Source of the DNA: a virus
Reading direction: 5' to 3' (one strand)
IMG/VR virus record: IMGVR_UViG_3300029394_000152
Length of the DNA: 64,000 nucleotides
Below are positions 1 through 64,000 of the stretch, piece by piece. The notes below the pieces were generated by a model, which did not search any database, was not told the origin of the DNA, and saw only the letters and a list, made by a program, of their open reading frames with translations. The translations under genes and the position numbers were made by a program. Within the stretch, counting starts at the first letter, position 1. The number at the start of each line of letters is the position of its first letter.

Positions 1-47
1 CGTGGAGTTTGCGGTTCTCCGCAAGAATACAGCGTTTCAGCATGGTT

Positions 48-797
48 TTATACCTCCTCGTCCTGTACCTTGCGCCACGCAAGGGCAAACAGCACAGCGC
101 CCAGCGCAAGGGTGAAAGCCAGCAGCCCCCAGTTGAAGGGGCGGGTGCCGTAGGTGACGGTGTGGGTGGCCTGGTCCCAGTTCGCCACTTCGTAGGCGCT
201 CAGAGGAATGTAGTACCCAAAGGGCACAAAATAACTGGCAAGCGGCGGCATAAAAGCAGAGAACAGCCCCACCAGCGCCCCTACAATGCCCACGCAGAGC
301 GCCGGCAGGGGATTGCCCACCCACAGCATCAGCAGAAATTCTCCAAAGAAGAGCATTGTGTCCACCGCCAGCGTGCAGATGAATAGGTAGACCAGCTGCC
401 CAGTGGGAAAGGCTTCGGTATAACCATGAACGCGCCCCAGCACCGGAACGCAGGCCAGCTCCAGCACCGTGACCAGAAGAACTTCCAGCACCCCAAAGAC
501 CGCTTTGCCTGCAAACAGGCTGCGGCGGCTCTGCAGGGTGTAGAGCAGCTTTGCGGTGTTGCCTTTGATCTCCATATCCCACAGCCGGGAGGCCAGCACT
601 GCCATCATCACCGGCATCAGAATGGCTTCAATGACGGGCAGGCTGTAAAGCAGGGCGCTGTAACCGTTGGCGAGCTCCTCCGGGTCAGCTGGGGCAAGGC
701 CGCCCACCCATAGCACAACAATGCCGGGGATGAACAGGCAGAGAGCAAGGTCGTGCCGACGGTGGGCTTTTTGCAGTTCTGCACGGAAAGCTGCCAT
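48..797 (-). CDS. ABC-2 family transporter permease
   Basis: 249-aa hydrophobic multi-TM ORF; start lies 2 nt downstream of the ATPase stop (translational coupling). Confidence 0.65.
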   Translation of the reverse strand: MAAFRAELQKAHRRHDLALCLFIPGIVVLWVGGLAPADPEELANGYSALLYSLPVIEAILMPVMMAVLASRLWDMEIKGNTAKLLYTLQSRRSLFAGKAVFGVLEVLLVTVLELACVPVLGRVHGYTEAFPTGQLVYLFICTLAVDTMLFFGEFLLMLWVGNPLPALCVGIVGALVGLFSAFMPPLASYFVPFGYYIPLSAYEVANWDQATHTVTYGTRPFNWGLLAFTLALGAVLFALAWRKVQDEEV

Positions 798-798
798 C

Positions 799-1725
799 TT
801 ACGCCACCTCCCCGCTGGTCTGGGTCAAGCTGAGGAAGATGTCCTCAAGGCTCTTTGTCTGGGCCGTCAGGCCAACCACACCCACGCCGCTTTCGGCAAG
901 GGTACAGACCAGCGCCGCCAGCGCTTCGTCCGGCAGCGGGGGAAGCTGCAGGGTGTCCGGCTGGTCTGCCGGTGCGGTGGCTTTTACTCCCTGCTGCTGC
1001 AGGATGGCTGCGGCTTTGGATGCATCCAGCACCCGCAGCAGAATGCCGCCCCGGCTGTGCTTTTGCAGCTGCTGCAAGGAGCCCTCGAACAGCAGCCTGC
1101 CGTGGTTCAGGATGCCCACCTGATCCACCATCTGCTCGATCTCGCCCAGCAGGTGGCTGGAGATCAGCACGGTGGCTCCGGTGGTCTGCGGCATGGAAGC
1201 AATCAGACTGCGCATCTCCTGAATGCCCGCCGGGTCCAGACCGTTGGTGGGTTCATCTAAAATTAGCAGTTTGGGGCTGCCCAGCAGCGCCATGGCAATG
1301 CCCAGCCGCTGCTTCATGCCAAGGGAATACTGCCCCACCTTCCGGTTAGCGTCTTTGGTCAGGTGCACGATCTCCAGCACCCGGCTGATGTCCTTCCGGT
1401 CCACGTCCTTCAGGTCGGCCACGATGGAAAGGTTTTCCCGGGCGGTCAGGTGCAGGTAACCGGAGGGGGATTCGATCAGGCTGCCGGTCTGCCGCAGCAG
1501 GGCAATGCGGTTTGCTTCGTTCAGGGTGTGCCCAAGCAGTTCCACACTGCCACCGGTGGGGTGTACAAGCCCCAACAGCATCTTCATGGTGGTGGATTTG
1601 CCCGCACCGTTGGGGCCTAAAAAGCCGTAAACACAGCCCTCCGGGACAGTCAGGTTCAAATGATCCACCACCGGACGGCCATGGTAGCTTTTGCAAAGGG
1701 TATGGGTCTCGATCACAGGTTTCAT
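799..1725 (-). CDS. ABC transporter ATP-binding protein
   Basis: Walker A LGPNGAGKST, signature YSLGMKQRL, Walker B LLILDEP; start trimmed to the MKPVIE ATG with a GGAGA RBS. Confidence 0.85.
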   Translation of the reverse strand: MKPVIETHTLCKSYHGRPVVDHLNLTVPEGCVYGFLGPNGAGKSTTMKMLLGLVHPTGGSVELLGHTLNEANRIALLRQTGSLIESPSGYLHLTARENLSIVADLKDVDRKDISRVLEIVHLTKDANRKVGQYSLGMKQRLGIAMALLGSPKLLILDEPTNGLDPAGIQEMRSLIASMPQTTGATVLISSHLLGEIEQMVDQVGILNHGRLLFEGSLQQLQKHSRGGILLRVLDASKAAAILQQQGVKATAPADQPDTLQLPPLPDEALAALVCTLAESGVGVVGLTAQTKSLEDIFLSLTQTSGEVA

Positions 1726-1890
1726 AAATGGTCTCCTTTCACATTCATGGTTTTCGGAATGATGCCAGAATACACCCGCTGCCTTAAACTGACCGGAAGC
1801 GCAGCTTAATTTACCCTTAAATTTGCAGGTGTTTTCCGCTGTGGCGCGAAAAGTGTGGTATAGTAAAGGCGGGAAAGGAGAACTGCCCTT

Positions 1891-2610
1891 ATGGATACCG
1901 TTTATGATGCAAAGCTTCTCATTGTGGATGACAACGCCGAGCTGCTGGCACTGCTGTGTGAGCAGCTGCGGGGCGCAGGATATGGCCATATCAGAACCGC
2001 CCAAAGCTGCGCCGCTGCCCGCGCCTGTTTTGCGGCAGAGCAGCCGGAGCTGATGATCCTGGATATCAACCTGCCGGATGGGGATGGATTTTCGCTGTTC
2101 CGGGCGCTGCGGGCAAAAGCGGATGTCCCGGCGCTGTTCCTCTCCGCACGGGACGCGGATGCCGACCGTCTGTTTGGGCTGGGTCTTGGCGCAGATGACT
2201 ACCTGACCAAGCCTTTTCTGATGCAGGAACTGCTACTGCGGGTGCAGCATATTTTGCAGCGGGCGTACCGGGCAGAGCTGTCCCGTACAAAACCGGCACC
2301 TTTGCAGCTGGGGGAGCGGTGCGTAGACCTGAATGATGCCATTGTTACCCTGCCAGAGGGCAAAACACTGACGCTGACTGCTACCGAGCTGGCGCTGCTG
2401 CGGAAATTGGCAGAGAACCGGGGACACATCGTTACCTACGATGCCCTTTGTGCGGCGGTCTGGGGCGCAGATTACTATGGCTACGAGAACAGTCTGGGTG
2501 TACATATCCGGCATCTGCGGGAGAAGCTGGAAGCTGAACCCGGTGCGCCGCAGTTTCTGCGGACGGTGCGGGGCATTGGCTATAAGCTGACAAAGGGGGA
2601 AGAAGCATGA
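1891..2610 (+). CDS. OmpR-family response regulator
   Basis: receiver domain (LIVDDN...ILDINLPDGDG) plus winged-helix C-terminus; AAAGGAG RBS. Confidence 0.9.
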   Translation: MDTVYDAKLLIVDDNAELLALLCEQLRGAGYGHIRTAQSCAAARACFAAEQPELMILDINLPDGDGFSLFRALRAKADVPALFLSARDADADRLFGLGLGADDYLTKPFLMQELLLRVQHILQRAYRAELSRTKPAPLQLGERCVDLNDAIVTLPEGKTLTLTATELALLRKLAENRGHIVTYDALCAAVWGADYYGYENSLGVHIRHLREKLEAEPGAPQFLRTVRGIGYKLTKGEEA

Positions 2611-3974
2611 AAACCTTTGTGCGCCTGATCCGGCGGTATGTGCTGGCGGCGGTGGGCATCGTTCTGCTGCTATTGTTTTCCGGTGTTGCAGTGCTGGGCT
2701 GGCTGGGTTGGCACGAGGGCTGCCGCCTGCCGCAGCGGGAGTATTCATCCAGCGAGATCGCGGATTCTATGGTGGAGACCGCCGAAGGGCTTGCCTTTGG
2801 GGCAGAATGCACCCCGCAGGAGTGGATGAATGGCTACGAATGGGCGATGGTACTGGACGATGTGGGAAACATCCGCTGGAGCTACGGCCTGCCGCAGGAG
2901 CTGAACCATGCCTACACTCCCGGCGATATCGCCAAATTTGCCCGCTGGTATCTGGCGGATTACCCGGTGTTCTGCTGGACAGAACCCTACGGACTGTTCG
3001 TCATCGGGCTGCCAAAGGGGAGCCTGTGGAAGTACAGCATTTACAGCTCACCGGACTTTGCCCTGAGCATGGTGCGGGTGCTCCCGGCAGCAGTGCTGGG
3101 AATGCTGCTGCTGGGTCTGGCGCTCTGCTTCTGGCTGAGCTGGCGGGGGGCAAAGCGGCTGGAGACCGTGGCAAACGGTCTGGAAGCACTGGCGCAGGGG
3201 CAGACCGTCCGGCTGCCTACCGACGGTTTTGCCGGGGAATTGGCAGAAAAGCTGAACCAGACCGGGGCGCAGCTGCAAGCCAGAAATGAGATGCTTTCCC
3301 GGCGGGACAATGCCCGCACCCAGTGGATCGCAGGGGTCAGCCATGACGTGCGCACTCCGCTGGCGCTGATCTTAGGCTGGGCGGAGCAACTGGAACAGGA
3401 TGCACTTTTGCCGGACAGCTCCCGGCAGAAAGCGACCGGCATCCGCACCCAGTGCGAAAAGCTCCGTACCCTCATTGATGATCTGAACCTGACCAGTAAG
3501 CTGGAATACGGTGCCCAACCCCTGCGCCGGAAAGACCTCCGGGCAGGGCCGCTGTTCCGGCAGCTGGTGGCGCAGTTCTGCGAAAGCCCACTGGCAGAGC
3601 GCTGCGAGATCACGCTGGAACAGGAAGAACCAGCAGAGCAGACAGTGCTTTCGGTGGATGAGGCGCTGCTGGCACGGCTGCTGGAAAATCTGCTGAACAA
3701 CAGCGTCCGGCATAACCTAAAGCCGGTGAACATTACGGTGCACACCCGGCAGGTAGGGGAGCGCTTCTGCCTGACCGTGGCAGATGACGGTATCGGCTAT
3801 CCGGCTGCCGTTCTGGTGGCACTGAACGCTGCGGAGCCTGCCGAAAATGCGCCTCATATCCTTGGCCTGTATGTAGTGCAGCAGATCGCCGCCGCCCATG
3901 GCGGCACGGCAGTGTTTGGGCAGAACACCCCCTGCGGGGCAAAAACAACGGTCTGGCTGCCCGGCCGGGCGTGA
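2607..3974 (+). CDS. sensor histidine kinase
   Basis: two N-terminal TM segments, HisKA H-box SHDVRTPLA and an HATPase region; ATGA overlap with the regulator. Confidence 0.85.
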   Translation: MKTFVRLIRRYVLAAVGIVLLLLFSGVAVLGWLGWHEGCRLPQREYSSSEIADSMVETAEGLAFGAECTPQEWMNGYEWAMVLDDVGNIRWSYGLPQELNHAYTPGDIAKFARWYLADYPVFCWTEPYGLFVIGLPKGSLWKYSIYSSPDFALSMVRVLPAAVLGMLLLGLALCFWLSWRGAKRLETVANGLEALAQGQTVRLPTDGFAGELAEKLNQTGAQLQARNEMLSRRDNARTQWIAGVSHDVRTPLALILGWAEQLEQDALLPDSSRQKATGIRTQCEKLRTLIDDLNLTSKLEYGAQPLRRKDLRAGPLFRQLVAQFCESPLAERCEITLEQEEPAEQTVLSVDEALLARLLENLLNNSVRHNLKPVNITVHTRQVGERFCLTVADDGIGYPAAVLVALNAAEPAENAPHILGLYVVQQIAAAHGGTAVFGQNTPCGAKTTVWLPGRA

Positions 3975-3997
3975 ACGGGGCAAAAAAGAAAATAGCG

Positions 3998-4040
3998 CAA
4001 AAAACAGGCCGCTGCTTGCAGTTGTTGCAAACAGCGGTCT
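3998..4040. terminator. hairpin between convergent genes (possible bidirectional terminator)
   Basis: ggccgctg...cagcggtc stem between the kinase stop and the rluD-like stop. Confidence 0.35.
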
Positions 4041-4045
4041 TATTG

Positions 4046-5035
4046 TTATGCGTTTTTGCTTTTATCCAGCGCGTCAAACTGCTGTAAGATCTGGGGGTCT
4101 TTCAGCTTGATGACCTTGCCGGAGAGGTAGTGCAGGGTGTTTTCCTCCGGTATATCCAGAAAGCTGATGCGCACCGCGCACAGTGCCTGCGTCTTGGTGC
4201 CGGTACGCTCGTTCATCTTGCGGTTGCCGTATTTGATATCGCCCAGCACCGGCTTGCCCAGATAGGCCAGATGGGCACGGATCTGGTGGGTGCGCCCGGT
4301 GACAAGGCCGATCTTGCACAGGGCAAAGGGGCCTGCGGTGCGCAGCACGTCCACGTCCGTAATGATCTGCTTGCGGCGCTCGTCCTGCGATTGATGGGCG
4401 TGGATGCTGACCTTGTTGTTTTTCTCGTCGTGCTCCCACCATGCGGTGAACCGCCCGGACTGCGGAATGCCCACCGTGATGGTGTAGTATTCCTTTTTCA
4501 GCAGGTCGGTGCGGATGATCTCGTTCATGTCCCGCAGGGCGGCGTAGTTCTTGGCAGCGATCACCAGCCCCTCTGTGCCGCGGTCCAGCCGGTTGCAGAT
4601 GCCGGGTTTGAAGCGGTTCTCACCGTGGGGGTCATACTCGCCCTTCTGGGTCAGGTACTGGGTAAAGGCATCCACCAGATTGGCATCGCCGGTGCGGTCG
4701 CTGTGGCAAAGCAGATGGGTGGGCTTGTACAGCACTGCAAGGTTTTCATCCTCGTAGATGACCGTTACCTTGGGCTGATTGGGCTGCTTTTTGGGGGCAG
4801 CCTTCTGCACCGGCTTTGCGCCCTCGGGCGGGAAGAACTCGTCGTTGATGTACAACTCGATCAGGTCTCCCGCCTGCAAACGGTATTCCGGTGCGGCCTT
4901 TTTGCCGTTCACCTTCACCCGCTTGTTGCGGAAACTCTTGTACAGCAGGCTGGTGGGAAAATCGCGGGTCACGCTCTGCACAAAGCGCGAAAGACGCACG
5001 CCGTCATCGTTGGCGGTGGCAGTAAATTGTTTCAT
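4046..5035 (-). CDS. RluA-family 23S rRNA pseudouridine synthase (RluD-like, S4 domain)
   Basis: N-terminal S4 RNA-binding region and the catalytic HQIRAH motif. Confidence 0.85.
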   Translation of the reverse strand: MKQFTATANDDGVRLSRFVQSVTRDFPTSLLYKSFRNKRVKVNGKKAAPEYRLQAGDLIELYINDEFFPPEGAKPVQKAAPKKQPNQPKVTVIYEDENLAVLYKPTHLLCHSDRTGDANLVDAFTQYLTQKGEYDPHGENRFKPGICNRLDRGTEGLVIAAKNYAALRDMNEIIRTDLLKKEYYTITVGIPQSGRFTAWWEHDEKNNKVSIHAHQSQDERRKQIITDVDVLRTAGPFALCKIGLVTGRTHQIRAHLAYLGKPVLGDIKYGNRKMNERTGTKTQALCAVRISFLDIPEENTLHYLSGKVIKLKDPQILQQFDALDKSKNA

Positions 5036-5204
5036 AAAGCTATCCTCATCGTTTTTGTCAGAATCATGCTTTTATAGTAATACAGGCGGGACGGGAAGTC
5101 AACGCGCATTCCGGTGCAAAATCCGGGTTATTTTTGCAGAACGCTTGTGTTTGCGCCGCAAAATGGGTACTATAAGGAGAGAACATAGAAAAAGGAGTAC
5201 CGCC

Positions 5205-5924
5205 ATGGCAGAGAATAAACGGCACAAGGGACATCGCCAGCGGATGCGGGAGCGGGTGCAGAGCTACGGGCTGGACAGTCTGGCCGAGCACGAGGCGCTG
5301 GAATATGTGCTTTACCTGACCAACGCCCAAAGGGACACCAACGGCATCGCCCACGACCTGATCGATCGGTTCGGGGATTTTGCGGCGGTGCTGGAGGCCA
5401 GTGAGGAGGAACTGTGCACCGTGGAGGGCGTAGGCCCCTCTACTGCCCGGATGCTGCATCTGCTGCCCCAGATCAGCCGGTACTATGGCCGCAGCCGCAC
5501 CAGCACCACCCGCTGCATCAAGACCACCGAGCAGATGGGCAGCTATCTGATGGCAAAGTTTGCGTGGTCGGACTACGAGCGCGCCATGCTGGTCAGCCTG
5601 GACAGCCGCAAGCGGGTGCGCGCCGCCGTCTGGCTGCGGGAGGGCACCTCCGACCGGGTCAGTCTGGATATCAAGAACGTGGTGGCTGCCGCCATCAAGG
5701 GCGGTACGGATGCCGTGGTGCTCTGCCACAACCACCCCAACGGGGTGGCGCTGCCCTCGCTGGAGGACATGGACGCTACCGGCAGCATTGCCCGGGCACT
5801 GGGGCTGGTGAATGTGCACCTGCTGGACCACTTTATCCTGACCGACACCGAGTATTTTTCCATGCGGGACGCCAACCGCCTGCCCATCTACGATTTCAAG
5901 ACCGGCACGCTGTTCTGGCCGTAA
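5205..5924 (+). CDS. RadC-like JAB/MPN domain protein
   Basis: helix-hairpin-helix N-terminus and JAMM motif HNHPNG; AAAGGAG RBS 7 nt upstream of the ATG. Confidence 0.8.
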   Translation: MAENKRHKGHRQRMRERVQSYGLDSLAEHEALEYVLYLTNAQRDTNGIAHDLIDRFGDFAAVLEASEEELCTVEGVGPSTARMLHLLPQISRYYGRSRTSTTRCIKTTEQMGSYLMAKFAWSDYERAMLVSLDSRKRVRAAVWLREGTSDRVSLDIKNVVAAAIKGGTDAVVLCHNHPNGVALPSLEDMDATGSIARALGLVNVHLLDHFILTDTEYFSMRDANRLPIYDFKTGTLFWP

Positions 5925-6017
5925 AACAAAAAACTGTTTACATTATAAAATGTGCGTGCTATAATACAACTTGAAGCAACAACGGATTGTGGTTATACGC
6001 ACGGAAGGGAGAAAACG

Positions 6018-8075
6018 ATGGCAGAGGAAAAATTTGAACTGGTGTCGAACTATGCCCCCACTGGCGACCAGCCTCAGGCGATCGCGCAGCTGGTGGAGGG
6101 GGTGCAGCGGGGTGACCGCTGCCAGACCCTGCTGGGCGTGACCGGCAGCGGCAAAACCTTTACCATGGCCAACGTCATTGCCCAGTGCAACCGCCCCACG
6201 CTGGTGCTGGCGCACAACAAAACGCTGGCGGCGCAGCTGTGTACCGAGTTCCGCTCGTTTTTCCCCAACAATGCGGTGGAGTACTTCGTCAGCTACTACG
6301 ACTACTACCAGCCGGAGGCCTACATTCCCAGCACCGATACCTATATTGAAAAGGACAGCGCTATCAACGACGAGATCGACCGCCTGCGCCATTCGGCTAC
6401 GGCGGCACTTTCCGAGCGGCGGGACGTCATTATTGTGGCCTCGGTGTCCTGCATCTACTCGCTGGGCGACCCCATCGACTACCGCAGCATGGTCATCAGT
6501 CTGCGCCCCGGGATGCAGATGGAGCGGGATGAGTTGTGCAAAAAGCTGGTCACCCTGCAATACGAGCGCAACGACGTGAATTTTGTGCGCAATAAGTTCC
6601 GGGTACATGGCGACACGGTGGACATTTATCTGGCTTATATGAGCGAGCTTGCCATCCGGGTGGAGTTTTTCGGGGACGAGATCGACCGCATTACCGAGTT
6701 CAACCCCTTGACCGGCTCCAAGCAGAACGTGGTCAAGCACGTTGCTATCTTCCCGGCCAGCCACTATATCGTCAGCGCGGAAAAAAAGGCCGCTGCGCTG
6801 GAAAAGATCCGCGCCGAGTGCGACGCACAGGTCAAGCAGTTCACCGCCGAGGGCAAGCTGATCGAAGCGCAGCGCATTGCCCAGCGCACCAACTACGATA
6901 TCGAGATGCTGAATGAGGTGGGTATCTGCAAGGGCATCGAAAACTATTCGGCGGTGCTGTCCGGCCGCGCGCCGGGCAGTATGCCCACCACCTTGCTGGA
7001 TTATTTCCCGGAGGATTTTCTGCTCTTCGTGGACGAGAGCCACGTCACCCTGCCGCAGGTGCGCGCCATGTACGGCGGCGACTACGCCCGCAAAAAAACG
7101 CTGGTGGAGTATGGTTTCCGTCTGCCGTCCGCCTTCGATAACCGCCCCCTGAAATTTGAGGAGGTGGAGTCCAAACTCAACCAGATGATCTTTGTCTCCG
7201 CCACCCCCGGCGAGTACGAGCGCCGGAACAGTTCGCAGGTGGCGCAGCAGGTCATCCGTCCCACGGGTCTTTTGGACCCGGTCATCTCGGTGCGCCCGGT
7301 GGAAGGGCAGGTGGTGGATCTGCTGGGCGAGATCAATGCCCGCATCCAGCGGCAGGAGCGGGTGCTTGTGACCACCCTGACCAAAAAGATGGCCGAGGAT
7401 CTCACCGATTACCTCACCGAGCAGGGGATCAAGGTCAAGTATATGCACCACGAGGTGGATACCTTCGAGCGCATGGAGATCATCAAGGATCTGCGTTTGG
7501 GCAGCATCGACGTGGTGGTGGGCATCAACCTGCTGCGCGAGGGGCTGGATCTGCCGGAGGTGAGCCTTGTGGCCATTCTGGATGCCGACAAGGAGGGCTT
7601 TCTGCGCAGCGAGACCAGCCTGATCCAGACCATCGGCCGCGCTGCCCGCAATGCGGAGGGCATGGTCATCATGTACGCCGATGTGGTGACCGACAGTATG
7701 GAGCGCGCCATCACCGAGACCGAGCGCCGCCGCGCCATTCAGATGGCCTATAATGAGGAACACGGCATCGTGCCCAAGACCATCGTCAAGGCCATTGCGG
7801 ACAGCATCGAGATCAGCGATAAGGCCGAAAACGCCAAGCGCAACACCCGCCGCATGGGCAAGATGGAGCGGGAAGCTGCCATTGAGCGCCTGACCCGGGA
7901 GATGAAGGAAGCCGCGAAGCTGCTGGAATTTGAGCACGCAGCCTTCCTGCGGGATCAGATCGACCGCCTGCGCCGTGGCGAGAACCCCACCGTGGACTCC
8001 GCCGCCGAGACCGAACGCAAACAGAACCATGCACAGACACAACGAAAAGGGAGAAAATACCTTGGCAAACGATAA
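6018..8075 (+). CDS. uvrB: excinuclease ABC subunit B
   Basis: GVTGSGKT Walker A, helicase motifs and a UvrB/C-interaction C-terminus; start at the MAEEKF ATG with a GGGAG RBS. Confidence 0.95.
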
Positions 8076-10929
8076 AATCATCATCAAGGGTGCCCGCGAG
8101 CACAACCTGAAAAATATCAACCTGACCCTCCCGCGGGAAAAGCTGATCGTCATGACTGGCCTTTCCGGCTCGGGCAAGTCCAGTCTGGCTTTCGATACCA
8201 TCTACGCGGACGGCCAGCGCCGCTATGTGGAAAGCCTTTCCAGCTACGCCCGGATGTTTCTGGGACGGATGGATAAGCCGGACGTGGACGAGATCACCGG
8301 CCTTTCACCGGCTATTTCCATCGACCAAAAGACCACCAGCCACAACCCCCGCTCCACCGTGGGCACTGTGACTGAGATCTACGATTATCTGCGCCTGCTG
8401 TACGCCCGCATTGGCGTGCCGCACTGTCCGGTGTGCGGGCGGGTCATCAGCCAGCAGACCGTGGACGAGATGGTGGATGCCGTTCTCAAGCTGGAGGAGG
8501 GCACAAAGTTCCAGATCTTAGCCCCGGTGGTGCGTCAGCGCAAGGGCACCCAGCAGAAGGAACTGGACGCCGCCCGCCGCGCCGGCTATGCCCGCGTGAA
8601 AATCGACGGCAATCTGTATGATCTGGACGAGGAGATCAGTCTGGAAAAGAACATCAAGCATACGGTGGAAATCGTGGTGGACCGTCTTGCCCTGCGCAAG
8701 GGCATCCGCAGCCGTCTAGCAGACTCGCTGGAAACGGCGCTGGCGCTCACCGGGGGCGTGGCCGAGGTGGACGTCATCGGCGGCGAGTGTATGACCTTCA
8801 GTCAGAACTTTGCCTGCCCGGAGCACGGCATTTCCATCAGCGACCTGTCGCCCCGGCTCTTCTCCTTTAATAACCCGCTGGGTGCCTGCGAAAAATGCAC
8901 CGGCCTTGGCACCTTTATGCGGGTGGACGAGGATCGCATCCTGCCCAACCGCAGCCTTTCCATCCGGGAGGGTGCCATCAAGGCCAGCGGCTGGTATTAC
9001 GCCGAGGGCTCTGTGAGCGAGATGTATTATCTTGGCCTTGGCAAAAAATACGGTTTTACGCTGGATACGCCCATCAAGGAGATGAGCACCGAGGCGGTGA
9101 ACGCCCTGCTCTACGGCACCAACGGCGAAAAGATCGAGATGCACCGCACCAACGAGTTCGGCAGCGGGGTGTACTACAACACCTTTGAGGGCATTGTGGA
9201 AAATCTGGAGCGCCGCTTCCGCGAGACGAGCAGCGAGTGGATGAAGGAAGAAATCGGCAGCTTTATGTCCGGCGTGGAATGCCCGGACTGCCACGGTCAG
9301 CGCCTGAAGCCGGTGGTGCTTGCCGTGACCATCGGGGACAAGAACATCAGCCAGTTCTGTGAGATGTCTATCCGGGATGAACTGGAGTTTATCAGGCAAA
9401 ACGAGCCGAACCTCACCGAAAAGCAGCAGCAGATCGGCGGCCAGATCATGAAGGAGATCAAGAACCGTCTGCAATTCTTGCAGAGTGTGGGTCTGGATTA
9501 TCTCACGCTTGCCCGGGCGGCGGGCACGCTTTCCGGTGGCGAGAGCCAGCGCATCCGTCTGACCACCCAGATCGGCAGCGCTCTGTCCGGCGTGCTCTAT
9601 GTGCTGGACGAGCCCTCTATCGGTCTGCATCAGCGGGACAACGATAAGCTCATCGCTACCTTGAAAAACCTGCGGGATTTGGGCAACACGGTCATCGTGG
9701 TAGAGCACGACGAGGACACCATGCGCAGCGCGGACTATATCGTGGACGTAGGCCCCGGTGCCGGCGTGCACGGCGGCGAGATCGTAGCCGCAGGCAGCGT
9801 AAAGGATATCTGCAAGGCCAAGCGCAGCATTACCGGCGACTATCTCTCCGGCCGCAAGCGCATTGCAGTGCCCCAGACCCGCCGCACCGGCAACGGCCAC
9901 TGTCTGACCGTAAAGGGCGCACGGGAAAATAACCTGCGCAACATCGACGTCAGCTTCCCTCTGGGGGAGTTCATCTGCGTCACCGGCATTTCCGGCTCGG
10001 GCAAGTCCAGCCTCATCAACGAGATCTTGTACAAAACGCTGGCCAGCGAACTGAACGGTGCCCGCTCCCGCGCCGGCAAATGCGATGGGGTAGAGGGGCT
10101 GGAGTTCGTGGATAAGGTCATTGGCATCGATCAGCAGCCCATCGGCCGCACCCCGCGCTCCAACCCCGCCACCTACACCGGCGTGTTCAACGATATCCGC
10201 ACCGTATTCTCCCAGACGCAGGACGCCAAGATGCGCGGCTACGGCCCGGGACGGTTCAGCTTCAACGTCAAGGGCGGCCGCTGCGAAGCCTGCGAGGGCA
10301 ACGGCATTCTGCAGATCGAGATGCACTTTTTGCCGGATGTATATGTGCCCTGCGAGGTGTGCAAGGGCGCGCGCTACAACCGCGAAACGCTGGAAGTAAA
10401 GTATAAGGAAAAGACCATTGCGGATGTGCTGAACATGACCGTGGAGGAAGCGGTGGTGTTCTTTGCCAACCAGCCCAAGATCGCCCGCAAGCTGCAAACG
10501 CTGCTGGACGTGGGTCTTGGCTACGTCACCTTGGGGCAGAGCGCCACCACCCTGTCCGGTGGCGAGGCGCAGCGCGTAAAGCTGGCCAACGAGCTTGCCC
10601 GCCGCGGCACCGGCAAAACGGTGTATATTCTGGACGAGCCCACCACCGGCCTGCACATTGCAGACGTGCACCGCCTGATCGAGGTGCTGCAAAAACTGGT
10701 GGACGTGGGCAATACGGTCATCGTCATCGAGCATAATCTGGATCTGATCAAGTGTGCCGACCATATCATCGACCTTGGCCCGGAGGGCGGCAGTGCCGGT
10801 GGCGAGATCGTGGCCGAGGGTACCCCGGAGCAGGTGGCCGCCGTGCCCGGCAGCTTTACCGGCCAGTACCTGCGCCCGCTGCTGGAACGCGACCGTGCGC
10901 AGCGCGCCGCAGAAGCGGAAAAACACTGA
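8062..10929 (+). CDS. uvrA: excinuclease ABC subunit A
   Basis: two ABC cassettes ([18 protein letters not shown]), zinc-finger cysteines; N-terminus aligns to UvrA only from a TTG that overlaps the uvrB stop by 14 nt. Confidence 0.93.
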
Positions 10930-11013
10930 CAAAAACAGCAAAAACGAAAAAGCGCGTATCCGTGTGAAAATCAGAATTTTCTCAGAAAAAACCAAAAATA
11001 ATCGAAAAATCTG

Positions 11014-11042
11014 TTGACAAAACGGCCTTACCTGAGTATAAT
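11014..11042 (+). promoter_or_regulatory. sigma-70 consensus promoter for the tRNA
   Basis: TTGACA, 17-nt spacer, TATAAT, about 45 nt upstream of the tRNA. Confidence 0.55.
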
Positions 11043-11085
11043 GTTTCTTGTCGCCACGCTTCGGTAGGGAAGCGACGGTCGATAT

Positions 11086-11163
11086 CCGGGTGTAGCGCAG
11101 TTTTGGTAGCGCGCTTGAATGGGGTTCAAGAGGCCGTGAGTTCGATTCTCGCCACTCGGACCA
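11086..11163 (+). tRNA. tRNA-Pro (GGG)
   Basis: cloverleaf with 7-bp acceptor, C1:G72 and A73 typical of bacterial tRNA-Pro, anticodon loop AUGGGGU, T-loop TTCGATT, encoded CCA. Confidence 0.8.
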
Positions 11164-12670
11164 GACGCATCCCAGACGAACTTTCTTTTTGTAAGTTTGT
11201 CTGGGATGTTTTTTTGTTTTTGTTAACGGTTTCGTCCGAAACATTAAAATTGATAACCAGTTCACGGTCGCTAACTACCATACTTGTTACAAAAGTGTTA
11301 ACAAGACGGCGACCATACTCCGGTGTGCGCTCGGACGGCTCCACCAAGAACTGTTCCAGCAGGAAAAGGTACTGTTCTTTGGTGAATACAACCGGCTTCT
11401 CCTTTTCCAGAGCAGAGAGCTGGAAGTTCAGAGTGCGCTCCTGTTCGCTCAGATCGTCCAGACGGGCGCACAGCTGCGCATTGGCGGTGCCGTTTTCGAT
11501 GGCGTCCAGAATGTTCTTACTACGGCGGCGGACATCGGCAAGGCTCTGTTCGATGGCTACGCGCTCGGCGTTTGGTTTTTCCGCATCAGCCTTTTGCACC
11601 TCGACCATAGCTTCGGCCAGCGCTTCCATGGCTTCCGGCTGCAAGAGGTGATCCGAGATGGACTGCATGACCTTTCCTTCCAGATCGTCCTTCGGGATGT
11701 TCCGCAGGTGGCAGTTCTTGTTGGGACAGGTGTAGTAGCGGTAGACCTCGCCGGTGGCGCTGTGGCCGCTCATGCCGCGCATGAGGGAACCGCAGGAGCA
11801 GTAGAGCTTGCCGGACAGGATATAGTCCGCTTTCGGTTCATTCTTTGCCTTGAGCTGACGGTTCAGTTTCAACATGGTTTGTGCCCTCTCCCAAAGTTCG
11901 TCGTCGATAATGGCCGGAATGGCCCCTTCAATGCGCACATCATACGATTTGCTGACGTACACGCCGCGATAGGCTTCGTTCTGGATGATCCGGGGAATGC
12001 TGCTCTTGTTGAAGGGGTTGCCCTGACTGGTACGCAGACCTTTGGCGTTGAGCTTATCTACAATAGAGGTGGCGGATTCCCCGGCGGCGTAATGCTCAAA
12101 GATGAAGCGGACGGTGGGAGCGGTCTTTTCATCAATGACAAACCGTTTGTGTTCGTCCGTTTTCAGGCCAAGGGCACGGCATCGGCTGATGGCCTGCCCC
12201 TTGAGGGCACTTTCTCTCATGCCGCGGCGCATCTTCTCGGCCAGCTCGGCAGAGTAGTATTCGGCCAGCGCTTCCATCACGCCCTCAATGATGATACCTT
12301 CCGCACCGGCGATATTGGATTCTGCGGCATAAACGATCTCAACGCCGTTGTCACGCAGGCGTTTCTTGTACACGGCAGAATCATAGCGGTTCCGGGCGAA
12401 GCGGTCTGTTTTCCAGCAAATCACCATATCGAATGCGCCCTTGTCGCTGTCAGTAATCATTTGCTGGAACGCTGCACGATCATCGGTCTTGCCGCTGATG
12501 TGGCGATCCACATATTCTTTCTGAATGGTCATGTTGTGCAGGCGGGCGTAGGTCTCGCAGTCCCGGCGCTGGCCCTCAATGGACTGCTCGGTCTGCCCGC
12601 TGCCGCCGCTGTATCTGTAATAGGCGACCAGCCGCACTTCGCCGCCCTTGTTGAATTTTCTTTTTGCCAT
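11126..12670 (-). CDS. large serine recombinase (prophage integrase)
   Basis: N-terminal resolvase catalytic domain (YYRYSGGSGQ...) with a long zinc-ribbon/coiled-coil C-terminal recombinase domain; last 13 codons overlap the tRNA-Pro 3' end. Confidence 0.9.
   Translation of the reverse strand: MAKRKFNKGGEVRLVAYYRYSGGSGQTEQSIEGQRRDCETYARLHNMTIQKEYVDRHISGKTDDRAAFQQMITDSDKGAFDMVICWKTDRFARNRYDSAVYKKRLRDNGVEIVYAAESNIAGAEGIIIEGVMEALAEYYSAELAEKMRRGMRESALKGQAISRCRALGLKTDEHKRFVIDEKTAPTVRFIFEHYAAGESATSIVDKLNAKGLRTSQGNPFNKSSIPRIIQNEAYRGVYVSKSYDVRIEGAIPAIIDDELWERAQTMLKLNRQLKAKNEPKADYILSGKLYCSCGSLMRGMSGHSATGEVYRYYTCPNKNCHLRNIPKDDLEGKVMQSISDHLLQPEAMEALAEAMVEVQKADAEKPNAERVAIEQSLADVRRRSKNILDAIENGTANAQLCARLDDLSEQERTLNFQLSALEKEKPVVFTKEQYLFLLEQFLVEPSERTPEYGRRLVNTFVTSMVVSDRELVINFNVSDETVNKNKKTSQTNLQKESSSGMRLVRVARIELTAS
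11167..11218 (+). terminator. rho-independent terminator after the tRNA
   Basis: perfect 10-bp inverted repeat catcccagac/gtctgggatg followed by TTTTTTTGTTTTTG; lies inside the 3' coding end of the recombinase on the other strand. Confidence 0.6.
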
Positions 12671-12909
12671 ACCTTGAGTGTCCTTTCAGGTAATCGTCTC
12701 ATTGGCCTGCGGATTAGACGAAAGCGCAAGGCGTGAGACGAAAAATCATAAATCACTGCAGGATCATATAAATACAGTTTCATTTATAGCCCGTCAGGCT
12801 TCGGCCCGGCGGGCTTTTTCTTTTTGCAAATTTTACGAAAATAAAGAATAAATGAAGCAAAACGGAATAAACTGAGGGACTTTCAGAAAATGCTTCAAAA
12901 AAGTAATGA

Positions 12910-12986
12910 GCGCCCGCGTGCTATCCTAACTATCGGAAGGAGAGGATAGCACGCGGGATGTTCCCTTGCTTGACAAGGGAACATCA
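12910..12986. repeat. two adjacent perfect hairpins (14-bp and 11-bp stems) downstream of the repressor gene
   Basis: cccgcgtgctatcc...ggatagcacgcggg and gatgttccctt...aagggaacatc. Confidence 0.5.
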
Positions 12987-13000
12987 TGGATTCTATTCGC

Positions 13001-13354
13001 TTACACTTTGGTAGTTTCTGCGCTTTCTGCGCGTTGAGCATGACGGTTCAAAACGAAGTCCACGGTTTCTTTATCGGACGCAGGAAGGTTGTGATATTTT
13101 TCCAGCGCGGATACATCGTCGATGGAGAAAGACGGCCTGTCAGAATACGGCTCAATGCGCCCGGCAACAAGAGCATCCAGTGAGATTCCGAGAAACTGAC
13201 ATACGCGGATCATATTTTCGACGCGAGTATTCATTACACCACGGCGAAGGATACCGTCAATGGTTGTATAAGGCAATCCGATTGCAACGGAGAAATCTTT
13301 TACAGTCCTATATTGTTTCAGGATGTAGGATTTCAAAAGTTCTTCTCTGGTCAT
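13001..13354 (-). CDS. XRE-family HTH repressor (CI-like)
   Basis: 117-aa protein with an HTH (DFSVAIGLPYTTIDGILR), divergent from the Cro-like gene. Confidence 0.75.
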   Translation of the reverse strand: MTREELLKSYILKQYRTVKDFSVAIGLPYTTIDGILRRGVMNTRVENMIRVCQFLGISLDALVAGRIEPYSDRPSFSIDDVSALEKYHNLPASDKETVDFVLNRHAQRAESAETTKV

Positions 13355-13388
13355 AGTGTAGGCTCCCTTCTTTATTTATATTGTAGTC

Positions 13389-13490
13389 CTAGAATTAGGA
13401 AAAATCAATGCAGAACATCCGAAAAATAAAAAGAATTTTCTAAAAATAGTATTGAAACGGTTGACAAATACTAATTCTAGTGCTATAGTG
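13389..13490. promoter_or_regulatory. lysogeny-switch region: inverted operator copies plus a rightward promoter
   Basis: CTAGAATTAG at 13389-13398 and its reverse complement CTAATTCTAG at 13471-13480, inside a TTGACA, 18-nt spacer, TATAGT promoter. Confidence 0.45.
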
Positions 13491-13527
13491 GTCGCAAATA
13501 CGAAACTTAGGATTGGAGGATGGCGCA

Positions 13528-13773
13528 ATGGTATATCCGCTGGCTGAAAAGTATCTGCGTATCAGTGGCAAAACGGTAGAAGAACTGGCGGAAGAAGTCG
13601 GGACTTCCCGCAGTACGATGTACTACAAACTGAATGGCGGCTCAGACATGAGCGTGGAAATGGCTATCAAGGTCAAGGCGGCTTTGGGTGCAGAGGAAAG
13701 CATTGAAAAGCTCTTTGCACGCAGCGACGAACCCGAAAAGCAGGAGGGCGAAGCGCATGACGCTGAAACCTGA
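13528..13773 (+). CDS. Cro-like HTH regulator
   Basis: HTH GKTVEELAEEVGTSRSTMYYKL; GGAGGA RBS. Confidence 0.6.
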   Translation: MVYPLAEKYLRISGKTVEELAEEVGTSRSTMYYKLNGGSDMSVEMAIKVKAALGAEESIEKLFARSDEPEKQEGEAHDAET

Positions 13774-14065
13774 ACACATTGTAGAAGCGCTGAACAAAAC
13801 GCCGGAGCTGAAACGTCGCCTGATCCTGCGGATCATGGAAGAACTGCTGGACAGCGAAGCCTTTATGGAAGCGTACCCGCGCTTGTATGACCCGGCAGCG
13901 GCAGAGGCTTCACCGGAGTATAGGGAAAAGGTACGCGAAGAACTGGCGCAGATCATCGTGCGGCTGTTCCACAAAAACAAAGTTCGCCCGGACGATGCCG
14001 AAGAAGCATTGAACCGGGCGAGAGGAACTTATTTGGAAATGTATGTCCACTCCGATAAATCGTGA
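13757..14065 (+). CDS. hypothetical protein (copy A of a duplicated unit)
   Basis: ATGA-coupled start; N-terminus MTLKPEHIVEALNK is shared with the 14320 gene. Confidence 0.5.
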   Translation: MTLKPEHIVEALNKTPELKRRLILRIMEELLDSEAFMEAYPRLYDPAAAEASPEYREKVREELAQIIVRLFHKNKVRPDDAEEALNRARGTYLEMYVHSDKS

Positions 14066-14244
14066 GGGAGTTCTTCCAGATTTGAAGCATCGGGGCAGCC
14101 GGTGGCACGGCAGTATACATTGTCTGCTTCAATCTGTGGAGTGGGGCAGGCTTCCCAGATAATGCCGTTGTACAGAAATCCGAACAGGCCGTCACCGGTT
14201 GGGACGATATACAACGGGCCGATAGAAGAATGGTAGACCCACAT
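14029..14244 (-). CDS. hypothetical small protein
   Basis: 71 aa; AAAGGAGG RBS; own promoter TTGTTG-N17-GTGCTATAAT (extended -10). Confidence 0.45.
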   Translation of the reverse strand: MWVYHSSIGPLYIVPTGDGLFGFLYNGIIWEACPTPQIEADNVYCRATGCPDASNLEELPHDLSEWTYISK

Positions 14245-14319
14245 ATTTATAACGCCTCCTTTCCGACTGATTATAGCACGGCGGGGAGGGGAGAGACAAC
14301 AAGCAGGAGGGCGGAGCGC

Positions 14320-14604
14320 ATGACGCTGAGACCTGAACACATTGAAGAAGCGCTGAACAAAAAGACGTTTGATGAAATCGACCCGGACGAAGTTCTGAAA
14401 CATTACGGCTACAAGCCGGAAGAAGTTCATTGCAACGGCGTCGGGATCGGTGTATGGCGCAAGGAAGAAGCGTTTCAGAAGTTGGGGGACATCGGGGCAT
14501 TCATGAGGTTTGTTGACCATAAAGCAAAAGCCCGGATCGAGTTCAACTACGACCCGGACTTTCCGGCGGCGTTGCTTATTACACACGCCGCCACAAAGAC
14601 GTAA
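14320..14604 (+). CDS. hypothetical protein (copy B of the duplicated unit)
   Basis: N-terminus MTLRPEHIEEALNK; AGGAGGG RBS. Confidence 0.5.
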   Translation: MTLRPEHIEEALNKKTFDEIDPDEVLKHYGYKPEEVHCNGVGIGVWRKEEAFQKLGDIGAFMRFVDHKAKARIEFNYDPDFPAALLITHAATKT

Positions 14605-14606
14605 GA

Positions 14607-14816
14607 TCAGTTTCCCAGAAGCGTGCATTTGCATCCTTGAGGAAAACAAGGAGAAGATTCAAAGTCCGCTGGCGATGTCCAGCAAACCTCTGCGGATTCA
14701 AGGCCGGATGTTCCAACCTTTTCAAAGACTTCCCATGCGTACTGTTCCATTTTCTTACAAGCTGCTATACGTTCAGATATGGGTAGTGCGCGAAGATCGA
14801 CAAAGTAGTATTTCAT
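14607..14816 (-). CDS. hypothetical small protein
   Basis: 69 aa; GGGGAGGGGG RBS; second copy of the TTGTTG-N17-GTGCTATAAT promoter. Confidence 0.45.
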   Translation of the reverse strand: MKYYFVDLRALPISERIAACKKMEQYAWEVFEKVGTSGLESAEVCWTSPADFESSPCFPQGCKCTLLGN

Positions 14817-15253
14817 AAATTCACCCCCTCCCCATTTTATATGTTCAAATTATAGCACGGCGGGGAGTACAAGCACAACAAGGAGCACGAGGGTATGAGC
14901 AAATGGCCGAAAAGATGAAGCCGGACAAGCTGACGCTGGATGTCCGGCAGGCCGACGCCGCGGGGCTGTCCTACGGCAGGTGGAGATTTGAAGAAACCGC
15001 GCGCAAACGCAAGGAAAAAGAGATTATCCACCGCCAGTGCGAAGAACGGCGGCGTCGGCGAGATGAAGCATTATCTGGCAAGGGCTGAAAGAACACGCCA
15101 GAGCGGCCCGCATGGGCAGGCGGTATGTCTGACACCGCCTTTATATGGTGCGGCCAGTGCAGGCGGGGAGCGTCAAGCCCCGCCGCCCGGTGTCAACTCC
15201 GGGACACACCACCATATCCGAAAATTTACCTGCAAGCAGAAAGGACAAAGAGT

Positions 15254-15601
15254 ATGGCATACGCATTTATTCACGGAGAGGTCAAGGGCAGCGGCGCGTC
15301 GGTCGAGTTCAAGGGCGACGGGCTTGATCTGCTGGATTTGACGATCCAGATTGTGGGCAGCGTTGTAGCAGAAGTTCCCGAACCGCTTCGTCCGTACGTT
15401 ATCAAGAAGATTCAGGACAAAATTCCTGATGAAGTGCAGAACGATTTGGAAGCGCAGGGAAAGGCGGCTCCGGCAGAGAAGAAGGAAAAGCCTCCTGTTG
15501 GCGAGACGGTAGGGTTCCGCATGGCACGGCAGTTTGCAGAGACAGAGCCGGGCTTCAAGGACTTCATTATGGCGCTGGCCGACAAGTTGTCGAACGGCTG
15601 A
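15254..15601 (+). CDS. hypothetical protein
   Basis: 115-aa ORF with an AAGGA RBS. Confidence 0.4.
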   Translation: MAYAFIHGEVKGSGASVEFKGDGLDLLDLTIQIVGSVVAEVPEPLRPYVIKKIQDKIPDEVQNDLEAQGKAAPAEKKEKPPVGETVGFRMARQFAETEPGFKDFIMALADKLSNG

Positions 15602-15617
15602 GTTTGGAGGTCGGAAT

Positions 15618-15914
15618 ATGAACTGCAATGTAAAAATCACAGCCGAGGGAACGGCTGATGGTCTGGAAGTCAGCATTCACGGCGGTTCGGTTGGCATGAT
15701 GACGGCGGCAGAGCTTATTGTGGCCCGTGTCCTCATGGCGGTAGCCGATGACGAGGAAAATCTGGCAGGTCTGAAAGACAGTATGTTTGAGATCATCAAT
15801 GAAATGGTCAAGGACTGCTGGGCTGAAAAGACGGCCAAGACGGAAGCCGAAAAAGAAGCTGCAGTGAACCAGCTGAAAGCCTTTGTGGCAATGTTCTTTG
15901 AACCGGAGGACTGA
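15618..15914 (+). CDS. hypothetical protein
   Basis: 98-aa ORF; GGAGG RBS 7 nt upstream. Confidence 0.45.
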   Translation: MNCNVKITAEGTADGLEVSIHGGSVGMMTAAELIVARVLMAVADDEENLAGLKDSMFEIINEMVKDCWAEKTAKTEAEKEAAVNQLKAFVAMFFEPED

Positions 15915-16135
15915 CACAGGGCGGTTCCAATGGCGGGAGGAACGAAAACAAAACCCGCTGCCAGAAATACAGGCAGAAAGGCGGGGGAGTGTGAGCAGTG
16001 AATTTACGCCCTTTGTGGCGGCGTCCATGCGGGAAATGCTTTTGGATATGCTCGAAAAGCACCCGGAGATTTTCGACAGACCGACAAGATACCCGGAGGG
16101 CCGGGCAGAATTTTTGAAACAGAAGGAGCCGAACC

Positions 16136-16702
16136 ATGGATAACGAAAAACTGTATGAGGACATGAAGCCGAAAGAAAAGTTTGAGGTTCTCTGGGCGGA
16201 GAGCGGCCTTGCTGATCGTCCGGGAGCGGAAAACCTTTGGCAGCAGATGGTGGCTTTGGGGTTCTTTGAAAAGCCTGCAAGCATTAAGCACCATTCCAAC
16301 CATCCCGGCGGTCTGTGTGAGCACTCGGTTTGTGTGGCAGAGGCGGCAATGGAACTGTGCAGAACGAATCACGCTTTCAAGAAATGTCACCGGAATGAAG
16401 TTCTTGCGGCAGCGCTTCTGCACGACTATTGCAAGGTGGGCAAGTACCGCGATAAAGGCAAAGGTGAGTACGAATACTTTGACGCCGGTCTGGTGGGCCA
16501 TGGAGAAGGAAGCGTCATCATGGCACAGCAGTACATCAGGCTGACGGCGCGGGAGATCGTGGCGATTCGCTGGCACATGGGAGCATACAGCGGGTCGCAG
16601 GACTGGGATACGCTCAGTGCTGTTTATGACCGCTACCCGGAAGCCCTGTGTCTGCACTTCGCGGATATGATCGCTACACACTACGACGAAGTTCATTTCT
16701 GA
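16136..16702 (+). CDS. HD-domain phosphohydrolase
   Basis: H...HD motif (HHSNHPGG...LLHDYCK); GAAGGAG RBS. Confidence 0.7.
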   Translation: MDNEKLYEDMKPKEKFEVLWAESGLADRPGAENLWQQMVALGFFEKPASIKHHSNHPGGLCEHSVCVAEAAMELCRTNHAFKKCHRNEVLAAALLHDYCKVGKYRDKGKGEYEYFDAGLVGHGEGSVIMAQQYIRLTAREIVAIRWHMGAYSGSQDWDTLSAVYDRYPEALCLHFADMIATHYDEVHF

Positions 16703-16886
16703 GGATGTAAATGAAGGTACATAACAGAAGTCCCACCGAAAAAGCCCTGCACAAAAATGAACAGTGCAGGCATACGTTCGAGATCACCCACAAGCGGTGT
16801 GCGCCGTGCAGTGGCTATGATACGAACTGTGAACGTTACGAAAAAACCAAGGGTGCTGCTGATACAAAAACATCTAAGGTATGAAT

Positions 16887-16925
16887 GAGCCGCCACGCAC
16901 CGCGTCAGCGCGGCGGCTTTTATAT
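16887..16925 (+). terminator. rho-independent terminator
   Basis: gccgcc...ggcggc stem followed by TTTTAT. Confidence 0.5.
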
Positions 16926-16930
16926 GGCGC

Positions 16931-17355
16931 GGGGCTGAACCTTGAAACGACGCAGGGGGAAACCACCAGCGGGGCCACACCCCGTCCGCGCCGCTTTGCA
17001 GCAGGTATTCATGGAAGCCGGTGCGTTTGTCCATAATTTGACGCACCGACAGGGGCAGAGGGTGCCGTATGGCGGCGTTTCTCCCGTGTAAGCTGGTGCA
17101 AGACCACGCTGCCTTTCTGCCAAGCTACGCCCGCATGACGGTGCGGAAACCGATTTGGGCGTGCACGCCGCATGAGCGAAGAAATGCCTTGTCCGATCCA
17201 CCCAAGCCAAAGGTGGAAGGTCTGCTTGACCAAGACCGGCCCGCCGCGCTGCTCTCTTGCGCGGTGGGTTCTGATATGCGGGTGCAGCAAGGAAGTTGTC
17301 CGCCGTCCTGATCCCCCATCGGTAGGCAAGCCGGTTCGATTCCGGCCACCCGTGC
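16931..17355 (+). ncRNA. tmRNA (ssrA)-like RNA with an aberrant 3' end
   Basis: 5' GGGGCUGAACCUUGAAACGACGCAGGG resembles the tmRNA acceptor plus D-analog; GGGGGA/UCCCCC could form a P2-like helix; perfect T-arm GCCGG-UUCGAUU-CCGGC at the 3' side; the following CACCCGUGCAAG cannot pair with the 5' GGGGCUG and lacks CCA; no coding ORF. Confidence 0.35.
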
Positions 17356-17390
17356 AAGAACTATGAAAAAATCAATAGGAGGTAAAAAGA

Positions 17391-17591
17391 GTGCTTTACG
17401 TCGATGCAATAAGGATTTTGGAGAAAATTGCACAGGCGAGATTCCTTCACGCGACAATGCCGAAACAAGAAGAAATCGAAGAAGCGATTAAGGTTGTGGC
17501 AAGTCAGGTAACGGTTCAGGCTTGTCCGGGCTTCGCGCTTCATGCCGCACTGTGGTGGATGGCAATTAAATCTAAAGAGGCAGAAGAATGA
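17391..17591 (+). CDS. hypothetical protein
   Basis: GTG start with an AGGAGGT RBS; 66 aa. Confidence 0.35.
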   Translation: MLYVDAIRILEKIAQARFLHATMPKQEEIEEAIKVVASQVTVQACPGFALHAALWWMAIKSKEAEE

Positions 17592-18999
17592 TTCATTTGG
17601 GCGACATTACTAAAATCCATGGAGACCAGATTGAACCCGTGGACTGCATCACGTTTGGTTCGCCTTGTCAGGATTTGTCCATGGCAGGCTTGAGAGCTGG
17701 CCTTGAGGGGAAAAATTCCGGTCTGTTCACAGAAGCCATAAGAGTTATTGTAGAAATGAGGGTTGCCACAAATGGAATGTATCCAGCTTTCGCTATCTGG
17801 GAAAATGTTCCCGGAGCTTTCAGCTCAAACGGCGGAGAAGATTTCAGAACCGTGCTGGAAAAACTTGCCCACGCGGCACAACCAGACGTTTCAATTCCTC
17901 GACCTGCGGGGGGGGGCGATGGTGCAAGGCCGGAGCAATCATCGGAAACGGCTGGTCTCTGGCATGGCGGTTGCTCAACGCTGAACGTTGGGGAGTGCCC
18001 CAGCGTAGAAAGCGTATCGCAGTTGTCGCAGATTTTAGAGGTCAATGTGCCGCAGAGATACTTTTTGAGCGCACGGGCCTGTCAGGGAATCCTGACAAGA
18101 GCATCCCGACGTGGCAAAGCGTTACCGGATTTACTCAAAACTGCCCTGCTGGACATGATCGAGTGGTGGCAGGGGAGGCAGCCTACACCCTGAAAATCCG
18201 TTCGGGATGTGCAGGAGGCGGGAAAGGCGCACTGGTGCAGACAGAAAAGACGGGAACGCTCTCGACGCTTCAAGACCAGACCCTTTTCCAGCCAATCGTC
18301 TTTGACGCTCGTGGAAATGGCAACGGTAAGACAGTTCCGACCATTACCGGAGATCATGAGAGCCGCGTCACAGACTATACGGCTATTGCGGTCGATCTGT
18401 ACAACGGAGCTGTTACCGGAAGCAAGGCGGCAGCCTTGAGTTGCAAGAATACCGGGACGACAGCGGGGCCGCAGGTTGCTGAAAGAAAAACCTATAGCGA
18501 GCAGACTTTCTCTACATACAAAGAAAGCGACAGCAGTGCAACACTGAAAGCGAAAACGGGAAATATCGAAAACGGTGGGGAATGCCTTGTGGCGGAACGT
18601 GTCGTGCGCTGGATCGTCCGAAGATTGACCCCGACGGAATGTGAGCGCCTGCAGGGATACCCGGACGGATGGACAGACATCGGGGAATGGACGGACACCA
18701 AAGGGAAAAAGCATAAACCGGCAGATACGCCGCGCTATAAGGCACTGGGAAACAGCATTGCCCTTCCGCAGTGGTTCTGGATTGCCCAGAAGATGCGGCC
18801 ATACCTGAAAGATAAGCCAACACTGGGAAGCCTGTTTGATGGAATTGGCGGTTTCCCGCTTGTGTGGGAGACGGCATATGGAGCAGGTACAGCAGTGTGG
18901 GCGTCTGAAATTGAAGAATTTCCAATTGCAGTAACAAAAAGGTGGTTTGGAAATGACACGGAAAATGAAAGCAATTCTGGTGCTGTTCTTCGCGGCTGA
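17588..18999 (+). pseudogene. C5-cytosine DNA methyltransferase, frameshifted at a G9 tract and with permuted motif order
   Basis: frame A carries GDITKI, PCQ (motif IV) and ENVPG (motif VI) up to RPAGGG; frame B carries GRWCKAGAIIGNGWSLAWR, QRR (VIII), RLTPTECERLQGYPDGW (IX), GNSIALP (X), then motifs I-II (LFDGIGGF, ASEIEEF) at the C-terminus; ten G's would join the two frames. Confidence 0.7.
17908..17916. repeat. homopolymeric G9 tract inside the methyltransferase coding region
   Basis: cctgc-ggggggggg-cgatgg; the frame changes exactly here. Confidence 0.8.
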
Positions 19000-19483
19000 G
19001 ATCGTCAACAGCGCAAAGGTCGGCGTACTGAAAGGCCGTATTGCAGACCTTGAGACCCAGCGGGATATTTACGCAAGCCGTGCCCAGAACTGGCTTGACC
19101 GGGCTGTAGAGGACGAAGAAGTTATTGATTCTCTGCAAATTCGCCTTGATGAAACAGCGGACAGGAAAATCGAGCTGACAGAGGCAGGTACATTTTTCTG
19201 CACGGCATATTGCACAGAACAGTACGAACATATCTGCGGAGAAGGACACGGAATTACGGCCAGCGGCCAGCCTATACAGGCAGGCGTCACTGTGGCAGCG
19301 GACACGTCCATCTTTCCGTATGGAACGGTTCTGTACATTGAGGGCGTAGGAATCCGCATTGTGCAGGACAAAGGAGCCGCCATTCAGGGAAAACACCTTG
19401 ATGTAGCTGTGGACACTCACGAGAATGCCGAGAAGTGGAACGGCTGTGGAAATCATAGAGTATGGGTTTTGAAGGAGAAATAA
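18953..19483 (+). CDS. 3D-domain protein (MltA/YabE-like)
   Basis: N-terminal hydrophobic segment; C-terminal 3D motif IVQDKGAAIQGKHLDVAVDTHENAEKWNG. Confidence 0.6.
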   Translation: MTRKMKAILVLFFAAEIVNSAKVGVLKGRIADLETQRDIYASRAQNWLDRAVEDEEVIDSLQIRLDETADRKIELTEAGTFFCTAYCTEQYEHICGEGHGITASGQPIQAGVTVAADTSIFPYGTVLYIEGVGIRIVQDKGAAIQGKHLDVAVDTHENAEKWNGCGNHRVWVLKEK

Positions 19484-19486
19484 ACT

Positions 19487-19981
19487 ATGGCGAACTGGGT
19501 AAAAGGAAAACTTAAAATCCGCGGAAAGCCGGAAGATATTAAGCGGTGGGCGGAAGAATGCCTGCACTGCTACTTCACAAAGTGGTTTAGAGATGGCTCA
19601 TACAAAGATGAACTTGTAGATGACGCTGTCGTATTTGAACATGATCCGAAAGCCCGCGAGATGCGTTTGGATACGATCGAGGACGCTTATATCGAAGGAA
19701 CGAAAAGAAACTTTGTTGAAAAGGGGGTCTACGGGGATTCTTACAGAGAAGATGAAAAGCCGATCCTTGTTGTAAGCATGAAAGCAGCATGGAACGTTGA
19801 TGAAACGCCCTACATTGAAATGTCCAAAAAGTACAATGTGGATTTCCGCGTGTATGGATATGAAATGGGTTTGGAGTTCAACAGGGAAATTGAGATCGTG
19901 GAGGGCAGACTTGTCACGAACCGGAGAATCAAATTTAAGGACTACAAATGGGAATGCCCTGATCCGACGCTTGGAGGGTGA
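19487..19981 (+). CDS. hypothetical protein
   Basis: 164-aa ORF; GAAGGAGAAA RBS. Confidence 0.5.
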   Translation: MANWVKGKLKIRGKPEDIKRWAEECLHCYFTKWFRDGSYKDELVDDAVVFEHDPKAREMRLDTIEDAYIEGTKRNFVEKGVYGDSYREDEKPILVVSMKAAWNVDETPYIEMSKKYNVDFRVYGYEMGLEFNREIEIVEGRLVTNRRIKFKDYKWECPDPTLGG

Positions 19982-19984
19982 GCG

Positions 19985-20236
19985 GTGAAGATAAAAAGAG
20001 CGCTGGAAGAAGTTGCAGCAGAGGCCCAGAAGGATGGGTATGGGTTTGAATATATGCGAAACATCCGGGATGGATCGCTTGAAATGAGAATTTTCAAGGG
20101 ACGATTTGGCGAAAGGGTGACTTTACCCGTCAGGGAAGTGGTCGAGCATGAAACGTCCGGGACGGGGCACAAGCTCATTTTCGATACTTACTTTGCCCTG
20201 AAAGATCAATACGAGAGGGACGAAGTATGGATGTGA
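19985..20236 (+). CDS. hypothetical protein
   Basis: GTG start with a GGAGGG RBS. Confidence 0.4.
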   Translation: MKIKRALEEVAAEAQKDGYGFEYMRNIRDGSLEMRIFKGRFGERVTLPVREVVEHETSGTGHKLIFDTYFALKDQYERDEVWM

Positions 20237-20436
20237 AGCAGTCTCAAAAGGCAGGAAATAATGCAATTCAAATCCAGCAAACGGTTGTCGGAGACAATAA
20301 CTATGTTGTCGGAATTGAAATTGAGAACGACAGCCGCAAGCCGAACGACAACCAGCCCAAAAGGTCACTTCTGCGTAGGCTTGCTGCTTTTCTAAATGAT
20401 ATGGTAGCGGAGATTATCGACGCATTGGAGCTGTGA
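20227..20436 (+). CDS. hypothetical protein
   Basis: overlapping start; 69 aa. Confidence 0.35.
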   Translation: MDVKQSQKAGNNAIQIQQTVVGDNNYVVGIEIENDSRKPNDNQPKRSLLRRLAAFLNDMVAEIIDALEL

Positions 20437-20437
20437 A

Positions 20438-20659
20438 ATGACCCAGTATTGCAGATATTGTTCACTGGCGTCCCTGCAGGACGACGATCTAATTTACTGT
20501 GAAGCAAGAAAAGAAATCCGGGATAAAAAGAAAATTGTCAGCCCGAACCGCTGCAAGCAGTTTGAATTTAATCCGGTTGATGTCCTGAACGAAGAAAAGG
20601 ACTACAAGCCGCGCGAAACGAAAAATAAGAATCCAGAGGGGCAGGTGAGCTTCCTGTAA
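20438..20659 (+). CDS. hypothetical Cys-containing small protein
   Basis: CxxC...C...C pattern; 73 aa. Confidence 0.35.
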   Translation: MTQYCRYCSLASLQDDDLIYCEARKEIRDKKKIVSPNRCKQFEFNPVDVLNEEKDYKPRETKNKNPEGQVSFL

Positions 20660-20751
20660 TGGGATTATCTAAGTGGCGTCCCTATTTACCACGATCCGAT
20701 TTAATCCAGCTTTCGCCCGTACATAAACGCATGAGCGAAAGTTGAGGAAAC

Positions 20752-21663
20752 ATGATTCTTTTTATTATCGGCGCACTGTTTGTACTGATCGCGCTGGCTA
20801 TCCTGATTTTCTCGGATGATGCAAAAAGAACTGCAATCATCCCGGCGGTGGTGGCTGTCATTTTTATCGGCATTTCCTGTGTGTCCTATGTCCCTACCGG
20901 CTATACCGGCATCGTCACGACCTTTGGCAAAGTCGAGGATGGCACGAAGGACGCAGGTGTGGTGCTCAAGGCCCCGTGGCAGTCCATCGTGAAGATGGAT
21001 AACCGTGTTCAGGAAATGAGCATGGATTTGTCAGCGTTCAGTTCTGACATTCAGGAAGTCTCCACCAGTGTGGCGGTTGGCTACCGGATCAATCAGGCAA
21101 ATGCAATGACCATCTACAAAGAGGTCGGCAAAAAGTATGAGGACACCCTGATTACTCCCCGTGTCCTTGAAACGGTGAAAGCTGTAGTTGCCCACTACGA
21201 TGCAAGCAGCCTGATTTCTAACCGGGATGCAGTCGCTTCCCAGATGGACACGAAACTGCGGGAAGTGCTGGCACAGTACAACATCGACCTGCAGTATATC
21301 AGCGTAACCAATTTTGACTTCACTGATACCTTTACCGATGCGGTGGAAGCAAAGGTCAAGGCCCAGCAGGAAAAGGAAAAAGCCGAGACTGACGCCGACA
21401 AGCGCCGTGTCGAAGCACAGGCCACGGCGGACGCTGACCTGATCGCAGCCAATGCGGAAGCGGAAAAGTCTAAGGTTGCAGCGGACGCAGAGTTGTACGT
21501 TGCAGAGAAAAAGGCGGAAGCAAACCGCGCCCTGAATGACAGCCTGAACAGCAACCTGCTGGAATACTACAAGATCACCGATGTGGAATCCCGCTGGAAC
21601 GGTGAACTGCCTGCCTATGTTGGCGACGGTAACAGCATTCCCATTATCAACGGCATCAACTGA
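20752..21663 (+). CDS. SPFH/Band-7 (prohibitin/HflC-like) membrane protein
   Basis: N-terminal TM helix, SPFH core and coiled-coil A/E/K-rich C-terminus; GAGGA RBS. Confidence 0.75.
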   Translation: MILFIIGALFVLIALAILIFSDDAKRTAIIPAVVAVIFIGISCVSYVPTGYTGIVTTFGKVEDGTKDAGVVLKAPWQSIVKMDNRVQEMSMDLSAFSSDIQEVSTSVAVGYRINQANAMTIYKEVGKKYEDTLITPRVLETVKAVVAHYDASSLISNRDAVASQMDTKLREVLAQYNIDLQYISVTNFDFTDTFTDAVEAKVKAQQEKEKAETDADKRRVEAQATADADLIAANAEAEKSKVAADAELYVAEKKAEANRALNDSLNSNLLEYYKITDVESRWNGELPAYVGDGNSIPIINGIN

Positions 21664-21671
21664 CCTTTTGG

Positions 21672-21700
21672 AGCCGCCCGGTGCGGCGGCTCCTTTTTAT
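21672..21700 (+). terminator. rho-independent terminator
   Basis: ggagccgcc-cggtg-cggcggctcc followed by TTTTTAT. Confidence 0.55.
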
Positions 21701-21777
21701 GTGAGCATAGGGTATAGGCCCCGCCCGGTTCAAGCCCGGAAGTGCCCGCCGAAAAAATAAACAGAAGGGAGCAGACG

Positions 21778-21963
21778 ATGGCAAAGTTCAGCATCATGCT
21801 GTTCGGCTTTGACAGCTACACAAAAAGCAGGATGTGGCTGCCGTATAAGCTGGAAGCGGAAAAGGCCGATGCGGCAGTCCGCGAAGCGCGTGCGCGGGCA
21901 GGGAGAGCCTACCCGGAATTTGTAGAAGATGAAAGACCTGATGTGGAGGTGGTAAAAAGATGA
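21778..21963 (+). CDS. hypothetical protein
   Basis: AAGGGAG RBS; 61 aa. Confidence 0.4.
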   Translation: MAKFSIMLFGFDSYTKSRMWLPYKLEAEKADAAVREARARAGRAYPEFVEDERPDVEVVKR

Positions 21964-22610
21964 AACTTTCTGCACTGGCTGCCCAAATCAAAAGCTGCGG
22001 TCATTGTGAGGTAATCAACAACGGCGGAAGGATTTTTGTTGGCACGGGAAGTGCTTTCTACTGCATGGACGGCTACCCCAGAACGCAGGATGCGGGAGAA
22101 CTGGGCGCTATGCTGGGTATTCCGCAGAAGAAGATGAAAAACATCTTCTATCACGAGGAATGCACAATCGACGGGAAACTGTACGGCGTAAAGTGGGACG
22201 ACGAACCGGAACATGAAGGAAATACCTCTGAAATCAAAACTCGGATCGCGGTCAACGGAGAAGAACTTATCGCGTTGCGAAATCCTGATGGCAGTGTTGG
22301 TTTCACCCGGTCGGAGTTGCTGAAACCGGTGGAAGGTGAACTGAACAAGGAGTTTGCACAAATTTGTGTGCGTCCTGCCAATCAGGACTGCAGGTTCATC
22401 TATGCCATAAAAGACGGCATGATCCTTCGGGCGTTGATAGCGCCTATGAACATCAAGGACGATGTGGCGGATGATCTGGACGAGATCATCGCGGAACTGA
22501 TGTCCAGACGGCAGCAAAATATCGTCAAAAAAATGCACGACGATTTGCAGGACGTGATTGCACAGGAAACTGCAGAGAAAGCCGCGCAGGTTGAAAACGA
22601 ACAGGAATAA
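21960..22610 (+). CDS. hypothetical protein
   Basis: ATGA-coupled start; 216 aa. Confidence 0.5.
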   Translation: MKLSALAAQIKSCGHCEVINNGGRIFVGTGSAFYCMDGYPRTQDAGELGAMLGIPQKKMKNIFYHEECTIDGKLYGVKWDDEPEHEGNTSEIKTRIAVNGEELIALRNPDGSVGFTRSELLKPVEGELNKEFAQICVRPANQDCRFIYAIKDGMILRALIAPMNIKDDVADDLDEIIAELMSRRQQNIVKKMHDDLQDVIAQETAEKAAQVENEQE

Positions 22611-22628
22611 CAGGAAAGGAAAACGACC

Positions 22629-23276
22629 ATGAGCAAGATTTTGAAAAGCACAACTTTGGGCAATGTGAAAAATGGCGGCATCTTCAAGGCACTGGGCAAG
22701 GAGTTTGTGAAGCTGGATGCAGACGAACACGGCTGTCTGGTGCTGGCAAAGGACATTTGGACGAAAATGCCGTTCCGTGATGGTGACGACCCGGAGTGTC
22801 CCAACGATCTGCGCCGGAGCGATGTCATGAAGTATTTGAGTGACCGTTTCACAGAGTTTGTCCAGAGAGGAACGCCGCTGGACACTTTCATTCCGTTCAA
22901 GATCGACCTGCAGGACACAACCGGACAGACCGAATACGGAACCGTTGAATACAGAATCGGCCTGTTGACCCTGCGTCAGTATGGAAAGTATTGGCGGCTG
23001 ATCCCGAAGGTAGATACGCCGTGGTGGTTGGCGACGCCTTACGGTACGCCGAATTGCTCTCCGTACACCGACGGTAGCAACAACGTCTGGGTCGTCGGCA
23101 CCGATGGCTCCTACTACTACTACTGGTACTACAACTCCTATGGTGTTCGCCCCGCTTTGTACTTTCCCTCTACACTCTGGGTCTCTACCGAGGATGAAGG
23201 AGAAGCCGGGTTTTGCCTCGCCGATGTTCCATTGGATGATCTGCTGGCTGAAATCAAGAGCCGGGCGGAGGAATAA
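22629..23276 (+). CDS. DGR target protein 1 (C-terminal VR, probable C-type-lectin-like fold)
   Basis: C-terminal about 100 nt matches the TR near 61.6 kb except at template adenines; VR peptide ends ...NSYGVRPA, as in target 2. Confidence 0.7.
   Translation: MSKILKSTTLGNVKNGGIFKALGKEFVKLDADEHGCLVLAKDIWTKMPFRDGDDPECPNDLRRSDVMKYLSDRFTEFVQRGTPLDTFIPFKIDLQDTTGQTEYGTVEYRIGLLTLRQYGKYWRLIPKVDTPWWLATPYGTPNCSPYTDGSNNVWVVGTDGSYYYYWYYNSYGVRPALYFPSTLWVSTEDEGEAGFCLADVPLDDLLAEIKSRAEE
23056..23156 (+). repeat. DGR variable repeat VR1
   Basis: about 100 nt aligned to the TR; all 19 mismatches sit at TR adenines (for example AAC to TAC, GAC, GTC, GGC, AGC); shares the 3' GC-rich ctcctatggtgttcgccccgct. Confidence 0.75.
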
Positions 23277-23278
23277 CC

Positions 23279-23665
23279 ATGGACGTTATCACAAAAGATG
23301 TCCGTGCTCTGGCAAAGAAGGAGCTGGCGGCAGCAAACCGCCGCTTTCGGATGTTCGCAAGTCCGCATGAAGGGTATGCGGTGATCCGGGAAGAACTGGA
23401 CGAACTGATAGACGAGGTGCGGAAGCTCCACTTTGGCTTGACAATCCGGCTGTGGCGAGATGTCAAGAGAAACGAACCCATGAAGCGGGAGCACCTGAAT
23501 CTCATTTATGATGTGGCAATCCACGCAGCGGTGGAAGCTATTCAGCTGGCAGCAATGGTCAAAAAGTACGAGCGCAGCCAGCGGTACAACTGGCCGGGCG
23601 GCAAGGTGCCGGACTATGGAGCGGAGCCTGCACCTCTGAAAAAGAAAGGCGGGGAAACGGTATGA
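23279..23665 (+). CDS. hypothetical protein
   Basis: GGAGGAA RBS; 128 aa. Confidence 0.5.
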   Translation: MDVITKDVRALAKKELAAANRRFRMFASPHEGYAVIREELDELIDEVRKLHFGLTIRLWRDVKRNEPMKREHLNLIYDVAIHAAVEAIQLAAMVKKYERSQRYNWPGGKVPDYGAEPAPLKKKGGETV

Positions 23666-24054
23666 TTTTGGCAAAGGATGATATTGAAAAGGCTGTCAGC
23701 TGGTGGGCTGGAAAGCTGATGAATCACCAGCCGCACAGCAACGGAGACGATAGCTTTACCTCTGTTGCAGTGTGCTTCCTTGCGGATACGATGCGACAGA
23801 GCGTTACGCTGGATCAGCTGAACACATTCAAGGCGGCATTGGCAAAAAGCATTGAGGAATACGCGAAAAGCATTCAAGCTTTCGGCTTTTCCATCGGGAG
23901 TGATTACGGCCCGTGCAAAATGCTGGCCGATGCTGCCGCCGAAGCTGGCATCGACAGAGCAAACTTTCCGTTCAAGACGACAATGTTTTTTACGGAAAAA
24001 GAGGGGGTTCTGGTACGGGATGGCTACGGTGCCCCGGCTGTCAGGATTTGTTGA
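23662..24054 (+). CDS. hypothetical protein
   Basis: ATGA coupling; 130 aa. Confidence 0.5.
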   Translation: MILAKDDIEKAVSWWAGKLMNHQPHSNGDDSFTSVAVCFLADTMRQSVTLDQLNTFKAALAKSIEEYAKSIQAFGFSIGSDYGPCKMLADAAAEAGIDRANFPFKTTMFFTEKEGVLVRDGYGAPAVRIC

Positions 24055-24063
24055 GGTGACAGA

Positions 24064-24555
24064 ATGGTAACAAAAAATAAGACCCCGGCAGAGGTTGAGA
24101 CCGTGACCATCACCATGAGCCGGGAGACAGCACAGGCCGTGAAGCAGGCGTGCGAAGAATACCTCCGGTTCCGCATGGGCCAGTTTGAGGACTTCACCAA
24201 TGAGGTTTGCTGCTGGGATTATGTGGACAAGATGGAAAAGCGGTGCCACACGACAGAAGAACGAAAGCAGTTTCATAAAGACCACGAAGCGGATTTTCTC
24301 AAGTGTATGCGGCTTCGTAACCAGATGCGGCAGGGCATGGACGCACTTTGGAAGCAGAACGTTCCGCCTGCATCTATCGACACGACCATGAAGGGAGCAT
24401 ACCGGGCAGAAACCGTCTGGCTGACGATCCGGTACGCGCTTGCGTGGCACGACTTCCCGGAGGGTGGACAGTGGGTCGATTTCTATGAACCGATGAACCG
24501 TTCGGATCAGCCCATGCCGAAAGTGGAACTGAAACTGAAAGGCGAAGAAAAATGA
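24064..24555 (+). CDS. hypothetical protein
   Basis: GAGGTG RBS; 163 aa. Confidence 0.5.
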   Translation: MVTKNKTPAEVETVTITMSRETAQAVKQACEEYLRFRMGQFEDFTNEVCCWDYVDKMEKRCHTTEERKQFHKDHEADFLKCMRLRNQMRQGMDALWKQNVPPASIDTTMKGAYRAETVWLTIRYALAWHDFPEGGQWVDFYEPMNRSDQPMPKVELKLKGEEK

Positions 24556-24797
24556 CGATCACAACATACCCGGACGGTCATTCCGTCCAGCAGGGAACAC
24601 CGGAAGAACTGGCGCAGTTCATTTTCGCGGCGACGGAGGTTCAAACCTTGCAAAAATTCAAAAGTCTGGTCGAGGCAATCCCGGCGGAAATGGAGAAACA
24701 AAGGGATATTGTGGTGACGATACCGGATTTGCCAAAGAAGAAGCGAACGCCCAGAAAGAAAGCGGGAAAAGAAAATGAAAGAAAAACGTCTGGTTGA
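24552..24797 (+). CDS. hypothetical protein
   Basis: ATGA coupling; 81 aa with a basic C-terminus. Confidence 0.4.
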   Translation: MTITTYPDGHSVQQGTPEELAQFIFAATEVQTLQKFKSLVEAIPAEMEKQRDIVVTIPDLPKKKRTPRKKAGKENERKTSG

Positions 24798-25239
24798 TGC
24801 AAACCATTTCATGCAGGTACTCAAGAACATAGAGTATGCACTGAAAGGGGAGCTGACACACGGGAAAATCAAAACCAGTGTAGTGCAGATGATCGAGGGC
24901 AGTTTGAATGCCGAACCGACCATTGCCCCGGAGAGCCTGCAACCGCTGACATACAACGAGAACCGGGACTACATAGACTGCGACGAATTTATTTGCCACA
25001 AGTGCGGCATTCACGTTGAGGACTGGAAGCAAATCAAAATCGACCCGGACGACGGGGAGAAAGAACTTTGCGAGTACAAGTTTAAGCACTGCCCAGAGTG
25101 CGGCGCAAAAGTCACTTCACACAAAAGCTGTGAATTTTGCAGGTGGCATTTGCAGGACGGGACGTGTTTCAACAAACATCATTCTCAGCCCGTGACAGGC
25201 CGGGAAGCTTCCTGCTGGAACTGGGAGGAACGTGAGTGA
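24775..25239 (+). CDS. hypothetical Cys-rich (zinc-ribbon-like) protein
   Basis: CHKCG...CPECG...CEFCRWH motifs. Confidence 0.45.
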   Translation: MKEKRLVDANHFMQVLKNIEYALKGELTHGKIKTSVVQMIEGSLNAEPTIAPESLQPLTYNENRDYIDCDEFICHKCGIHVEDWKQIKIDPDDGEKELCEYKFKHCPECGAKVTSHKSCEFCRWHLQDGTCFNKHHSQPVTGREASCWNWEERE

Positions 25240-25374
25240 TGGAAAAAGAGTGTTTCACCTGCGCATGGCATGATAACTTTTCATGGGTGTGCTTCAATGG
25301 AAATTCTGAGCATCGGGCGGATTTCACAGACCCGGAAGATAGCTGCCCTGTGTGGGAAGGAAGGGAAGATAGTG

Positions 25375-25527
25375 ATGAAAAAGAAGAAAAGTGAGTTCGG
25401 CGCTTACGCTATCGGCTGGCTGTACCTGCTGGCACCGGTGATTATTCTTGCCGTGGTGCTGGTGGTAAAGTATTTTATTGCAGCATCCGACCTGCCGGAT
25501 TGGTTCAAATTCGCCCTGCTGAAATAA
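25375..25527 (+). CDS. hypothetical small membrane protein
   Basis: 50 aa with a single TM helix; AAGGGAAG RBS; overlaps a possible 51-aa Cys-rich ORF at 25239-25394. Confidence 0.3.
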   Translation: MKKKKSEFGAYAIGWLYLLAPVIILAVVLVVKYFIAASDLPDWFKFALLK

Positions 25528-25840
25528 GCAAGACAAGCCCTCTACCTTATATATAAAGAGCGTCCGTCGTTAAATTGCCGCCCTGACGAGGCGGCAAGGG
25601 GCTTGTATATCGGAGCTAAACTAAGGGACATTCTGAGAAATCAGAGAAAAACAGGAGCTTTCCCCCGGCGGGGAAAGGGAGTGCAGAGGGAAAACGAGGG
25701 CAGCGTTCTGATGGCTTGCCGGAAGCAGGATCGTAGGGAACGCGGCCCGGTGTTGTTCCTCTGCATCGTTCCCTTCTCGTGTTTGTGGTTCAAGATTCAG
25801 AAAATTCCATGACGTGTACGGAAAGGAGGACGTGGAGAGT

Positions 25841-26674
25841 ATGACCGCGGGATTCAGAGTACGAGAGCAAAAATTTATCTGCGGCAAAGACTATGCCACG
25901 GCTGACACCATGCAGGTGGATTTTTTCGAGATCACGGAACAGCAGCACAAGGCCAGCACCCGCAAGAAAAAAGAGCTGGCAAGCTCCATTGCGAAGGAAG
26001 CGTACAATTTGCGAAAAAGTGGACGGTATTTAGAGCTGTTGGTTCAGCGCAACTTCCACAAGAGCGATTATTCTGTTACATACACCTATGACGATGAACA
26101 CCGGCCCGACCCGGCGGACACAAAGCGTGTGGATAAGGATTTTTCCGCCGCCATGAAAAAGCTATACCGGATGTGCGATAAAAAAAGCATTCGGCACCCG
26201 AAGTGGATCGTCGTGCATGAATACTCGACGTATGTTGACGGGGTGTGGGTGGGAAAGCACCATCACCATGTCATTATGCAGCGCGTTTACGGTCTGACCC
26301 GTGAAATGGTAGAGGAAGCGTGGAGCGGGCGCGGCATGGCCCGTTGCGAACCTCTACACTTCGATCATGGCTACATCACGAGCCTTGCAAAGTACATCAT
26401 GAAGAATGTGAGGTGCAAGCGCCATTGGCGGCAGAGCCGCGGGCTGAAACCGCCGAAAATGCCCCGCCCGAACGATGGGAAAATGAGCCGCACCAAGCTG
26501 AAAGATGTTTGCGAGAACCGTCTGGAAGATCGTGCATTCTGGGAGAGAATGTACCCCGGCTACACCCTGCATTACTGCGAACCTATTATCACCGGCAACA
26601 ACACCCGGCACCTGATCGTGCGCCTATACCGCAAAGAGACCGGGATGCAGCAGAACAGGAGGAACCGGCCTTGA
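25841..26674 (+). CDS. rolling-circle replication initiator (HUH endonuclease, Rep_trans-like)
   Basis: HUH motif GKHHHHVIM and catalytic Tyr motif LAKYIMKNV; AAAGGAGGA RBS. Confidence 0.6.
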   Translation: MTAGFRVREQKFICGKDYATADTMQVDFFEITEQQHKASTRKKKELASSIAKEAYNLRKSGRYLELLVQRNFHKSDYSVTYTYDDEHRPDPADTKRVDKDFSAAMKKLYRMCDKKSIRHPKWIVVHEYSTYVDGVWVGKHHHHVIMQRVYGLTREMVEEAWSGRGMARCEPLHFDHGYITSLAKYIMKNVRCKRHWRQSRGLKPPKMPRPNDGKMSRTKLKDVCENRLEDRAFWERMYPGYTLHYCEPIITGNNTRHLIVRLYRKETGMQQNRRNRP

Positions 26675-26676
26675 GT

Positions 26677-27186
26677 ATGAGAATGGAGCTTTCTGACCTA
26701 CCGCCAAAGTATCGGGCACAGGCGGAAGCGCAAATTGCGGCCAGAAGCAGAGCAAAAGCGCCGCCGCTGGAAGCCGTGGCTGCAGCCGCCAAGAAAACAG
26801 GACGGGAGTTTGACAGCAGGGGCGAGTACGACTACTACATGGGAATGATTCTGCCAAAAGTCCAGCGCGGGGAGATCGTGAAGGTGGAATCGCACCGCAG
26901 GTTTACCATGCTGCCCGAAAAAGAATACGGCAATGTGAAACTACCGGCGATGCACTATACCCCGGATTTTGTGCTGACTTATGCAGATGGCACAGTTGAG
27001 GTTGTAGAGGTGAAAAGCAAATTCACCCGGCGGCAGCAGCGCGATTACATCCACCGCCGCCGTATGTTCATCGACCTTGTGGCGGAGCCGCGGGGCTGGC
27101 GCTTTGCGGAACACATTACCCCTGATACTGCAGCAGAAATCAAAGCATGGAAGAAGTGCGCCCAACAGACCGAAAGGAAAGGATGA
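26677..27186 (+). CDS. PD-(D/E)xK-like nuclease (DUF1064-like)
   Basis: HYTPDFVL...VEVVEVKS motif arrangement. Confidence 0.4.
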   Translation: MRMELSDLPPKYRAQAEAQIAARSRAKAPPLEAVAAAAKKTGREFDSRGEYDYYMGMILPKVQRGEIVKVESHRRFTMLPEKEYGNVKLPAMHYTPDFVLTYADGTVEVVEVKSKFTRRQQRDYIHRRRMFIDLVAEPRGWRFAEHITPDTAAEIKAWKKCAQQTERKG

Positions 27187-27192
27187 AACATC

Positions 27193-27885
27193 ATGAGCAG
27201 AGGAATCCCAAGGGCAGTGTCTATGCATATGGCACAGAATGCCTTTGCCCGGTGCGCCGAAAAGGTAAACACCAGAAAGAACCTGACGCTGAACCGGCAG
27301 GCCGTTGGCGAGGTGGTGAGCTACTGCACCATGATCGCCGCCAATGACACGCTAGATTTCAACCGGGACAAGCAGGAGCGGCTTTGCACGGAAATGAACC
27401 ACCGGGCAGAGGTATACACGGTTGAAATGAGCGCATATGGGCAGCCGAAAGCCCGCGAGAAGCTGAGAGAGCGCACAGCACCAATGCTGGATAAGCCGTT
27501 TGTCCTCCCGGCAGGACAATACCCGCGCAAACAGCGTGAAAAAGACGCGCTGGCCGAACGGCGTGCCGCTGGTGATCTCGTGATCCGGTTCTTCATCGAA
27601 GCGCTGGATTCTATGGGCTATGATCGTGCCCAGATCAACAGCACCGTGGAAGAAGCCAGAAAAAACTATGAACAGTTCCTCGAATGGGCAAAAGACGGGG
27701 AGTATGTGGCGTATACCAAACTGGGCCGGTGTGTCCGCCCAGATGACCGGCGGCAGTACGGAGGTTGCGCGTGTGCCCGGTGCAGGGCCTATCTTCTCGA
27801 CAGAATTTTGACGGTACGGAGCGTAGGAGGGCAAAATGCAGGCAGAAGAAACGAAAATGATTTTGCGCTACTTTGGCGGGATTGA
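27193..27885 (+). CDS. hypothetical protein
   Basis: 230-aa ORF. Confidence 0.45.
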   Translation: MSRGIPRAVSMHMAQNAFARCAEKVNTRKNLTLNRQAVGEVVSYCTMIAANDTLDFNRDKQERLCTEMNHRAEVYTVEMSAYGQPKAREKLRERTAPMLDKPFVLPAGQYPRKQREKDALAERRAAGDLVIRFFIEALDSMGYDRAQINSTVEEARKNYEQFLEWAKDGEYVAYTKLGRCVRPDDRRQYGGCACARCRAYLLDRILTVRSVGGQNAGRRNENDFALLWRD

Positions 27886-28336
27886 AGCGCAACTTGATGA
27901 TGTCAACATTGAGCTGGCAGAACTGCGAGACCGCTACAATCCCATCAAGGGCATTGCTATGGACGGTATGCCGCACGGCAGCACGCCGGGAGATAGTACC
28001 GCGTCGCTGGCTGTGAAACTGGCCGATGATGTGGAGTGCCAGCGCCGGGAAAATGAACTTCGTGTTCGGCAGGATGTTCTCCGTGCAGATCAGACAACAA
28101 TCCGGGGGCAATTAGACCGGCTGAACAGTCGTTACAAAACGATCCTGTGCGGGCGGTATGTCTACAGTGATCCGTCGTTACAAAAAGGCTGGAAAACCAT
28201 AGCCCGCGAACTGAGAAAAACAGAGATCACAGCCCAGCGGTGGGAAAAGTTCGCGCTGGTCGTTCTGGGTTCCATGCTGGATGAAGTCCCGATGGTCGAA
28301 GAACTGCTCTCACGCGCGTATGACGCGCGCGATTAA
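27836..28336 (+). CDS. hypothetical protein (possible late-gene regulator)
   Basis: 166-aa helical protein immediately upstream of the accessory and packaging region. Confidence 0.35.
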   Translation: MQAEETKMILRYFGGIEAQLDDVNIELAELRDRYNPIKGIAMDGMPHGSTPGDSTASLAVKLADDVECQRRENELRVRQDVLRADQTTIRGQLDRLNSRYKTILCGRYVYSDPSLQKGWKTIARELRKTEITAQRWEKFALVVLGSMLDEVPMVEELLSRAYDARD

Positions 28337-28584
28337 AAGGGGCTGTAAAATGGCTTATGCCTGATTTTTGATAGAAAACCTGCAAAAACAGGCCCTTAGA
28401 ATCGAACTTCAGCGATCTTAATTCGTGCCGGAAAGACACTATAGGGTAGAGAATGAAGCGAATTTATGCGCGTGCAGAATGAAGGGCTTCCGCGAAACCT
28501 CCGAACCGCTCAGAAAAACAAACTTGCGAATCGTCAAAAACAGAAATCCCCCGGCGGGTAATTCCGTCGAGGGATTTCGTGCGT

Positions 28585-28842
28585 TTATGGTTCGTTTTTC
28601 TTGATGATGATTTTCGGAACAGTGGGCGGTTCGCCGTGCTGCTTCATGTACTCGGCGATTTCGTTCGGCAGGCCAACAGGAAAGCCGTTTTCGTCCAGCG
28701 GCCCGTCATACCCGGAAAAATCCACAACATGAACCGTGGGCGGTTCCTGCAGGGTGTCGCAATACTGGCCGTCCTCATAGTTTACATCCGTGACACGGTT
28801 CCAATAGCCAATGTCGCCGTGCTCGGTCTGGGCGGCTTCCAT
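28585..28842 (-). CDS. hypothetical protein (cassette array member)
   Basis: 85 aa; last gene of the minus-strand array. Confidence 0.4.
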   Translation of the reverse strand: MEAAQTEHGDIGYWNRVTDVNYEDGQYCDTLQEPPTVHVVDFSGYDGPLDENGFPVGLPNEIAEYMKQHGEPPTVPKIIIKKNEP

Positions 28843-29065
28843 TGCGGCGTGGGCCTGTTCCTCGGTCAGTCCGTCGAACGTGGCGCGTGTGCCGTCGGCA
28901 AAACTGGCAACCAGACGCCAAGGTGCAAAAAATTCGACTTCGTTCGTAAAAATGCCCCCTTTTTTGCAAATTCGTTGCTGGAATTGAACTTTTCGTGCTT
29001 GAAAAGTCCAATTTCGTTAGTGAAAGTATATCACAAGATGCCCCGGCATGGAACCGGGGCACGCG

Positions 29066-29383
29066 TCATTCTTGTTCCTCTAAGCGCTTGCGAAAGGCTT
29101 TGCTCACGGTGTCGTACTGCTTGTTCAGAACATCGTTGCCGTGGTCGTACTCGCTTGCCCACGAAAGCAGCTTGTCGGACAGACACCGGCAGGCAGCCGC
29201 CATGCAGGCGCAATATTCGTTGTGGGTGTTGGGCAAGGGAAAGCTGCGCAGGATGTACATTTCATCGAAAACGGTATGCCGGACTTCAATGCGCCCGTTC
29301 CAGATCGTTATGTTGACAGTGGCTAAGTGGCGGCAGGAAGTGACCCTGTGCAGGACTGAGAGAAAGCGTTCGTTGGTTGTCAT
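29066..29383 (-). CDS. hypothetical protein (cassette array member)
   Basis: conserved leader cacgaaaaggagcaacgaacc before the ATG. Confidence 0.45.
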   Translation of the reverse strand: MTTNERFLSVLHRVTSCRHLATVNITIWNGRIEVRHTVFDEMYILRSFPLPNTHNEYCACMAAACRCLSDKLLSWASEYDHGNDVLNKQYDTVSKAFRKRLEEQE

Positions 29384-29414
29384 GGTTCGTTGCTCCTTTT
29401 CGTGGTGGTGATGT

Positions 29415-29603
29415 TCAGCGTGCCGGGCGGCGCTGGAAGATAAAGCCGGGGTTGTGCTCGGTCATCCATGCAACGGCATAGTCGGCTTGCTCCTTGAGGA
29501 AGCGCGGCGCGTATACCTTGCCCATGCCGCGGGTGCCTTTCCATGGATTGCAAAGCGTGAAGCGCTTTTCGTTGGGGCCTTTGCAGTAAATGAAGTAGTA
29601 CAT
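29415..29603 (-). CDS. hypothetical small protein (cassette array member)
   Basis: 62 aa from the MYYFIY start; leader cacgaaaggacgaaacga. Confidence 0.4.
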   Translation of the reverse strand: MYYFIYCKGPNEKRFTLCNPWKGTRGMGKVYAPRFLKEQADYAVAWMTEHNPGFIFQRRPAR

Positions 29604-29706
29604 TCGTTTCGTCCTTTCGTGATTCACCCCGGCGGGGCAGTGGATCGGCATTCAACCGACTACAAAATGAAGTCAATTCTCCTATTTTCCCCGGCGGAGC
29701 GGTCTG

Positions 29707-29964
29707 TTAGCAGATGCTTTGCGCAATTTCGTGCAGCGTCTTTTCCTGATCCCGGAGATAACGCGCATTGTCGGCGGCGTGGATGAACTTTGGGGAACCG
29801 TCCTCGTTCGTTTCAAGGGCCAGCCTTTCCCACGCTTCAATTTCACCGTTGCGGTACTTCGTGGAAGTGAGAAGGTAGAAATACAGGGTGTTCCACTGGT
29901 CAGCGGTGAGGGTGACGGTGCGCAGACCGCCGCCGGATTCGGTGCTTTGCTGTTTGGCTGTCAT
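29707..29964 (-). CDS. hypothetical protein (cassette array member)
   Basis: leader cacgaaaacgaaaaggagc. Confidence 0.45.
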   Translation of the reverse strand: MTAKQQSTESGGGLRTVTLTADQWNTLYFYLLTSTKYRNGEIEAWERLALETNEDGSPKFIHAADNARYLRDQEKTLHEIAQSIC

Positions 29965-30070
29965 GGTTCATAGCTCCTTTTCGTTTTCGTGATGTTCCCG
30001 ACATTTATGCCGGGAAGATGGGGCGGGGCCGCTTTGAATCGGTGCGGCCCTGCTGGGGTGTCCGCTTTTA

Positions 30071-30991
30071 TTATTCGTTTTCGTTGCCGTCCAGAAACTC
30101 CATGACACGGTGCGCTGCATATTTGGCGTTTGCGGTAAGCTGGCGCTGCCAAGCGCCCTGACTGGGTGCCCACCGGAAACCGTTCTCTTTGAGCATGGCG
30201 CGGGTTTCGTCGTCCGGCTTTCCGGGAAAGATGAATTGCACGCGCATGATTTCGTTGTTCTCACGGTAGGTGTAGCCGTCGTGCTGATCTTCAACGGGGC
30301 CGGATGCAGCGGAGGCTTGCGCTTTGTCGAGTTCGTCAAGGCGGGTCTGAATCCGCTTGATCTTGCCGCGGATACTGGTCAACTCAAAATCGTCGTAGGG
30401 CTTGCGGTACAGGCTCATTGAAAAGGCGTCCGGGCTGGTGAGGGCATCGGCTGCCGCGTCGCTCATGTTGGAATAGCCGCGCAAGGTTTTGTGCTTCCGG
30501 TAATAGGCATTGGCACCCTTGCAGTATTCGAGCAGGTCTTGCTCTTTGTTCAGCTGATCCGTGAGCAGTTCGCGGGCGTGGGGGTCGGCCAGATCAACGG
30601 GGCCGGTGCCAACCGCCTTGATTTTCGTCAAGATGGCTTCGATTTCTTCATATTCGTGCCAAAGCGTATCCTCGCGGGCGTTCTGCTTCTGCTTCTTTCG
30701 CACCGGGAAGTTACCAGCACCGCACACCAGCACAGAGGGGCAGCTTGCACCGTTCCGGTTGTGGTCGTCCGTCCACTGTGCAAGGCGGCGGGCGTAGCTG
30801 TCAAGCAGCGCGTCCAGCTTTTCGTGATAGTATGGGCTGACTTTCTGCTTCTTTTCTTCGACCAGAGCGGCGGCATTGTCCACGCTGGCACGGTATTCTC
30901 TGGTTGCATAGCCGTCCGGATAGGTGCTCATGCTGCGCATATTGTGGGAAGCACGGGCCAGATTTTCGTTGATGGGATAGTATGTTGTCAT
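30071..30991 (-). CDS. hypothetical protein (cassette array member)
   Basis: 306 aa from the MTTYYPINEN start; leader cacgaaacgcgaaaaggagc; GC-rich hairpin abuts the stop. Confidence 0.5.
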   Translation of the reverse strand: MTTYYPINENLARASHNMRSMSTYPDGYATREYRASVDNAAALVEEKKQKVSPYYHEKLDALLDSYARRLAQWTDDHNRNGASCPSVLVCGAGNFPVRKKQKQNAREDTLWHEYEEIEAILTKIKAVGTGPVDLADPHARELLTDQLNKEQDLLEYCKGANAYYRKHKTLRGYSNMSDAAADALTSPDAFSMSLYRKPYDDFELTSIRGKIKRIQTRLDELDKAQASAASGPVEDQHDGYTYRENNEIMRVQFIFPGKPDDETRAMLKENGFRWAPSQGAWQRQLTANAKYAAHRVMEFLDGNENE

Positions 30992-31083
30992 AATTCGTTT
31001 GCTCCTTTTCGCGTTTCGTGTTGTGCCTTTCGGCTGGGATCGGGTCGCTTTACGGTGCGGCCCGTCAAGGTATCCGGCGCGGA

Positions 31084-31569
31084 TCAGATGCACCACGGCG
31101 CGGCGTTGTATGCTGCATTCTGCTGGGCGGCGAATGCGTACAAGTGGTTTGAAGTCTTTACAAGCGCTTTCTGTAAATTCGTGTCTGCCGTGGCCTGTTC
31201 TTCGCACTGGTAAATGTAGCAGTCAAGCAGCTTCAGGAATTTGAAGAAATCAGCATCGAGAAAATAATGCTCGTTGTAGTCCAGACGGTGCAGCAGGTGC
31301 GGCACATTGTCCGGAATGGCTGGCACTTCGTCGGTTTCGTCCGGCTCTGCCTTATAGCGCCCTTCATACGCGGCTTCGTTGTGCCGGTACAGAACGGGGT
31401 AGATTCGACGGTCGTCATACAGAAAATCGTGCGGGTATTTGCAAGCGCCCAGAGCGTCGCGCAATTCGTCGGCGGCGGAAAGCTGGCACATTTCGGATTG
31501 ATTGAGCAGGTACGACAGACCGTGCGCAACGGTGGCGATGTGGGCGGGGGAAAGCATCATGCAAGACAT
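31084..31569 (-). CDS. hypothetical protein (cassette array member)
   Basis: 161 aa; AGGAGG RBS. Confidence 0.45.
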   Translation of the reverse strand: MSCMMLSPAHIATVAHGLSYLLNQSEMCQLSAADELRDALGACKYPHDFLYDDRRIYPVLYRHNEAAYEGRYKAEPDETDEVPAIPDNVPHLLHRLDYNEHYFLDADFFKFLKLLDCYIYQCEEQATADTNLQKALVKTSNHLYAFAAQQNAAYNAAPWCI

Positions 31570-31689
31570 AAATTCAAGCCTCCTGTTTTCGTTTTTCGTG
31601 TTTCGTGACGATCCCCCGGCGGGGTGCCGGTGGGAAGTGGGGCGGGGCCGCTTTGAACGGTGCGGCCCTGCTGGGGTCTCCGTTTCGTG

Positions 31690-32631
31690 TTATGCAAAGC
31701 AAAGCTGCTGCACGGTGGGAACCATTTCGGGGGTCTTTGCCTTTTCCAGATTGTCAAGGGCCATTACAAACGCGGCGGCTTCGCGGTCGCTGCTGATAAG
31801 GTCGCCCATGTATTTATTGAACTTCTGGACGGTGGCGGCAAACTGGGAATCGTTGGCGCTCATTTCGTCGAACTTGTCCACGGCGTCGTAAAACTCGCCG
31901 CTCTCGTGGTCGTCGTCGGTCTGGTACAGGCGGGAATAGTTCTTGACGAAAGCGTTTTTCAGTTCTTCCATGTCCGGCCCGGTGGGTTTCGTTTCGGCTT
32001 TCTTTGCCGGGGCCTTTTTGGCGGTGCGCTTCGTGGCCTTTTTCGTGGGCAGCGGATCGACGTGCACCAGTTCCGGCAACTCGTGGTGTTCTTCGGTGAT
32101 GATCGGGGCGGTGGCTTCGGCCTTTGCCTTTTCGGCGGCGGCTTTCGCTGCTTTCCGTTCGGCTGCCAGCTTCTTGTTATACTCGATGATTGCAGCGGTC
32201 GATCCAAACCGGCCAGCCGGGGCGGGCTTGCTGCTTTCAACCTGTAAGCAACTGAACAGGTGCGATTTCGTGGGGTAGTAATGCGGATCGGGGGCCGCTT
32301 CCTTGCCCTCTGCCGCTGCTTTTTCTCGCTGCTCTTTGCTGGGCTTCGTGGTGTACTTCCAGAGGTAGCAGCAAACAAGATGCTTTTCACCCTTTTTGAC
32401 GCTCTTACCCTCTTTCTTCCAGTGGTCGAATGTGTGCAGCTCGTCGGCTGCAAGCATGATTTCGACATCGGCCACGGTGGCGGGCTGTTCGTTGCCGTTC
32501 TCGTCGGTGGTTTTGCAAGCGGCGGCAATGGCGGCGATCTCGTCCGGGGTGTGGTGCGCGGTGGCGATGGCGTGCAGGGTGGCAGGGTCAAGCCGGGCGG
32601 CTTCGTTGCGGATGATCTGATTGTTCGTCAT
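31690..32631 (-). CDS. ArdC-N (DUF1738)-like ssDNA-binding domain protein
   Basis: motif LHTFDHWKKEGKSVKKGEKHLV resembles the ArdC_N TF.QW..G..V.KGEKG signature; Ala/Lys-rich linker and a C-terminal domain. Confidence 0.35.
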   Translation of the reverse strand: MTNNQIIRNEAARLDPATLHAIATAHHTPDEIAAIAAACKTTDENGNEQPATVADVEIMLAADELHTFDHWKKEGKSVKKGEKHLVCCYLWKYTTKPSKEQREKAAAEGKEAAPDPHYYPTKSHLFSCLQVESSKPAPAGRFGSTAAIIEYNKKLAAERKAAKAAAEKAKAEATAPIITEEHHELPELVHVDPLPTKKATKRTAKKAPAKKAETKPTGPDMEELKNAFVKNYSRLYQTDDDHESGEFYDAVDKFDEMSANDSQFAATVQKFNKYMGDLISSDREAAAFVMALDNLEKAKTPEMVPTVQQLCFA

Positions 32632-32735
32632 GGTAAATACTTCCTTTCAATTTTTGTTGTGGTTCTTCCCGGCGGGGCCGGGTGGATGGGATCGGGTCGC
32701 TTTTCGGTGCGGCCCGTCAAGGTATCCGGCGGGGA

Positions 32736-32948
32736 TCATGCGAGAAGTTCAGCGGCGGCGGTTTGATAGTCGGGAAACTCGTAGAACGTGCGCTGTTCGT
32801 CGTTCGTGTTCTCGTTCGTGATGCGGGCGACGATCCGCCGCCCCGTGTTCATGTCCCACCCCTCAAGCCGGAACCCGGCGGACAACAGGCGGCGGGCGGC
32901 GTGGTTTTCGTTGCGGCATTCGTTGCGGATTTCTTCAAGGGTTTTCAT
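32736..32948 (-). CDS. hypothetical small protein (cassette array member)
   Basis: 70 aa; AAAGGAG RBS. Confidence 0.4.
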   Translation of the reverse strand: MKTLEEIRNECRNENHAARRLLSAGFRLEGWDMNTGRRIVARITNENTNDEQRTFYEFPDYQTAAAELLA

Positions 32949-32966
32949 GTTGTGCGCTCCTTTCGT

Positions 32967-33308
32967 TCAATCGTCGATCCCGTCGCAATCGTGACAATAC
33001 AGGGCATCAATAACGCGGTCGTCGCTGAAGTCGTCCGGGGTTCCGTTAGCATCGACCACAAGATCGATCCGGTCATTGATCCGCAATTCGGTTTCGTTGT
33101 CCACGATGAAAAACCAGTCGTCACCGTCCAGCGCGTCACTGCACCAGACTTCAATCTGGTTTTCGTTGGTGGCGGTCATGCCTTGCACAATGGCCGGGGC
33201 GATATACCGCCCCAAAGGGCCGACTTTGTAGGGACAGGCGGCAGCGGCGCGGGGTGCGCCGGACAGCAGCGCGGCGGCAAGTGCGGCGGCGGTCAAAATT
33301 CGTTTCAT
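32967..33308 (-). CDS. secreted Asp-rich small protein (signal peptide)
   Basis: MKRILTAAALAAALLSGAPRAAAA signal sequence followed by a D-rich region. Confidence 0.45.
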   Translation of the reverse strand: MKRILTAAALAAALLSGAPRAAAACPYKVGPLGRYIAPAIVQGMTATNENQIEVWCSDALDGDDWFFIVDNETELRINDRIDLVVDANGTPDDFSDDRVIDALYCHDCDGIDD

Positions 33309-33426
33309 GGTTGTTTCTCCTTTTCGTTTCGTGGTGTGGCTTTTCGTGCTTTTCCCCGGCTATTGTCGGGGCGTGGGATCGGGTCGCTTTTCGTGGTGCG
33401 GCCCGTCAAGGTATCCGGGGCGGCGT

Positions 33427-33831
33427 TCATGCCGGAATGTTGTAAATCTCGTTGAAGATGTCCAGCGCGTCGAGATCGGCGGCTTTCTGTCGTGCTGCAT
33501 TCACCGCGCCGCGGTCGTCGTGGCCGTTGAAGTGGTACGCTTCAATAAAGGCGTTGCGGATCAGATCGGCGGTGTGCTGGTGCTCCTGCAGCGCTTCCCA
33601 TTCGGCCCGGTCACGGATCAAAATTGTACAAGTCCATGCGCAAGAGCTGAAAGCCTGCAGAACGTCAACGTGAAACGATTTGCACCGGTTCAGCGCGGCG
33701 GTGATTTGGTCGCGCTCCTTGCGATCCATCGGAACGATGGAATAGGCGGGAATGTACCAGCCAGAAACGGGGGAGATGTTCCACCCGTGCCGGGCGGCGA
33801 TCTGGTTTACTTTCTTGTCAAATGCGGTCAT
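33427..33831 (-). CDS. hypothetical protein (cassette array member)
   Basis: 134 aa from the MTAFDKK start; AAAGGAG RBS. Confidence 0.45.
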   Translation of the reverse strand: MTAFDKKVNQIAARHGWNISPVSGWYIPAYSIVPMDRKERDQITAALNRCKSFHVDVLQAFSSCAWTCTILIRDRAEWEALQEHQHTADLIRNAFIEAYHFNGHDDRGAVNAARQKAADLDALDIFNEIYNIPA

Positions 33832-34031
33832 GTTCTCGATCTCCTTTTGATTTTGGTTTTGACCCGGCGGAATGCCGGACCCCATGAGCGCCCGCCCCGT
33901 TTGGGGCGGCTGGACTTGCACCAGCGGCGGCGGATGCCGTCGGCCTTGCGGGGCGGGCTTGACTTCACTTCCTTTCGGTGGTAAAATCAGATTGCTTGAA
34001 AAAGTGCTTGTTCATGCGAACAAGTAGGCTG

Positions 34032-34139
34032 TCAACCGGTGGTGCGGTTGGCGGCTTTTTTCTTTGCCCATTCAGCCATGAGCGCGGCCCAAACGGCACG
34101 CTTGACGGCTTTCGGCAGCTCGAAAAAGTGTTTATTCAT
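34032..34139 (-). CDS. hypothetical 35-aa peptide (first gene of the array)
   Basis: AAAGGAGAA RBS; the MNKHFF start motif is repeated 130 nt downstream. Confidence 0.25.
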   Translation of the reverse strand: MNKHFFELPKAVKRAVWAALMAEWAKKKAANRTTG

Positions 34140-34172
34140 GCGGCTTTTCTCCTTTCGGCTTATTCAGCTTGC

Positions 34173-34308
34173 AACCCTGTACCGTGTCGCTCGCTGTGGC
34201 ACTACTCTAGCACGGTACAGGGTTGATTGTCAAGCCCTATACCGTGCTTTCTGCGTTTTGCACAAAACCCTATACCGTGCTTTGTGCAAATTGACACTGT
34301 ACAGGGTT
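34173..34308. promoter_or_regulatory. operator cluster: five 14-bp CCCT(G/A)TACCGTG sites in direct and inverted orientation
   Basis: AACCCTGTACCGTG, CACGGTACAGGGTT, AGCCCTATACCGTG, AACCCTATACCGTG and CACTGTACAGGGTT between the divergent array and the RHH gene. Confidence 0.55.
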
Positions 34309-34356
34309 GGGCGAAAATGCTATATTTTATATATAAAAATAAACAGGGGTAATATT

Positions 34357-34602
34357 ATGGCTGTATCAGCAAGAAAAAGACTGAATAACGACAAATACAA
34401 CGCAAAATGCACGCAAATAAACCTGAAACCGTTGACACCGGAAGCAAATGCAATAAAAGCCGCGGCAAAAGCGTCTGGGCAAAGCATACAGGGATATATT
34501 TTACAGGCCGTGCGGGAACGTATGGCAAAAGAGGGCCAGCCGTTGACGCTGGACGACTTGCCGGGGGCTGATTCCGTGGGCGGCGATTCCGTGAAACCGT
34601 GA
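34357..34602 (+). CDS. ribbon-helix-helix (CopG/Arc-like) regulator
   Basis: 81 aa; the TQINLKPLTPEANAIKAAAKASGQSIQGYILQAV region suggests an RHH beta-strand/helix signature. Confidence 0.5.
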   Translation: MAVSARKRLNNDKYNAKCTQINLKPLTPEANAIKAAAKASGQSIQGYILQAVRERMAKEGQPLTLDDLPGADSVGGDSVKP

Positions 34603-34789
34603 AAAGCGGGGAAGAAGGGGGACTATAGGGGGTTACTGGGGCGGCATATAGCCTAGTTAACCCTTACCACTGCAGCGATATGCCGTTAAGTGAAGAATCT
34701 GACCCCTTCGGCAAACAGCAAAAACAGCCCTGCACCGGGGCGACAACAGCAGCAGAAAAGGCCGGGACGACCGACGCACAACGCGCCGC

Positions 34790-35215
34790 CGCCCCGGCCT
34801 TTTTTCTTTTTGCCCGCTATGCCGGGCCGCTCACACTGCACCGCCTGCAGCAGCCAGCGCCCGCCGCGCACCGGCTGCACCGGGCATTCCGCCGCCGCCC
34901 TGCCTGCTGCATACCATGCCAGCGCCGCCCGCCTGCCCTATGCCAGCATACAGCAGACCGCCGCGCCCTACTGCACCGCCTGCACACTGCCAGCCATGCA
35001 GCAGCCAGCACCGCCCGCCGCCTTGCCGCGCCTGCCAGATCGCCGCCGCGCCCGGCCTGCTTTGGGGCGGATCGCTGGCCCGCTGGCCCCGCCCGCCTGC
35101 CGGATCGCCGCCGCGCTGGCGCTGCCCGGCCCGCCGCGCCGCCTCTTGCAATGACCCCGCGCCCGCCGCCCGGCGCCGGGCCGATGACCACGGCCCGCCC
35201 GCCCCGCGCCCGTAG
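34790..35215. repeat. about 78% GC low-complexity repeat-rich non-coding tract upstream of terS (candidate pac/cos region)
   Basis: GCCGCC/CCGCC-rich; repeated caccgcctgca...cagcagccagc blocks about 130 bp apart; only mutually overlapping spurious ORFs. Confidence 0.4.
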
Positions 35216-35476
35216 GTACTGGGAGCGGCGTTTCAATCCTTTACGGGTCCGAAAGCCCGAAAATTTTCTAGGTATAAACGGATTTTTGCCCTTCCCCAGA
35301 AGGGGGTCTGAAAAAATTTAGGGGGATTTTTTGAAGAAAATTTTCAAAATGATGTATCGTGATGCCTTTTTCCTGCTATAATCGGTACAGTGATAGGTGC
35401 GAAGCTCCATGACATTCCGTCGTGGGGCTTTTTCTTTTGCGTGTATTTTGGAAACGGGGTGCAGGAGTGATGCCGG

Positions 35477-36238
35477 ATGCCGAAGCGGAACGACAAGCGC
35501 GACACCGCCAAGGCTGAGTACATCAAGCGGCGGCGGTCGGGCGAGAAAGTAAATCTCAAAGACCTTGCCGAAAAACTGGGCGTGACATACGGCACCGTCC
35601 GCAACTGGAAACGCATTGACCAATGGGACGATGCGGTGGAGCGCAAGCGCGGGGGACAGCCCGGAAACAAAAACAGCCGGGGCAAGAGGAATGCCAAGGG
35701 CAATCCCGGCGGCGGTGCGCCGAACGGAAACACCAACGCAGAGAAGGACGGTGCATATAGCACGGTTCACCTTGAACGTTTGAGCCAAGAGGAACGGGAC
35801 TGGCTGGATCAAATGCCGACCGGTGCAAACGAGAACAACATTTATGAGTTGAAGCTGCTTCGGATTCAGCAGCGGCACATCATGGAACGGATCGCAGAGT
35901 ATGAAAGCTGCGACCCGGAAAAGCTGTTCACTGCATCCATCACCGATATGCGAAAACCGGGAAAGGACAAAGACGGGAAGCAGGCGGACGGAGCTGTGCA
36001 GAAGATGGTCATGGATAACAAGGACAGTGCCTTTGTTCGAGTGACCCAGCTGCGGGAGGCCCTGAACAAGGTCTCCGGCAGAATTATTTCCCTGACCACA
36101 CAAATCCGTCAGCAGGAAGAATTTGAAAAACGGTACGCTCTGGAACTGGAACGCCTTGACATTGCAAAGATGCGGGCGACCGGTGAGGTGGATGTAGACC
36201 CGGAGGGAGGGACAGAGGATGAAACTGTACACGACTAA
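35477..36238 (+). CDS. terminase small subunit
   Basis: N-terminal HTH LKDLAEKLGVTYGTVRNWK and coiled-coil C-terminus; sits upstream of terL. Confidence 0.7.
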   Translation: MPKRNDKRDTAKAEYIKRRRSGEKVNLKDLAEKLGVTYGTVRNWKRIDQWDDAVERKRGGQPGNKNSRGKRNAKGNPGGGAPNGNTNAEKDGAYSTVHLERLSQEERDWLDQMPTGANENNIYELKLLRIQQRHIMERIAEYESCDPEKLFTASITDMRKPGKDKDGKQADGAVQKMVMDNKDSAFVRVTQLREALNKVSGRIISLTTQIRQQEEFEKRYALELERLDIAKMRATGEVDVDPEGGTEDETVHD

Positions 36239-36722
36239 GATCGTTGCACAGTATCTCGACCTGTCCGAACGCCGGGTGCGGCAGCTCCGAGACGAGGGCG
36301 TGCTGGAAGAAAAGGCCCCCGGCCTTTACGACCTGCGTTCCAGCGTCCGACGGTACATCAACTACCTGCGGGGCGACGAGGGCGGCAAAGCTGACCTCAA
36401 CGAGGAACGGGCGAAGCTGACCAAGGAAAAACGGATCGCCGCCGAAACCGAGAATAAAGTTCGCAATGGGGAACTGTACCGGAAATCTGACATCACGGTT
36501 GGCATGACCACCGTTGTTATGAACCTGCGCTCAAGGCTCCTTGCCCTGCCCAACAAGTTGGCTGCAAACATTGCCAAGCTGGACGGTGATGAGGGCAAGA
36601 TCATGGACTTATTGCAAAGTTCCCTCTATGAGATCATGGAGGAATTTTCTAATTATCAGGTGGCGTTGCAGCCGCCAAAGGATGATGAAGAAGATGAACA
36701 AGACGGAGAAGAAACCGGATAA
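36219..36722 (+). CDS. MerR-like HTH DNA-binding protein (packaging-associated)
   Basis: AQYLDLSERRVRQLRDEGVL HTH; acidic C-terminus. Confidence 0.5.
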   Translation: MKLYTTKIVAQYLDLSERRVRQLRDEGVLEEKAPGLYDLRSSVRRYINYLRGDEGGKADLNEERAKLTKEKRIAAETENKVRNGELYRKSDITVGMTTVVMNLRSRLLALPNKLAANIAKLDGDEGKIMDLLQSSLYEIMEEFSNYQVALQPPKDDEEDEQDGEETG

Positions 36723-36820
36723 GCCCGGCGGCGCTTGCAAGCACTGCCCGTGGGGCAAACGCATCCACCAAAGGCTGATCCTGTGTATGTTCCCAGCCTG
36801 CGTAAGAGGTGAACCGAAAC

Positions 36821-38668
36821 GTGAAGAAAAAACGGATCGTGAAACTTGAACCGCAGACCGTGGAACTGTTCGCCGAGGTTCTAAGCAAACTACGCCCGCC
36901 GCCGCCCCTGACAGTCAGCCAGTGGGCGGACAGATACCGGGTGTTGTCCGCAGAATCCAGCGCAGAACCGGGGCGGTGGCACACCGAGAAAGCCCCGTAT
37001 CAGCGGGCTATCATGGATGCCATCGGTGATCCTCACGTCCGTTCTGTCGTCGTCATGTCGGCGGCGCAGATCGGAAAGACGGATGCTTTCATTCTGAACC
37101 CGCTGGGCTACTACATGGACTATGCACCCTGCCCGGTGATGTGTATGCAGCCTACCCTTGACATGGGGCAGACGCTCTCAAAAGACCGTATCGCTCCCAT
37201 GATCCGGGACACGCCCCGGCTTACCGGTCTGGTGGATACCAAAAGCCGGTACGCTGGAAATACCGTCATGAAGAAGAACTTCCCCGGCGGGCACATCACC
37301 ATTGTTGGCGCAAACAGCCCGTCGAGCCTTGCCAGCCGCCCCATCAAAGTGCTGCTGGCGGACGAGATCGACCGCTACCCCAAGAGCGCAGGAACAGAGG
37401 GCGACCCTCTTGATCTGGCAAAGAAACGCCAGACGACCTTTTGGGATTACAAGACCGTCATGGTCAGCACGCCCACCATCAAGGGAGACAGCCGCATTGA
37501 GGACGCCTACCTACTTTCTACACAAGAAGAATGGAACGTGCCTTGCCCGGAATGTGGGGCATACCAGCCGTTCCTTTGGGAGAATGTCAAGTTCGACAAA
37601 GACGACCTCGACAAGGGAATTGGATATGTCTGCAGGGAATGCGGCTGTGTATCAAATGAATACCGCTGGAAAGAGCAGGGGAAATACGGTAAGTATGTTG
37701 CCGCCAATCCCGGTGCAGAATCCAGAGGCTTCCACCTGAACACGCTGGCTTCAACCTTTGTTGGCTGGAAAGAGATCGTGACGAAGTTCATCGAAGCGAA
37801 AATTGCCCTCGATCATGGCAACCCGGAACAAATGAAGGTCTGGGTGAACACAGAGTTGGGCGAGACGTGGGAGGAACGCGGCATTCAGTTGGAGGACATC
37901 GAGCTGTTCAACCGCCGCGAAATCTACGCCGCAGAGGTGCCGGATGATGTTCTGTACCTCACTGCTGGTGTTGACGTGCAGGATGATCGCTTTGAAGTTG
38001 AAGTGGTCGGCTGGGGCGAGGGCACAGAGAGCTGGGGCGTTCGCTACCAGAAAATCTTCGGCGATATGCTTTCGGATCAGGTATGGGACGATCTGGACAA
38101 CTTTCTACTTCGGACATGGCACAAGGCAGACGGAACGGCATACCCGCTGTTGGCGACCTGCATTGATTCCGGTGGACACCACACCGATGAAGTTTACCGG
38201 TTTGCAAAGGAACGGCTCAACCGGCGCATCTTTGCCATTAAGGGCATGGGCGGCGCAGGAGTGCCGTTTATCCGCAACCCGTCCAAGAACAATCGTGTTC
38301 GGGCAGACCTGTTCATTCTGGGCGTTGATGCGGGCAAAACGACCATCTATCAGCGTTTGGAAGTCAAGACGCCCGGCCCGAACTACTGCCACTTCCCGTC
38401 AAATAAGGAAGCAGGCTACACCGAAGAATACTTCAAGGGCCTAACAGCTGAGAAGAAAGTGGTGCGGTTCGTCAAGGGTCATTTGAAAGAATACTGGGAA
38501 ATCAAAGATAAAGAGCATAAACGAAACGAGCCGCTGGATTTGCGCAATTACGCAACCGCGGCTCTTGCTATTTCTCGCCCTGTGCTGAAAAAACCGGATG
38601 CAGACGGAACGCCTGCCCAGCCGGTCAAGAAATCACGGGGCCGTCGTCAGCTTTCGGGAGGTATCTAA
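36821..38668 (+). CDS. terminase large subunit (lambda gpA-like)
   Basis: Walker A AAQIGKTD and a C-terminal nuclease domain; GTG start with an AAGAGGTGA RBS; the track ORF begins at the GTG at 36809. Confidence 0.9.
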   Translation: MKKKRIVKLEPQTVELFAEVLSKLRPPPPLTVSQWADRYRVLSAESSAEPGRWHTEKAPYQRAIMDAIGDPHVRSVVVMSAAQIGKTDAFILNPLGYYMDYAPCPVMCMQPTLDMGQTLSKDRIAPMIRDTPRLTGLVDTKSRYAGNTVMKKNFPGGHITIVGANSPSSLASRPIKVLLADEIDRYPKSAGTEGDPLDLAKKRQTTFWDYKTVMVSTPTIKGDSRIEDAYLLSTQEEWNVPCPECGAYQPFLWENVKFDKDDLDKGIGYVCRECGCVSNEYRWKEQGKYGKYVAANPGAESRGFHLNTLASTFVGWKEIVTKFIEAKIALDHGNPEQMKVWVNTELGETWEERGIQLEDIELFNRREIYAAEVPDDVLYLTAGVDVQDDRFEVEVVGWGEGTESWGVRYQKIFGDMLSDQVWDDLDNFLLRTWHKADGTAYPLLATCIDSGGHHTDEVYRFAKERLNRRIFAIKGMGGAGVPFIRNPSKNNRVRADLFILGVDAGKTTIYQRLEVKTPGPNYCHFPSNKEAGYTEEYFKGLTAEKKVVRFVKGHLKEYWEIKDKEHKRNEPLDLRNYATAALAISRPVLKKPDADGTPAQPVKKSRGRRQLSGGI

Positions 38669-38899
38669 ATGGCAGGAATTACGCTGGAAACGGCACAGAA
38701 ACAGCTTGACCTTTGGATTGCCGCCGAGGAAAAGGTGACACACGGGCAAAGCTACCAGATCGGCAACAGGTCATTGACCTACGCAGACCTGACGCAGATT
38801 GGAAAGCGGATTGATTATTGGTCGAACAAGGTGACGGAACTTTCTCAGCAGAGAAAGGGACGGAACCGGATGGGGCATTTTGTGCCGCGTGACCTGTAA
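38669..38899 (+). CDS. head-tail joining protein (lambda gpW-like)
   Basis: 76-aa protein between terL and the portal, as in lambda. Confidence 0.55.
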   Translation: MAGITLETAQKQLDLWIAAEEKVTHGQSYQIGNRSLTYADLTQIGKRIDYWSNKVTELSQQRKGRNRMGHFVPRDL

Positions 38900-38911
38900 G
38901 GAGAGTAGAAG

Positions 38912-40534
38912 ATGGGATTCTTCGATACCCTGCTCACGGCGATTGCCCCGGAGCGGGCAGTAAAACGTGTTGCCGCACAGACGGCAATACGGGCAATCAA
39001 TTCGGGATATTCCAACTATGGCGCAAGTCTGCACAAGAAATCTATGCGGGGCTGGATGTGGCACGGTGGAAGCCCGAAAGAGGACATCGAAGATAATCTT
39101 CGCGTCCTGAGAGAGCGGAGCAGGGACGCTTATATGGGCGTCCCGCTGGCAACCGGTGCCATCAAGACCATGCGCACCAATGTAGTGTGCGGCGGTCTGA
39201 CACCGACACCGCAGATCGACAACGCATTTTTGGGTATTTCAGACGAGGAAGCCCAGAAAATCAATGAACAAATCGCAAGAGAATTTGCTCTGTGGGCCAA
39301 TAAGCCGACCTGTGATGCAGACCGCATCGACAATTTCTATATGTTGCAGCAGTTGGCATTTACGGGATTTCTGCTGAATGGTGATTCATGGGCAGTCCTG
39401 CAGAACAAAAAGACGCCCGGTGTACCGTATGACCTGCGTGTGCGGATCATCGAAGCCGACCGCATTTGTTCTCCTGCGTTTATGGACATCCTTTCGCCGA
39501 CGGACATTAACGAGCATCATGTTGAAAAGATCGTGCAAGGTGTTGAAACCGATGCAGACGGCATGGTCATTGCGTACTGGGTTTGCGACCGGCACCCGCT
39601 GGCGTCTACCAGCGTGACGGGATTGACGGCCTCGCACTGGACAAGAGTGGAAGCCTACGGCAAAAAGACCGGGCGGCAGAATGTTCTCTGTCTGATGCAG
39701 CGCGAACGTGCCGGTCAGCTGCGCGGCGTACCACTGCTGGCACCGGTGCTGGAAAGCCTGAAACAGCTTGGGCGTTTTACGGACGCAGAGCTGACAGCCG
39801 CGGTGATCTCCGCGATGTTCACAGTGTTTATCAAGAAGTCGGATCAATCTGACGAGGTGCCGTTTGGCGAAATGCTTCCCCCGGATGTGCAGGTAGATAC
39901 GCCTGATAAGACCAGTGTGGAGCTGGCACCGGGCGCGTTTATCGACCTGAACCCCGGAGAGGAAGTGCAGTTCGCAGACCCGAAGCACCCAACGACCGGG
40001 TTTGAAGCGTTCATGAACGCCATTGTAAAGCAGATGGCGGCGGCGTTGGAAATTCCGTCTGAGGTGCTGTACAAGCAGTTCAGCACCAGCTATTCTGCAG
40101 CCCGCGGCGCTTTGAATGAATTTTGGAGAACCACGGGAATGCACCGAGACTGGTTCGCGGATTCTTTCTGCCAGCCGGTCTATGAGGCATGGTTCCGGGA
40201 AGCCGTGTGCAAGGGACGGATCAAAGCGCCGGGCTTCCTGACAAACCCGGCGGTTGCAGCGGCCTACATGAACTGCAACTGGAATGGCCCGGCAAGAACA
40301 AACCTGAACCCCAAGGATGAAGCCGAAGCAGCCCAGATGCGGGTGAACAGCGGATTCTCCACGGCGGCACAGGAAACCGCTCAGATGACGGGCGGAAGCT
40401 ATGAGGCAAATATGCGGCAGCGGAAAGCCGAAGCCGCACTGAAACGGGAGGTGGACGAAATTGCGGGAGCACAAGTGCAACAGCAAACCGCTGTTCCTCA
40501 ACGGAGCGGCGGCGACCCCGGCAAGTCCGAGTAA
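38912..40534 (+). CDS. portal protein (lambda gpB family)
   Basis: 540 aa placed after terL and gpW, with lambda-family portal features. Confidence 0.85.
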   Translation: MGFFDTLLTAIAPERAVKRVAAQTAIRAINSGYSNYGASLHKKSMRGWMWHGGSPKEDIEDNLRVLRERSRDAYMGVPLATGAIKTMRTNVVCGGLTPTPQIDNAFLGISDEEAQKINEQIAREFALWANKPTCDADRIDNFYMLQQLAFTGFLLNGDSWAVLQNKKTPGVPYDLRVRIIEADRICSPAFMDILSPTDINEHHVEKIVQGVETDADGMVIAYWVCDRHPLASTSVTGLTASHWTRVEAYGKKTGRQNVLCLMQRERAGQLRGVPLLAPVLESLKQLGRFTDAELTAAVISAMFTVFIKKSDQSDEVPFGEMLPPDVQVDTPDKTSVELAPGAFIDLNPGEEVQFADPKHPTTGFEAFMNAIVKQMAAALEIPSEVLYKQFSTSYSAARGALNEFWRTTGMHRDWFADSFCQPVYEAWFREAVCKGRIKAPGFLTNPAVAAAYMNCNWNGPARTNLNPKDEAEAAQMRVNSGFSTAAQETAQMTGGSYEANMRQRKAEAALKREVDEIAGAQVQQQTAVPQRSGGDPGKSE

Positions 40535-41681
40535 CAAGAAGTTTTGGGAGTTCCGCAATGCAGCCGAGACCGGCGGCACGGCGGAACTTCTGCTTTACGG
40601 TGATATTAGCCGTACGAGCTGGTGGGGTGATGAAGTGACCCCGCAGGCGTTCGCCGCAGACCTTGCGACGATTCCGGATATGGATGACCTGACTGTCCGT
40701 TTTTGCAGCGGCGGCGGGGATGTCTGGGCCGCACAAGCCATTGGCGCAATGTTGGAAAACAGGCTTGGCACGGTGACAGCGCAAATCGAAGGTATCTGTG
40801 CCAGCGCGGCGACCATCGTCGCCAGCCATTGCAAAGTGGTCAAGGCGGCAGAGGATGCAACCTACATGATCCACCCCATCAAGGTAAACCCGAACGGGTT
40901 TGTGGACATGGAGGGCTTGAAGCAGCTCATGGATGCACTGACCGTGATGCGCACCAATGTCTTGAACCAGTATGCGAAAAAGACAGGACACACCGTCGAA
41001 GAAGTGGCGGCGTGGATGGACGCTACATCGTGGTGGACGGCGGCAGAAGCAAAAGAAAATGGCTTCATCGACGAAATCACGGAAAGCAACCAGACTGCAA
41101 AAATCGAAAACAGGAATGGTGCGCTGTTTGTCAACAGCATTGCCGTTCCGGGCACATTTGATGATGCCCCTGAATTTGTACGAAACCGCGCCGTGGTGGC
41201 CCCTGCCACGACTGAGGGTTTTGTAAATAACACTGACCCGGCAGGAAAGCCGGACAAGAACGATGGAGGTAACGACATGGAGTTCAAGAACGCAGATGAA
41301 CTGCGCAACGGCTGTCCTGATCTGGTGAAAGAGATTGTGGACGAAGCCCATGCGGAGGCACAGAAGCAGGAGCGTGATCGTTTGGCTGCCATTGACGAGA
41401 TTGCGGATGCAGTCCCGTCCGATCTGGTGGCCGAGGCAAAGTATGGTGACAAGGCTTGTTCTGCGGAGCAGCTTGCTTACCGTGCGGCGCTGGATGCAAA
41501 GAAGAAGGGCCACAAACTGCTGGATGATACCGAAGATGATGCAGATACCAGCGGCGCAAACAGCGTTGGCGGTGCTGCCCCGGACGGGGTCTCCGGCACT
41601 GGCACGAAGAACAAGAACCAGACCGACGCCGAAAAGCGTGCAATGGTCAAGAACCTGTTCCACCCGAAGAAGGAGGACTAA
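40461..41681 (+). CDS. prohead protease (S49/ClpP-like) with scaffold domain (lambda gpC-like)
   Basis: ClpP/S49 fold motifs (GGGDVWAAQAI, ASAATIVA); TTG start overlapping the portal end. Confidence 0.8.
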   Translation: MREHKCNSKPLFLNGAAATPASPSNKKFWEFRNAAETGGTAELLLYGDISRTSWWGDEVTPQAFAADLATIPDMDDLTVRFCSGGGDVWAAQAIGAMLENRLGTVTAQIEGICASAATIVASHCKVVKAAEDATYMIHPIKVNPNGFVDMEGLKQLMDALTVMRTNVLNQYAKKTGHTVEEVAAWMDATSWWTAAEAKENGFIDEITESNQTAKIENRNGALFVNSIAVPGTFDDAPEFVRNRAVVAPATTEGFVNNTDPAGKPDKNDGGNDMEFKNADELRNGCPDLVKEIVDEAHAEAQKQERDRLAAIDEIADAVPSDLVAEAKYGDKACSAEQLAYRAALDAKKKGHKLLDDTEDDADTSGANSVGGAAPDGVSGTGTKNKNQTDAEKRAMVKNLFHPKKED

Positions 41682-41684
41682 ACG

Positions 41685-42083
41685 ATGGCTGAAAAAATGC
41701 TGAGTGAAAAGCTGGGCGAGGTTGAGTACGACGGCCTGATCGCAGGCGTGAACCCGAAAAAGCGCGTCGGCCCCGGCGTAATCGCTGGCCCGGAAGCAGC
41801 AACCACCTTTGTGCGTGGCACGGTGTTTGCCAAGAGCGCAAAGGATGGAAAGCTGTACATTCTGGGAACTGAGGCGTCCGGCGGCGATACTCTGGCCGCT
41901 GACTGCATCCTGATTGAGGATGTGACTATGAAGGCCAGCACGGATGAAACCGTTGCAGTCTATCTGGCAGGCTGTTTCAACCCGGACAAGCTGACCGTCA
42001 AGGACAGCTACACCATGACCGAGGCAGACAAAGACGCACTGCGGATGCGGGACATTGTTCTGCTGCCTGTGGTCGAAATGTAA
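41685..42083 (+). CDS. head decoration protein (gpD-like)
   Basis: 132 aa between the protease and the major capsid gene; gpD-like sequence. Confidence 0.65.
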   Translation: MAEKMLSEKLGEVEYDGLIAGVNPKKRVGPGVIAGPEAATTFVRGTVFAKSAKDGKLYILGTEASGGDTLAADCILIEDVTMKASTDETVAVYLAGCFNPDKLTVKDSYTMTEADKDALRMRDIVLLPVVEM

Positions 42084-42098
42084 CAGGAGGACGTTTCA

Positions 42099-43175
42099 AT
42101 GGCAATTCTGATTAACTTCTTTGACAATGTTATCCTTCAGGCAATTTCCGAGGAAATTGTCCCGAAGGTCAGCTTTTTCAAGGATCGCTATTTCCCCACC
42201 GGGGCGGGCGACATCTTCAAGGCAAACGAAGTTCTGACCGAGTACCGTAGCGGCGACCGTAAGCTGGCGGCATTCGTGGATCAGAAAGCGGGCGACATTC
42301 CCATTGGTCGCCGGAGCTATGAGGTGCATTCCTATAAGCCCGCCTATATCGCCCCGTCTCGTCTGCTGACCCTCGACGAGCTGACTAAGCGTGGCTTCGG
42401 TGAGGCTCTGTATCCGGGCATGGATGAAGCACAGCGTGCCGCCCGCCTGCTGGCAGACGACATGAACGACATGGAAAACCGCATTGCCCGCCGCGAGGAA
42501 TGGATGGCGGCGGAAACCATGATCGGCAACGGCTGCGTTATGCAGGAGTACATCGACGGTGCAACCAAGGGCGATTCTCTGGTTGTGAAGTTCTACGACG
42601 GCACCAGCGATCATACCTATACCGCTTCCAAGAAGTGGAACGAGAACGGTGGTGACTTCTGGGGCGACGTTAAGGCCATGTGCCGTATGCTGTCTGCTCG
42701 TGGTCTGCCTGCAAAAGACCTGATTCTCGGCACTGATGTGGCCGACTACATCCTGACTGACGAAAGAACCCGCCAGCTGCTCGATAAGAACAGCGGCATC
42801 ATCGTAGGCGAGATTCGCCAGCAGCTCACCCAGTACGACGGCGTTGTGTTTATGGGTACGCTAAACTTCGGCGGTTTCATGCTGAACGTGTTCAGCGTGG
42901 ACGAAACCTATGAGGACGAGACCGGCAAGAGCGCCAGATACTTCCCGGCTACGGCAGCTATGGTGACTGCGCCGGACTGCGGCCATATGATGTACGGCTC
43001 CATTACTCAGATGGACTACGGCAAGACCGACTACACGACCTATGCCGCAAAGCGTGTTGCAAAGCTGGTTGTGGATCAGGACAAGGATACCCGCAAGCTC
43101 CGTCTGGGCTGCCGTCCTCTGGCCGCACCCAAGACCTACTGCCCCTACATCTATGCAGCTGACGTTGTGGGCTAA
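42099..43175 (+). CDS. major capsid protein (lambda gpE family)
   Basis: 358 aa, phage major capsid protein E-like. Confidence 0.85.
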   Translation: MAILINFFDNVILQAISEEIVPKVSFFKDRYFPTGAGDIFKANEVLTEYRSGDRKLAAFVDQKAGDIPIGRRSYEVHSYKPAYIAPSRLLTLDELTKRGFGEALYPGMDEAQRAARLLADDMNDMENRIARREEWMAAETMIGNGCVMQEYIDGATKGDSLVVKFYDGTSDHTYTASKKWNENGGDFWGDVKAMCRMLSARGLPAKDLILGTDVADYILTDERTRQLLDKNSGIIVGEIRQQLTQYDGVVFMGTLNFGGFMLNVFSVDETYEDETGKSARYFPATAAMVTAPDCGHMMYGSITQMDYGKTDYTTYAAKRVAKLVVDQDKDTRKLRLGCRPLAAPKTYCPYIYAADVVG

Positions 43176-43192
43176 GAGAAAGGAGCGGGAAT

Positions 43193-43471
43193 ATGAAGGT
43201 CGTTCAGATCATTTCCGGCGGCTATGGCTTCCGGGCGAAAGCTGGTGCACCCACGAAGCTGATTCTGGCGGGCGAGGTCGTTTGCGTTGATGATGCAGAG
43301 GCGGAACGCCTTGTGAAATTGGGCGTTGCCGCTGAAGCGGAACTGGATGCGGAAACTAAGGCCATTGTGGAGCAGGCTGACGCCGACAGCAACGATGTGG
43401 AAACGCAGGAAGAAGCATCCAAAGCCGAGGAAAAGCCCGGCAGAAAAGGCCGCAAGACTGCAGCAGAGTAA
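43193..43471 (+). CDS. hypothetical head-associated protein
   Basis: 92 aa, acidic. Confidence 0.4.
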   Translation: MKVVQIISGGYGFRAKAGAPTKLILAGEVVCVDDAEAERLVKLGVAAEAELDAETKAIVEQADADSNDVETQEEASKAEEKPGRKGRKTAAE

Positions 43472-43483
43472 GCAGGTATTACC

Positions 43484-43819
43484 ATGACCGACTTTTTGGA
43501 AATGGCAATGGCTGATATTGACGATGTGTTTTTTCAGGAGTTTGTAGAACAGCATACCATCGACGGAGAAACGTTTGATGTGGTGCCGTATGAAACCGGA
43601 CTGAAAGAGCGCAAGTCACACTGGGAAGCCGGTGCCAAGCAAAACTTTGACCAAGGCTTGTACATCTCGCAAAGGCAGTTCTTTATCCGGGCGGCTGACT
43701 ATGGCCCTGCTCCAAAGATTGGAAAGCCGATGGAGTACGACCGAATCAGCTACACGATAAAAAGCTGTCAAAATGAGCATGGACTGTATCTGGTCACGTT
43801 GGAGAGGGTGCGGCAGTAA
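43484..43819 (+). CDS. head-tail connector/adaptor-like protein
   Basis: position and size (111 aa). Confidence 0.4.
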   Translation: MTDFLEMAMADIDDVFFQEFVEQHTIDGETFDVVPYETGLKERKSHWEAGAKQNFDQGLYISQRQFFIRAADYGPAPKIGKPMEYDRISYTIKSCQNEHGLYLVTLERVRQ

Positions 43820-44502
43820 TGGCAAAGGCAATCTATGACGTGCAGGTGCCGAACATCGGTGAAGTGGAACGTGCACTGGGAGATATGCGGGATAAGGCCC
43901 CGCGGGCCATGAAAAACGCTGTCAACCAGACTGCGACGAGAGCCAAAAACATGATGATCCGGCAAGCGCGGCTTCGGTATGCTGTCAATTCTGCTGGCCG
44001 TCGTCACCTGAATGCGCTGAAAGTTCGCAACAGGGCGACAACGCAGAACCCGACGGCGGAGATTTTTATTTCCAGCCGGAGAAATGATCTGGGCGACTTC
44101 CAGTCGAACCCGTCTGTTCCGCATATGGGAAGGGACTGGGTGTTGTCGCCGGAGTTCCACACATCGCGTGTTTTGAAAAAATCGCCGATGGAAGCATTGA
44201 CCGGCGGACATACGGCGCTGGGACAGGCAAGCAAGGGCTTTCTTGTGAAGTTTGACAGTGGGCACGTCGGCATGGTGCAGAGGTTGATCGGTCGTCCGGC
44301 GGCAAATCCGAAATCGACCAGATGGCGCAGTAAGAATGGCGTCGTAGAAAAACTCTACACCATGTCCAGCCCGTCTGTCAGTGCGATGCATAGCACCGTA
44401 TGGAGAGAGGAAGTCGAGCCGGACAGCGAGATTATCTTGCAGGAACGGCTGCAGCATGAAGTATCCAAAATTCTGACGCAGGCCGGGAGGAAAACAAAGT
44501 GA
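43819..44502 (+). CDS. virion morphogenesis / head-tail joining protein
   Basis: 227 aa, basic; structural module position. Confidence 0.45.
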   Translation: MAKAIYDVQVPNIGEVERALGDMRDKAPRAMKNAVNQTATRAKNMMIRQARLRYAVNSAGRRHLNALKVRNRATTQNPTAEIFISSRRNDLGDFQSNPSVPHMGRDWVLSPEFHTSRVLKKSPMEALTGGHTALGQASKGFLVKFDSGHVGMVQRLIGRPAANPKSTRWRSKNGVVEKLYTMSSPSVSAMHSTVWREEVEPDSEIILQERLQHEVSKILTQAGRKTK

Positions 44503-45035
44503 GAGCGAGTAATTACACACCGGTTGACGCTGTGAAAAAGCTGCATGAAGAACTGGACAAGCTCTTTGCAGGAAAGACATTCAGTGGTCAAGGCAAAAAT
44601 AAGCCGCTCAACATTTTCGATTTTGAATTTCCGACCGACTTCGGCAATGACGAGGATGTGGATACGGTGGCTGCAGCGGCTCCGTTTATTCTGGTCAAGG
44701 CAGCAGGTTGGAGCATTGATAAGATGGAAGAACCTGAAATGGTGGACATGAGCCTGATTATTTGCACATATCAGACACCTATTCGCAACAAAGAGGAAGG
44801 TGTGCGGGATAAAAAAGCTCCCGCCGTTCTGGATTTGTACAACATCATGCAGGATATTGGACAGCATTTCCGCGTCTACAACATCTTTGGCGATTATTTC
44901 AACGTGTTGCTTCCCATTGACTGCGCAATTCAACAGGACGATACAAGCCCGTATTACTTCGCTACGGTGCAGATGGATGTTACTTGTCCGAGCATGAGCA
45001 GCGAAAACAACCCGGAAATCGAGGAACTTATATGA
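44499..45035 (+). CDS. tail completion-like protein
   Basis: GTG start with a GGGAGG RBS. Confidence 0.45.
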   Translation: MRASNYTPVDAVKKLHEELDKLFAGKTFSGQGKNKPLNIFDFEFPTDFGNDEDVDTVAAAAPFILVKAAGWSIDKMEEPEMVDMSLIICTYQTPIRNKEEGVRDKKAPAVLDLYNIMQDIGQHFRVYNIFGDYFNVLLPIDCAIQQDDTSPYYFATVQMDVTCPSMSSENNPEIEELI

Positions 45036-45328
45036 GCAATGCAAAAAATACTCAGACCGAAAAGGCGGCTGCGACCGAAACTCCGGTCAAGAAGGATGGG
45101 CCGATGGTTTACTGCGGCCCGACGGTAAAAAACACGGTGAAGCAGTACACGGTGTACCATGACAGTAAGGCGGTGCCGGATGCGGTGAACCGTTTCCTTG
45201 ATGCCGTACCGATGGCAAGGGGCCTGCTGGTGCCTCTTGATAAATTCAAAGATACTCGCGTGGCTCTTGAGAACCCCAAGAGCAGCGCGGGTATTCTTTT
45301 TGCCGCAGTGAAAGCGGCACTGAACTAA
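45032..45328 (+). CDS. hypothetical tail-associated protein
   Basis: 98 aa from an internal ATG with a GAGGAA RBS. Confidence 0.4.
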   Translation: MSNAKNTQTEKAAATETPVKKDGPMVYCGPTVKNTVKQYTVYHDSKAVPDAVNRFLDAVPMARGLLVPLDKFKDTRVALENPKSSAGILFAAVKAALN

Positions 45329-45341
45329 GGAGGGAGAGAAC

Positions 45342-46790
45342 ATGGCATACAAGCATGGCGTTTATGTTGCCGAGCAGGGAACCAGTATCGTGGCACCCGT
45401 GACGGCAACTGCTGGCCTGCAGGTCGTTATCGGCACTGCGCCGATCAACCGCGCAAGTGATCCGTATCACTGCACGAATACCCCCATGCTGGCAAATACG
45501 CTGGCAGGCGCAACTGCCGCAGTGGGTTACGACGATGATTATGAGAAGTACACCGTCTGCCAGAGCATGGGCGCAAGTTTCAAGGTCGTCGGCGTGTCGC
45601 CGATGATCCTGATTAACGTGCTTGATCCCAACAAGCACAAGAAAAATCTGCCGGAAAAAACTGTGCAGGTCAATGACGGCGTTGCAGTGGTGGAGGAAAA
45701 GGACATCCTGCTGGACAAGCTGACCGTTAAGGCAGAGGAAACTCCGCTGGCGGCTGGTACGGACTACACCGCAGCATTTGACGATAACGGTTATGTGAAC
45801 ATCGTGGTGATCCCCGGCGGTGCTGGCGACAGCGCAACGAGCCTGACTGTGAGCGGTGTCCAGATCGACCCGACTGCTGTTACCCCGGCAGACATCGTTG
45901 GTGCGGTTACTGCAGATGGTGTTGAGAGCGGCATGGAAGTCATTCGCCAGATTTTCCCGAAGCTGAACATGACCCCCGGCATTCTGCTTGCTCCGGGCTG
46001 GTCGGAGAATGCACTGGTGTCGGCTGGCCTGCAGGCAAAGACAAGCCACATCAACGGTGTTTTCAACTGCGTGTGCATCGTGGACATCGACAGCTCTACT
46101 GCCGGTGCAACCAAGTATGACGACGTGAAGCGTCAGAAGGAAAAGCAGGCTGTGACCAGTGCGAATTGCTACGCTGTGTGGCTGTACGCAAAGGTTGGCG
46201 ACGTGATCTATGCGGGTTCGGCAATGGCTGCTGCGGCGACCGTGGCGACCGATGCGAACAACGGCGATATTCCCAACGTAAGCCCGGATAACAAGCCTAT
46301 CTCTATTTCTGCTGCCTGCCTGAAAGATGGAACGGAAGTTCTGCTGGATCAGGAGCAGGCCAATGTGGTCAACTCCTTCGGCGTTGCAACGTGGCTGAAC
46401 ATGAACGGCTTCCGTCTGTGGGGCAACAACACTGCCTGTTATCCCGGCAACACTGACCCGAAGGATCGCTGGTTCAGCGTCCGCAGGTTCTTCTGCTGGG
46501 ATGATAACACCTTCATCCAGACCTATTTCCAGAAGGTCAGCGACCCGCTGAACAAGCGCCTGATCGAGGCTCTGGTTGACAGCGAGAACGTGCGCGGCAA
46601 CAGCTTTGTCAGCCGTGGCATTTGCGCCCGCTATGAGCTGCAGCACATCGAATCCGAAAACCCCACGACCGATCTGCTGAATGGCACGGTGAAGTTCCAC
46701 AAGTATATGTCTCCGTTTAATCCGGCGGAGGACATCGAGGAAATTGTGGAGTTTGATCCCAACGCGATTTCTACCGCGCTGGTGGGCTAA
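45342..46790 (+). CDS. contractile tail sheath protein
   Basis: 482 aa; tail-sheath family N- and C-terminal regions. Confidence 0.9.
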   Translation: MAYKHGVYVAEQGTSIVAPVTATAGLQVVIGTAPINRASDPYHCTNTPMLANTLAGATAAVGYDDDYEKYTVCQSMGASFKVVGVSPMILINVLDPNKHKKNLPEKTVQVNDGVAVVEEKDILLDKLTVKAEETPLAAGTDYTAAFDDNGYVNIVVIPGGAGDSATSLTVSGVQIDPTAVTPADIVGAVTADGVESGMEVIRQIFPKLNMTPGILLAPGWSENALVSAGLQAKTSHINGVFNCVCIVDIDSSTAGATKYDDVKRQKEKQAVTSANCYAVWLYAKVGDVIYAGSAMAAAATVATDANNGDIPNVSPDNKPISISAACLKDGTEVLLDQEQANVVNSFGVATWLNMNGFRLWGNNTACYPGNTDPKDRWFSVRRFFCWDDNTFIQTYFQKVSDPLNKRLIEALVDSENVRGNSFVSRGICARYELQHIESENPTTDLLNGTVKFHKYMSPFNPAEDIEEIVEFDPNAISTALVG

Positions 46791-46811
46791 CCCAGAAAGG
46801 AGGAATAAACA

Positions 46812-47339
46812 ATGGCACTGGACACGAATCTGACCCCGGAAATCGTCAACAGCTTCAACGTTTACATTGACGGCGTGAAAGCAATTGGCACTGCACCGGA
46901 AATCACTCTGCCGCAGATCACCTCGGAGACTATCGACGTTTCCGGCGCTGGTATCCTCGGTAAGATTTCCGCACCGAACATCGGCCAGTTTGAATCCATC
47001 GAGCAGGAAGTTTCCTTCAACCTTGTATATTCGAGCTTTGTCAACGTCCTTTCTCCGAAGCGTCAGGTGAACCTTACCTTCCGCGTTGCACAGCAGGCGG
47101 TGGATAAGAGCCTCGGCTATGCCTATAAGGGCCTGCGCATCGTTGAGGTTGGCCGCGTCAAGGAGTTTACTCCCGGCAAGATCAAGGCGGGCGAGGGCAT
47201 GGAAGCCAAGGTTAAGCTGGAACTGACCTACATCATGATCGAGAACGACGGCGAGGAAATCATTGCCATCGACAAGCTGAACGGCGTATACCGCGTTCAG
47301 GGCGAGGATATGCTGGCAGACGTTACCGCGCTGATCTAA
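46812..47339 (+). CDS. tail tube protein (FII-like)
   Basis: 175 aa immediately after the sheath gene. Confidence 0.8.
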   Translation: MALDTNLTPEIVNSFNVYIDGVKAIGTAPEITLPQITSETIDVSGAGILGKISAPNIGQFESIEQEVSFNLVYSSFVNVLSPKRQVNLTFRVAQQAVDKSLGYAYKGLRIVEVGRVKEFTPGKIKAGEGMEAKVKLELTYIMIENDGEEIIAIDKLNGVYRVQGEDMLADVTALI

Positions 47340-47415
47340 CGCCAAAGAAATGAAGCGACCGCCCCGAAAGACCGGGGCGGTCAATTTTTATATCTGAACA
47401 GAAAGGAAAACCACC

Positions 47416-48081
47416 ATGGAAAAGAATGTTTCTTCCGTCGCAGAACAGGACAAGACCGCTGAGGTTAAGAAGAACCCGAAGCTGATCGAGTTGGCCCGCC
47501 CGTACAAGTTTGATGATAAGGAGTATACCGAGATCGACCTGTCCGGTCTGGATGATCTGACCATCAAGGATGCGGTGCTCATCATCAAGAAACTGTACAA
47601 CGAGGGCGAAATGGCCGTGATGATTACCCCTGAAACTGCGACTGCATACACCGACGCTCTGGCCGCTGCCGCAACGAAGCTCCCCATCGAGTTTTTCCAG
47701 CTGCTTCCCATCGGCGCAAGCAAGAAGGTTCGCCAGACTGTTCAGGCGTCGCTCCGTAGCGCCGCCGCAGAGGAAGATGGCGACGAGGACGAGCACAGCC
47801 ACATCATGAAGTTCGGCAAGCCCTACACCTACAAGGGCGAAAAATACACCGAAGTTGACCTGTCAGGCGTGGCGAACCTTACCGGCATGAACGTCCGTCA
47901 GGCGGAAAACCGCATGGAGGAAGAAGATATTCGCGCAGCGGAAAAGACCCTGAACTACTATTACTGCTGCCTGATCGCATCTATGGCCACCGGTAAGGAT
48001 GTGGCATTCTTCCTCGGCCTGCCGCTGGCGGAGGCTGTACAGCTTCGCGCAGGGGTGAACCACAAGGATTTTTTCGCCTAA
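47416..48081 (+). CDS. tail assembly chaperone (gpG/E-like) with a -1 frameshift extension to about 48231
   Basis: internal repeat YKFDDKEYTEIDLSG / YTYKGEKYTEVDLSG; slippery heptamer T TTT TTC at 48069-48075 just before the stop, with the -1 frame open for 51 codons. Confidence 0.65.
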   Translation: MEKNVSSVAEQDKTAEVKKNPKLIELARPYKFDDKEYTEIDLSGLDDLTIKDAVLIIKKLYNEGEMAVMITPETATAYTDALAAAATKLPIEFFQLLPIGASKKVRQTVQASLRSAAAEEDGDEDEHSHIMKFGKPYTYKGEKYTEVDLSGVANLTGMNVRQAENRMEEEDIRAAEKTLNYYYCCLIASMATGKDVAFFLGLPLAEAVQLRAGVNHKDFFA

Positions 48082-48208
48082 AGGGCGGATACAAAACCAT
48101 CAGAAAGGCGGCGATAGCCCTCGCCACGGCTACACACACGAGTGCAGATTTCTACCTGAATCTGCCCGTGCGTGAGCTGGTGGAAATCAACGAGGAGGTG
48201 GCGGAGGA

Positions 48209-51200
48209 GTGGCAAAAAATCAAACCCTAGAGCTTTCTATTTTGATCGGCGGTCACGTTGATAACTCGCTGACGCAGGCTGTAAAGTCTGCGAATACTCA
48301 GCTCAGCAGTATGGCGAACGGCGCATCGAAACTGGCAGCGAATATCGCAAAAGTAACGGTGGGCATAGCCAGCGGCATTACAGCGGGGCTGGTAGATGCA
48401 ACAAAAGAAGCAGTTGCATTTGAAAGCGAAATGCTTGATGTGACGAAGTACGTTGGCGGTCTGACGGACGCGAACGGAAAGGTCAAAACGGACGCTTATG
48501 CGGAAATGTCGAAAGACATTCTTGACTTGAGCACACAAATTCCGTACACCGCCAAAGAGCTGACACGTCTGGCAGCTGCGGCTGGTCAGTCCGGAAAGAG
48601 CATGGATGACCTAATAAGCGGCGGGTTTCTAAAGGACGTTGCCGAAATGGGCACGGCCATGGATATTTCTGCGGATCAGGCAGGCGACTGGGCAGCAAAG
48701 TGGGAAGTTGCATTCAACATGAACCACGATCAGGTCATGGAGCTGGCAGACCAGATTAACTATCTGGGTGCCCACTACGCAACGACCGCCGCTGAAATTG
48801 CCCAGACCGTAAACGACACCGGCTCTCTGGGTCAAATCGCTGGCATGGATGTTCAGAGCACGGCAGCGCTTTCTACAGCACTGCTGGCAATGGGCGTTGA
48901 TTCTGGTAAAGTGGCAACATCCATCCGCCGGATGTATACGAACCTTTCTATGGGTTCAAAAGCTACAGATGCACAGTCTGCGGCTTTTGAACAGCTGGGA
49001 TTTACCGCGGAACAGTTTGCAAAGGATATGCAAAAAGACGCCCCGGCAGCATTGAAAAGTTTGTTTACCGCTATCGGTACTCAGCCGAAAGACAAGCAAG
49101 TGGGCTATCTGAAAACTCTGCTCGGTCAGTGGGCCATTGAGAGTGGCGCAAAACTAACCGGCAATCTTGACTTGTTTGTGAAAACGCTGGACGACGTAGG
49201 CGATGCTTCTAAGTATAACGGCAGTATGTATAAAGAGTTTATGCTGAAATGCGAAACCTCTGAATCTGTATTGACGATGCTTGGGAGCGCATGGCGGGCC
49301 GTCCGCATTGAGGTTGGAAATAATTTCCTTCCGGTGCTGAAAGATGTAGCCGGGTTTGGCATCGAAAAGCTGAATGACCTCCGCGCCGCTCTGCCGGATA
49401 TTGCAGAACGTGTAAGGCAGGTAATTGAGTATCTGCTGAATAATGGCGATAAGGTAGCTGCGACCATCGCGGGTATCGGCACGGCATGGGCAGGAATGCG
49501 GTTTGCACCGCAAATCCTGCAGGTGGTATCCAGCGCGACGAAGTTTGCAAGCGGGGCGGCAAGCCCTGTGGGGCTTGTACAGAAGGGCGTGTCTGGTGCA
49601 GGAAAAGCTGGCAATCTGTGGCAGGCTGCAAAACTTGGAACACAGCTGGCAAACAGCGCTGTTCCGGCGGGCAGCAATCCTAGCTTCGGGCAGAGAGTGC
49701 AGAACACCATACTTGGTAGCGTCCTTGGAATGCAAAACAGCAAAAAGCTGTTTGGAGCAAAGACACCTGCTGGGATGGCAAAGGCAACGAGTGCGCTGTT
49801 TGGCAGCATTCAGCAGGCACAGGCTTCCGGCGGAATAATCGGACTGTTGAAAGGCAGTTCGATAGGGCAATACGGAGCCAGAGTTGCAAGGTCTGCAAAA
49901 AATCTGGCGGGGACAGACTTTATTCAGAACACGGTCGGCGTTGGAAAGTGGATCGGCCAAAAAGTTGCCGGTACACAACTTGGCGGCTTTGTAGGGAACA
50001 TGGGCCAAAAGGCTATGGGCTTTGGACAAGGATTGCTGGGCGGAGCAAAAAACATTGCAGGAACGGCAATTGGCGGCGTAAAAAATCTGGCAGGCCGCGC
50101 GGCATCTACTAAAGCTGGACAATTTGCCTTAAAGGTTGGCGGGGGAATTGCGAAAGGAACAGGGGACACGTTCAAGTTCCTTGGTTCTGGACTGAGCCTA
50201 GCCAACACGGCGGTAGGCCCGATAGCCGGTAAATTGGGCGGTGCATTTATGGGATTGCTCGGCACCTTCGGCCCGGTGATTACCGGAATCGGTGGAATCA
50301 TCGCAGTGGTCAGTCTGCTGGGAGATCACTTTGAGGACATCCGCCAGATCGTCGGGAACGTGTTCGGCGAAAAGGGACTGGCAATGTTTGATGGATTTAC
50401 GAGTAAAATCCACGATATTGCAGGCAACGTCCGAGATTCGGTGAGCAATGCATTCTCTTTGGAAAACCTGCAAAACATCCAGCAGAGCTTGAGCGGAAAG
50501 AGTATTTTCGGTATCGACGACTTGGGAACCACCTTCGGGGCAGTGATACCGATTATCGAATCGGTGAAAGGGCTGATTGGACAGATCGTAGACCTCGGAG
50601 TGAATCATATTAAGCCGCTGCTGGCTGATATTATGAGCTTCGCTGTAAACGAATTGTTCCCCGCAGTGTCGCCGCTGATAAGCATGATTATCAGTCTGGT
50701 TGGCACAACCCTGATAAACGCAATCAAGCTCGTCGTCGATGTGATCCACGGACTACTGCCGGTGATTGAACCGGTTATTCAGGGCATCGTCGGGTTGATA
50801 AAGGGCATTGTATCGGTGACGATTACGGTTGCGAATGCAATCATCGGCACGTTGAACAAATTGTCTTTTACGGTGCCTGATTGGGTGCCCGCCCTCGGTG
50901 GAAAACAATTCGGCTTCAACCTGAAAGAAGTTGCAATGCCTGCCTTTGCGAACGGCGGTTTTACTCACGGTGTCAGCATTGCAGGCGAAGCTGGAACAGA
51001 GGCGGTTATCAGCTTCAAGCCTAGTGTTCACGATAGCAACGTCGAAAACTGGGTGCGTGCAGGCCGGATGCTGGGAGTGTCTGGCGAGGATGCAACTCGT
51101 GCGGCGGGTGTACGGTATTTTGCAAACGGCGGTTTCACCGACGGAAGCAAGGAAAAACTGGACAACCTGATTGATTTCTCCAAAGCATACGGTAAGTACG

Positions 51201-51712
51201 CACTGCGTTCCAATGGCATCCGAACCACCGGCGACGCTTTGTCGATGCTATGGACGGTCGCCAACAACTCAATGTCTGGTGACGCTTCGCTTGCACTGGC
51301 GGCGACCAGCCTTGCAGCTGATGTTGCTCCGCTTCTGCTGAACAAGTACCTCGGAAGTGACAGCCCTGTAACCACTGCACTGACCGAAGCAGCCAAAAAC
51401 TACAACGGCGGCACGGTGCTTTCAAGCTGGCAGGACGGTGTCCTTACAGACACAGGAACGCCGCTTTATGTGCTGCCGCCGAGGGATACCGGGCGCACGC
51501 TGTCCGAAATCCCGGTGAGCGCATATCAGAATACACCTGTACCCGGCGGCAACGGCGGAAGCTCTCCGCAGTTTGTATTTGCTCCAAACATCACAATCAC
51601 TGGTGATGCAGACCGCCAGCAGATTGCTTCGATTATGGAGGACGAGTACGAAAAGTTCAAAGCCTTTATGGACAAATACAACCGAGAAAACAATCGAACC
51701 CGGTATGCATAA
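48209..51712 (+). CDS. tail tape measure protein
   Basis: 1167 aa, Gly/Ala-rich repeats, follows the chaperone. Confidence 0.9.
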   Translation: MAKNQTLELSILIGGHVDNSLTQAVKSANTQLSSMANGASKLAANIAKVTVGIASGITAGLVDATKEAVAFESEMLDVTKYVGGLTDANGKVKTDAYAEMSKDILDLSTQIPYTAKELTRLAAAAGQSGKSMDDLISGGFLKDVAEMGTAMDISADQAGDWAAKWEVAFNMNHDQVMELADQINYLGAHYATTAAEIAQTVNDTGSLGQIAGMDVQSTAALSTALLAMGVDSGKVATSIRRMYTNLSMGSKATDAQSAAFEQLGFTAEQFAKDMQKDAPAALKSLFTAIGTQPKDKQVGYLKTLLGQWAIESGAKLTGNLDLFVKTLDDVGDASKYNGSMYKEFMLKCETSESVLTMLGSAWRAVRIEVGNNFLPVLKDVAGFGIEKLNDLRAALPDIAERVRQVIEYLLNNGDKVAATIAGIGTAWAGMRFAPQILQVVSSATKFASGAASPVGLVQKGVSGAGKAGNLWQAAKLGTQLANSAVPAGSNPSFGQRVQNTILGSVLGMQNSKKLFGAKTPAGMAKATSALFGSIQQAQASGGIIGLLKGSSIGQYGARVARSAKNLAGTDFIQNTVGVGKWIGQKVAGTQLGGFVGNMGQKAMGFGQGLLGGAKNIAGTAIGGVKNLAGRAASTKAGQFALKVGGGIAKGTGDTFKFLGSGLSLANTAVGPIAGKLGGAFMGLLGTFGPVITGIGGIIAVVSLLGDHFEDIRQIVGNVFGEKGLAMFDGFTSKIHDIAGNVRDSVSNAFSLENLQNIQQSLSGKSIFGIDDLGTTFGAVIPIIESVKGLIGQIVDLGVNHIKPLLADIMSFAVNELFPAVSPLISMIISLVGTTLINAIKLVVDVIHGLLPVIEPVIQGIVGLIKGIVSVTITVANAIIGTLNKLSFTVPDWVPALGGKQFGFNLKEVAMPAFANGGFTHGVSIAGEAGTEAVISFKPSVHDSNVENWVRAGRMLGVSGEDATRAAGVRYFANGGFTDGSKEKLDNLIDFSKAYGKYALRSNGIRTTGDALSMLWTVANNSMSGDASLALAATSLAADVAPLLLNKYLGSDSPVTTALTEAAKNYNGGTVLSSWQDGVLTDTGTPLYVLPPRDTGRTLSEIPVSAYQNTPVPGGNGGSSPQFVFAPNITITGDADRQQIASIMEDEYEKFKAFMDKYNRENNRTRYA

Positions 51713-51724
51713 GGAGGTGGCCTG

Positions 51725-51928
51725 ATGTCTTACACGACAAAGAGCGGTGACACTTGGGATGGTATTGCAAAAACTGTCTACGGTGACGAGTTGAAAGCCG
51801 ATGTGCTGATGACTGCCAACCGGGAGTATATCGAGGTGTACAAGTTTGATTCCGGGGTGGTGCTTGCCACGCCGGAAGTGGAAGTTAAGGCAAAAACAGA
51901 CGAAAGTCTGCCGCCTTGGAAAAGGTGA
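51725..51928 (+). CDS. tail protein X (LysM-like, P2 gpX-like)
   Basis: 67 aa with GDTWDGIA. Confidence 0.55.
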   Translation: MSYTTKSGDTWDGIAKTVYGDELKADVLMTANREYIEVYKFDSGVVLATPEVEVKAKTDESLPPWKR

Positions 51929-51938
51929 GGTGTGAGGG

Positions 51939-52937
51939 ATGATTACGCCACGTCAAGCGTTCCTGACGCTTGAATATGACGGAAAGGACATTTCAAGCGA
52001 CATCCGCAAAGATGTGGAAAACTTCACATACACCGATAGCGGTTCGGATTCGAGTGACAGCCTTTCTATTAAGGTAAACGCGATGGATCACAAGTGGATC
52101 GATTCGTGGATGCCAGACAAGGAAGCTGTGCTGCACCCGACCCTCTGCACGACAAACTGGATCGTGCAGGGGGATAGAACCGTTTTGGATTGTGGAACGC
52201 TGGTAGTTGATGATCTGAGCTTTTCGGCCTGCCCGGATGTTTTGACGATTGGAGCGGTCGCCCGGCCAAACGGGACGAGCTTTCATGAAAAAAACAGAGA
52301 GCAGGTTTGGAAGAACACGAGCATCAAACGCATTGCAGAAACCATTGCTGGGCGGTACGGCTTGGAATGCAAGATGGATGCAGAGGATGTCAGCGTCGCT
52401 CTGAAAGAACAGGACGATAATGACAGCTCTTTCTTGCAGAAAATTTGCAGCACATACGGGCTGATCCTCAAAACATACCGGAACAAAATCTGGATTTTTG
52501 ACCGTGAAAAGTACAAGAAAAAGGATTCGGTAGCAACGGTAAAACCGATTGACATTGTGCCCGGCTCGTTGAGCTGGAACACAACGCTGGCAGGAACATA
52601 CACCGGAGGCGAGTTCACTTATTCCAACCAAAAGAAAAAAGTGAATATCAAGGTGACAATCGGAACGGCAGACCGGATGTTGAAGCTAAACCAGTATGCA
52701 TCAAGTGAAGCGGACGCAAAACGGCAGCTGCAGGCGGCTATCGACAACAAAAACCATTCGGCTACAACCATTTCCTTTACGACTATGGGAAACCTGACAT
52801 ATTGCGCGACGCAGTGTATTGACGTGGAAGGATATGGGAAAATCGACGGAAAATATTACATGGACAGTGTAGGGCACACCATGAATAAATCCGGCGGTTT
52901 TGTGACGAAGGTCTCAGCAAGCAGAGTGGGAGGGTGA
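51939..52937 (+). CDS. late control D-like tail protein (P2 gpD family)
   Basis: 332 aa; position after tape measure and X. Confidence 0.75.
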   Translation: MITPRQAFLTLEYDGKDISSDIRKDVENFTYTDSGSDSSDSLSIKVNAMDHKWIDSWMPDKEAVLHPTLCTTNWIVQGDRTVLDCGTLVVDDLSFSACPDVLTIGAVARPNGTSFHEKNREQVWKNTSIKRIAETIAGRYGLECKMDAEDVSVALKEQDDNDSSFLQKICSTYGLILKTYRNKIWIFDREKYKKKDSVATVKPIDIVPGSLSWNTTLAGTYTGGEFTYSNQKKKVNIKVTIGTADRMLKLNQYASSEADAKRQLQAAIDNKNHSATTISFTTMGNLTYCATQCIDVEGYGKIDGKYYMDSVGHTMNKSGGFVTKVSASRVGG

Positions 52938-52941
52938 CACG

Positions 52942-53559
52942 ATGAGCAGCGTCATTCGCATTGGCACAGTGTCCAAAGTGAATTACGAGGATGGCACAAT
53001 TGAAGTTGCATATGAAGATCGGGACGGTTCTGTGACCGATGAAATCTGTGTGGTTTCAAATGCGCTGTACCGGATGCCGGTTGTCGGTGCTATGGTTTGC
53101 GTTCTCCACAATTCCGATAGTCAGGAAATGGGAACGTGCATCGGAACGTTCTGGAATGAGGATAACAAGCCGGTCGGTGGAAAGAAACAACGTTACCGGT
53201 ATGACTACAACGATAAGAAGGGAAAAGCCTTTGAACAATACGATGGAGATAGCGGAGACTATGAAGAAAAAATCGACGGGAATGCAAAAGAGACCATCGG
53301 TAAAAATCTGGACTTCACTGTTGGTGGGGACGTGACCTTCAAGGTCGGGGCTTCGACCGTCAAGGTTTGCCAGAGCGGAACGATTGAAATTACCGGGACG
53401 ACGGTGAAAATCACAGGAGCAACGGTGAATATTTCGGGCGGCTCTGGCGACTGCAAAATCAATGGCGTAAGCCTTGTGAATCACAAGCACGAACATGACG
53501 GGTCGGCAAAAGCTGGCCCGTATACTGTTTCGGGGAATACCGGCGTCCCGGTAAAGTGA
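52942..53559 (+). CDS. baseplate spike protein (gpV-like)
   Basis: N-terminal OB-fold-like region and a C-terminal beta-helix repeat TIEITGTTVKITGATVNISG. Confidence 0.7.
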   Translation: MSSVIRIGTVSKVNYEDGTIEVAYEDRDGSVTDEICVVSNALYRMPVVGAMVCVLHNSDSQEMGTCIGTFWNEDNKPVGGKKQRYRYDYNDKKGKAFEQYDGDSGDYEEKIDGNAKETIGKNLDFTVGGDVTFKVGASTVKVCQSGTIEITGTTVKITGATVNISGGSGDCKINGVSLVNHKHEHDGSAKAGPYTVSGNTGVPVK

Positions 53560-53563
53560 GGGG

Positions 53564-53974
53564 GTGTTCTTTATGGCATGGGGCAGCATCGGTAGCTTTG
53601 CTGGACTGGTGTTTACAGTATCAAGTTGGCGAGTTCTTACGCCGGACAACATCAGTGGAAGTACGTCGAGCAACTGGGCGACGCACAGCGTGATCGGCGG
53701 AAAAGATAAAAGCGAATATGTAAGTCCCGGCCTGCGAGAGTATCAGTTCAACATTACGCTTAGTTCAAGGCTGGGAGTAAATCCGCGAAAGGTCTTTGAC
53801 GCCCTAATGGATTTGTGCGAAGCCGGAGCAGTAGACTACTTCATCATCAACAACAGGCCGGTTTCTCAAAATCCGTTTATGCTTGAAAAAGTAGCGGATG
53901 AATGGGGCGCGGTACATCGGTTCTGGGGACTGACAAGCGGAAAGCTGACCTTGACGCTAAAGGAGTACACATGA
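53564..53974 (+). CDS. hypothetical baseplate-associated protein
   Basis: 136 aa between the spike and the gp25-like gene. Confidence 0.4.
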   Translation: MFFMAWGSIGSFAGLVFTVSSWRVLTPDNISGSTSSNWATHSVIGGKDKSEYVSPGLREYQFNITLSSRLGVNPRKVFDALMDLCEAGAVDYFIINNRPVSQNPFMLEKVADEWGAVHRFWGLTSGKLTLTLKEYT

Positions 53975-54297
53975 GCGGTGAGCTGGAAAAGCTGATACTG
54001 GGCGATATTGATGTAGAGATCAATCCGTCCGAAAGCACAGAAGAACGGGATGTATATAACTGTCTCAAGACGCTTTATGGGAGCCGAGAAGGTGAACAGG
54101 CACTTGACCGGGAGTTTGGCCTGAACATGGACTGCTTGAGCCTGCCAGCCGAAGCTGCCGAAGCGAAGCTCACGGCAGAGATCATCCGAAAGACAAAGAA
54201 GTACGAACCGAGGGCACAAGTGCTGGAAGTAAGCTATGAAACCAGCCGAAGCCAGCAGGGGAACATTCGACCGAAGGTGGTGATAAACATTGTCTAA
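53971..54297 (+). CDS. baseplate wedge protein (gp25/gpW-like)
   Basis: 108 aa with a gp25-like motif arrangement. Confidence 0.55.
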   Translation: MSGELEKLILGDIDVEINPSESTEERDVYNCLKTLYGSREGEQALDREFGLNMDCLSLPAEAAEAKLTAEIIRKTKKYEPRAQVLEVSYETSRSQQGNIRPKVVINIV

Positions 54298-55471
54298 TAT
54301 CGCTGAATTTGCCGAAATCCCGGAGTATAGCGTCACAGATAATATGACGCTTGAGGATGTAAATAATCTGGTGACAGAAATTTACACCCGAAATTACAAA
54401 GCGGTAAACGGAACAACCCCGCCGTTGCACAGTGCTGACCCAATCACTCTTACGCTGAAAAGTATTTCTGAGCTGTATTACATGGTGCTGCAGGTTGCAG
54501 AAAAAAGAACCCGCTGCGCCTTGCTGAAAACAGCAACGGGTGCAGCGCTGGATAATATGGGGCTTCCGTTCGGCGTGAAGCGGAATGAAGCAACCTATGC
54601 AACGGTGACAATCCGATTTAATCTTTCGGCTGAACAAAAAACAGTTGTAATGATTCCACAGGGAACCCGCGTCAGAACTGCCGCGGGTATTTATTTTGCC
54701 ACAGCGGCCTATGCACAGATTGCCATTGGCGAGACCTATGTTGATGTGTTGGCGCAAGCCGAGGTGGTAGGAGCCAGCGGAAACGACGTTCCAATCGGCG
54801 TTGTCGATACGCTGGTAGACGCCATTCCTTATGTTGCGGCAGTGGAGAATGTGGATACATCCAGCGGCGGCGCAGACGCGGAAAGCGACGATAGCTTGAC
54901 CCGGCGGATTTGGCTGTCACCGACAACGTATAGTTGCGCAGGGCCGCGAGACGCCTACGAGTATTGGGCAATGAGCTTCCGCTCTGATGTGGAAAATGCA
55001 ATTGCAGTCAGTCCACGGAGCCAGCCTTGCACAGTGTATATCTTTTTCATGCTGACGGGCGGAAGGATGCCGAGTGAAAAGGATATGAGCGAAATGCAAG
55101 CATATCTGATGAACGAAGCTCGACGCCCCATGACAGATCAGGTGATCTGTAAGGCCCCGGAAGAAGTGGAGTACGGAATTGACTTTACCTATTATATCGG
55201 AGCGGGCAACGCGAAGGGCGCAAGTATTGTTCAGGAAAACGTTACAAAAGCTGTTGAGGAATTTCAGCAGTGGCAGCGCTCCATCGGGAGAGACATTAGC
55301 CCGATGGAATTGATTTATCGCTTGCGTGTCGCTGGCGTAAAACGAGTAGAGCTTAGACAACCGGTTTACATGGTAGTCGAAGGCGGTTCGGATTTGGAAA
55401 AAGCAACAGTGCAAATCCCAAAACTGAGCGGAACCCCGACGATCATCTACGGAGGTGTCGAGGATGATTAA
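54290..55471 (+). CDS. baseplate J-like protein
   Basis: 393 aa following the gp25-like gene. Confidence 0.8.
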   Translation: MSNIAEFAEIPEYSVTDNMTLEDVNNLVTEIYTRNYKAVNGTTPPLHSADPITLTLKSISELYYMVLQVAEKRTRCALLKTATGAALDNMGLPFGVKRNEATYATVTIRFNLSAEQKTVVMIPQGTRVRTAAGIYFATAAYAQIAIGETYVDVLAQAEVVGASGNDVPIGVVDTLVDAIPYVAAVENVDTSSGGADAESDDSLTRRIWLSPTTYSCAGPRDAYEYWAMSFRSDVENAIAVSPRSQPCTVYIFFMLTGGRMPSEKDMSEMQAYLMNEARRPMTDQVICKAPEEVEYGIDFTYYIGAGNAKGASIVQENVTKAVEEFQQWQRSIGRDISPMELIYRLRVAGVKRVELRQPVYMVVEGGSDLEKATVQIPKLSGTPTIIYGGVEDD

Positions 55472-56231
55472 GCTGCAGGACGCGAGAATTGCAGATGGAC
55501 TGCCGCGGGTCGTTGCTGAACAGCCGTGGGCAAAGGTGCTGTCTGCAGTATACGGGGAACTTCAAGGCCGGATGCTGGAATATCTGGCAACGGGCATGAC
55601 GTTCTCGGATGTGGATAACTGTAGCGAGGGAATGCTGGATCAAATGGCAATCTATCTCAAAATCGAATGGTACGATTCTGCCGCCGATATTGAGACGAAG
55701 CGTAAGCTCGTAAGAACCGCAATTGAAATCCAGCGTTATGCAGGAACGGTAAAGGCTGTTCGTGAACAGGTGGAGACAATTTACAAAAAAGCCAGAATTG
55801 AGGAATGGTTCTCGTATGGGGGGACACCGGGATTCTGGAAACTGTATGTTGACATCACCGACGATCAGGAAACATATCACACCGCAGCAGAAATGGAAAA
55901 GCTGCTGGGCTACACAAAACGCTGCACTGCTCACCTTGAGCACATCATCTACACCATCGAACCGCATGAAAGATCGCCCGCCTACATCGCCGCCGTCCCC
56001 TGCGGCATGGCGACATCCTGCACCGTAAAGGTCCCCGGTAGGATCAAGCCGCGGGAAGTTGGCGCAAAGGCGTATGTTGCCGGTGCGGTCGGAAGATCGA
56101 AAATGCAGGTTGCCGTGGCGCTGCCCGGTGCCGTTGAAGCAAAGGCAGTGAAAGCACGAGCCTTTACGGCGGGCACTGTTGAGCGGTCGCACACGGCGAT
56201 AAACATTGTTATTGGAGGACAGACAACGTGA
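55455..56231 (+). CDS. tail protein I-like
   Basis: 258 aa following J. Confidence 0.6.
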   Translation: MSRMIKLQDARIADGLPRVVAEQPWAKVLSAVYGELQGRMLEYLATGMTFSDVDNCSEGMLDQMAIYLKIEWYDSAADIETKRKLVRTAIEIQRYAGTVKAVREQVETIYKKARIEEWFSYGGTPGFWKLYVDITDDQETYHTAAEMEKLLGYTKRCTAHLEHIIYTIEPHERSPAYIAAVPCGMATSCTVKVPGRIKPREVGAKAYVAGAVGRSKMQVAVALPGAVEAKAVKARAFTAGTVERSHTAINIVIGGQTT

Positions 56232-57340
56232 GTTGGGAAAAATCTAACTACACCGCCGCCGGTGCCGCCCTGCTGTCGGAATCTCTCTCCGGTGGTGCGC
56301 TGGTAATCACCCGCGCTGTGAGCGGCACCGGCACGGCAGACGCAGACCTTTCGGAGGAAACCGGGGTAAGCGGCGAAACACATGACCTGAAATTGCTGGA
56401 CATCGAAACTGTTGAAAGCAACGGCGAAACTGCCCGGCGGGTAAAAATCCAGATCACCGGTGCAGATGAAACCTACATCATGCATCAGGTGGGCGTTTAC
56501 GGCAGACTGAACGACGATGCCGAAACACTCCTGTTCATTATGCAGGATGAGCGCGGCGTGGAAGTTCCGTCTACAAAAGTGAACGGTGATTTTGAAATTG
56601 AGTTGTCGGCGTTGCTTGCTGTGTCGAACAAGGCCAATATCAGCATCACCGTAGACCCGCAGATGCAGGCTCTCGCAAAGATGGTCAGGGCAGAGGTCGA
56701 GAAGCACAACAAAGACGCTTCCGCCCATACCGAGGCCATCACCGCCGCCGTCGGCAACGCCATGGAATCCCTCAAGGAATCTGGGGACGTTGTAAGCGAA
56801 GAACAGGTCAAAGCTCTTATTCAGGAGCAGGGCAGCTCTGGCGGAGCTGCCATCATCAAGGACATCACGATCCCCGCAGACGGTTGGGACTGGCAGCGGG
56901 AATCTGATGACGAGGAAATGCTGGGGATGGATGACTTCCGGTGCGTTGTCAATGTCACAGTTGACGGCGTAACGGAGGATATGTTCCCCAGTGTTGCCTT
57001 ACATAAAGCGGCCCTTGAGGTCGCAAAGCGTGCCGGGCTTTGTCCGACGGTGCAGGCTCTCGCCGGTGTCCTGCGCTTTTGGGCAAGGAACATCCCGACG
57101 GAGGATATGTCCGCCACGGTGGCGCTGTTTGCACCGGGAGGCACAACGGGCGGCGGTTCCGCCTATGTGCTGCCCGTTGCAACGGCGACCCGGCTCGGCG
57201 GCGTGAAGATTGGTTCCGGTATTTCCGTGACGGCAGACGGAACAGTCACCGTATCGACCAGCGGCATCACCCCGGAGGAAGTCGTATCTGCGGCGGACAC
57301 GGATAAGATGCTGGACGAAATCTTCCCCGCAGAAAGTTGA
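56228..57340 (+). CDS. tail fibre protein
   Basis: 370 aa following J and I, as in P2/Mu modules. Confidence 0.5.
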   Translation: MSWEKSNYTAAGAALLSESLSGGALVITRAVSGTGTADADLSEETGVSGETHDLKLLDIETVESNGETARRVKIQITGADETYIMHQVGVYGRLNDDAETLLFIMQDERGVEVPSTKVNGDFEIELSALLAVSNKANISITVDPQMQALAKMVRAEVEKHNKDASAHTEAITAAVGNAMESLKESGDVVSEEQVKALIQEQGSSGGAAIIKDITIPADGWDWQRESDDEEMLGMDDFRCVVNVTVDGVTEDMFPSVALHKAALEVAKRAGLCPTVQALAGVLRFWARNIPTEDMSATVALFAPGGTTGGGSAYVLPVATATRLGGVKIGSGISVTADGTVTVSTSGITPEEVVSAADTDKMLDEIFPAES

Positions 57341-57369
57341 ACGAATCACCGGCATAACAGGAGGCTTAT

Positions 57370-58800
57370 ATGGCAGACAACAAGTTTGTAACCCTCGAAG
57401 CTCTCAAATCCACTACGGTGCGCTTGCAGCAGGAGTGGATCAAGTCCATCTCCAAGGCTGGTCATGCCCGCTTTGAGGTGGCGGAAGCCATCCCTGACGC
57501 ATCCGCAGCGCAGGAAAACATCATGTATCTTGTCATGAACGACAAGACGCAGCACTACGACATCTACGCAAAGGTCAATGATAAGGTCGTCCTGCTGGAC
57601 GATACCACTGTTGACCTGTCCGGCTATGCTACCAAGGAACAGCTGGAAGCTGTTTCCGGCGGGCTTGGCGGTGCAGTCTATGCGGCGACCAAGGCCGATC
57701 TGTCCGCATCGGACGACAGCGTAATTTCTGGTTACTTCACACAGCATACGGGCGCAAAGCCCAAGAAGGGCGATGTCTTTGTCGTGACCACCACCGTGGA
57801 CGGTTCCACCTATGAGCAGTCCGCCTATTTCTATGACGGTTCTGCATGGGTGGCCATGACCGGTTCCGTGGATGCCGATAAGGTCATCCTGCGGGAGAAC
57901 ATCACGTTGGCCGGTGGCTATACGCAGGTCGGCAACCTGACCAAGAGCCAGAACGGAACGGCAACCTTCCAGACGAAGGGCAAGTCCGTCGCCGACATCC
58001 TGACTGAGATTTTCAGCAAGCGTCTTCAGCCCACCATCACGGCGCAGCCCTCCGTCACTGGCTTTGCTTTGAACGGAGCGAAGGCTGTCGAAGCTGGTAC
58101 TCAGATCGCTGCTGCGTCTTATGGCACTGCTGAACTGAACCCCGGTTCCTACAAGTACGGTCCTGACACCGCAGTTGTAGCTTCCGGCTGGAAGGTTGAG
58201 CGCATCACCGACAAGGCGACGACCGAGGTCGCAAATGCTGAGACCGCTTCTCTGGCTGCTGGTTCCGACAACAACGGCGGCGCTGGTTTCGTCATCGGTG
58301 ATGCTGGCGGTGACGCTGTGGCAAGCCTGAAGTACAAGGCCACTGCGACGCACGGCGCAGGTGTTACCGCAAAGGACAACCTCGGCTCCGACTCCAACCC
58401 CGCTGTGGCTATCGCAGCAGGCACGAAGTCGAAGGAGACCGCTGCATACACGCCGTTCCGAAATTACTTCTACGGTGCCACCGCCGAGAAGCCCACGCTG
58501 AACAGCGACTACATCCGCAGTCTGACTAAGAGCGGCAAGGCGTATGCCGCTGGTACGCTGACCATCAACGTCCCCGTCGGTGCGCAGCGTGTGGCAATCG
58601 CCTGCATTGCGACTGCAAAGGGCGTCACCAAGGTCATCAACGAGACCGCCATGAACGCAGATGTCACCAGCACCTTTGTCAAGTCCACTGTTCCCGTTGA
58701 GGGTTCGAACGGCTATTCCGCCAAGACCTACAATGTGTGGATCTTTGAGCCTGCTGTTGCCTATGGCAACGCCGCAGTGCTGAAGGTCACGCTGGGTTAA
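57370..58800 (+). CDS. tail fibre / receptor-binding protein
   Basis: 476 aa, Gly/Ala/Thr-rich. Confidence 0.5.
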   Translation: MADNKFVTLEALKSTTVRLQQEWIKSISKAGHARFEVAEAIPDASAAQENIMYLVMNDKTQHYDIYAKVNDKVVLLDDTTVDLSGYATKEQLEAVSGGLGGAVYAATKADLSASDDSVISGYFTQHTGAKPKKGDVFVVTTTVDGSTYEQSAYFYDGSAWVAMTGSVDADKVILRENITLAGGYTQVGNLTKSQNGTATFQTKGKSVADILTEIFSKRLQPTITAQPSVTGFALNGAKAVEAGTQIAAASYGTAELNPGSYKYGPDTAVVASGWKVERITDKATTEVANAETASLAAGSDNNGGAGFVIGDAGGDAVASLKYKATATHGAGVTAKDNLGSDSNPAVAIAAGTKSKETAAYTPFRNYFYGATAEKPTLNSDYIRSLTKSGKAYAAGTLTINVPVGAQRVAIACIATAKGVTKVINETAMNADVTSTFVKSTVPVEGSNGYSAKTYNVWIFEPAVAYGNAAVLKVTLG

Positions 58801-58814
58801 AGGAGGGCTGAACA

Positions 58815-59120
58815 ATGGCTGTGAACAATACCGCAAAGAAGCATTCCGACATGGAGTTCCCGCTGGCTATGAAGCGGCAGGATGCTTTCGCACTGGATGA
58901 GACCGCCGTGTGGCCGTCCATGGAAACCGCGCAGGCATACGCAAAGACCAATCCCACTGCCTACATCGGCCAGCTGCTTTCCGTCATCGTTGACGGTGTA
59001 GCTACCCCGTATGTGATCCAGAACGCCGCAGGCGACCTTGCCCCGCTGGGAGCTGCCGCCGTGACCATTGCTTCGGATGCTGAAGCCAATGAAGCAATCA
59101 CTGAGGTTTTTGGTGAGTAA
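58815..59120 (+). CDS. hypothetical (possible fibre assembly protein)
   Basis: 101 aa. Confidence 0.35.
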   Translation: MAVNNTAKKHSDMEFPLAMKRQDAFALDETAVWPSMETAQAYAKTNPTAYIGQLLSVIVDGVATPYVIQNAAGDLAPLGAAAVTIASDAEANEAITEVFGE

Positions 59121-59202
59121 GAACCCGTGACCGACCGGCTGCCCGGAAAGGCTGGACAGCCGGATATTTTATAAGATAAGAAAGAAAAAGAGGTATTTTA
59201 TT

Positions 59203-60048
59203 ATGGCTTACAATGCAAACGCTCTCGTCCGTCTGTCCGCTCTGAAGAATCTGGCCGCAAAGACCAAGGCTGAGATCGACAACATCAACACCGACGTTTC
59301 CAAGGCTATTAAGTCTCTGGGCGTTGACGGCAATACCGTGAGCTTCTACACCTCTACCGACAAGAGCGGCACTGCTGCTTTCTCCGTTGACTTCCCCTCT
59401 GAGCTGTTCCTCGACCAGACCAAGACCACCTTCGTGGCCAAGTTCAAGTTCGATGCCGCCACCTACCCCGGCGCTACCGACCCCAAGCTGGACGGCAAGC
59501 CCGTCATGGTGCTGGCTGTTAAGGGCCAGAACCCTGACAACTGCACCTACAGCTTCCTGAACATGGCCGCTCTGGTCGATACCTACGCCGCCAAGGCTAC
59601 CGGCAAGGATGCATCCACCACCGTTACCATCGCCGGTTATGAGATCGAAGTGAAGGTGAATGTCTCTGCAACTGCTGGTAACGCCCTGAGCCTCAAGTCC
59701 GACGGTCTGTATGTGGACATCAGCGGCAAGGCCGACAAGGCGAAGAACGCCACCGCTGGCAACTTCGCCGCTCTGGATGGCGAGGGCAATCTGACCGACA
59801 GCGGCAAGAAGCCTGCAGACTTCGTGGCCGCTGAGACCGGCAAGCGTCTGATGACCAATGCAGAGGGCGAAAAGCTGAAGGACATTTCTGCTGGTGCCAC
59901 CAAGACCGCCGCCAGCGAGACCAACGGTCATATCACCATCGACGGCGTGGACACCACCGTGTACACTGAGCCGTCCGATGTGATCCACGGCACCGTCGCA
60001 TCCGACAGCGATGTGACCGCTATGCTGACCGAGGTTTTCGGCGCATAA
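59203..60048 (+). CDS. hypothetical tail-associated protein
   Basis: 281 aa. Confidence 0.4.
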   Translation: MAYNANALVRLSALKNLAAKTKAEIDNINTDVSKAIKSLGVDGNTVSFYTSTDKSGTAAFSVDFPSELFLDQTKTTFVAKFKFDAATYPGATDPKLDGKPVMVLAVKGQNPDNCTYSFLNMAALVDTYAAKATGKDASTTVTIAGYEIEVKVNVSATAGNALSLKSDGLYVDISGKADKAKNATAGNFAALDGEGNLTDSGKKPADFVAAETGKRLMTNAEGEKLKDISAGATKTAASETNGHITIDGVDTTVYTEPSDVIHGTVASDSDVTAMLTEVFGA

Positions 60049-60132
60049 GCTGACTGACCTTACCAAAGAAGTATGAGGGGCGAGACCGTCACATGGCGGT
60101 CTCGCCTGCTTTTTTAGGGAGGACAAGCGTGA

Positions 60133-60555
60133 ATGAATATTATCGCACTCGTAACCCACCTGAAACAGGTCGCACAGGCAGCAAAGGCGTATACTGATTC
60201 GCTGATAAGCGAAACGGCCAAAGAAACTATTAAAGCGATTAAAGAGATGGATCGTGCAAAGGTCGATAAGATTTCCGCCGTTGCTGTTACGATCAGCACG
60301 GACGGCTGGGTGGAAGATGAAACGTGGGAGGAATACCCCATGCGTTATGACATCACTGCCGCAGATGTGACGGCGACCGATCGCGCAGACATCATCTTGT
60401 CACCGAACAGTTTGACCGCCGCGATGGACTGCAGTGTCTGTCAGACCTGCGAAACGCAGACCGGGAAAATTTGTATCTGGGCGAAGAAAGCCCCGGCGGA
60501 AGCGCTGACTGCTGAGTACCAGATCATTCAGGGCGAAAAGCCAAAGGAGGACTAA
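60133..60555 (+). CDS. hypothetical protein
   Basis: 140 aa. Confidence 0.4.
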   Translation: MNIIALVTHLKQVAQAAKAYTDSLISETAKETIKAIKEMDRAKVDKISAVAVTISTDGWVEDETWEEYPMRYDITAADVTATDRADIILSPNSLTAAMDCSVCQTCETQTGKICIWAKKAPAEALTAEYQIIQGEKPKED

Positions 60556-60558
60556 CAC

Positions 60559-60951
60559 ATGGCATATGGAAACGTGAATGTCGCCGTGCCGGGCGTGTCG
60601 AACGATGAATCCAGCTATCTGAAAACAGAACAGGCCGGTGCCCCCGGCGGCGTGGCAACGCTGGATGCGGATGGTAAGCTGTCTGAATCGCAGCGTCCGG
60701 CGGTGGACGCATACACCAAGGCTGAGACCGACCAGCGCATCAGCGCAGCCGTGGACGCTCACAACGGTGCGGAGAACGCCCACAGCGACATCCGTGCCAG
60801 TGTGGCAGCGATGAATGCCAGCATTAAGGCAATCGAGTTGAAGTTCGGCACGAACGTCACCAAGAATCCTTTTTCTGCCACGTTCGGCAGCCTTGACGGC
60901 CTGACCGTCACCGGCGTGTGGAACGCAGATCAGGCAAGGGTGGAGTTCTGA
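60559..60951 (+). CDS. hypothetical protein
   Basis: 130 aa. Confidence 0.4.
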   Translation: MAYGNVNVAVPGVSNDESSYLKTEQAGAPGGVATLDADGKLSESQRPAVDAYTKAETDQRISAAVDAHNGAENAHSDIRASVAAMNASIKAIELKFGTNVTKNPFSATFGSLDGLTVTGVWNADQARVEF

Positions 60952-60952
60952 T

Positions 60953-61543
60953 ATGACTGAACAACCGTTTCTGGTTGGCAGCAAAGCGCGGGAGCTTCTG
61001 AGATATACACAGAGGGCGACCCGCATCGTTTCGGATGACATCAGCCGTAGCGATGCCCGAAAAGTATTTCAGAAAGCCGCTGCGCTTGAGGACATCCGGG
61101 AAATCAAGCAGGTCTGCACCACCGCTGTCCATGCTCTCGATACGAGGGAGAAGGAGGGCTTCACGAAAAGCACCTTCAACCTCTACGGCAGGGACATCAG
61201 GGAGATAGCCAAGAAGATTCTGCTGGATGCCCATGCGGCCAACAACGTGAACTTCGCCACGGAGTACGACAAGCGGATTGAAAAGATCGGTGAGGTCGTG
61301 GACGGCTGTTCTCTGCTGCTGGAATATCTGACCCTCTGCACGGAGGATGGTATCATCAGCACCAAGAAAGCCGGTATCTGGACAAAGAAGATCACGGATG
61401 TAAAATACCCGGCCATGAAGTGGCTCAAGTCTGAACGTGGCCGGGCAGAAAATCTCCGGCAGGAAGCAGAGAAGAAACGGCTTGAAATGCTTGTCAAAGC
61501 ACTTCGGGCCGTCTTTGCCCAGCAGGAGCAGAAAACGGCATAA
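60953..61543 (+). CDS. helical protein upstream of the TR (candidate DGR accessory protein, Avd-like by position)
   Basis: 196-aa helical protein ending 43 nt before the TR; no recognisable Avd motif. Confidence 0.25.
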   Translation: MTEQPFLVGSKARELLRYTQRATRIVSDDISRSDARKVFQKAAALEDIREIKQVCTTAVHALDTREKEGFTKSTFNLYGRDIREIAKKILLDAHAANNVNFATEYDKRIEKIGEVVDGCSLLLEYLTLCTEDGIISTKKAGIWTKKITDVKYPAMKWLKSERGRAENLRQEAEKKRLEMLVKALRAVFAQQEQKTA

Positions 61544-61585
61544 CAGGAAACTGTTTTGCAATAGGGGTACGGTTTATATTCTGAC

Positions 61586-61705
61586 GCTGCCATTTGGTGG
61601 CTGCGCTCTCCGAACACCAACAATAACAACAACGTCTGGAACGTCAACACCGATGGCTCCAACAACAACAACTGGTACAACAACTCCTATGGTGTTCGCC
61701 CCGCT
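61586..61705 (+). repeat. DGR template repeat (TR)
   Basis: non-coding 120 nt, AAC-rich, near-identical to VR1 and VR2 except at adenines; followed by a distinct 3' end (IMH*-like) ctgatggaacc. Confidence 0.8.
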
Positions 61706-61875
61706 CTGATGGAACCGTGTGACGAGTAGGCATAAGCTGAAAGCAGTGCGCCCATCAAAGGAAACCGCATCCTGTCGCTTGCCGATGCAGGCAAGTGATA
61801 AATACATCCCGCTGAGGTGGGCCATCCCTGCCGGATGCAGCCCACTACCGTAACGCGAACCAGCGGAGGGTCATT

Positions 61876-63105
61876 TTGACATACGAAGAACTGTGCAGCT
61901 TTGAGGTGCTTTACAAAGCCTACCTTGAAGCCCGGAAGGGAAAGCGCAGTAAAAGCAAAACAATCGAGTACGAGGCGCAGGCGCTGGCCTGCACGGAAAA
62001 GCTCTCCCGTAAGCTGGCTGTCTGCAATGTGCGGCAGCCAGACGGGAGCATTCGGCAGCAGATACGCTATGTGCCAAGTAAGTTTGAGGTCTTTGCCGTC
62101 TACGAGCCGAAGCGCCGCATGGTACACGCCCCCGCATTTGTGGACAAGGTGGTGCTGCACGCTCTGGTCGATAACATCCTGTATGATGCCCTGACAAAGA
62201 GCTTTATCCGGGACAGCCACGCCAGCCAGACCGGAAAAGGCACAGACGACGGCCTGATGCGCCTGAAAACCCACATGGTGGACTATTACCGCCGTGAGGG
62301 CCACGGCGCGGACGGCTGGGTGCTGAAAGGCGACGTGCGGCATTTCTTCGCCAGCATCGACCACCGGAAGCTAAAACGCAAGCTCAAAGCCGTGCTGGAC
62401 AAGCGCGGCGTTGACCCGCGTGTCTATGAGCTGCTTTGCATCTACATCGACGTGATGGAGGACGGCTTGCCGCTGGGCTACCAGACGAGCCAGCTTTTCG
62501 CCCTCATGTTTTTGGACGAGTTCGACCACATCATCAAAGAAAAGTACCGCATCAAATACTATGGCCGATACATGGATGATTTCTACATCATCTGTTCGGA
62601 CAAGCAGAAGTTGCAGTGCATCTTGAAGGATGTGCGGGCACTCATGGACGAGTACGGTTTGGAGCTGAACCAGAAAACGGCTATCTTCCCACTGAGGAAC
62701 GGCATTGATTTTCTGGGGTTCCATTCGTATCTGACTGAAACCGGCGCGGTCGTCCAAAAGCTGCGTCGGGACAGCGCCAAACGGATGAAAGCCAAAATCA
62801 GGCATTGGGAAAAGGCATACCCGGCGGGTGAGGTAACAAAGGAAGAAATCCTTTGTAGCTTCCTTGCATGGGATGCCCATGCTGCACACGGCGATACCTA
62901 CGCCCTGCGCCGCCAGTACGCCGACCGTCTGGGAAAATTGCTCAACTGCACAATTTCCATCCACCGAAAAATCAACTCGAATAAACTCGCACGAGACAGG
63001 CGACGCGCCCGGCAATGCCGCTGCATCTACAAGAAGCAGCACAAAGCCTTGACCGCCGCTGTCTCGCAGAACACAAGACCCATTGGCGTTTTGCCGTGGG
63101 CCTGA
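61876..63105 (+). CDS. DGR reverse transcriptase
   Basis: RT motifs including YMDDF and the DGR-specific LGYQTSQ (LGxxxSQ); no maturase or endonuclease domain; TTG start with a GGAGGG RBS; TR immediately upstream. Confidence 0.85.
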   Translation: MTYEELCSFEVLYKAYLEARKGKRSKSKTIEYEAQALACTEKLSRKLAVCNVRQPDGSIRQQIRYVPSKFEVFAVYEPKRRMVHAPAFVDKVVLHALVDNILYDALTKSFIRDSHASQTGKGTDDGLMRLKTHMVDYYRREGHGADGWVLKGDVRHFFASIDHRKLKRKLKAVLDKRGVDPRVYELLCIYIDVMEDGLPLGYQTSQLFALMFLDEFDHIIKEKYRIKYYGRYMDDFYIICSDKQKLQCILKDVRALMDEYGLELNQKTAIFPLRNGIDFLGFHSYLTETGAVVQKLRRDSAKRMKAKIRHWEKAYPAGEVTKEEILCSFLAWDAHAAHGDTYALRRQYADRLGKLLNCTISIHRKINSNKLARDRRRARQCRCIYKKQHKALTAAVSQNTRPIGVLPWA

Positions 63106-63121
63106 TTTTATAAGGAGGTAA

Positions 63122-64000
63122 CAATGGCAAACGTAAAACTGAGCACAAAGGCCGTTGGCAGCATCGTCAAGATCAAGGTCAACGGCGCGGCCAAAGATTT
63201 CATCATCGTGCATCAGGGCTTGCCCAGCAGCGCCTATGATGCAAGCTGCAACGGCGTCTGGGTTGTGATGAAGGACATCTACACCACGAGCACGTTCGGT
63301 AACAACAACTCTTACAAGGATTCCGGCATTCACACCTATCTGAACGGAACCTTCTACAACCTGATTGATTCTCAGATTCGAGCGGTTATCAAGCAGGTCA
63401 AGATTCCGTATACCAACAGCGGCGTTCAGAGCGGCGCAAACGGCCTTTCGACCAAGGTGTTCCTGCTGTCTGGCACGGAGGTCGGGTTCAGCGGCGTAAG
63501 CTACATGAACACCGAAGGTGCAAAGCTGTCCTATTTCGATAGCGCAAGCAAGCGTGTCGCATATAACGGCAGCAGCGCTGCCATTTGGTGGCTGCGCTCT
63601 CCGTACACCGACTATGTCAGCAGCGTCTGGTTCGTCTACACCGATGGCTCCCACGGCAACATCTGGTGCAACTACTCCTATGGTGTTCGCCCCGCTTTTG
63701 TACTTCCCTCTGAACTCGTGGTCTCTGACGACGGCACGGTCAGCACGAACACTGCACCGGCCATCAACACCAGCTCCACGAATCTGGGGGAGAAGAACGC
63801 GCCCTTCAACTTCGGATACACCGTTACCGATGCCGACGGCGATACTCTGACCGTCACCGAAAAGATGGACGGAAAGACCACCGCCACCCGCACAGGCGTT
63901 GCAAGCGGTACTGCACTGACCTTCAGGCAGGGCAGTACCGCCGACGGCTTCCGGCGCATCCTCAACGGCAGCCACACCATCCAGATCACGGCCAGCGACG
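63122..64000 (+). CDS. DGR target protein 2 (VR2-containing; continues past the window end with Ig-like repeats)
   Basis: VR2 encodes AAIWWLRSPYTDYVSSVWFVYTDGSHGNIWCNYSYGVRPA; partial at the window edge. Confidence 0.75.
63577..63696 (+). repeat. DGR variable repeat VR2
   Basis: 120 nt; all differences from the TR fall at TR adenines; shared 3' ctcctatggtgttcgccccgct, then an IMH-like tttgtacttccctctg also present after VR1. Confidence 0.8.

Follow-up and report, generated by a model that had tools for sequence, protein, structure and literature searches.

RAGATH-5 (R5; Rfam RF02685) is an RNA motif that Weinberg et al. reportedly found in 2015 in a search around genes that tend to accompany twister and hammerhead ribozymes. 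Among the RAGATH candidates of that year, only twister-sister, pistol and hatchet are said to have self-cleaved in vitro. R5 occurs in multiple copies in phage-like regions of Oscillospiraceae, beside true self-cleaving ribozymes. The twister and hammerhead ribozymes of bacteria occur in common phage-linked gene neighbourhoods, where they have been proposed to process polycistronic mRNA (PMC6765202). Association with ribozymes is no guarantee of ribozyme-like function for R5, because another candidate, RAGATH-18, proved to be a TnpB guide RNA (PMC11061315).

The 64,000-nucleotide stretch of viral DNA analysed here (the window) carries five repeats that match the R5 model end to end and share its hairpin as well as its conserved loop and tails; the motif itself shows no difference, and it is again multi-copy and in the neighbourhood of a true ribozyme. 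The locus resembles operons with twister-sister, hammerhead or twister ribozymes in having one bona fide twister-sister (TS) ribozyme in an equivalent intercistronic slot, although R5 is much smaller (roughly 50 nt, one hairpin) and lacks demonstrated catalysis. As in REP/BIME elements and mitochondrial tRNA punctuation, a structured RNA lies between cistrons, where such RNAs set mRNA ends or stability. With its helix and the near-invariant C-CCA tail that comes after it, R5 even bears a superficial likeness to an RNase P minihelix substrate, but R5 has no T-loop, its helix has 9–10 layers rather than 12, and its conserved 5′ tail is predicted to pair with the loop. Cas6-processed CRISPR repeats are likewise short repeated hairpins with conserved flanks that split a long transcript into units; in contrast, the units between R5 copies are protein-coding genes, and neither a cas gene nor a dedicated endoribonuclease was identified.

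The prophage operon

The window is an integrated Toutatisvirus prophage of Faecalibacterium that shares roughly 98% identity with Faecalibacterium phage FP_Toutatis. It encodes a lambda gpA-type terminase, and the sole recombinase found is a large serine integrase (11126–12670). Eleven co-oriented minus-strand genes, counted as about ten in the original prediction, form a single operon that sits head-on between a late-regulator gene on one side and terS on the other. The top promoter-like site of the region, a predicted sigma-70-like promoter (34204–34233, minus strand; TTGACA, 18 nt, TG-n-TAGAGT) with 10 of 12 matches plus the TG extension, lies 65 nt upstream of the g1 ATG. A repeat search revealed five operator-like half-sites, CACGGTAYAGGGTT, at 34172–34309, which surround the divergent promoters as inverted and direct repeats; one inverted pair comprises 15 nt with 100% complementarity, and the half-sites are probably bound by a protein. 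Because it adjoins these operators, the divergent 81-aa gene (34357–34602, plus strand) presumably encodes a small regulator; its product is ribbon-helix-helix-like by eye, has no match in a Pfam search and is annotated in FP_Toutatis as a hypothetical CDS. A canonical intrinsic terminator (28536–28582, minus strand) closes the operon; its 11-bp stem precedes a UUUUU run (RNAfold −25.4 kcal/mol, z = −3.7), and it partially matches the His_leader terminator.

The first gene, g1 (34032–34139, 35 aa), has a GAAAGGAG Shine–Dalgarno (SD) sequence and is conserved in phages Toutatis and Lelie. A truncated duplicate of its start lies in the spacer before the TS ribozyme (33965–34015, minus strand), a direct repeat with a 16-codon ORF and 88% identity to 34118–34142. 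The products of g2 (33427–33831, 134 aa) and g3 (32967–33308, 113 aa) correspond to PHROGs 34109 and 32350, both of unknown function; that of g3 is Asp-rich with a signal or lipoprotein-like peptide at its N terminus. Toutatis lacks g4 (32736–32948, 70 aa). PHROG searches assigned no function to g6 (31084–31569, 161 aa), and g8 (29707–29964, 85 aa), g9 (29415–29603, 62 aa), g10 (29066–29383, 105 aa) and g11 (28585–28842, 85 aa, start uncertain) are further ORFs.

Anti-defence content had been suggested for this array, partly from an ArdC-N-like segment in g5 (31690–32631, 313 aa). That segment is a weak, sub-threshold match (Pfam ArdcN, E = 9e-4, 19.9 bits against a cutoff of 22.6), accompanied by E = 0.0047 to a PHROG anti-restriction family. 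A family above threshold is absent for 10 of the 11 array proteins in Pfam and PHROG searches. The product of g7 (30071–30991, 306 aa) belongs to an abundant uncharacterised family with more than 5600 homologues and no Pfam domain; it alone entered a structure search, in which its AF2 model (pLDDT 89.9) had no fold match in the PDB.

RAGATH-5 copies at the gene junctions

A covariance-model search of the whole window identifies all five intergenic GC-rich repeats as R5, with scores of 58–68.8 bits, above the curated RF02685 threshold of 50 bits, and E-values of 1e-7 to 3e-10. Shuffles would yield a mere 0.02 occurrences of a 24-nt consensus pattern, and the repeats are thus far beyond chance. 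Both predicted variants are present on the minus strand. The three-copy form, GATACCTTGAC...GCGACCCGATCCCA, comprises copy a (33367–33418, 61.0 bits, beginning 8 nt past the g2 stop), copy b (32680–32729, 65.5 bits, 6 nt past g4) and copy d (31028–31077, 58.0 bits, 6 nt past g6), whereas the two-copy form, CCCCAGCAGGGCCGC...GCGGCCCCGCCCCA, comprises copy c (31631–31683, 68.8 bits, 6 nt past g5) and copy e (30012–30065, 65.3 bits, 5 nt past g7). The repeats therefore begin directly after stop codons as claimed, but follow only 5 of the 11 genes rather than every gene: g3, g8, g9 and g10 have none, g1 is followed by the TS ribozyme, which had been overlooked, and g11 by the terminator. Four of the ten junctions of the operon carry no recognised motif.

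Each copy is accompanied by a small second hairpin on the same strand: 2a (33354–33371, CCCCG...CGGGG), 2b (32668–32682, CCCGGC-CCC-GCCGGG), 2c (31612–31635), 2d (31025–31034, GCC-GAAA-GGC) and 2e (29995–30016), the last within a module whose overall z is −3.1. The modular layout of stop codon, repeat, small hairpin, leader and next gene is as originally described. The CACGAAA leader motif is also real, with 19 copies in the 64-kb window of which 16 are on the minus strand inside 28575–33395, and ACGAAA...AAGGAG stands immediately 5′ of the ATG in about 7 of 11 genes.

Related contigs supply 257 distinct R5 copies, for which the same arrangement holds. In 255 of them, an ORF of 50 codons or more ends −13 to +41 nt upstream of R5 (at 0–11 nt in roughly 88%), an SD and start follow in 253 at a median distance of 52 nt, and 255 are co-oriented with both flanking ORFs. 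In most cases a small GC hairpin comes next after R5, and then a CA-rich leader; among 173 distinct leaders, 84% have a stable hairpin 4–9 nt past R5 and about 16% do not.

In the alignment, stem pair 21-40 covaries (CG 96, UA 34), and a pseudoknot between the 5′ tail and the loop, XGG:CCY, is supported by X:Y counts of 273 C:G, 5 G:C, 4 U:A and 3 U:G, wherein G is always matched by C, and U by either A or G. In addition, about 20 unpaired nucleotides are invariant, including GGA, CACC, AAAG and CCCA, which indicate a tertiary fold or specific recognition surface.

Exchange of ribozymes and genes at R5 slots

The g1/g2 junction contains a TS self-cleaving ribozyme (33875–33956, minus strand) that matches RF02681 over its full length (1–81) with 77.4 bits, against a threshold of 34 bits; like the five R5 copies, it lies on the gene-sense strand. 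Since the published TS cleavage site is C62-A63 in loop L1 (PMC11620745), the cut is predicted between C33886 and A33885. RNAfold places a hairpin, CCGGC-AUUCC-GCCGG (33864–33878), immediately 3′ of the ribozyme. In Toutatis and Lelie, which carry 7 R5 copies each in an architecture like that of the window, the same junction holds R5 instead, with homologous flanks on both sides.

This interchange recurs. The geometry of 48 TS copies in 41 of these R5-bearing loci matches that of R5, with a stop codon 0–12 nt before and a start 25–66 nt after; a shared downstream gene is preceded by either TS or R5 in 6 of 37 cases, and a shared upstream gene is followed by either in 12 of 35. Indeed, R5, hammerhead II and TS are interleaved within one co-oriented array on a Gemmiger contig (L143). 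Because its slots are common to twister-sister and hammerhead ribozymes, the role of R5 is pointed to the RNA level.

The genes themselves are also exchanged at these junctions, as the original prediction had anticipated. In related phages, 61 gene clusters upstream and 59 downstream are joined in 88 distinct junction combinations, with eight different upstream partners for the g3 start. Mosaic breakpoints relative to FP_Toutatis at 33420 and 32738 coincide with R5 starts, and 4 of 10 distinct breakpoints fall inside R5 modules, which make up 10% of the array (p = 0.014).

Candidate roles of R5

With moderate confidence, we favour a model in which the intercistronic modules are RNA punctuation that leads to processing of the polycistronic mRNA into single-gene pieces. 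One repressor-controlled promoter (around 34.2 kb) would drive a transcript of roughly 5.7 kb, carrying 11 small genes, to the terminator near 28.54 kb. Each module presents, in order, a stop codon, 0–11 nt, R5 (five) or TS (one), a short GC hairpin, and a CA-rich, unstructured leader with a strong SD before the next ATG. As a member of an established self-cleaving class, TS would cut at C33886^A33885 and stay on the upstream piece, leaving a hairpin near the new 5′-OH end of the downstream piece. R5, in a TS-type slot, may mark an equivalent event: it could be self-cleaving in circumstances that have yet to be recreated, or an endonuclease of the cell or the phage could recognize and cut it. 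By either route the cistrons would end up on separate mRNAs, each with a leader of its own and with ends that hairpin 2 may protect, presumably to the benefit of the phage. Several observations weigh against this model: the gene-sense R5 stem contains numerous C.A oppositions and folds less well than the complementary strand, hairpin 2 is missing from about 16% of leaders, four junctions of the operon have no motif, and RAGATH-18 shows that a ribozyme-associated motif can act otherwise.

Alternatively, R5 could be a passive or protein-bound stability or insulation element like REP/BIME on an mRNA that stays polycistronic, shielding the upstream cistron from 3′ exonucleases, uncoupling translation of neighbours or binding a regulator. 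Its stable GC stem directly past stop codons fits such a role, a protein might bind to a surface made by its invariant unpaired bases, and its self-cleavage was reportedly not demonstrated in 2015 by Weinberg et al. However, a passive hairpin needs neither the invariant nucleotides nor a pseudoknot, and if cutting did not matter, one would hardly expect twister-sister or hammerhead to take the place of R5 in orthologous slots. We regard this explanation as unlikely.

It is more doubtful still that R5 is a DNA-level cassette boundary, folded as bottom-strand single-stranded DNA, at which a recombinase inserts, excises or swaps cassettes. Integron attC arrays similarly have co-oriented promoterless genes, an imperfect hairpin repeat right after each and shuffled content; gene shuffling here falls exactly at R5, and the hairpin is better on the complementary strand, where G.T replaces C.A. 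Yet the array contains no IntI or other integrase, as was claimed, and such arrays neither contain nor adjoin a gene for a tyrosine recombinase or another candidate enzyme. GTTRRRY/RYYYAAC core sites are missing too, the GTTRRRY absence having been correctly noted. The repeats match an RNA family on the sense strand, and RNA-only catalysts occupy their slots. Because R5 primary sequence is conserved far beyond that of attC, its roughly 50 nt suffice for homologous recombination, whether ordinary or SSAP-mediated; such exchange explains the shuffling without an integron-like system, and the movement of single genes between related phages would be a by-product of the repeat.

There is only a slim chance that R5 acts as RNA on the opposite strand, for example through late transcription from the regulator side (27.8–28.3 kb, plus strand) that crosses the array antisense on the way to terS. 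The head-on position of the array would permit this, and C.A oppositions are frequent in the gene-sense stem (78 of 135 at pair 20-41). Folding is better for the complementary strand (RNAfold −21.8 versus −14.6 kcal/mol; RNAalifold −17.95 versus −8.47). This asymmetry, however, is partly generic to G/U-rich versus C/A-rich strands; the near-uniform co-orientation at fixed stop and start distances and the A- and C-rich conserved loop and tails fit the sense model, and the analysis yielded evidence of neither a promoter nor antitermination.

Finally, the GC-rich stem past each gene hardly qualifies R5 as an ordinary terminator or attenuator, a role rejected because no copy has a U tract or was detected in a terminator scan and the operon owns a canonical terminator, or as a leading-region ssDNA promoter, as the attC-like or ssDNA-promoter proposal had it, since the curated family is modelled on the gene-sense strand, no −35/−10 hexamers occur within its roughly 50 nt and the element, which has a lambda gpA-type terminase, is a prophage rather than a conjugative element.

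The preferred reading of R5 as RNA punctuation concerns a motif class whose association with ribozymes has been known since 2015, and the pattern described here is real but already described. To it the present analysis may add the strict stop and start geometry, the frequent second hairpin, a 5′-tail/loop pseudoknot with covariation support, the exchange with twister-sister in orthologous slots and the shuffling of genes at the motif.

RNA elements in the operon

The array at 28.5-34.2 kb comprises 11 co-oriented genes on the minus strand, named in transcription order: g1 (34139-34032), g2 (33831-33427), g3 (33308-32967), which is secreted- or lipoprotein-like, g4 (32948-32736), g5 (32631-31690), g6 (31569-31084), g7 (30991-30071), g8 (29964-29707), g9 (29603-29415), g10 (29383-29066) and g11 (28842-28585), whose start is uncertain. 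Directly upstream of g1, at 34233-34204, is the region's best sigma-70-like promoter site (TTGACA-18-TAGAGT plus a TG extension). Five operator-like CACGGTAYAGGGTT half-sites (34172-34309) form inverted and direct repeats across the divergent promoters that serve the operon and an 81-aa gene encoding a putative small regulator (34357-34602), and one pair makes a perfect 15-nt inverted repeat on either side of the -10 box. Past g11, an 11-bp stem followed by UUUUU constitutes a terminator (28582-28536, z = -3.7). Because the promoter resides among the half-sites and the terminator follows g11, we read the array as a single regulated operon spanning roughly 5.7 kb. The g11 frame is open for 42 codons 5' of its ATG, which lacks a Shine-Dalgarno sequence, and the 223-nt spacer between g10 and g11 (28843-29065) is 96-100% conserved across 18 loci.

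Screening the entire window against Rfam at its curated thresholds gave exactly seven matches: one tRNA, one twister-sister self-cleaving ribozyme (RF02681) and five copies of the RAGATH-5 RNA motif (RF02685), with the ribozyme and all five motif copies on the gene strand (minus). The RAGATH-5 copies (33418-33367, 32729-32680, 31683-31631, 31077-31028 and 30065-30012) match the curated covariance model over its full length (positions 1-53 of 53), with scores of 58.0, 61.0, 65.3, 65.5 and 68.8 bits against a gathering threshold of 50 bits. All family features are present in the cmscan alignments, namely an interrupted GC stem, an ACCG...AAAG loop, a CGGAYACC 5' tail and a CCCA 3' tail. The twister-sister match (33956-33875) scores 77.4 bits against a threshold of 34 over model positions 1-81 of 81, and its conserved core is complete (GCAAGGCC...GUGCAAG...GGCGCUCAU), with all conserved blocks.

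These matches account for the repeats of the original prediction, whose two GC-rich variants are real and together correspond to the five RF02685 matches. A repeat had been placed after each gene, which is true for g2, g4, g5, g6 and g7, the only genes followed by RAGATH-5; the other genes lack it, and the ribozyme between g1 and g2 had been overlooked. The conserved leader is also genuine, as the array holds, on its minus strand, 16 of the 19 CACGAAA copies in the window. Four array junctions carry no recognised element, and a permissive cmscan search (E<=5) for other Rfam families in the g3-g4, g8-g9, g9-g10 and g10-g11 spacers yielded only noise.

Two spacers show further features. Between g8 and g9 (29604-29706), the 103-nt spacer is of module-like length and has no Rfam match. 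Its 3' half is a typical post-RAGATH-5 leader (CCCCGCCGGGG hairpin plus CACGAAAGGA), and its 5' half contains a promoter-like TTGACT-N17-TGAATG box, which recurs in an unrelated non-coding spot of a related contig (L033, 2494-2526) and could represent either a promoter inside the operon or an element not yet catalogued. Between g1 and the ribozyme, a truncated duplicate of the g1 start (33965-34015) forms a 16-codon ORF with 88% identity over 25 nt to 34118-34142; this spacer differs in the related Faecalibacterium phages FP_Toutatis and Lelie.

Searches of the array proteins against Pfam, PHROGs and NCBIfam gave nothing above threshold except unnamed PHROGs, and PDB sequence searches with g5 and g7 likewise gave nothing above threshold. 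Only g5 has a named similarity (to ArdC-N), which is below threshold. The g7 protein has more than 5,600 homologues and no Pfam domain; its confident AlphaFold model (pLDDT 89.9) predicts long helices and a small C-terminal beta domain, and no PDB fold matches it significantly. This leaves the 'primase' label that g7 bears in FP_Toutatis and in PHROG 19458 unsupported, and g7 is best described as belonging to a large uncharacterised gut-phage family. An anti-defence role for the array proteins is plausible. The supposedly new cassette array is built on a catalogued RNA family.

RAGATH-5 structure and placement in relatives

The RAGATH-5 core pattern occurs in more than 119 IMG/VR stretches, where a locus can hold up to nine copies at the Rfam threshold, and the homologous operons of FP_Toutatis and Lelie carry seven copies each. 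True copies in species-representative genomes are confined to Oscillospiraceae/Ruminococcaceae-type organisms, including Faecalibacterium, Gemmiger, Subdoligranulum, Oscillibacter, Acutalibacter and Flavonifractor. The genome scan gave 73 pattern matches in all, of which 39 (Proteobacteria and others) lacked the full motif and were dropped as chance occurrences.

The placement of the motif relative to genes is highly regular. Among 257 distinct copies, 255 have an ORF of 50 codons or more on the same strand that ends just upstream (about 88% within 0-11 nt), and a Shine-Dalgarno sequence and start codon lie downstream in 253 (median 52 nt). A second, short GC hairpin (CCCGGC...GCCGGG type) is found 4-9 nt past the CCCA tail in 84% of 173 distinct leaders, some of its variants being compensatory. 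This hairpin follows all five copies in the window and also the twister-sister ribozyme.

An alignment of 135 sequences was used to assess the RNA structure. Stem pair 21-40 covaries (CG in 96, UA in 34), and pair 20-41 is CG in 35, UG in 22 and a C.A opposition in 78. The unpaired blocks GGA, CACC, AAAG and CCCA are invariant. Furthermore, the 5' tail carries an XGG sequence that can pair with CCY in the loop: across 302 parsed copies, X:Y is C:G in 273, C:A in 16, G:C in 5, U:A in 4, U:G in 3 and C:U in 1. A G at X is thus always matched by C, and a U by A or G. This pattern supports formation of a small H-type pseudoknot (XGG:CCY), which we count at 3 bp only. A longer pseudoknot including pairs 4-5 was rejected: pair 4 is enriched (paired in 48% of cases versus 31% in shuffles), but a slid control was enriched too.

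The element might instead act as bottom-strand DNA or as an antisense RNA. The complementary strand of RAGATH-5 folds better than the sense strand, partly for compositional reasons, and C.A oppositions outnumber G.U pairs in the sense orientation. In view of both observations, we keep these alternatives at a low probability.

Exchange of RNA elements and genes at shared junctions

Twister-sister ribozymes occupy the same type of site as RAGATH-5. In 41 RAGATH-5-bearing loci there are 48 twister-sister copies, with a stop codon 0-12 nt before and a start codon 25-66 nt after the ribozyme. At the g1/g2 junction, the window carries twister-sister whereas FP_Toutatis and Lelie carry a divergent RAGATH-5, and the spacer and g2 leader are homologous in all three. 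Depending on the contig, the same downstream gene is preceded by one or the other RNA in 6 of 37 cases, and the same upstream gene is followed by one or the other in 12 of 35. RAGATH motifs were reportedly first found through their neighbourhood with ribozyme-associated genes, and sequence comparison here resolves the same neighbourhood logic to orthologous slots. The family trait of adjoining self-cleaving ribozymes and phage-like genes is found both in this operon and in an array from Gemmiger sp. An87.

The latter array (NFHD01000035.1, 700-4650) is co-oriented and contains four RAGATH-5 copies, one type II hammerhead and one twister-sister ribozyme; a second twister-sister match is borderline. 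DUF3800-VIII RNA (RF03075) also occurs within a few kb of RAGATH-5 arrays in three related loci (L028 5084-5151, L131 7383-7449 and L144 4050-4117).

Genes on either side of these modules are shuffled. The 251 junctions comprise 61 upstream and 59 downstream gene clusters in 88 combinations, with at least two partners for 17 upstream clusters and eight for the g3 start, so the shuffling of cassettes between repeats raised by the original prediction does occur in relatives. Between 32738 and 28300 the array shares 98.4% identity with FP_Toutatis, and the part upstream of 34028 shares 95%; the two differ over the stretch in between. Breakpoints fall at 34028 (4 nt after the g1 stop), 33420 (start of the first RAGATH-5 copy), 32946 (g4 ATG) and 32738 (g4 stop and start of the second copy). 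RAGATH-5 modules make up 10% of the array and contain 4 of 10 distinct breakpoints (p = 0.014, in a small sample). A conserved repeat of roughly 50 nt is enough for homologous exchange, so a site-specific system is not needed, and searches of all array proteins found no recombinase domain.

Three known element types were considered and rejected. Integron arrays require an adjacent IntI tyrosine recombinase with attI and Pc, and no array protein has a recombinase domain; no GTTRRRY or RYYYAAC (R''/R') cores lie within 25 nt on either side of the five copies, and the sole recombinase of the prophage is a large serine integrase. The absence of integrase and GTTRRRY cores had been correctly noted, and the proposed likeness to attC sites fails on these same grounds. 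RAGATH-5 is not an intrinsic terminator: it is followed by CCCA and C-rich sequence rather than a U tract and is absent from the terminator scan, in contrast to the hairpin and U tract of the terminator past g11. The suggested role as an Frpo/ssi-type single-stranded DNA promoter is also unsuitable, as such promoters are long hairpins that rebuild -35/-10 boxes in the leading region by oriT, whereas RAGATH-5 is about 50 nt, lacks promoter hexamers and resides not in a conjugative element but in a prophage that encodes terS/terL and a serine integrase and has a tRNA-adjacent site.

A possible role in RNA processing

Rfam assigns RAGATH-5 the type 'ribozyme', although to our knowledge its self-cleavage is not established. 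We found no mention of the motif in open-access papers, nor of ribozymes or a RAGATH-5 array in the Toutatis paper and the Toutatisvirus hotspot preprint. We tentatively suggest, while considering it rather unlikely to be correct, that RAGATH-5 is an RNA-cleavage signal and also a portable stretch of homology, about 50 nt long, through which gut phages swap single-gene cassettes. The signal could be a very small self-cleaving ribozyme, consisting of a hairpin with a 5'-tail/loop pseudoknot and cut near the invariant CCC-A tail; alternatively, it could mimic a minihelix-CCA and be cleaved by RNase P.

RNase J1 of Firmicutes takes 5'-OH cleavage products as substrates, as in the case of the glmS ribozyme, and is blocked by 5'-proximal stem-loops. 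The cleavage site of twister-sister is the C-A step in loop L1 (C62-A63; PMC11620745). The corresponding cut in the window is predicted at C33886^A33885; it would leave the ribozyme on the g1 fragment and start the g2 mRNA 7 nt before the CCGGC/GCCGG hairpin. In many relatives' twister-sister modules, the released GGG can re-pair with a downstream CCC, so selection seems to favour a hairpin at the newly formed 5' end. RAGATH-5 is inferred to mark a cut of the same kind, probably close to its CCCA tail; the upstream piece would then gain the motif as a 3' hairpin and the downstream piece would gain the second hairpin at its 5' end together with an open CA-rich leader. Such a cut would be made by the RNA itself or by a nuclease, for which RNase P is a candidate because RAGATH-5 is a helix followed by C-CCA.

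The location of the operon may bear on when it is expressed. The left end of the integrated prophage is marked by the overlap between a tRNA gene (11086-11160, plus strand) and the 3' end of the gene for the large serine recombinase (11126-12670, minus strand); positions 1-11 kb are host DNA, including a histidine kinase gene. Beyond the array lie terS (from 35477) and a lambda gpA-type terL (from 36809). About 800 nt of non-coding DNA of 64-65% GC (34650-35470) separates the divergent regulator gene from terS and contains a 33-nt tandem repeat (35068-35136). Given the gpA-type terL, this spacer is a candidate for the cos region, in which case the operon would lie at a terminus of the virion DNA. 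The GC-rich spacer before terS, the terminase type and the control of the promoter by a repressor would suit an operon that is entry-proximal and expressed transiently. Its DNA may therefore be some of the first to reach a new host.

The array is real, non-random and modular. It is already known in kind, because its repeats are a curated RNA family found through ribozyme-rich phage operons. The slot exchange with twister-sister, the geometry, the second hairpin, the pseudoknot (which may be in the original description of the motif) and the gene shuffling sharpen a testable hypothesis for RAGATH-5 and do not establish a new system. As far as we know, what bacterial and phage self-cleaving ribozymes do, and what the RAGATH motifs inactive in the test tube do, has been a question since 2014-2015. 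The operon offers a compact natural test bed for this problem, with a single transcript and cultured relatives (FP_Toutatis and Lelie), and it pairs one validated ribozyme class with five copies of an unexplained motif in interchangeable positions. The comparison with relatives also shows that a repeated RNA element can serve as a gene-exchange seam in abundant phages of the human gut.

Follow-up and report, generated by a model that had tools for sequence, protein, structure and literature searches.

An Arc-like ribbon-helix-helix gene and five putative operators at the head of a ribozyme-punctuated operon in a Faecalibacterium prophage

The window (the whole 64-kb stretch of DNA that was analyzed) is a Faecalibacterium prophage, approximately 95% identical to phage FP_Toutatis, and its gene content includes the serine recombinase that integrates it. 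Within it, a solitary gene for an 81-aa ribbon-helix-helix (RHH) protein, without a partner gene downstream, has a small ORF and a ribozyme array on one side and cos and the terminase on the other. In the window and most of its relatives, 0.6–0.9 kb of GC-rich non-coding DNA follows the RHH gene before the small terminase gene; the cos junction of phage Lelie maps to window position 35245/35246. What we refer to as the array is a minus-strand operon extending to about 28.6 kb, with one twister-sister and five RAGATH-5 ribozymes lying between its genes, a feature that had gone unrecognized initially. The genes and ribozymes are as follows:

34357–34602, plus strand: Arc-like ribbon-helix-helix gene, 81 aa, assigned by sequence profile and predicted fold
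34040–34144, minus strand: first array gene, a 34-aa small ORF (MNKHFFELPKAVKRAVWAALMAEWAKKKAANRTTG), annotated in FP_Toutatis
33994–34018, minus strand: truncated second small-ORF start (MNKHFF), with a 16-codon ORF at 34016–33966
33875–33956, minus strand: twister-sister ribozyme, the operon's first (77.4 bits, gathering score 34)
30012–33418, minus strand: array body with five RAGATH-5 ribozymes (33367–33418, 32680–32729, 31631–31683, 31028–31077 and 30012–30065)

A permissive Rfam scan of 33850–35500 returned the twister-sister ribozyme only, plus sub-threshold noise (mir-276, COG2908, ctRNA terminator-like). The small ORF belongs to a peptide family (xxFFxLPxxxKxxIWAAxLAEWxKK) that occurs in several of the specificity classes defined below. 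Searches of the cargo genes against Pfam, PHROGs and NCBIfam yielded no informative family and no Ant-like or other known domain, so that an anti-defence role is speculation; there is a sub-threshold similarity to ArdC-N (E 9e-4) and one PHROG label, 'primase'. The cargo differs from locus to locus, suggesting that recombination takes place near the control region.

Twister-sister, pistol and RAGATH-5 elements cluster together and with phage genes, and such neighborhoods (twister-sister, pistol, RAGATH) were described by Weinberg et al. (2015), as cited in PMC4604425 and PMC6765202. According to reviews, what these ribozymes do in bacteria and phages is unknown, the processing of polycistronic transcripts having only been suggested (PMC6765202). 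Of 117 related loci in phages and prophages of gut Oscillospiraceae, 102 have a gene of the uncharacterized Arc-like family at the head or tail of a ribozyme-punctuated array. Our literature search returned no account of a dedicated regulator or operator heading ribozyme arrays, and none on RAGATH-5; a hotspot preprint that names Toutatis has no word on the RHH/array locus.

The initial annotation had placed five copies of CCCT(G/A)TACCGTG, in both orientations, within 34173–34308, between the array and the RHH gene. While their placement and orientations are as described, the consensus fits only four copies, the fifth having a G-to-T change: CCCTRTACCGTG is present in this interval as four exact copies and one with a single mismatch, and is otherwise absent from the 64-kb window. 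With up to one mismatch allowed, all five matches in the window lie inside 136 bp, compared with an expectation of 0.24 ± 0.47 from 100 shuffles, none of which reached five matches. The repeat unit stretches to about 14–15 bp, (C)AACCCTRTACCGTG (repeat families D2 and D7; pairs I2 and I3), and with three direct and two inverted copies the arrangement is one of iterated short sites:

34173–34186, plus strand: S1, AACCCTGTACCGTG (exact 12-mer 34175–34186), in the array 5′UTR at about +11 to +24 of the predicted start
34211–34224, minus strand: S2 (exact 12-mer 34211–34222), filling the spacer between −35 and −10 of the array promoter
34233–34246, plus strand: S3, AGCCCTATACCGTG (exact 12-mer 34235–34246), abutting the upstream edge of the array −35
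34266–34279, plus strand: S4, AACCCTATACCGTG (exact 12-mer 34268–34279), between the promoters at about −55 to −65 of the predicted RHH start
34295–34308, minus strand: S5, CCCTGTACAGTG, on the plus strand CACTGTACAGGGTT (12-mer 34295–34306, one mismatch), containing the RHH −35-like TGTACA
34257–34290, no strand assigned: inverted elements TTTGCACAAA (34257–34266) and TTTGTGCAAA (34281–34290), bracketing S4 and class-independent (repeat I11, 10 nt, 100%)

The sites are separated by 10–22 bp, with centre-to-centre spacings of 36, 24, 33 and 27 bp. As these spacings are not helically phased and the predicted protein model has no oligomerization domain, the cooperative binding initially proposed is without support. 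S5 lies about 0.94 kb from the Lelie cos junction, and its G-to-T change is conserved in loci of the T-Q-I-N class. The rest of the window shows no enrichment of the TTTGCACAAA element (10 matches, 6.75 expected), to which no regulon or factor could therefore be assigned.

S1 and S2 constitute a perfect inverted repeat (I3; 15 nt, 100% complementary, 24 nt apart). Together with the TTTGCACAAA arms around S4, and with the recombination that the varying cargo suggests, this 15-bp pair might be taken to mean that the repeats work through nucleic-acid structure or recombination, without any protein. We consider such a role highly improbable: direct repeats make up three of the five copies, S2–S5 would not be present in RNA since they lie upstream of the predicted transcription starts, and it is the sequence, not just its complementarity, that is kept within a class and that changes alongside the recognition residues of the protein.

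A consensus promoter scan identified four promoter-like sites, compared with 0.9 expected, and the control region is predicted to consist of two back-to-back sigma-70-type promoters:

34204–34233, minus strand: predicted array promoter, −35 TTGACA (34233–34228), 18-nt spacer, extended −10 TGcTAGAGT (34212–34204)
34298–34326, plus strand: predicted RHH promoter, −35 TGTACA (34298–34303) in S5, 17-nt spacer, extended −10 TGcTATATT (34318–34326)

An alternative −35 for the RHH gene, TTGACA, is found at 34291–34296; the predicted starts lie near 34197 (minus strand) and 34333 (plus strand). Of 30 distinct RHH/operator combinations, 22 have exactly TTGACA as the array −35; the spacer is 17–18 nt and the −10 has the form TAnnnT. 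Most classes have TATAAT or TATATT as the RHH −10; the RHH −35, which lies inside site 5, varies with the operator class. The final two bases of S2 (34212–34211, minus strand) are the TG of the extended array −10; this operator-in-spacer design is kept across classes and in loci where the RHH gene is co-directional with the array, and a site equivalent to S1 is also present in other specificity classes. The layout, with S2 in the spacer, S3 at the −35, S5 over the −35 of the regulator and the regulator gene adjacent, is of the P22 immI type. The AT-rich stretch 3′ of S5 corresponds to the conserved −10 and leader of the RHH gene.

The RHH protein might instead bind these sites with a main role other than repression, as a packaging accessory in a cosB-like complex, at a centromere or at an iteron-type origin. 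RHH proteins can also bind centromeres or act as relaxosome accessories, ParG and NikA are among the fold matches reported below, and the cluster lies about 1 kb from the Lelie cos-equivalent position, next to the AT-rich stretch. However, that stretch is accounted for by the RHH promoter, the sites coincide precisely with the conserved −35, spacer and −10 of two promoters, and three co-directional loci have their sites at the array promoter, several kilobases off the RHH/cos side. Moreover, the prophage is integrated by a serine recombinase, and no ParA-like, Rep or relaxase gene was detected among the neighbors scanned, for three of which (the 34-aa ORF, 29418–29651 and 28588–28842) part of the libraries was used. 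We therefore regard a main role of this kind as unlikely.

Two candidates were also rejected on their own account. Terminase recognition of the cosB or pac type is at odds with sites that do not co-vary with the small terminase and with the distance of the Lelie cos from S5; an iteron-type origin is at odds with the lack of an adjacent initiator gene and with sites that are locked to −35/−10 elements in all classes.

The ORF at 34357–34602, initially called as a CopG/Arc-like RHH gene, is real and, by its Arc-like sequence profile and predicted fold, RHH-like. The AlphaFold model (monomer) has an N-terminal helix (residues 5–17), a strand (18–26), two helices (27–39 and 44–59) and a disordered tail, with pLDDT above 90 across residues 21–60, and thus contains the strand-helix-helix core of about 45 residues that the RHH superfamily requires. 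In Foldseek, Arc chains rank first (1PAR, 1MYL and 1BDV among the Arc structures matched; target TM-scores 0.76–0.92, rmsd ~1–2.7 Å, ~30% identity), followed by CopA, TacA, AmrZ, AtaR, ParG, NikA and CopG. Consistent with this, a profile of 73 homologs has P22 Arc as its best solved relative (Arc variants E 0.001–0.005, wild-type Arc E 0.2), the match being in register, with C18-T-Q-I-N-L-K24 aligned to Arc M7-P-Q9-F-N11-L-R13. Pfam scores are under the curated cut-offs (NikA-like 18.5 vs 27, TacA 16.9 vs 21, ParD 17.2 vs 27.3), an NCBIfam search with the window protein gave no match, and three homologs have a precomputed match to PF03869 (Arc). The family is PHROG 13890 (function unknown), and several sources name homologs DUF1778. 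On profile and predicted fold, the 81-aa protein is Arc-like.

The DUF1778 name, the weak Pfam similarity to TacA and ParD and the RHH antitoxins among the fold matches would also suit a TacA-, ParD- or CopA-like antitoxin from a type II toxin-antitoxin pair, with the repeats as its autoregulatory operator. Yet there is no toxin-sized ORF on either side of the RHH gene, which is followed by GC-rich non-coding DNA and then the small terminase, Arc outranks all antitoxins in both sequence and fold searches, and the divergent array promoter accounts for three of the five sites. An antitoxin is thus scarcely to be expected here.

The comparison set comprised 122 related loci, which are not phylogenetically independent. 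Their sites were extracted by de novo repeat finding, which replaced an anchoring of site 3 on GTCAA that was workable only for close classes. Throughout these loci the promoter framework is conserved, with sites at about −183, −147, −123, −90 and −63 from the RHH ATG, whereas the site sequence changes, and it co-varies with the residues aligned to the base-contacting Gln9, Asn11 and Arg13 of Arc in at least 16 pairings. As an indirect test, this pattern in at least 16 classes suggests that alternate side chains of the β-strand are the specificity determinants. Pairings of β-strand key and site include:

TQIN[LI]K: CCCTGTACCGTG
DRITVW: CACGTTGCGGTG
DYIS[LI]R: C(A/C)CTGTTGCGTG
DAITIR: CACGTTGACGTG
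DRIVIQ: CACGTTGCCGTG
DFIAIK: CACGTTAACGTG
DYINIR: GCACGGTTGAAT
DTIQIR: GCACTCATGAGTGC
DSIQIR: CATGACGGAATG
ATKSIR (phage Lelie): GCATGAATCATGC

The site pattern of the window is exact in all 28 T-Q-I-N-[LI]-K loci and in none of 97 others. These exact-match tables replaced a pairwise motif similarity (at least 9 of 12 matches; 41 of 56 same-key pairs vs 94 of 764 different-key pairs), which is too lenient because many classes share C-N-C and G-T-G flanks. Locus L012 has the same C-terminal half of the RHH protein as the window and a small terminase that differs by one residue over a 60-residue N-terminal stretch; identity is 76–78% in non-site intergenic columns but 42–50% in site columns, and the identical six of 12 positions are altered in all five sites. 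Conversely, in distant loci that share a key, the sites are better kept than the framework (0.90 vs 0.71 and 0.65 vs 0.51). Exceptions are L100 and L085, which have the sites of another class at the RHH-promoter positions. In divergent loci the operator lies right beside the N-terminal end of the RHH gene, so that hitch-hiking could account for some of the co-variation.

Of 70 divergent loci, 68 have three or more sites beside the RHH gene, against one of 32 co-directional loci, and multi-site clusters track the array promoter rather than the RHH gene. In L065, L090 and L106, where the RHH gene lies downstream of a co-directional array, the motif found near −63 of this gene appears again as a trio 2.9–4.0 kb upstream, around a TTGACA/extended −10 promoter with an operator in its spacer and ribozymes after it; the predicted-motif test also succeeded for co-directional L088. 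CTGTTGCGTG was not found within 4 kb in co-directional DYISLR/DYISIR/DYISVR loci (L035–L042, L075, L098 and L112–L117), a result that is uninformative because the array heads probably lie beyond the 4 kb examined.

The repeats could also be operators for another DNA-binding protein, of host or phage, with the RHH protein co-varying only by way of a shared recombining block. In divergent loci the sites and the N-terminal RHH codons lie within about 350 bp and so are inherited together, and L100 and L085 have hybrid site sets. However, divergence within the block is not even but concentrated in the sites and the β-strand, the co-varying residues are those aligned to the base-contacting positions of Arc, and co-directional loci place the RHH-specific motif 2.9–4.0 kb away with several cargo genes between. 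Furthermore, no additional site copy in the window suggests a wider regulon, and the small terminase is nearly identical where the sites differ. We accordingly assign little probability to another protein. The small terminase itself was excluded as the site binder, being nearly identical in the window and L012 although all five sites differ.

The five repeats are thus best explained as putative operators of the 81-aa Arc-like RHH protein, switching both the array and its own gene (probability about 0.8). A multi-site operator for the adjacent RHH protein, controlling the array and probably the regulator, had been proposed initially, and five lines of evidence, drawn from sequence comparison and structural prediction, argue for it: the Arc-like protein, the placement of sites on promoter elements in both directions, the co-variation, the clustering at the array promoter and the exclusion of the small terminase. 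We infer binding by the RHH protein, repression rather than activation, and one dimer per site.

Under this operator reading, the leftward promoter would drive a polycistronic operon consisting of the small ORF, the twister-sister ribozyme and genes separated by RAGATH-5, and the rightward promoter would drive the RHH gene alone. With S3 at the −35, S2 in the spacer and S1 past the start, RHH dimers would exclude RNA polymerase and turn the array off, while the position of S5 over the −35 of the regulator, with S4 just upstream, suggests negative autoregulation of the RHH gene. Gln20, Asn22 and Lys24, the counterparts of Gln9, Asn11 and Arg13 of Arc, may recognize the six variable base pairs at the core of each 12-bp site. 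DNA entering a repressor-free cell would give a burst of expression from the strong promoter, followed by shut-off, and in a lysogen the array would be silent.

In immI of phage P22, the ribbon-helix-helix repressors Arc and Mnt control Pant. Likenesses to that system include the recognition positions (Q-x-N-x-K here, Gln9-x-Asn11-x-Arg13 in Arc), a small repressor gene beside a strong promoter with an operator predicted over the core elements, a divergent regulator and target, as in mnt/Pant, with presumed autoregulation, and a position among late or accessory genes rather than in the main lysogeny switch; the co-directional arrangement, in which the RHH gene is on the array strand, recalls arc-ant. 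In contrast to the single 17–21-bp, tetramer-bound operator of P22, there are here five separate 12–14-bp sites over 136 bp. The window protein, Arc-like but reaching no curated Pfam cut-off, has an extra N-terminal helix and, in the model, no Mnt-type tetramerization domain, and its predicted target, instead of the antirepressor ant, is a ribozyme-punctuated operon with genes that lack a known function.

The predicted use of short direct and inverted repeats over promoters by RHH dimers, with repeat number and arrangement differing between promoters, is shared with omega of pSM19035 and with MetJ and its met boxes. However, omega heptads and met boxes are contiguous 7–8-bp units bound cooperatively side by side, whereas the sites here are 12–14 bp and 10–22 bp apart; and unlike omega, ParG or CopG, the protein has a phage context, with no partition, copy-control, ParA-type ATPase or Rep genes among the scanned neighbors. 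The proposed arrangement also resembles that of the Aca autorepressors, in which a strong early accessory promoter is restrained by a small repressor of the same locus with operators on the core. Characterized Aca proteins, though, are mostly helix-turn-helix proteins, and the cargo here contains no recognized anti-defence gene, ArdC-N being sub-threshold. Whereas earlier reports of ribozyme neighborhoods describe the RNAs, the present locus places a putative regulator with its operators at the head of the array.

More tentatively, and with the odds against it, the RHH protein and its operators may form a second immunity system of the immI kind, setting the timing of an accessory operon that is injected first and processed by its ribozymes. 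The array and its promoter occupy the last 1–7 kb before the right cohesive end, which by analogy with lambda would enter the cell first; the operon would then fire from its near-consensus promoter on entry until newly made RHH protein ended it. If this is true, a superinfecting relative would find its array silenced wherever the resident prophage shares its specificity. That would account for the evolution of at least 16 repressor/operator specificities while the promoter scaffold stayed conserved, and the system, with its defined promoter, repressor and transcription unit, would offer a first genetic handle on twister-sister, pistol and RAGATH-5 function in phages.

A small repressor covering promoter elements is a textbook mechanism, and the value of the locus lies in the array that it would control. 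With a promoter, an operator and a repressor defined for a ribozyme array, albeit by prediction, the role of the ribozymes may become approachable by ordinary genetics. Furthermore, at least 16 matched β-strand/operator pairs on one scaffold should be useful for deriving RHH recognition rules and for orthogonal repressors.

Lastly, the duplication of the MNKHFF start motif remarked on initially is real. It is part of a 25-nt direct repeat (33994–34018 and 34118–34142, 88% identical), in both copies of which the minus strand reads ATG-AAx-AAx-CAC-TTT-TTC; the second copy is absent from FP_Toutatis and present in L012.

The initial annotation had described five repeats between an array of genes and a divergent gene for a CopG/Arc-like ribbon-helix-helix (RHH) protein, and had read them as a multi-site operator, bound cooperatively, through which this protein controls the array and probably its own promoter. 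The protein has 81 residues, and the array is a ribozyme-punctuated operon on the minus strand. A motif scan located the repeats (sites S1–S5) as four exact copies and one single-mismatch copy of the core CCCTRTACCGTG, compared with 0.24 ± 0.47 in shuffled sequences; at one mismatch or fewer, the whole 64 kb window contains these five matches and none besides.

34175–34186, plus strand: S1, exact core
34211–34222, minus strand: S2, exact core
34235–34246, plus strand: S3, exact core
34268–34279, plus strand: S4, exact core
34295–34306, minus strand: S5, core with one mismatch

The repeat unit extends to approximately 14–15 bp, (C)AACCCTRTACCGTG. Spacings between sites (36, 24, 33 and 27 bp), although conserved, show no phasing and could follow from promoter geometry; they argue neither for nor against cooperative binding. 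The RHH-type gene (34357–34602, plus strand) was likewise recovered as an open reading frame with a plausible ribosome-binding site, as was the duplicated start of the first array gene, a small ORF encoding 34 residues that begin MNKHFF (a 25-nt repeat, 33994–34018 and 34118–34142, 88% identical).

A consensus scan, which returned four promoter-like sites in 1.8 kb where 0.9 were expected, predicted one promoter for each direction:

34233–34204, minus strand: leftward (array) promoter; -35 TTGACA (34233–34228), 18 nt, then TAGAGT (34209–34204) with TG in front of it
34298–34326, plus strand: rightward (RHH) promoter; -35 TGTACA (34298–34303), 17 nt, then TATATT (34321–34326) with TG in front of it

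S3 adjoins the leftward -35 element, S2 occupies the spacer of the same promoter, its terminal TG being the TG of the extended -10, and S1 lies in the 5'UTR of the small ORF, at about +11 to +24. The rightward -35 element is contained in S5, with S4 located some 55–65 bp 5' of the rightward start. This placement on the predicted promoters is typical for steric-exclusion repression. Were the sites instead an origin or centromere, partner genes would be the defining companions, but none were found among the neighboring genes scanned, and site positions are tied to those of promoter elements; a toxin–antitoxin operator likewise lacks its defining partner, as there is no toxin gene at the locus. 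Two elements flanking S4, TTTGCACAAA (34257–34266) and TTTGTGCAAA (34281–34290), are, unlike the sites, kept in nearly all specificity classes, and a TTTGTGCAA-like element is also found 5' of the array promoter in loci where the array is co-directional with the RHH gene; these could be UP-like elements or sites for a second factor.

Pfam returned only sub-threshold RHH-type matches for the window protein (NikA-like, TacA, ParD), and a precomputed Arc-domain match was present in 3 of 113 homologues. The protein is at best a marginal member of the curated Arc family. The fold assignment itself is sound: pLDDT averages 79 in the AlphaFold model and exceeds 90 over residues 21–60, the modeled chain runs from an N-terminal helix through an extended strand to a pair of helices and a disordered tail, and Foldseek placed Arc structures on top (target TM-scores 0.76–0.92, rmsd about 1–2.7 Å), followed by other RHH proteins. 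The closest solved protein to a 73-homologue profile is P22 Arc (a variant, E 0.005), and in the in-register alignment C18-T-Q-I-N-L-K24 corresponds to Arc M7-P-Q9-F-N11-L-R13.

Viral contigs and bacterial genomes supplied 122 loci encoding RHH relatives for comparison, almost all of them from Oscillospiraceae and relatives. Three to five repeats precede the RHH gene at near-fixed positions (about -183, -147, -123, -90 and -63), and their sequence varies by group, tracking six beta-strand residues of the protein.

Beta-strand residues and corresponding site
TQIN[LI]K: CCCTGTACCGTG
DRITVW: CACGTTGCGGTG
DYIS[LI]R: CNCTGTTGCGTG
DAITIR: CACGTTGACGTG
DRIVIQ: CACGTTGCCGTG
DFIAIK: CACGTTAACGTG
DYINIR: GCACGGTTGAAT
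DTIQIR: GCACTCATGAGTGC
DSIQIR: CATGACGGAATG
ATKSIR (phage Lelie): GCATGAATCATGC

The exact window motif occurs in 28 of 28 loci whose protein reads T-Q-I-N-[LI]-K and in 0 of 97 others; motifs of the other classes are confined likewise. Being related, the loci do not count as independent observations. The promoter scaffold is conserved across these classes, the array -35 being exactly TTGACA in 22 of 30 RHH/operator combinations and the RHH -10 being TATAAT or TATATT, while the RHH -35, which sits within site 5, varies with class. Two loci (L100 and L085) are exceptions to the one-class rule: about 200 bp 5' of the RHH gene, they carry D-T-I-Q-I-R-type sites (GCACTCATGAGTGC) at the array promoter and D-Y-I-S-type (CACTGTTGCGTG-like) sites at the RHH promoter, which indicates recombination within the control region. 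In a further locus, L110, a CRISPR array (3174–3935; 28-nt repeat GTGTTCCCCGCGTGAGCGGGGGTGATCC, period 61) abuts an S5-type operator and RHH promoter, reflecting either a CRISPR locus with a prophage remnant alongside or an assembly chimera formed via a spacer matching this phage region.

Between the window and L012, a related locus sharing the C-terminal half of the RHH protein, identity is 76–78% in non-site intergenic columns and 42–50% in site columns, and every one of the five sites, the inverted one too, is altered at the same six positions. A purely structural role would leave such protein-linked changes, as well as the direct copies, unexplained. The small terminase subunit was also considered as the site-recognizing protein and is excluded, since it is nearly identical in these two loci (in the N-terminal stretch compared) while the sites change. 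Conversely, in distant loci having the same six residues, conservation is higher in sites than in framework (0.90 versus 0.71 in L020; 0.65 versus 0.51 in L084).

Array orientation was assigned for every locus offering 1.5 kb or more of upstream sequence (117 in all), using covariance models together with HMMs built from ribozyme matches. Twister-sister or RAGATH-5 elements lie solely on the divergent strand in 70, solely on the RHH strand in 32 and on neither in 15; only one locus has ribozyme elements 3' of the RHH gene. Next to the RHH gene, at least three clustered sites occur in 68 of the 70 divergent loci versus 1 of the 32 co-directional ones, for several of which the array head lies beyond the fetched range. 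Four co-directional loci (L065, L090, L106 and L088) have three motif copies around a TTGACA/extended -10 promoter 2.9–4.0 kb upstream, one of them occupying the spacer, which is the window arrangement too, and ribozymes follow; all but L088 carry the same motif at about -63 of the RHH gene as well. The cluster therefore belongs to the array promoter. Moreover, L106 (D-Y-I-N-V-R) shares GCACGGTTGAAT with divergent D-Y-I-N-I-R loci, and by sequence comparison the cluster tracks RHH protein identity even at a distance. The double dissociation of sites and framework (L012 against L020 and L084) and the two architectures argue that the co-variation of site and beta-strand exceeds linkage. Together with the promoter overlap, the co-variation supports the initial reading, cooperativity apart, of a probable operator role for the neighboring RHH protein at both promoters; binding by a different protein is formally conceivable but improbable.

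In the best-supported mechanism, RHH dimers on S1–S3 would block the strong array promoter and dimers on S5, with S4, would limit synthesis of the protein itself. Residues 20, 22 and 24 would read the 6 variable base pairs at the center of the 12-bp site. The flanking C-N-C and G-T-G, which many classes share, may interact with conserved regions of the protein, for instance the N-terminal helix. The module, as predicted from sequence, works like P22 Arc/Mnt at immI, and its iterated direct and inverted sites resemble those of omega or MetJ. By analogy with Arc/Mnt and with lambda DNA entry, the array might be expressed in an early burst upon entry, later shut off, and silent in the lysogen.

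A large serine recombinase integrated the window prophage, which is about 95% identical in this region to Faecalibacterium phage FP_Toutatis and related to Lelie, beside tRNA-Pro (11086–11163). The ends of the Lelie genome are cohesive and have 5' overhangs, and the predicted cos site is where its record begins (PMC11792537). The genome ends in that orientation align exactly to 35245|35246, which is likely the cohesive-end site of the window prophage; this would put the RHH gene and array promoter within about 1.1 kb of the right virion end, with the array transcribed inward. Between the RHH gene and the terminase genes lies about 0.85 kb of GC-rich non-coding DNA, which holds degenerate GC-rich direct repeats (34830–35130) and inside which many viral contigs break. 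At the far end of the array, the gene at 27836–28336 (plus strand) is 'antiterminator Q' in the FP_Toutatis annotation and has no match in Pfam or NCBIfam; an insertion comprising the reverse-oriented array, the RHH gene and cos separates it from the terminase genes.

28585–33956, minus strand: polycistronic array block, with self-cleaving-ribozyme motifs between the genes
33875–33956, minus strand: twister-sister ribozyme (Rfam, 77 bits, above gathering score)
33367–33418, 32680–32729, 31631–31683, 31028–31077 and 30012–30065, minus strand: five RAGATH-5 ribozymes (Rfam, above gathering score)

Related loci contain up to seven ribozymes, pistol among them. Such ribozyme neighborhoods are known to cluster near phage genes, their function still being open (PMC4604425; PMC6765202); neither an earlier description of the RHH regulator/operator module nor transcript or binding data for these phages were found in the searchable literature. 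We consider it of moderate interest for its conserved tie to ribozyme-punctuated phage operons and its many matched specificity variants. The cargo proteins match PHROGs of unknown function, except for a 'primase' label and a weak anti-restriction match (E 0.005); similarity to ArdC-N is sub-threshold. With its conserved junctions, the array acts as a hot spot for cargo. Across related loci its first gene starts at about -218 to -233 from the RHH ATG, yet what it encodes changes between otherwise similar loci: the small ORF in some, and a signal-peptide protein or something else in others. Within the window array, a 44-nt repeat (29373–29416 and 29954–29997, 86% identical) spans the ribosome-binding site and start of two genes.

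Finally, an element at 33959–34066 (plus strand) comprises a promoter-like TTGACT-17-TGgTAAAAT (33959–33987) and a candidate small RNA (33993–34066, about 70 nt), antisense to the small ORF at its 3' end, with two stem-loops and a U-run (MFE -32.3 kcal/mol, z -5.4). Its promoter and terminator hairpin are kept in Toutatis, Lelie and three related loci (L016, L081, L089), where the stems differ in sequence and are still self-complementary. In the window, the duplicated MNKHFF start region falls within stem-loop 1, so the candidate RNA could also pair with the start site of the small ORF.

Follow-up and report, generated by a model that had tools for sequence, protein, structure and literature searches.

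Organization of the locus

The window, a 64,000-nucleotide stretch of viral DNA (IMG/VR record IMGVR_UViG_3300029394_000152), ends in a compact cassette in which an Avd-like gene (60953-61543), a template repeat (TR), a structured spacer of 170 nt, a reverse transcriptase (RT) gene (61876-63105) and a target gene (from 63124) follow one another. A second target gene lies far upstream, and each of the two targets carries one variable repeat (VR). The features are as follows:

22629-23276, plus strand: target 1, a 215-aa stand-alone DUF6273 protein (phrog_9958, 3e-83)
23056-23156, plus strand: VR1, aa 143-176 of target 1, in the same frame as the TR and VR2
23157-23191, plus strand: VR-specific conserved block 3' of VR1, counterpart of the block after VR2
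60953-61543, plus strand: Avd-like accessory gene, 196 aa (phrog_3206 'Avd protein of DGR', E = 1.4e-29)
61586-61705, plus strand: TR, 120 nt with 34 adenines, outside any gene
61690-61705, plus strand: IMH-like homology block, the adenine-free, GC-rich 16-nt 3' end of the TR, common to both VRs
61706-61875, plus strand: structured TR-RT spacer RNA (Sp-like), 170 nt
61876-63105, plus strand: reverse transcriptase of a diversity-generating retroelement (DGR), TTG start, 409 aa
63124-64000, plus strand: target 2 (tentaclin-type), DUF6273 at aa 43-196 (1e-38), running past the end of the window
63577-63696, plus strand: VR2, aa 152-191 of target 2
63697-63731, plus strand: VR-specific conserved block 3' of VR2, without counterpart in the TR, of putative role

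At the DNA level, the window matches the Faecalibacterium phage FP_Toutatis (NC_047915) at 98.8% identity across the initial 9.9 kb of the prophage, at 97.2% over 20-27 kb and at 87.8% over 57% of 56-64 kb; identity is 97-99% for the early region and about 88% for the DGR region. The genes follow one another in the same order in both phages, and similarity and synteny are those expected within the genus Toutatisvirus; the window ends before the final ~2 kb of the prophage. The layout is annotated in FP_Toutatis as well, with Avd, TR, RT and a 'Hoc-like' DUF6273 target in this order, a small DUF6273 target in the early region, and an identical 120-nt TR. In contrast, the two phages have different VR1 and VR2 sequences, the differences lying at adenine-templated sites; the tail-fibre genes that immediately precede the cassette (57.4-60 kb) are mosaic relative to Toutatis, and target 2 is 407 aa long in the window and 419 aa long in FP_Toutatis.

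Template and variable repeats

The TR and VR2 align without gaps over all 120 nt, as an earlier reading of the sequence alone had claimed, and differ at 16 positions, every one of them a TR adenine; the adenine-only pattern of that reading was therefore correct, whereas its count of about 21 mismatches was too high. If 16 mismatches were distributed at random among 120 positions, of which 34 are adenines, such a pattern would arise with P = 7e-11. VR1, 38.5 kb upstream of the cassette, matches only the 3'-terminal 101 nt of the TR; again, all of its mismatches (14/14) fall at TR adenines (P = 1.6e-8), so that the alignment of the three repeats that had been suggested as a check returns adenine-only substitutions for both VRs. 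VR1 had not been located in the sequence-only reading. No TR-like copy beyond the TR, VR1 and VR2 was found in the window, in the 3 kb that follow it in L138 (a sequence identical to the window over their overlap) or in the end of Toutatis.

In the reading frame of the VRs, the TR reads AAIWWLRSPNTNNNNNVWNVNTDGSNNNNWYNNSYGVRPA and contains 13 AAC codons and one AAT codon. Adenine changes in this frame cannot create a stop codon, and these 14 codons, together with six other adenine-bearing ones, allow about 1e20 stop-free protein variants.

The 3' boundary of the repeats proved shorter than first described. A GC-rich block of 22 nt had been proposed there; its adenine-free part is 16 nt long (61690-61705), and A61689, which lies inside the 22-nt block, varies in relatives. 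By analogy with BPP-1, the 16-nt block would act as the homing signal. The sequences that follow the two VRs, TTTGTACTTCCCTCT after VR2 and TTGTACTTTCCCTCT after VR1, had been taken to be the same and are merely similar: they are 78% identical over 35 nt, versus 48% in the adjoining DNA. This 35-nt block also encodes a conserved peptide, and any role of it in homing is for this reason inseparable from coding constraint. A DNA hairpin or cruciform of the BPP-1 type was not found 3' of VR1 or VR2, where folding energies are no better than those of shuffled sequences.

One could suppose that the repeats are ordinary segments of DUF6273 paralogues, with selection or gene conversion preserving their similarity and no involvement of reverse transcription. 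Targets 1 and 2 are indeed true paralogues (hhalign probability 98.9%, aa 28-188 of target 1 against aa 37-203 of target 2), and the conserved motif WW..SP...YGVRPA is a feature of the family. Nevertheless, the TR lies outside genes, between Avd and an RT of the DGR type, and variation across relatives is about 40 times more frequent at adenine sites than elsewhere; above all, the restriction of mismatches to TR adenines refutes this explanation, to which we attach almost no probability.

The reverse transcriptase and the Avd protein

The description of the RT as carrying LGxxxSQ and YMDDF motifs, with neither a maturase nor an endonuclease domain, holds: LGYQTSQ is found at aa 200 and YMDD(F) at aa 232, and RVT_1 (1.9e-19) is the sole Pfam domain. 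Profile and PDB searches agree with this affiliation. The protein matches phrog_1423 at 5e-123, a family that it shares with bRT, the RT of the Bordetella phage; its closest relative in the PDB is bRT itself (8ub7_A, 4e-26), the next match being at 6e-9; and among phage RTs, the closest ones are all encoded by DGR phages. By its sequence, the protein belongs to the DGR clade of RTs.

A different origin, in which the RT would derive from a group II intron, a retron or a defence system (DRT/Abi) and the repeats would be coincidental, is exceedingly improbable. RVT_1 is common to all of these families, and weak matches to the NCBIfam group II, Drt3a and retron models are obtained, but they reach only 92, 69 and 50 bits against cut-offs of 300, 200 and 235 bits, respectively, and every NCBIfam model for group II, retron, DRT or Abi RTs scores far under its cut-off. 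Furthermore, bRT is the best solved relative by 17 orders of magnitude, and an Rfam search returned neither an intron RNA nor a retron msr/msd. Group II intron, retron and defence-RT identities were accordingly rejected on the basis of the sub-threshold models and the bRT match.

The gene upstream of the TR (60953-61543) is probably Avd, as supported by its profile match; Avd of BPP-1 (bAvd) matches the same profile, phrog_3206, at 8.8e-29, and is shorter (128 aa versus 196 aa). This shared PHROG profile is the only route by which the two proteins could be linked, since neither phmmer, hmmsearch nor hhalign connected them directly. AlphaFold2 (AF2) predicts an all-helical protein (pLDDT 65); a Foldseek search of the PDB with this model gave nothing below E = 0.5, with the S23/Avd-like structure 2rld appearing only at E = 2.2. 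One database homologue of the protein is labelled '23S rRNA-intervening sequence protein'.

The two targets

Target 2 starts at the ATG at 63124, and not at 63122 as first proposed. Its full length of 407 aa was taken from L138 (3782-5005), which can be used for this purpose because the two sequences do not differ where they overlap. VR2 sits inside the N-terminal DUF6273 domain, and the ~210 residues that follow the VR are modelled, at low confidence (pLDDT 50-76), as rich in beta structure. The profile phrog_10993, 'Hoc-like' (head decoration), matches the protein along its whole length, whereas none of the Pfam Ig families gave a significant match and no sequence match was found in the PDB. 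The AF2 model of a full-length homologue, built from an alignment of 26 sequences of ~90% identity, has a pLDDT of 40 and is too weak for use; the C-type-lectin fold of the targets is therefore taken from the literature, in which a C-lectin-like fold is reported for DUF6273 (PMC10743442; bioRxiv 10.1101/2024.10.15.618418). The arrangement of an internal VR followed by Ig-like domains had at first seemed unusual, but it corresponds to the published tentaclin architecture (PMC10743442), also reported from Toutatisvirus itself (bioRxiv 10.1101/2024.10.15.618418).

Target 1 lies in the early/replication region, next to genes for an SPFH protein, a regulator and a replication initiator. It is remote from the structural module and separated from the DGR by attP, such that its distance from the TR is 38.5 kb in the prophage and ~16-17 kb across attP in the circular phage. 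The latter value agrees with the 17,480 nt published for the distance from the TR to the second VR in Toutatisvirus (PMC5883640; bioRxiv 10.1101/2024.10.15.618418). Neither a hydrophobic segment, a signal peptide nor a membrane segment was detected in target 1. Of note, it is a core gene that is kept even in Toutatisviruses devoid of a DGR, and its diversification is as heavy as that of the tail-proximal target.

Both targets probably bind ligands. That target 1 acts as an early-expressed cytoplasmic binder, and not as a receptor-binding protein of the virion, is a speculative proposal that we consider improbable; if it were true, the DGR would diversify the surface of target 1, for instance to track variable host defence or takeover targets. 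The location of the gene, the lack of a signal peptide or membrane segment, its core status and its diversification fit such a role without showing it.

Diversification in the population and presumed current activity

Comparison across genomes, at the level of consensus sequences, shows adenine-templated heterogeneity of the VRs. VR2 is distinct in each of 62 relatives (62/62), in which only 10 TR variants occur, and 975 of the 1009 differences between TR and VR2 in these relatives fall at adenines. VR1 is likewise distinct in all 47 relatives (47/47), and these sequences differ from their own TR almost solely at adenines. Per-site substitution reaches 48% (VR2) and 44.5% (VR1) at adenines and ~1% at other sites. 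The TR, on the contrary, has an identical sequence in 64% of 75 related loci, none of which shares an identical flanking Avd or RT gene, and the TR of the window is the one carried by the majority of the population. An identical TR is found, for instance, in Toutatis, Lelie (PP479942) and the window, which have different VR1 and VR2 sequences, while the TR of MT835569 carries changes at non-adenine positions that its VR2 reproduces. Given these unique VRs, the small number of TR variants and the adenine-focused substitution, the Toutatisvirus lineage has diversified both targets. Diversification of both the adjacent and the distant VR across a natural population is an addition to published work, which could not show it for Lelie.

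The DGR is presumably still active in this particular lysogen. It is nevertheless possible, if rather unlikely, that the element is intact and effectively silent here, the differences between VRs and TR being the product of past diversification. Three metagenome contigs from different samples, with an identical RT, match the window base for base throughout the shared stretches, and VR2 is unchanged in the two contigs that extend into it (samples carrying this exact prophage are ENA ERZ28636539, ERZ28634764 and ERZ28644629); similarly, neither VR of Lelie displayed a peak of nucleotide variation, in bacterial or in VLP reads (Gulyaeva 2024, PMC11792537). These contigs are, however, consensus assemblies, in which minority variants are invisible. 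In addition, all ORFs and catalytic motifs are intact, the element carries the TR most frequent in the population, and VRs are unique in every relative. Assembly breaks are also enriched in VR2 (8/29, P = 1.3e-4) and not in the TR (1/23), which suggests heterogeneity within other samples.

The TR-RT spacer

The presence of a cttgcc/ggcaag hairpin in the 170-nt spacer was confirmed, as a 10-bp stem at 61774-61799; further helices are predicted at 61708-61758 and 61808-61867. The spacer as a whole has an MFE z-score of -2.3, and RNAalifold analysis of 16 distinct spacer variants yielded a structure of 46 pairs in which 99.3% of cells are paired. Compensatory changes occur in 7 of the pairs, versus at most 2 in slid controls; the spacer hence has a conserved fold supported by covariation. 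Together with the TR, it forms the most conserved part of the cassette, which also adds to the published descriptions.

In Rfam, the spacer has a full-length match to RT-2 (RF03077) at 21.9 bits; as this is below the gathering score of 40, it is not a member of RT-2 by the Rfam criterion. The spacer of MT835569 scores 29.3 bits against the same model, and the helices of RT-2 were recovered independently, with covariation, in the spacer alignment. The element may carry a diverged RT-2-like spacer. No match was found between the spacer of the window and the Rfam family Phage_DGR, to which the spacer of BPP-1 belongs (104.7 bits).

Proposed mechanism

Every feature of a DGR that could be examined here is present in the cassette at 60953-64000, and we estimate at about 95% the probability that it is a real and intact DGR, carried by a Toutatisvirus prophage in a Faecalibacterium chromosome. 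Such an element would rewrite the presumed binding surfaces of two prophage proteins. By analogy with BPP-1, the avd-TR-spacer transcript would fold via its spacer and be bound by a complex of RT and Avd, which would copy the TR to cDNA and misincorporate nucleotides opposite template adenines. Guided by the adenine-free, GC-rich 3' block, the cDNA would then replace the homologous variable repeat, with both cis-priming and homing presumably taking place as in that model. Two genes would receive this information, i.e., target 2, just 3' of the RT, and the distant target 1.

Relation to known DGRs

The same DGR, with its two targets, is already in print for the genus Toutatisvirus. A DGR was published for Toutatis-like Faecalibacterium phages (Cornuault 2018, PMC5883640), the DGR of Lelie was reported with two VRs (Gulyaeva 2024, PMC11792537), and a survey of 173 Toutatisviruses described Avd-TR-RT and two DUF6273 targets (Egorov & Atkinson 2024, bioRxiv 10.1101/2024.10.15.618418). 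As a discovery, the element therefore carries little weight, since the DGR, its gene order, its targets and the tentaclin architecture had all been published. It is of use instead as a clean and fully intact reference for two-target phage DGRs in a very abundant human gut commensal. Lelie shares not only its TR but also the layout, with one VR in a large and one in a small DUF6273 protein; it differs in its VR sequences and has been experimentally induced, no read-level VR variation being seen (PMC11792537).

Outside the genus, the tentaclin gut phages nd4 and nd12 (Baykov 2023, PMC10743442) also have a single TR serving two targets. One of these has an N-terminal DUF6273/C-lectin domain with the VR, followed by Ig domains, and the other is a lone C-lectin domain between short helices. 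These phages belong to other lineages, with RTs 42-46% identical to that of the window and longer tentaclins (569-579 aa, three Ig domains). The element shares with BPP-1 the RT clade, the Avd PHROG, the avd-TR-spacer-RT order, adenine-specific mutagenesis and an AAC-rich TR. In contrast, BPP-1 has a single target, Mtd, which is encoded upstream of avd and carries the VR at its extreme C-terminus, and a DNA hairpin after the IMH that has no detectable equivalent in the window.

Roseburia phage Shimadzu is another case of a DGR with two targets in a prophage of gut Firmicutes (as cited in PMC11792537), although its RT is only 33% identical to that of the window. In that phage, the spacer between TR and RT is a genuine RT-2 RNA (144.9 bits). 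In known phage DGRs, the TR-RT spacer is precisely where the Rfam motifs RT-2 and RT-14 lie, a placement that is a further addition of this analysis; these orphan motifs may be spacer RNAs of DGRs. Both motifs have so far been annotated merely as RT-associated.

The repeats and their adenine pattern

The diversity-generating retroelement (DGR) comprises a template repeat (TR), two variable repeats (VR1 and VR2) lying in separate target genes, and the genes and spacer that surround the TR:

22629-23276, target 1, a 215-aa ORF containing VR1
60953-61543, Avd ORF, matching PHROG 3206 ('Avd protein of DGR') at 1.4e-29
61586-61705, TR
61706-61875, spacer
61876-63105, reverse transcriptase (RT)
63124 onward, target 2, containing VR2 (start corrected from 63122)

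A sliding comparison of the TR with both strands of the window located exactly two other copies, at 63577 (104/120 matches) and 23037, and the same three-copy family was recovered by a repeat finder. In gapless alignments, VR2 (63577-63696) matches the TR along its full 120 nt, and VR1 (23056-23156) pairs with its last 101 nt (61605-61705). The sequence-only reading had confined the TR-VR2 mismatches to TR adenines, which is borne out for all 16 of them (the earlier count of about 21 was too high) and is equally true of the 14 in VR1. Given 34 A in the 120 nt of the TR, an adenine-only pattern would arise by chance with a probability of 7e-11 (VR2) or 1.6e-8 (VR1). The sequences that follow the two VRs, previously described as the same, are alike and not identical, and a search for a DNA hairpin 3' of the VRs found none. 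The TR contains 13 AAC codons and one AAT, cannot give rise to a stop codon and allows about 1e20 protein variants, a design that fits a mechanism of the type described for the Bordetella phage BPP-1.

Reverse transcriptase and Avd

The RT carries the LGYQTSQ and YMDDF motifs as first described, with RVT_1 as its sole domain, and it scores far under the cut-offs of the group II intron, retron, DRT and Abi NCBIfam models. Its best solved relative is the BPP-1 RT (bRT; PDB 8ub7_A, 4e-26), followed by Cas6-RT-Cas1 (6e-9); residues D138, D215 and D216 of 8ub7_A (328 aa) fall at the positions that a cryo-EM preprint names as catalytic in bRT. Among sequenced phages, the nearest RTs are those of Toutatis, Lelie, Brigit, nd12, nd4 and Shimadzu, every one a DGR phage.

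Pfam and NCBIfam searches gave no assignment for the Avd ORF, and sequence, profile and fold comparisons with the BPP-1 Avd (bAvd) were all without link, the structure prediction being made from a shallow alignment. The experimentally characterised bAvd matches the same PHROG profile (8.8e-29), and the assignment is based on this shared profile, on the position of the gene and on one homologue that a source names '23S rRNA-intervening sequence protein'. Of note, in the RefSeq record of Toutatis the non-coding TR is annotated as gp80 (L001:8726-8878), a 50-aa 'DUF6273 domain-containing protein', and some database 'Avd' homologues (P0296, P0302, P0303) are 256-aa read-throughs from Avd into the TR with a DUF6273 Pfam match. 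These entries are likely annotation artefacts that stem from the likeness of the TR to its targets.

Targets

Target 2 contains a complete DUF6273 domain (aa 43-196, 1e-38), within which VR2 covers aa 152-191. Three metagenome contigs whose RT is identical agree with the window at every base of their overlap; one of them (L138) provides the complete 407-aa target 2 and the downstream lysis genes. The internal VR of target 2, at first called unusual, corresponds to the published tentaclin architecture, i.e., an N-terminal DUF6273/C-lectin domain with the VR, then Ig domains (Baykov et al., 2023, PMC10743442). Residues 28-188 of target 1 align with the target-2 DUF6273 domain (hhalign probability 98.9%), which makes target 1 a stand-alone copy of this domain, extended at its C-terminus by a short acidic tail. 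The tentaclin study also described a second, small target made up of a single C-lectin domain (Baykov et al., 2023). A hydrophobic segment was looked for in both targets and is absent from both. The C-type-lectin fold of the targets is taken from the literature, the target prediction, from a shallow alignment, being unusable.

Spacer RNA

The 170-nt spacer and its hairpin stand as originally described. Of 75 relatives, 64% share an identical TR and 36% an identical spacer; for the Avd and RT genes, identity is never seen. The spacer folds better than shuffled sequences (z = -2.3), and the consensus built from 16 distinct variants has 8 helices comprising 46 pairs; 99.3% of cells are paired, and 7 pairs show compensatory changes, versus at most 2 in slid controls. 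The Rfam RT-2 motif matches full-length below its gathering score of 40, at 21.9 bits in the window spacer and 29.3 bits in that of the metagenomic phage MT835569, the E-values of such a sub-threshold match serving as a lead only; the helices of the consensus recur in this match. The BPP-1 spacer is assigned to another Rfam family, Phage_DGR. RT-2 also scores 144.9 bits in the DGR of Roseburia phage Shimadzu (L227:382-605) and RT-14 70.4 bits in that of Bacillus phage BalMu-1 (L230:513-656), each time in the spacer that separates TR and RT. Since these motifs, until now described as RT-associated only, lie exactly between Avd/TR and RT of known phage DGRs, they are DGR spacer RNAs; of the RT motifs, RT-10 alone was tied to a DGR by Weinberg et al., who speculated on the remaining ones.

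Diversification in the population

The TR is identical in the window and in the Faecalibacterium phages Toutatis and Lelie, each of which has its own VR1 and VR2 that differ at adenine-templated sites only. In MT835569, the TR is changed at non-adenine positions and identical changes are present in VR2. In the 62 related loci that contain both repeats, 10 TR variants stand against 62 different VR2 sequences, and 975/1009 TR/VR2 differences lie at adenines. All 47 VR1 sequences differ as well, and they diverge from their own TR almost only at adenines, apart from three exceptions caused by indels. Where a locus has the majority TR, substitutions affect 48% of adenine sites in VR2 (n=46) and 44.5% in VR1 (n=35), versus about 1% of other sites, and all 34 TR adenines vary. 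The heterogeneity at TR adenines anticipated for population data is found among relatives of the window. Contigs also end within VR2 in 8 of 29 truncated loci (P = 1.3e-4), compared with 1 of 23 within the TR, which suggests within-sample heterogeneity more than simple repeat breakage. Taken together, the unique VRs, adenine-site substitutions and contig ends indicate that the lineage wrote TR information into both targets many times. For this particular lysogen, no such variation emerged: those contigs from other samples that extend into VR2 have the VR2 of the window. In Lelie, read-level variation was reported absent at both VRs (Gulyaeva et al., 2024, PMC11792537).

VR1 differs in length from the TR in a few loci (L105, L107 and L006:3450-3650, the latter in the relative MT836117, with a 3-nt deletion inside the AAC-rich part); adenine mutagenesis alone does not explain these differences.

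As the anatomy equals that of BPP-1 step for step, the BPP-1 mechanism is taken as the best explanation. The avd-TR-spacer region would be transcribed; by analogy, the spacer would then fold and be bound by an RT-Avd complex, cDNA synthesis would be primed from inside the RNA, and the RT would misincorporate opposite template adenines. In the last step, the GC-rich 3' block, which lacks adenines, would guide replacement of the VR by the cDNA.

Genomic setting and published work

The window is a Faecalibacterium chromosome carrying a Toutatis-like prophage; the UvrA encoded by the chromosome shares 99% identity with the one from a Faecalibacterium MAG. The prophage starts at about 11126 with a large serine recombinase gene beside a tRNA and extends beyond the window end, and its layout, including the small early-region DUF6273 gene, is common to Toutatis and Lelie. 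The recombinase gene (11126-12670, minus strand) directly adjoins the tRNA gene (11086-11160, plus strand), which overlaps the left end of the prophage, Toutatis coordinate 1 being window 11126. TR and VR1 are 38.5 kb apart in the integrated state; excision would leave a distance of about 16-17 kb between them across attP, in agreement with the 17,480 nt published for Toutatisviruses (Egorov and Atkinson, 2024, bioRxiv 10.1101/2024.10.15.618418). The genes around VR1, none of them structural, encode a membrane protein of the SPFH type, a regulator, a replication initiator and several unknowns.

The element is already known, the same system having been published for Toutatisviruses. The Toutatis DGR was reported without Avd and without a function for the target (Cornuault et al., 2018, PMC5883640), two VRs were described in Lelie, one in a large DUF6273 protein and the other in a small one (Gulyaeva et al., 2024), and 173 Toutatisviruses were found to have the TR between Avd and RT and two VRs, the second target being a core gene (Egorov and Atkinson, 2024).

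Other features of the prophage

The tail-fibre genes that immediately precede the DGR (57370-60048) are mosaic: Toutatis and Lelie cover just 57-59% of the 56-64 kb region, about 57554-59055 shows 76.6% identity to FP_Brigit, and MT835569 covers the whole region at 87.8%. Just after the integrase (13738-14885), near-identical direct repeats of 67 nt (93%) and 37 nt (81%), spaced by about 563-579 nt (families D5, D6, D8), may reflect a few small paralogous genes in succession whose leaders are repeated. GC-rich, CCGCC-type imperfect direct repeats (families D7, D16) lie at 34832-35125, close to where the packaging module begins.

Rfam searches also identified a twister-sister self-cleaving ribozyme (77.4 bits, gathering score 34) and five RAGATH-5 motifs, all over threshold (58-69 bits, gathering score 50):

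30012-30065, minus strand, RAGATH-5
31028-31077, minus strand, RAGATH-5
31631-31683, minus strand, RAGATH-5
32680-32729, minus strand, RAGATH-5
33367-33418, minus strand, RAGATH-5
33875-33956, minus strand, twister-sister ribozyme

They lie in the intergenic gaps of a block of small minus-strand genes (Toutatis gp36-gp48), which is flanked by antiterminator Q and the terminase, and they account for the direct-repeat families D3 and D17.
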